Of a stretch of 12,475 nt of DNA, positions 1 to 12,475 are shown one piece after another. This stretch comes from Candidatus Eiseniibacteriota bacterium (GTDB lineage Bacteria; Eisenbacteria; RBG-16-71-46). Within the stretch, counting starts at the first letter, position 1; each line of letters starts with the position of its first letter. The stretch lies in NCBI GenBank assembly GCA_031366795.1, contig JANLOX010000172.1, positions 1-12,475 on the forward strand, in the 5' to 3' direction. A model generated the notes under the pieces. The model saw only the letters and a list, made by a program, of their open reading frames with translations. It ran no database searches and had not been told where the DNA came from. The translations under genes were made by a program, and so were the position numbers.

Positions 1-44
1 TTGCGGGCGATGGTCTGGATACGCTCGGCGAGATTCTCGAACAC
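1..44 (-). CDS. ffh: Signal recognition particle protein Ffh, N-terminal fragment (runs off the window edge)
   Basis: Not in the ORF track. The minus strand from GTG at 44 reads GTG TTC GAG AAT CTC GCC GAG CGT ATC CAG ACC ATC GCC CGC = MFENLAERIQTIAR, matching the typical Ffh N-terminus (MFENLxxRL). Only 14 complete codons are visible. Confidence 0.8.
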   Translation of the reverse strand, partial: MFENLAERIQTIAR

Positions 45-146
45 GCTGGAAGGTTCCGGGTGAGGGCAGGCAGCCGCCACGGCGACCTGTTGGCCGGGCA
101 GCACGATGCGCGGGACCCCCGAAAGGGCTCCCGTGGAAAGCGCGGG

Positions 147-155
147 AACATAACA
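147..155 (-). promoter_or_regulatory. Possible extended -10 promoter element for ffh (TG-T-TATGTT)
   Basis: The only AT-rich patch between rpe and ffh; the minus strand reads caatatgttatgtt. No convincing -35 element. Confidence 0.3.
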
Positions 156-248
156 TATTGCGGGAATAGGGCCGAAACGGCGCGGGGGTGGGAAATACCT
201 CCAACCACGCGGGTTCGCGGGTGGCCCTTGGCCGCCCGGGGCCAACAA

Positions 249-929
249 TCAGGCGCTAATCTCGCTCCTGAGCCCCGCGAGCGCCGCCGCCGGATCGGCC
301 TGCGCGAACACCGCGTTACCCGCCACGAACACATCGGCTCCCGCGGCGCGCGCCGTTGCGGCGGTGCCGGGGCCGATGCCGCCATCGACCTCGATGAGGA
401 ACGAGCCCGCGCCCGAGTCACGCTCCGTGCGGGCGGCGCTGACCTTGTCCATCATGCCGGCCATGAACGCCTGGCCGCCGAAGCCCGGCTCGACCGTCAT
501 CACCAGCAACAGGTCGATGTGCTTGAAGTAGCGCTCGGCCGCCGACAGTGGCGTATTCGGCTTGATCGCGAGGCCCGCGCGCGCGCCCGTCTCCCGCACC
601 GCAGCAAGCACCGCGCGAGGATCCTCGCATGACTCGAGATGCACCGTGAGCTGGTCCGCCCCCGCATCACGAAACGCGCGCAGCATCTTCTCGGGCTGCT
701 CGACCATCAGGTGGACGTCGAGGAACGCTGGCGTCACACGGCGAGCCGCGGCGACCACCAGCGGCCCGAACGTGAGATTGGGCACGAAGCGAAAATCCAT
801 GATGTCGCAATGCACCCAATCGAGCGCGGGATCGATAATGCGTAACGCATCGGCGAGGCGGGTGAAGTCCGCGGAGAGGATCGAGGGGGCTGCGATGGGG
901 CCGCGGAGAGGGTGTGCGATGCCGCTCAT
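249..929 (-). CDS. rpe: Ribulose-phosphate 3-epimerase
   Basis: Motifs APSILSADF, HCDIMD..FVPNLTFG, DVHLMV, LLVMTVEPGFGGQAF and IEVDGGI. The ATG overlaps the upstream stop (ATGA, 926-929). Confidence 0.97.
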   Translation of the reverse strand: MSGIAHPLRGPIAAPSILSADFTRLADALRIIDPALDWVHCDIMDFRFVPNLTFGPLVVAAARRVTPAFLDVHLMVEQPEKMLRAFRDAGADQLTVHLESCEDPRAVLAAVRETGARAGLAIKPNTPLSAAERYFKHIDLLLVMTVEPGFGGQAFMAGMMDKVSAARTERDSGAGSFLIEVDGGIGPGTAATARAAGADVFVAGNAVFAQADPAAALAGLRSEISA

Positions 930-1720
930 CGGATCAATCGTCCCGTCGCCTGCACGAGGATCTGCGTCTGGCGGGTGATGCGCGAGCCGGGTGCCGGATC
1001 CTGGAACACGATCGTGCCGATGGACGGCGCCGCAGGTGGCGTGAAGACGCGGAAGCCGAAGGCTTCGAGCTGGCGGCGTACACCGCCGATCTCGTGCCCA
1101 AGCAGCTCAGGCATCACGAAGCTCTCTTCGATGCCGCCCGTCGAGACGAGCAGGCCCACCGGCGTGTCGCGCGGCAGCACGCTTTCGGCGGGCGGATCGG
1201 TCGAGGCGATCAGCTCGGCGCCGACGTTGTCCGATGGCGCGTGCGTGATGCCGCCGAGTCTGAGGCCGGCTCGCGACAGCAGGTAGGCAGCGGTGCGCAT
1301 GGATTCGCCGAATAGTTCGGGCGCTGAACTGTACTCCTCGCCCAGGCTGACCACGACGCTGATGCGCTTGCGGCCGTTGAAGGGCGATTCGGGCTCGGGA
1401 TCCTGCGACAGGACATACCCGCTCGGTGTCGCGGGGTCGAACCGTTCACCGGCGCGCGACAGCGTGATGCCGCGCGCGGCCATCGTCTTCTCGGCTTCCG
1501 CGAAGGTCAGGTTGGTGATGTCGGGAACGCGCTGTTCGTTGACGCGGTGCACCAGCCGCGGCATCACTACGTTGTTGAACACCAACATGCCGGTGACGAA
1601 CGCCAGCACCGCGAACGCGACCATCGCCGCGAGCGCCTTCGTGCGCCTGCCGCGCGATTGTTTCGGCGCGGGCGCAGCGGGTGGCAGCGGCAATGGGAGC
1701 GGCTCGGGTGACTGGCTCAC
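926..1720 (-). CDS. Membrane-anchored protein with three PASTA domains and no kinase domain
   Basis: Short Pro-rich/basic N-tail, one hydrophobic helix (ALAAMVAFAVLAFVTGMLVF), then three PASTA-like repeats (VPDITNLTFAEA..SQDPEP..VVVSLG; APELFGES..STDPPA..LLVSTG; MPELLGHE..FQDPAPG). The GTG overlaps the rsmB stop (GTGA). Confidence 0.9.
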   Translation of the reverse strand: MSQSPEPLPLPLPPAAPAPKQSRGRRTKALAAMVAFAVLAFVTGMLVFNNVVMPRLVHRVNEQRVPDITNLTFAEAEKTMAARGITLSRAGERFDPATPSGYVLSQDPEPESPFNGRKRISVVVSLGEEYSSAPELFGESMRTAAYLLSRAGLRLGGITHAPSDNVGAELIASTDPPAESVLPRDTPVGLLVSTGGIEESFVMPELLGHEIGGVRRQLEAFGFRVFTPPAAPSIGTIVFQDPAPGSRITRQTQILVQATGRLIR

Positions 1721-4092
1721 GTGAGCTTGAACCTCGCGGCGAAGGCGCCGTCGCAGCCATGGAGTTGTGGCAGCACGCGCATCATGCCGCGCTCATCGAC
1801 GACCGCGTCGGGAAGGATGCCATTGGCGGACTCGAGTTCCATCATCGGCGCCTGCTTCAGGAACTCCTCGACCACTTGCATGGTCTCTTCGGGTTCGAAT
1901 GAGCACACGCTGTAGACCACGATGCCGCCCGTGCGCAGCCGGCGCATGGCCGAGAACAGCAGCTCGACCTGCACGCGCGGCATCTCGCGCAGGATCGGCG
2001 CGCCCTTGCGCCAGCGCGCATCGGCGCGCCGGCCGAGCACGCCAAGCCCCGAGCAGGGGGCATCGACGAGCACGCGATCGAACAGGTCGGGGAAGTCGTA
2101 GGAGCGGCCATCGCCTTCGACCACGCGAATGCTCTTGAGCCCGAGTCGCGCGACGTTCTGGTGGAGCGATTGCGTGCGCGCCGCCTGGCGCTCCATCGCC
2201 CACACTTCGCCATCATCGCCGATCAACTCGGCGATGTGCGTCGACTTGCCGCCGGGTGCCGCGCACATGTCGAGGATTCGCTCGTGCGGCTGCGGCGCCA
2301 GCAGGCGCGCAACGAGGCACTCACTCTCGTCCTGCACGGTGCACAACCCATCGCGGAACGCGGCGAGCGACATCGGCGAGTGATTGCCGTCGATCCACAC
2401 GAGTTCGGGCGACAGCGTCGCGGCTTCGGATTCGGCCCCCTCGGCCTTGAGCGCTTCCATCAATTGCTCGCGCGTGCCCTTCAGGGTGTTCGTGCGCAGG
2501 CCGAGCCGCGCGGGGCGGTTGTTCGCCATCATCAGCGCCCGCGTGGCTTCCACGCCGAAGCGCGCGAGCCAGCGCTCGACGATCCAAACGGGGTGCGAGC
2601 CCCACACCGCGAGCGAGGCCGCATCATCGCCTTGGGGCACGACGAGCGAGTCCTTCTCCTCGGAGATACGCCGCAGCACGCTGTTCACGAGCCCCGCGGT
2701 CCCCGGGTGCCCATAGTGGTTCGCGAGCTTCACCGACTCATCGACCGCCGAATGCACGGGGATGCGGTCGAGGAACATGATCTGGTAAGCGCCCAGGCGC
2801 AGGATGTTCTGGATCCACGGCGGCAACTGGCTGAAGCCGATATGAATGCGGTTCTCGAGCGCATCATCGATACGCCCGCGCCAGCGCAGGGTGCCCTTGA
2901 CCAGTTCATGCATCAGCGAACGATCGACCGGGGACATGCCGTTATCCCCGCCATGCTGCGCATCGAGCAGGCGGTCGCTGAACGCCGAGCGCGTATCGAC
3001 GGCATAGAGGATCTGCAACGCCGCTTCGCGCGGGTTGGACGGCAGCTTCGGCTCGTGATTGTCGCCCGCGCCATCCTGGGACTTGGTGCGGCCCGGGCCC
3101 TTGCGGTGAGGCTTGGGCGGCGGCTTGCGCTTGTCTGCGTACGGGCGATCGTCGCGCGGAGGGCCAGCGGAGCGGCCGCGGGGAGGAGCGCCGGCGCGGT
3201 CGCGGGGCGGGCCTGATCGATCGCGCGGCGGACCAGAACGCTCACGTGGCGGACCGGAGCGATCACGCGGCGGACCGCTGCCCGGCCCACGGGAGTAGGT
3301 GCCGCGCGGGGCGGAACCCGTGCCGAAATTCCGCGGACGCGAACTGTCCGTGCGGACAGTTGAACGCTCGCGCGGGGAAGACGGAGTCTCCCCGGGGATA
3401 GGTCTCCGTGCGCCACTGCTCTGACGCGGCGAGAACGGGCGACCACCGGGACCGGTTGCGCGATCACGTGGCGGGCCACTTCGGGGAGGACCGCTTCCCG
3501 GACGCGGTGAGTACGGACGTCCACTCGGACCGGTTGCGCGATCGCGAGGCGGACCGCTCGGACGCGGCGAATATGGCCGCCCACTTGGACCACTCGTGCG
3601 ATCGCGCGGCGGACCACTGGGACGCAGCGAATATGGCCGTGCGCCGGGACCGCTCGCACGATCACGCGGCGGACCACTCCTCGGTCCACGAGAATACGAA
3701 CTGTCCGTGCGGACACCTGCACGATCGCGCGGCGGCCCGCTCCTCGGCGGCCCACTGCCCGGTCGCGGCGCATACGGTCGCCCGCTCGGACCGCTTGCAC
3801 GATCGCGCGGCGGAGCACTCCGCGGCGGCCCACTGCCCGGTCGCGGCGCATACGGCCGCCCGCTCGGACCGCTTGCACGATCGCGCGGCGGCCCGCTCCT
3901 CGGCGGCCCACTGCCCGGACGCGGCGAATACGGCGGCCCGCTCGGCCTGCGATCCCCGCGGTCATACGCGGGCCGCGAGCGGTTCACCGGACGCGCCGGC
4001 CCGCGGGAAGCGTTGTCTCGCGGCGGGCGGCGGTCTCCACCCGTTGCGGGGCGCTTGCGGCGGGGGTCGTCTGGCTTCTGCTCGTCGGTCAC
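1717..4092 (-). CDS. rsmB: 16S rRNA m5C967 methyltransferase RsmB/Sun with a ~350-aa low-complexity N-terminal extension
   Basis: The core (from about aa 351, nt 3042 down to 1717) has a NusB-like domain (LRLGAYQIMFLDRIPVHSAVDESVKLA), the SAM-binding motif LDMCAAPGGKS, motif IV DAPCSG and motif VI YSVCS. The GTG at 4092 overlaps the fmt stop (GTGA) with GGAG upstream. It sits in the usual def-fmt-rsmB order. Confidence 0.93.
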   Translation of the reverse strand: MTDEQKPDDPRRKRPATGGDRRPPRDNASRGPARPVNRSRPAYDRGDRRPSGPPYSPRPGSGPPRSGPPRDRASGPSGRPYAPRPGSGPPRSAPPRDRASGPSGRPYAPRPGSGPPRSGPPRDRAGVRTDSSYSRGPRSGPPRDRASGPGARPYSLRPSGPPRDRTSGPSGRPYSPRPSGPPRDRATGPSGRPYSPRPGSGPPRSGPPRDRATGPGGRPFSPRQSSGARRPIPGETPSSPRERSTVRTDSSRPRNFGTGSAPRGTYSRGPGSGPPRDRSGPPRERSGPPRDRSGPPRDRAGAPPRGRSAGPPRDDRPYADKRKPPPKPHRKGPGRTKSQDGAGDNHEPKLPSNPREAALQILYAVDTRSAFSDRLLDAQHGGDNGMSPVDRSLMHELVKGTLRWRGRIDDALENRIHIGFSQLPPWIQNILRLGAYQIMFLDRIPVHSAVDESVKLANHYGHPGTAGLVNSVLRRISEEKDSLVVPQGDDAASLAVWGSHPVWIVERWLARFGVEATRALMMANNRPARLGLRTNTLKGTREQLMEALKAEGAESEAATLSPELVWIDGNHSPMSLAAFRDGLCTVQDESECLVARLLAPQPHERILDMCAAPGGKSTHIAELIGDDGEVWAMERQAARTQSLHQNVARLGLKSIRVVEGDGRSYDFPDLFDRVLVDAPCSGLGVLGRRADARWRKGAPILREMPRVQVELLFSAMRRLRTGGIVVYSVCSFEPEETMQVVEEFLKQAPMMELESANGILPDAVVDERGMMRVLPQLHGCDGAFAARFKLT
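3196..3279 (-). repeat. Four tandem 21-bp units encoding SGPPR(D/E)R
   Basis: Translation SGPPRDR SGPPRER SGPPRDR SGPPRDR (RsmB aa 272-299); the units differ at synonymous positions. Confidence 0.9.
3340..3361. repeat. Palindrome AACTGTCCG-TG-CGGACAGTT (copy 1 of a 19-bp direct repeat)
   Basis: Perfect 9-bp inverted arms at 3342-3361. The 19-mer cgaactgtccgtgcggaca (3340-3358) recurs identically at 3697-3715. Confidence 0.85.
3424..3648 (-). repeat. Degenerate 60/78-bp tandem units encoding P(S/G)xRPYSxRP(GSGPPR)SGPPRDRxxG
   Basis: The sequence lines starting at 3541, 3601 and 3661 align with a 60-bp period (atc.cg.ggcggacc.ct). The region encodes two 20-aa units, one 26-aa unit and a partial unit. 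Confidence 0.85.
3697..3715. repeat. Copy 2 of the 19-bp repeat containing the palindrome TGTCCG-TG-CGGACA
   Basis: Identical to 3340-3358, 357 bp away and in the same RsmB reading frame (VRTDSS). Confidence 0.85.
3715..3945 (-). repeat. About three tandem 78-bp units encoding PSGRPYAPRPGSGPPRSGPPRDRASG
   Basis: The anchor acgatcgcgc occurs at 3721, 3799 and 3877 (78-bp period). The units are near-identical and cover RsmB aa 50-126. Confidence 0.92.
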
Positions 4093-5042
4093 GTCGTGAT
4101 CTCCATGCGTTCGAAGTGTTCCTGCTCAGTGAGGCGCACACCGCGCGCCCATTCCGGGGCGGCCATTTCGGCGCGGCCTTCCTGCTTGAGTCTGAGAATG
4201 CGCAGCACGCCGGGGCGGCACGCGACGTCAACGCCATCGGCACCCTGCGCGAGGATCGTGCCGGGCTCTGCAGCGGCGTCGAGCTTGTGTAAGGGCAGCG
4301 CGGAAGTCACCTGCAACCGCCCCTCGCGGAACCTTGTGGTCGCCCCCGGCCACGGCGTGACCGAGCGCTGGTGGTTCCACACGGTCTCAGCGTCGAGCGC
4401 CCAATCGATCAACCCATCGTGCTTCGCCAGTCGCGCGGCATAGGAGCCACCCACGGGCTGCACGGTGCGCGGTGCTGTTCCAGCGTGCGCCATCACCAGG
4501 CTCTCGGCGAGCAGCGGCGCACCGAGTTCGGCCAAGCGCGCGGCGAGGGTCTCGCCATTGTCGTTCGCCTCGATCGGCGCCCAGCGTTGCTGGATGATGT
4601 CGCCGGTGTCGATGCCTTCGTTCATCCAGATCGTCGTGACGCCGCTCGAGGCGCGGCCATCCCACAGCGCGCGCTGGACGGGCGAGGCGCCGCGGTAGTC
4701 GGGCAGCATCGAGCCATGCAGGTTGATGGCGCCCAAGCGCGGCAGCGTCAGCAAGGCGGGCTTCAAGATCGCGCCATACGCGACGACGGCAAACAGGTCG
4801 GCCTTTGTTGCTTCCAGCAGGTTGATCCAGTCGGGCGTGTTGATGCGCTCGGGCTTCAAGACCTCGAGCCCCAGTTCAGTCGCGACCTGCGCCACCGCGG
4901 ACTCGCCCGTGTTGCGGCCGCGGCCGCGCGGCCTGTCGGGCTGCGTCACCACCGCTGCGACATCGCACACGCGCGCGACGGCCAGCAATGCGGGCACTGC
5001 AAATGCCGGTGTGCCCATGAACACAACCCGCGGACGTGTCAG
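4089..5042 (-). CDS. fmt: Methionyl-tRNA formyltransferase (probable CTG start at 5042; the ORF track calls GTG at 5024)
   Basis: Motifs FMGTPAFA, VVTQPDRPRGRG, VAYGAIL, INLHGSMLPDYRGASP, GVTTIWMNEGIDTGDI and PWPGA. Extending to the CTG restores the conserved RVVFMGTP N-terminus. Confidence 0.96.
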   Translation of the reverse strand: MTRPRVVFMGTPAFAVPALLAVARVCDVAAVVTQPDRPRGRGRNTGESAVAQVATELGLEVLKPERINTPDWINLLEATKADLFAVVAYGAILKPALLTLPRLGAINLHGSMLPDYRGASPVQRALWDGRASSGVTTIWMNEGIDTGDIIQQRWAPIEANDNGETLAARLAELGAPLLAESLVMAHAGTAPRTVQPVGGSYAARLAKHDGLIDWALDAETVWNHQRSVTPWPGATTRFREGRLQVTSALPLHKLDAAAEPGTILAQGADGVDVACRPGVLRILRLKQEGRAEMAAPEWARGVRLTEQEHFERMEITT

Positions 5043-5590
5043 AGGTCTTCTCCCATTTCCTGCTTCGGCGAGTGGTCTTCTGGAATTTCACCGCGCGCCA
5101 GCGATTCCAGCGTGCGCCGCAGGAACTGGCGCTTGAGCGGCGACAGCCGGTCCACGAACAGCACACCGTCAATGTGATCGATCTCGTGTTGCAGCGCGCG
5201 GGCGAGGTAGCCCTCGGCGTCCAGCTCGAACGGCTGGCCGTGCTCGTCATGCGCGCGGACGTGAACATTGAGCGAACGCGTGACGTCCTCGTAGATGCCG
5301 GGCATCGACAGGCAGCCCTCCTCGCCCGACTCGGAGCCAGAGCGCGAAGTGATTTCAGGATTCACCAGCGTGTAGATGGCGCGCTCGTCTTCTTCGACGG
5401 GAACATCGACGACGATCACGCGTTGCGCCACGCCGACCTGGTTCGCGGCGAGCCCCACTCCCCGATAGACATGCATCGTTTCATGCATGTCCGCGGCGAG
5501 CCGGCGCAGCTCGTCGTCGAACGCCGTCACCTCGCCGGACTTCTGGCGCAGGACCGGGTCCCCGTAGATGCGTACGGGGCGAATGCTCAT
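5039..5590 (-). CDS. def: Peptide deformylase
   Basis: All three PDF motifs are present: GVGLAANQVG, EGCLS and HEIDH. The ATG overlaps the yajC stop (ATGA). Confidence 0.97.
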   Translation of the reverse strand: MSIRPVRIYGDPVLRQKSGEVTAFDDELRRLAADMHETMHVYRGVGLAANQVGVAQRVIVVDVPVEEDERAIYTLVNPEITSRSGSESGEEGCLSMPGIYEDVTRSLNVHVRAHDEHGQPFELDAEGYLARALQHEIDHIDGVLFVDRLSPLKRQFLRRTLESLARGEIPEDHSPKQEMGEDL

Positions 5591-5913
5591 GCCGGCGCGT
5601 CCGCGCTGATCACCTGTACGATCGCGCTCTTGGCGAACTCGAGCTTCACGTCATCGGCCACCTTGAGGACGGTCTTGGCTTCATCGAGTCCCACCACCAC
5701 GCCGTACATGCCACCGGAGGTCAGTACGCGATCGCCCTTCTTGATCCCCTTGAGCATCTTCTCGAGATCCTTCTGGCGCTTCTGCTGCGGCCGGATGATC
5801 AACAGGTAGATGATCGCGAAGATCGGCAGGAATTGCAGCACCATCATCAGCGTCGACATCATCGGGTTGCCCGGAGTGGCGGCAGCGCCGCCGATCTGTG
5901 CGTATGCGTCCAT
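5587..5913 (-). CDS. yajC: Preprotein translocase subunit YajC
   Basis: Single TM helix followed by IRPQQKRQK and IKKGDRVLTSGGMYG; lies downstream of tgt; AAGGAG ribosome-binding site at 5924-5929 (minus strand). Confidence 0.95.
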   Translation of the reverse strand: MDAYAQIGGAAATPGNPMMSTLMMVLQFLPIFAIIYLLIIRPQQKRQKDLEKMLKGIKKGDRVLTSGGMYGVVVGLDEAKTVLKVADDVKLEFAKSAIVQVISADAPA

Positions 5914-5961
5914 GGGTCAGGTTCTCCTTTTATGAAGAGTGTCGCCCGCGACTCGAATGTC

Positions 5962-10016
<4,055 letters not shown>

Positions 10017-10129
10017 GGGAGCCTCCAGCTGCTGGTCATGGATCGGTGGGGAACTCCGGCAGCCTACCCGACTGCGCGTGAGGGTGCTACGGCGGCTGGG
10101 CCGTTCCCGGTGCCCCGGCGGCCGGTTGT

Positions 10130-11785
10130 GTGGCGGATACCGCCTCGTGTAAACACTTCGCCTATGCCACTCGAGAACTCCCCACGCTGGGCCGGACGCT
10201 GAGCGACCGTAAGCGCGGCGCCGCCGCACTCGTGGCCGCGGGCATCCTGGCGAGCCGCATCTTCGGGCTCGTGCGCCAGCGCGTCATCGCGCACTTTTTC
10301 GGTCAGTCGACCGATGCCGCCGACGCCTTCTTCGCGGCCTTCCGCATTCCAAACTTCCTGCAAAATCTGTTCGGCGAGGGCGTGCTCTCGGCCTCGATGA
10401 TCCCCGAGTACACCCGGCTGGTCGCCGCGGGCAAGCCTGACGAAGCGCGCAAACTCGCGGGCGCCGTGGCGGGATTGCTCGGCGCGCTGGTGCTGGTCGT
10501 GGTGGCCGTGGGCGTGACCTTCGCGCCGCAACTCGTCGGCCTGATCGTGCCGGGCTTCGAAGGCACGCGACGCGCGTTGGCGATTTCGCTCGTGCGCATC
10601 GCCTTCCCCGGCTGCGGTGCGCTGGTGATGTCGGCGTGGTGCCTCGCGATCCTGAACAGCCACCGCCGCTTCCTGCTCGCCTACAGCGCGCCGGTCATCT
10701 GGAACATCTCGATCATCGTCGCCACGCTGTGGCCGCACGGCAACCATATCCCTGAGCAGTTGGTGCTGTGGACCGCCTGGGGCGCCGTGGTCGGCAGCGT
10801 GCTGCAGGTCGCGGTGCAACTGCCGTTGTTGCTGACGCTCACCGGAGGCGTGCGCCTGTCGCTCGACTGGCGCGATTCCCGCGTGCGCATCGTGATCACC
10901 AACTTCGTGCCGGTGTTCATCAGCCGCGGCGTGGTGCAGATCAGCGCCTTCATCGATGCCATGATCGCGAGCCTGCTGCCGGTCGGCGCGGTGGCCGTGA
11001 TCTCCAACGCGCAGATGCTCTACCTGCTGCCGGTCAGCCTGTTCGGCATGTCCGTCGCCGCTGCTGAGTTGCCCGAGATGTCGGAGACCGTCGGTGGCGG
11101 CCCCGAGCGGCTCGAGTCGCTGCGCGCGCGCATCGCCTCGGGCAGCGCGCGCATCGCCTACTTCATCGTGCCTTCGGGCGTGGCGTTCCTGTGCCTCGGT
11201 CACCTGATCGCGGGGCTCGTGCTGCAGTCGGGCGCGTTCTCGCAGCGTGACTCCTACTGGGTGTGGGCGACGCTCGCGGGCTCGACGGTGGGCCTGCTCG
11301 CGACATCCGTCGGCCGCCTGCTGACCTCGACCTACTACGCCTTGAACGATACGCGTACGCCCTTGCGCTTCGCGATGCTCCGCGTGGGACTCACGCTGGC
11401 GCTCGGCTACATCGCCGCGATTTACGGGCCACCACTGTTCCATGTTGACGCGCGCTACGGCACGGCGGGACTCACCGCGAGCGCCGGGATGGCCGGCTGG
11501 GTGGAGTTCATCCTGCTGCGCCGCGGGCTGGCGCGACGTATCGGCGCGTTTGGGATGCCGCCGGGAATGCTGCCGCGGCTGTGGGGCGCGGCGCTGGGCG
11601 CCGCGGCACTCGCGTGGGGCTTGCACATGCTGCTGGGCCCGCACGCGCTGCACGGCGTCGCGCGGCTCGGCGAGGCGGCGTTCGTGCTGGTGGCGTACAC
11701 GGTGGCGTATGGCGCGGCAACGCTGGCGCTCAGGCTGCCGATGGCGCGCGAGCTGTGGGGACGCGTGAGCCGCTCGAGCCGCTGA
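10130..11785 (+). CDS. murJ: Lipid II flippase MurJ (MviN); start position uncertain
   Basis: Motifs SRIFGLVRQRVIAHFFG, ADAFFAAFRIPNFLQNLFGEG, LYLLPVSLFG and YYALNDTRTP, with many TM segments. Confidence 0.95.
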   Translation: MADTASCKHFAYATRELPTLGRTLSDRKRGAAALVAAGILASRIFGLVRQRVIAHFFGQSTDAADAFFAAFRIPNFLQNLFGEGVLSASMIPEYTRLVAAGKPDEARKLAGAVAGLLGALVLVVVAVGVTFAPQLVGLIVPGFEGTRRALAISLVRIAFPGCGALVMSAWCLAILNSHRRFLLAYSAPVIWNISIIVATLWPHGNHIPEQLVLWTAWGAVVGSVLQVAVQLPLLLTLTGGVRLSLDWRDSRVRIVITNFVPVFISRGVVQISAFIDAMIASLLPVGAVAVISNAQMLYLLPVSLFGMSVAAAELPEMSETVGGGPERLESLRARIASGSARIAYFIVPSGVAFLCLGHLIAGLVLQSGAFSQRDSYWVWATLAGSTVGLLATSVGRLLTSTYYALNDTRTPLRFAMLRVGLTLALGYIAAIYGPPLFHVDARYGTAGLTASAGMAGWVEFILLRRGLARRIGAFGMPPGMLPRLWGAALGAAALAWGLHMLLGPHALHGVARLGEAAFVLVAYTVAYGAATLALRLPMARELWGRVSRSSR

Positions 11786-11798
11786 TGGATTCGCGGTA

Positions 11799-11827
11799 GC
11801 GGCGGGGCGCGTAACGGCGCCCGCCGC
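11799..11827 (+). terminator. GC-rich hairpin after murJ (possible terminator or 3' stabiliser)
   Basis: Arms gcggcggggcgc and gcgcccgccgc form an 11-bp stem with one bulged G, starting 14 nt after the stop. There is no U-tract. Confidence 0.45.
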
Positions 11828-11844
11828 ACGTGGCCGGCGCTAGC

Positions 11845-11874
11845 TTGACCCTCCCCAAGCCAGACTCCTAAAGT
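11845..11874 (+). promoter_or_regulatory. Sigma70-like promoter for acpS and the biotin carboxylase gene
   Basis: TTGACC (11845-11850), an 18-nt spacer, then TAAAGT (11869-11874). Confidence 0.6.
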
Positions 11875-11910
11875 CGCGGTTCACTCTCATTCATGCGGTT
11901 CGGAGGCGTC

Positions 11911-12291
11911 TTGGCCGTTCGCGGCATTGGCATCGATGTGGTTCAGGTCGACCGCATCAAGGGCTCGCTCGAGCGCTTTGGCGCGCGCTTCGAGGCGCGC
12001 GTGTTCACCGAGGGCGAGCTCGAGTACGCGCGCCGCCACAAGGACCCGCTGCCGCACCTGGCCGCGCGCTTCGCCGCGAAAGAAGCGTTGTTCAAGGCGA
12101 TCGGCACCGGCCTCTCCGGCGGTGTCGGCTGGAAGGACACCGAAGTGATCCAGCCGGGCGGCCGCCAGCCGCAACTCGCCCTGCACGGCATGGCCGCTGA
12201 AGTGTTCCGCACGTTGGGTGCCACGCGCACGCACCTGACGCTCGCGCATGACGCCGGCGTCGCGGTCGCGTGCGTGGTGATCGAGGACTGA
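11911..12291 (+). CDS. acpS: Holo-[acyl-carrier-protein] synthase (4'-phosphopantetheinyl transferase)
   Basis: Motifs [32 protein letters not shown] and HLTLAHD. TTG at 11911, with GGAGG at 11902-11906, is preferred over the ATG at 11893. Confidence 0.95.
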
Positions 12292-12475
12292 TGAAGCGCC
12301 TGCACCGCATTTTGGTCGCCAACCGTGGCGAGATCGCCGTGCGCGTCATTCGCACGGTGCGCGAACTGGGGCTCACCTCGATCGCGGTGTACAGCGAGCC
12401 CGACCGCGACGCCTATCACGTGGTGATGGCCGACGAGGCGTACGCGATCGGCGCCGGGCCTTCGAGCGACAGCTA
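12291..12475 (+). CDS. Biotin carboxylase subunit of an acyl-CoA carboxylase (AccC/PccA/MccA-like), N-terminal fragment
   Basis: Not in the ORF track. Reads [54 protein letters not shown], containing the ANRGEIA signature. The ATG overlaps the acpS stop (TGATG). The exact subtype cannot be determined from ~61 aa. Confidence 0.92.

Follow-up and report, generated by a model that had tools for sequence, protein, structure and literature searches.

Folded RNA enzymes that carry a charged low-complexity tail are known from CsdA of E. coli, RhlE1 and RhlE2 of P. aeruginosa and Rho of B. thetaiotaomicron, for all of which RNA binding and condensation aided by an intrinsically disordered region (IDR) have been shown (bioRxiv 10.64898/2026.09.17.752289, PMC11260450 and PMC13269538, respectively). 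Basic tails on bacterial RNA enzymes are, as a general idea, already known. The precedents are helicases or a terminator, whereas the tailed enzyme described here is an rRNA methyltransferase, RsmB, as predicted from its sequence. In E. coli, RsmB binds its substrate during transcription, only weakly at high salt, and was recently found to act as a co-transcriptional assembly chaperone (Wei & Woodson 2026, PMC13674486); among the papers listed by our literature search on disordered tails of RsmB or RluB, none is about such tails.

The window, a 12,475-nucleotide stretch of DNA from the genome of an uncultured Candidatus Eiseniibacteriota bacterium, encodes on its reverse strand, at positions 1717..4092, an intact RsmB of 791 aa that starts at GTG and is predicted to methylate C967 of 16S rRNA. 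As originally predicted, the recognisable core begins at about aa 351: Pfam places a NusB-like domain at aa 353-477 (2662..3036, reverse strand, PF01029), an RsmF-B_ferredox domain at aa 500-568 and the SAM-dependent m5C methyltransferase domain at aa 596-789 (1726..2307, reverse strand, Methyltr_RsmB-F), with the SAM-binding motif DMCAAPGGKS at aa 608-617. Both NCBIfam RsmB equivalog cut-offs are exceeded (NF011494, 392 bits against 319; TIGR00563, 329 against 269), RsmF models score far under cut-off, and the NusB-like domain precedes the methyltransferase domain, unlike in RsmF and Nop2. The best PDB match is E. coli RsmB (Fmu/Sun, 1SQF/1SQG, E 1e-51), which has the same NusB-like, ferredoxin-like and methyltransferase domains and the same place after def-fmt; C680 and C730 align with its C325 and C375 (1SQF), so that both catalytic cysteines are kept. 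A Val replaces the Thr before the second catalytic Cys, here and in most aligned relatives. Upstream lies fmt (4089..5042, reverse strand), with a probable CTG start that overlaps the def stop, and downstream, as context only, a kinase-less triple-PASTA gene (926..1720, reverse strand) that shares a GTGA overlap with the rsmB stop.

While 1SQF is tail-less at 429 aa, the protein described here carries a 350-aa basic, repetitive N-terminal tail (aa 1-350; 3043..4092, reverse strand) with a family-specific motif. The tail is low in complexity, consisting mostly of Pro (84 residues, 24%), Arg (71, 20%), Gly (52, 15%) and Ser (45, 13%), followed by Asp (24) and Ala (21), and its net charge of +50 (+0.14 per residue) gives a pI of 11.9 against 5.9 for the core. 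Hydrophobic residues are as scarce as had been proposed, with seven I/L/V and twelve Y/F (3.4% aromatics), and disorder is predicted from a Uversky hydropathy of 0.30, in the disordered zone relative to a boundary of 0.46, as well as from the AlphaFold2 model of a relative (P0003, 66 sequences), in which pLDDT stays below 50 across most of aa 1-56. The array contains tandem DNA repeats: 2.9 copies of a 78-nt (26-aa) unit at 3718..3945, 3.0 copies of a 60-nt (20-aa) unit at 3499..3679 and 4.1 copies of a 21-nt (7-aa, SGPPRDR) unit at 3191..3277, all on the reverse strand, the last being 42 nt longer in contigs from two runs of one study. The motif counts of the original prediction were reproduced, with SGPPRDR found nine times in exact form, ten times as GPPR[DE]R and eleven times under a looser pattern, and with [YF][SA]xR[PQ] found seven times between aa 55 and 220 (at aa 55, 81, 107, 154, 174, 194 and 220). 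The SGPPRDR array is not a product of chance: among ten matches in six frames of the whole genome, nine fall in this tail and the tenth in the tail of RsmG. We rejected a reading of YSPRPSG, which resembles the RNA polymerase II CTD heptad, as a CTD-like repeat, the units in other family tails being unrelated.

In composition, the tail is a charged Arg/Gly/Pro-rich low-complexity IDR of the CsdA/RhlE/Rho type. The analogy to the RGG domain of fibrillarin that had been drawn fails, as the clustered RGG/RG and Phe of fibrillarin-type RGG/GAR domains are lacking (no RGG and six RG in 350 aa); RG density reaches 7-8 per 100 aa in the RsmB tails of some relatives. Nop2/NSUN1 and fibrillarin both carry long extensions, and Nop2/NSUN1 shares the m5C catalytic fold (PDB 8esq, 8fkt, 6elz), but the match is restricted to aa 493-789, Nop2/NSUN1 has no NusB-like domain, and target and domain order differ. 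As no homology of the tail to the extensions of Nop2/NSUN1 or fibrillarin is detectable either, the likeness to these nucleolar enzymes is convergent.

Several lines of evidence indicate that the tail is very likely translated and under purifying selection, in agreement with the initial expectation. The GTG start (4092-4090) overlaps the fmt TGA as GTGA, with GGAG (4101-4104) 8 nt upstream, an arrangement (4089..4104, reverse strand) that suggests translational coupling, and it forms the best anti-SD duplex (-6.4 kcal/mol) among the 12 in-frame candidates of the first 400 codons. The overlap with the fmt stop is in frame in 29 of 30 family genomes, whose tails span 26-467 aa with 28 distinct lengths, the lone exception containing a run of N; more broadly, of the 49 loci with fmt in view, 42 have an open, in-frame start at -4 relative to the fmt stop. 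Relative to the nearest relative (G001), all six indels are multiples of 3 (33, 51, 3, 3, 60 and 24), 105 of 136 differences within the tail fall at third positions, and dN/dS is 0.09 for the tail against 0.047 for the core. All four length-changing joints in the tail among Logan contigs are net in frame; two small indels that break the frame, at 3082 and 3119, each appear in one contig only, from one run.

Comparison of orthologs shows the basic extension to be lineage-wide. Tails of 26-150 aa are found in 17 of 30 family members, so that a long array is not required, and tails of at least 270 aa occur in six separate groups of a quick tree (47 rows; L060 and L076 excluded for broken cores), with different repeat units in each. 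All 18 of the long tails that were measured carry a net charge per residue between +0.06 and +0.17. Repeat expansion has happened more than once, from differing units that are similar in charge. Unrelated lineages also carry RsmB tails, as judged by a cluster around P0148 (one member named Ca. Faecivicinus) and by P0142, long RsmBs with likewise basic N-terminal repeat tails of variable length but with different repeat units, cores about 33% identical and no NRSRPxY motif.

That motif, which the original prediction had overlooked, is strongly conserved. It reads VNRSRPAY in the window (aa 36-43; 3964..3987, reverse strand), within a 13-residue family consensus, GQAxA[IVE]NRSRP[IL]Y, of which this species keeps the first half only in degenerate form, with the conserved Q and A lost. 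It is present in 27 of 30 family tails, against 0.08 expected after shuffling, and in 84 of the 91 homologues whose tails reach at least 40 aa, and its codons vary synonymously among family members. By sequence comparison it is near-invariant and restricted to RsmB: a six-frame search of the genome finds NR[SP]RPxY a single time, and among 1.84 billion representatives the motif profile finds seven matches, five of which run into an RsmB start and two of which are tail-like fragments. The profile has no match in the PDB at E up to 10, and a Pfam scan of 26 motif members returned none. Across 61 genomes, a DNA pattern for the motif gave 43 matches (28 at rsmB, 14 at other places and one at a contig edge that has no assigned place); as a reversed-pattern control also gave 14, we rejected the notion that the motif is an address common to several proteins. 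The motif also resembles a GQAGAI stretch of uS9 and that protein's C-terminal tail, but mimicry is not supported, as the uS9 of this genome reads GQSGAL and ends in ARKRFQFSKR and no PDB chain matches the profile. As for docking of the motif on its own core, the motif region lies below pLDDT 50 in the P0003 model (within aa 30-48), and a complex model of the motif peptide with the core gave no answer (score 0.02), neither being evidence on binding. Some family members do without the motif, namely G011 and G013, with tails of 26 and 46 aa, and one with a tail of 431 aa, so that there is no strict requirement for either length or motif.

We favour, with moderate confidence, a model where the tail is a flexible polycationic tether by which RsmB likely captures more of the nascent 16S rRNA, and where the motif is a likely docking element for a putative partner. 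RNA binding by the +50 tail can reasonably be inferred, and in RhlE the IDRs assist both RNA binding and core activity (PMC11260450). The presence of the five longest Arg-rich tails of this genome on RNA factors also favours the model. The Arg-rich repeats and spaced aromatics would bind naked rRNA without sequence specificity, raising both the on-rate and the residence time of the enzyme at the 3' domain of nascent 16S rRNA, within the brief interval that precedes uS19 binding and in which RsmB would methylate C967 and chaperone uS7 loading. Because anywhere from 25 to 315 aa separate it from the core across the family, the motif would bind in trans, its target being an element of the rRNA, one of the ribosomal proteins or the machinery that transcribes rrn. 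Repeat number would be a loosely tuned avidity setting altered by in-frame slippage, and the same chemistry would, as a side effect, let the protein enter rRNA-rich foci as a client.

A nucleolus-like condensate role for RsmB is plausible, although in its full form we consider it rather unlikely: a nucleolus-like compartment at rrn operons, dependent on RNA, would be built or addressed jointly by tails on RsmB, RsmG, an RluB-type synthase, a DEAD helicase, KhpB and Rho, with the motif regulating entry or acting in autoinhibition. Several RNA factors encoded by this genome do carry tails of the same type. Among 2634 coding-like ORFs, 15 Arg-rich stretches were flagged, and the five longest are all on RNA factors (RluB-type, RsmB, KhpB, RsmG and DEAD helicase), under an IDR filter that demanded Arg and therefore favours RNA-binder-like sequence. 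Such tails are also common in the family on RsmG (at least 100 aa in 13 of 23 usable loci) and on the RluB-type synthase (102-437 aa in all 19 complete loci). RsmB and the psi2604/2605 enzymes are classed as early or early/intermediate, whereas RsmD, RsmH, RsmI and RluD, which are without tails in this genome, are classed as late (PMC13602947, Table 2); RsmA sits at a contig edge, with its N-terminus outside the comparison, and RlmN and SpoU families gave no match in this genome with the queries used. Precedents exist in E. coli CsdA, whose Arg/Gly/Pro-rich IDRs mediate rrn-associated condensates (bioRxiv 10.64898/2026.09.17.752289), and in Rho, where condensation of the IDR is controlled by short conserved motifs (PMC13269538), comparable to the motif within the RsmB tail. 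The composition of the RsmB tail speaks against the condensate reading: with no RGG, 3.4% aromatics, 24% Pro and a charge of +0.14 per residue, self-driven phase separation is unlikely. Moreover, RsmB has a low abundance in model bacteria and would serve poorly as a scaffold. Across genomes, RsmB, RsmG and the RluB-type synthase show only weak coordination of tail length (rho 0.40-0.57, n 14-16, genomes not independent); in G043 the RsmB tail has 376 aa and the RluB-type tail 8 aa. The CsdA preprint does not mention RsmB, RsmG or RluB in its main text (bioRxiv 10.64898/2026.09.17.752289).

Tolerated drift is unlikely as well, and slightly more so; here selection would act on the short motif and basic character only, and the repeats would be functionally neutral results of slippage that a free terminus tolerates. 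The range of tail lengths within one family, a difference of 88 against 350 aa inside one genus, the unrelated repeat units between groups and the variation both within 90% clusters (731-835 and 616-796 aa) and between strains are all in line with it. Against it stand a dN/dS of 0.09 across the whole tail and not the motif alone, the concentration of long tails on RNA factors rather than random proteins, and the convergence of charge and Arg content over independent expansions, with the caveat that GC-rich repeats favour R/P/G/A codons anyway. A broader proposal, in which the early rRNA-maturation enzymes of the family (RsmB, RsmG, the RluB-type synthase and the DEAD helicase) would be gathered at rrn operons by independently expanded Arg-rich tails in a constitutive nucleolus-like compartment, with the motif as an undescribed docking signal coupling RsmB to the machinery of rRNA transcription or of early 30S assembly, we hold to be more doubtful still. 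Finally, it is very improbable that the tail is not made, through translation from near the core or as an assembly artefact: M386 has GGGG upstream and the second-best anti-SD duplex (-5.7 kcal/mol), databases list many relatives with called lengths of 441-470 aa, and no single contig among those listed spans the whole 3.4-kb stretch, but a start at M386 would remove NusB-domain residues 353-385, frame, dN/dS and motif all oppose an untranslated tail, and an assembly artefact is opposed by a 1119-nt contig from a second study (2849-3925), a 668-nt contig with zero mismatch (2906-3573) and tails of 96-395 aa in genomes of 1-10 contigs (G015, G022, G014 and G016).

As gene callers often truncate these RsmB tails, the family is of relevance for annotation. 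With a nucleolus-like CsdA condensate recently reported in E. coli, it also bears on whether such a tail serves as a tether or as a condensate address. The family offers a natural allelic series, with RsmB tails of 26-467 aa attached to cores that are 61-98% identical and with one fixed motif, which makes two questions testable in E. coli: tether versus condensate address, and the binding target of the motif.

The window rsmB gene was called as a 791-aa open reading frame at 1717-4092 on the minus strand, within the annotated order tgt-yajC-def-fmt-rsmB-PASTA-rpe, and its product is an RsmB family member by every feature that can be checked from sequence. The core (aa 351-791) exceeds two curated RsmB cut-offs in profile searches, features annotated NusB-like, ferredoxin-like and methyltransferase domains, and retains C680 and C730, the counterparts of C325 and C375 in E. 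coli 1SQF. By composition, the first 350 residues (nt 3043-4092, minus strand) form a tail of 24% Pro, 20% Arg, 15% Gly and 13% Ser, with a net charge of +50 and a pI of 11.9; the core is acidic, with a pI of 5.9. The repeats described in the original prediction were recovered as nine exact or 11 loose SGPPRDR-type units and seven aromatic motifs 20-47 aa apart, peptide motifs that arise from three underlying DNA repeat blocks (78, 60 and 21 nt). The proposed likeness to fibrillarin or Nop2 was not borne out; the tail lacks RGG, and the protein is neither a GAR protein nor of Nop2 type. The upstream neighbor fmt (4089-5042, minus) probably begins with a CTG that shares the sequence CTGA with the def stop and is preceded by GGAG, and a CTGA or NTGA def/fmt junction is also present at many of 27 family loci inspected. 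The gene between rsmB and rpe (926-1720, minus) encodes a membrane protein that has three PASTA domains and no kinase domain. Elsewhere in the window, open reading frames for an M16-family peptidase (7116-10229, minus) and MurJ (10130-11785, plus) were called as a head-to-head overlap, the true starts probably lying further downstream in each.

We regard the tail as very likely genuine and translated, as had been anticipated. We searched the core against 61 genomes, obtained 60 matches and inspected 56 loci, of which seven were set aside because the contig ends before fmt, leaving 49; genomes G006, G008, G035, G049 and G052 were left out as fragments or for lack of a match. A start codon at -4 of the fmt stop, overlapping it and leading in an uninterrupted frame into the core, is found in 42 of the 49 loci, and within the window's own family the in-frame overlap is kept in 29 of 30 over 28 distinct tail lengths, the sole exception holding a run of N. 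All six indels relative to the nearest relative are multiples of three, and dN/dS is 0.09 for the tail and 0.047 for the core. Apart from this start, the first 390 codons offer just three ATG/GTG/TTG candidates, V36, L359 and M386, and initiation at either of the latter two would truncate the NusB-like domain. The repeat array is covered by Logan contigs from four runs and two studies (those that match best may represent the source sample itself), including a 1119-nt contig that spans 2849-3925 and carries a 42-nt duplication. All four joints in the tail among these contigs are net in frame. Counting against translation of an intact array, two small out-of-frame indels each occur in one contig of one run, and none of the contigs listed bridges the entire 3.4-kb stretch.

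The idea of a lineage-wide extension is well supported, tails being common among orthologs. Their length ranges from 0 to 467 aa over the 49 loci, reaching at least 200 aa in 19 of these and in 13 of the 30 family members. A quick tree of 47 cores places tails of at least 270 aa in six separate family groups, each with its own repeat unit and several with short-tailed sisters, and three further long-tail groups fall outside the family. Net charge per residue is +0.06 to +0.17 in all 18 long tails measured, with an Arg share of 18-31%, a pattern suggesting previously undescribed, repeated and independent expansions with convergent charge. In the AlphaFold2 model of a relative (P0003), the core is confidently folded and the tail has pLDDT < 50.

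One tail element is fixed, G-Q-A-x-A-[IVE]-N-R-S-R-P-[IL]-Y, which 27 of the 30 family tails contain, where 0.08 would be expected after shuffling, and none of 19 outside the family. It also occurs in 84 of the 91 database homologues whose tails measure at least 40 aa, a set that overlaps the genomes and from which 2 of 120 were left out for want of an anchor. Its codons differ synonymously among relatives, so that selection acts on the peptide, and its first half is degenerate in the window species (GPARPVNRSRPAY). The motif profile matched nothing in PDB or Pfam and, among 1.84 billion representatives, only RsmB N-termini or tail fragments, pointing to a new, near-invariant and apparently RsmB-specific motif. 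A different stretch, R[FH]ARP[QT]R[FY]DAxTG, is conserved in the long tails of the sister family, ~30-60 aa ahead of the core (loci L062, L063, L065, L066; proteins P0132, P0133). Tail segments of RWRRDGxPS type are conserved in one clade (L052, L055, L050, L057) and of RxERRxGDPxSPQR type in genus g9 (L036, L041). Genome G023 has two rsmB copies (L027, L052), only one of which carries the motif, and the core of genome G022 (L060) is frameshifted into two, possibly by sequencing error. Scoring the best 8000 candidates gave 32 long RsmB-like proteins, half of them (16) close relatives, with 48-69% identity. Basic repeat tails of an unrelated type that lack the motif occur on P0142 and P0148 (~33% identity), the tails of P0134 and P0136 are low-complexity of another kind, and most of the remainder are fusions or come from eukaryotes. 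Tailed members listed for the P0148 cluster, which includes one named Ca. Faecivicinus, measure 616-796 aa. The RsmB tail as such is thus a recurring convergent feature; our search of a limited literature collection returned no report of disordered extensions on RsmB or RluB.

Tails also occur on other rRNA enzymes. Of the 23 family loci usable for RsmG, 13 have tails of at least 100 aa (range 20-276 aa, possibly overestimated since the furthest start was taken; 2 of 25 loci were left out at contig ends), and RluB-type tails measure 102-437 aa in all 19 complete family loci (5 of 24 being incomplete) and just 8-32 aa in six sister-family loci. No such tail was seen in the frames read for RluD-type, RlmD-type, RsmD, RsmI, two RsmE and two RsmH proteins (one RsmH start being ambiguous). 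In a review table (PMC13602947), m5C967 is classed as early, psi2604/2605 fall in the early/intermediate class, and the late modifications include m2G966, m4Cm1402 and psi1911/1915/1917, RsmG being absent from the table; the tail distribution fits early-acting enzymes, with very few genes behind the pattern. RsmB tails co-occur with RsmG and RluB-type tails within one family, a new association; tail lengths are only weakly correlated between enzymes across genomes.

Crude gene calling combined with a composition filter that itself demands Arg (Arg-rich, low-hydrophobicity stretches of at least 50 residues) flagged 15 of 2634 coding-like open reading frames in the window genome, eight of them RNA factors by raw count. 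By stretch length, the top five of the 15 are all RNA factors: an S4-domain RluB/RluF/RsuA-type pseudouridine synthase (384 aa; L100:768-2678, minus, with a ~390-aa C-terminal repeat tail), RsmB (344 aa), Jag/KhpB (290 aa; L099:718-2334, plus, with a ~300-aa charged repeat insertion between its Jag_N and C-terminal domains), RsmG (185 aa; L099:5950-7293, plus, with a ~200-aa Arg/Pro/Gly/Asp N-terminal tail) and a DEAD helicase C-terminus (108 aa). The others are Rho (89 aa), an S1 protein (79 aa) and RNase III (65 aa; L101:560-2410, plus, a protein of 616 aa extended by a basic stretch of ~100 aa at its N-terminus and an acidic/Pro-rich one of ~240 aa at its C-terminus). The Rho-like frame (L111:350-1633, plus), with 140 low-complexity N-terminal residues, reaches the contig end and gave no Rho N-terminal or RNA-binding Pfam match. 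The remaining seven flags fell on QueG, DUF4384, a histidine kinase, an aldo-keto reductase, a P-type ATPase, FtsH and a BNR protein; in several of these cases the flagged stretch may be upstream sequence picked up through a wrong start. FtsH (L114:231-2921, minus) holds an intein within its AAA domain (PF14890, aa 324-503).

A condensate role for the tail has precedents in three other proteins: the Arg/Gly/Pro disordered regions of CsdA assemble a compartment associated with rrn (bioRxiv 10.64898/2026.09.17.752289), condensation of Rho is controlled by short conserved motifs (PMC13269538), and RhlE disordered regions serve both RNA binding and condensation (PMC11260450). The RsmB tail is without RGG, aromatic-poor and Pro-rich, so that at most RNA-driven coacervation or client behavior would be expected of it, and we consider the condensate reading rather unlikely. 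That tail length across the loci reflects tolerated drift is a live alternative of about the same low probability. We favor a tether-plus-docking model, to which we give an even chance. In E. coli, RsmB associates with the 16S 3' domain while the rRNA is still being transcribed, aids uS7 loading and blocks uS19 until methylation frees it, its binding being weak at high salt (PMC13674486). In the tether-plus-docking model, a long polycationic tail on the acidic core would widen the capture radius of RsmB and lengthen its residence on naked rRNA, and the conserved motif would dock on a putative partner, probably in trans because a tether of 25-315 aa between motif and core is tolerated.
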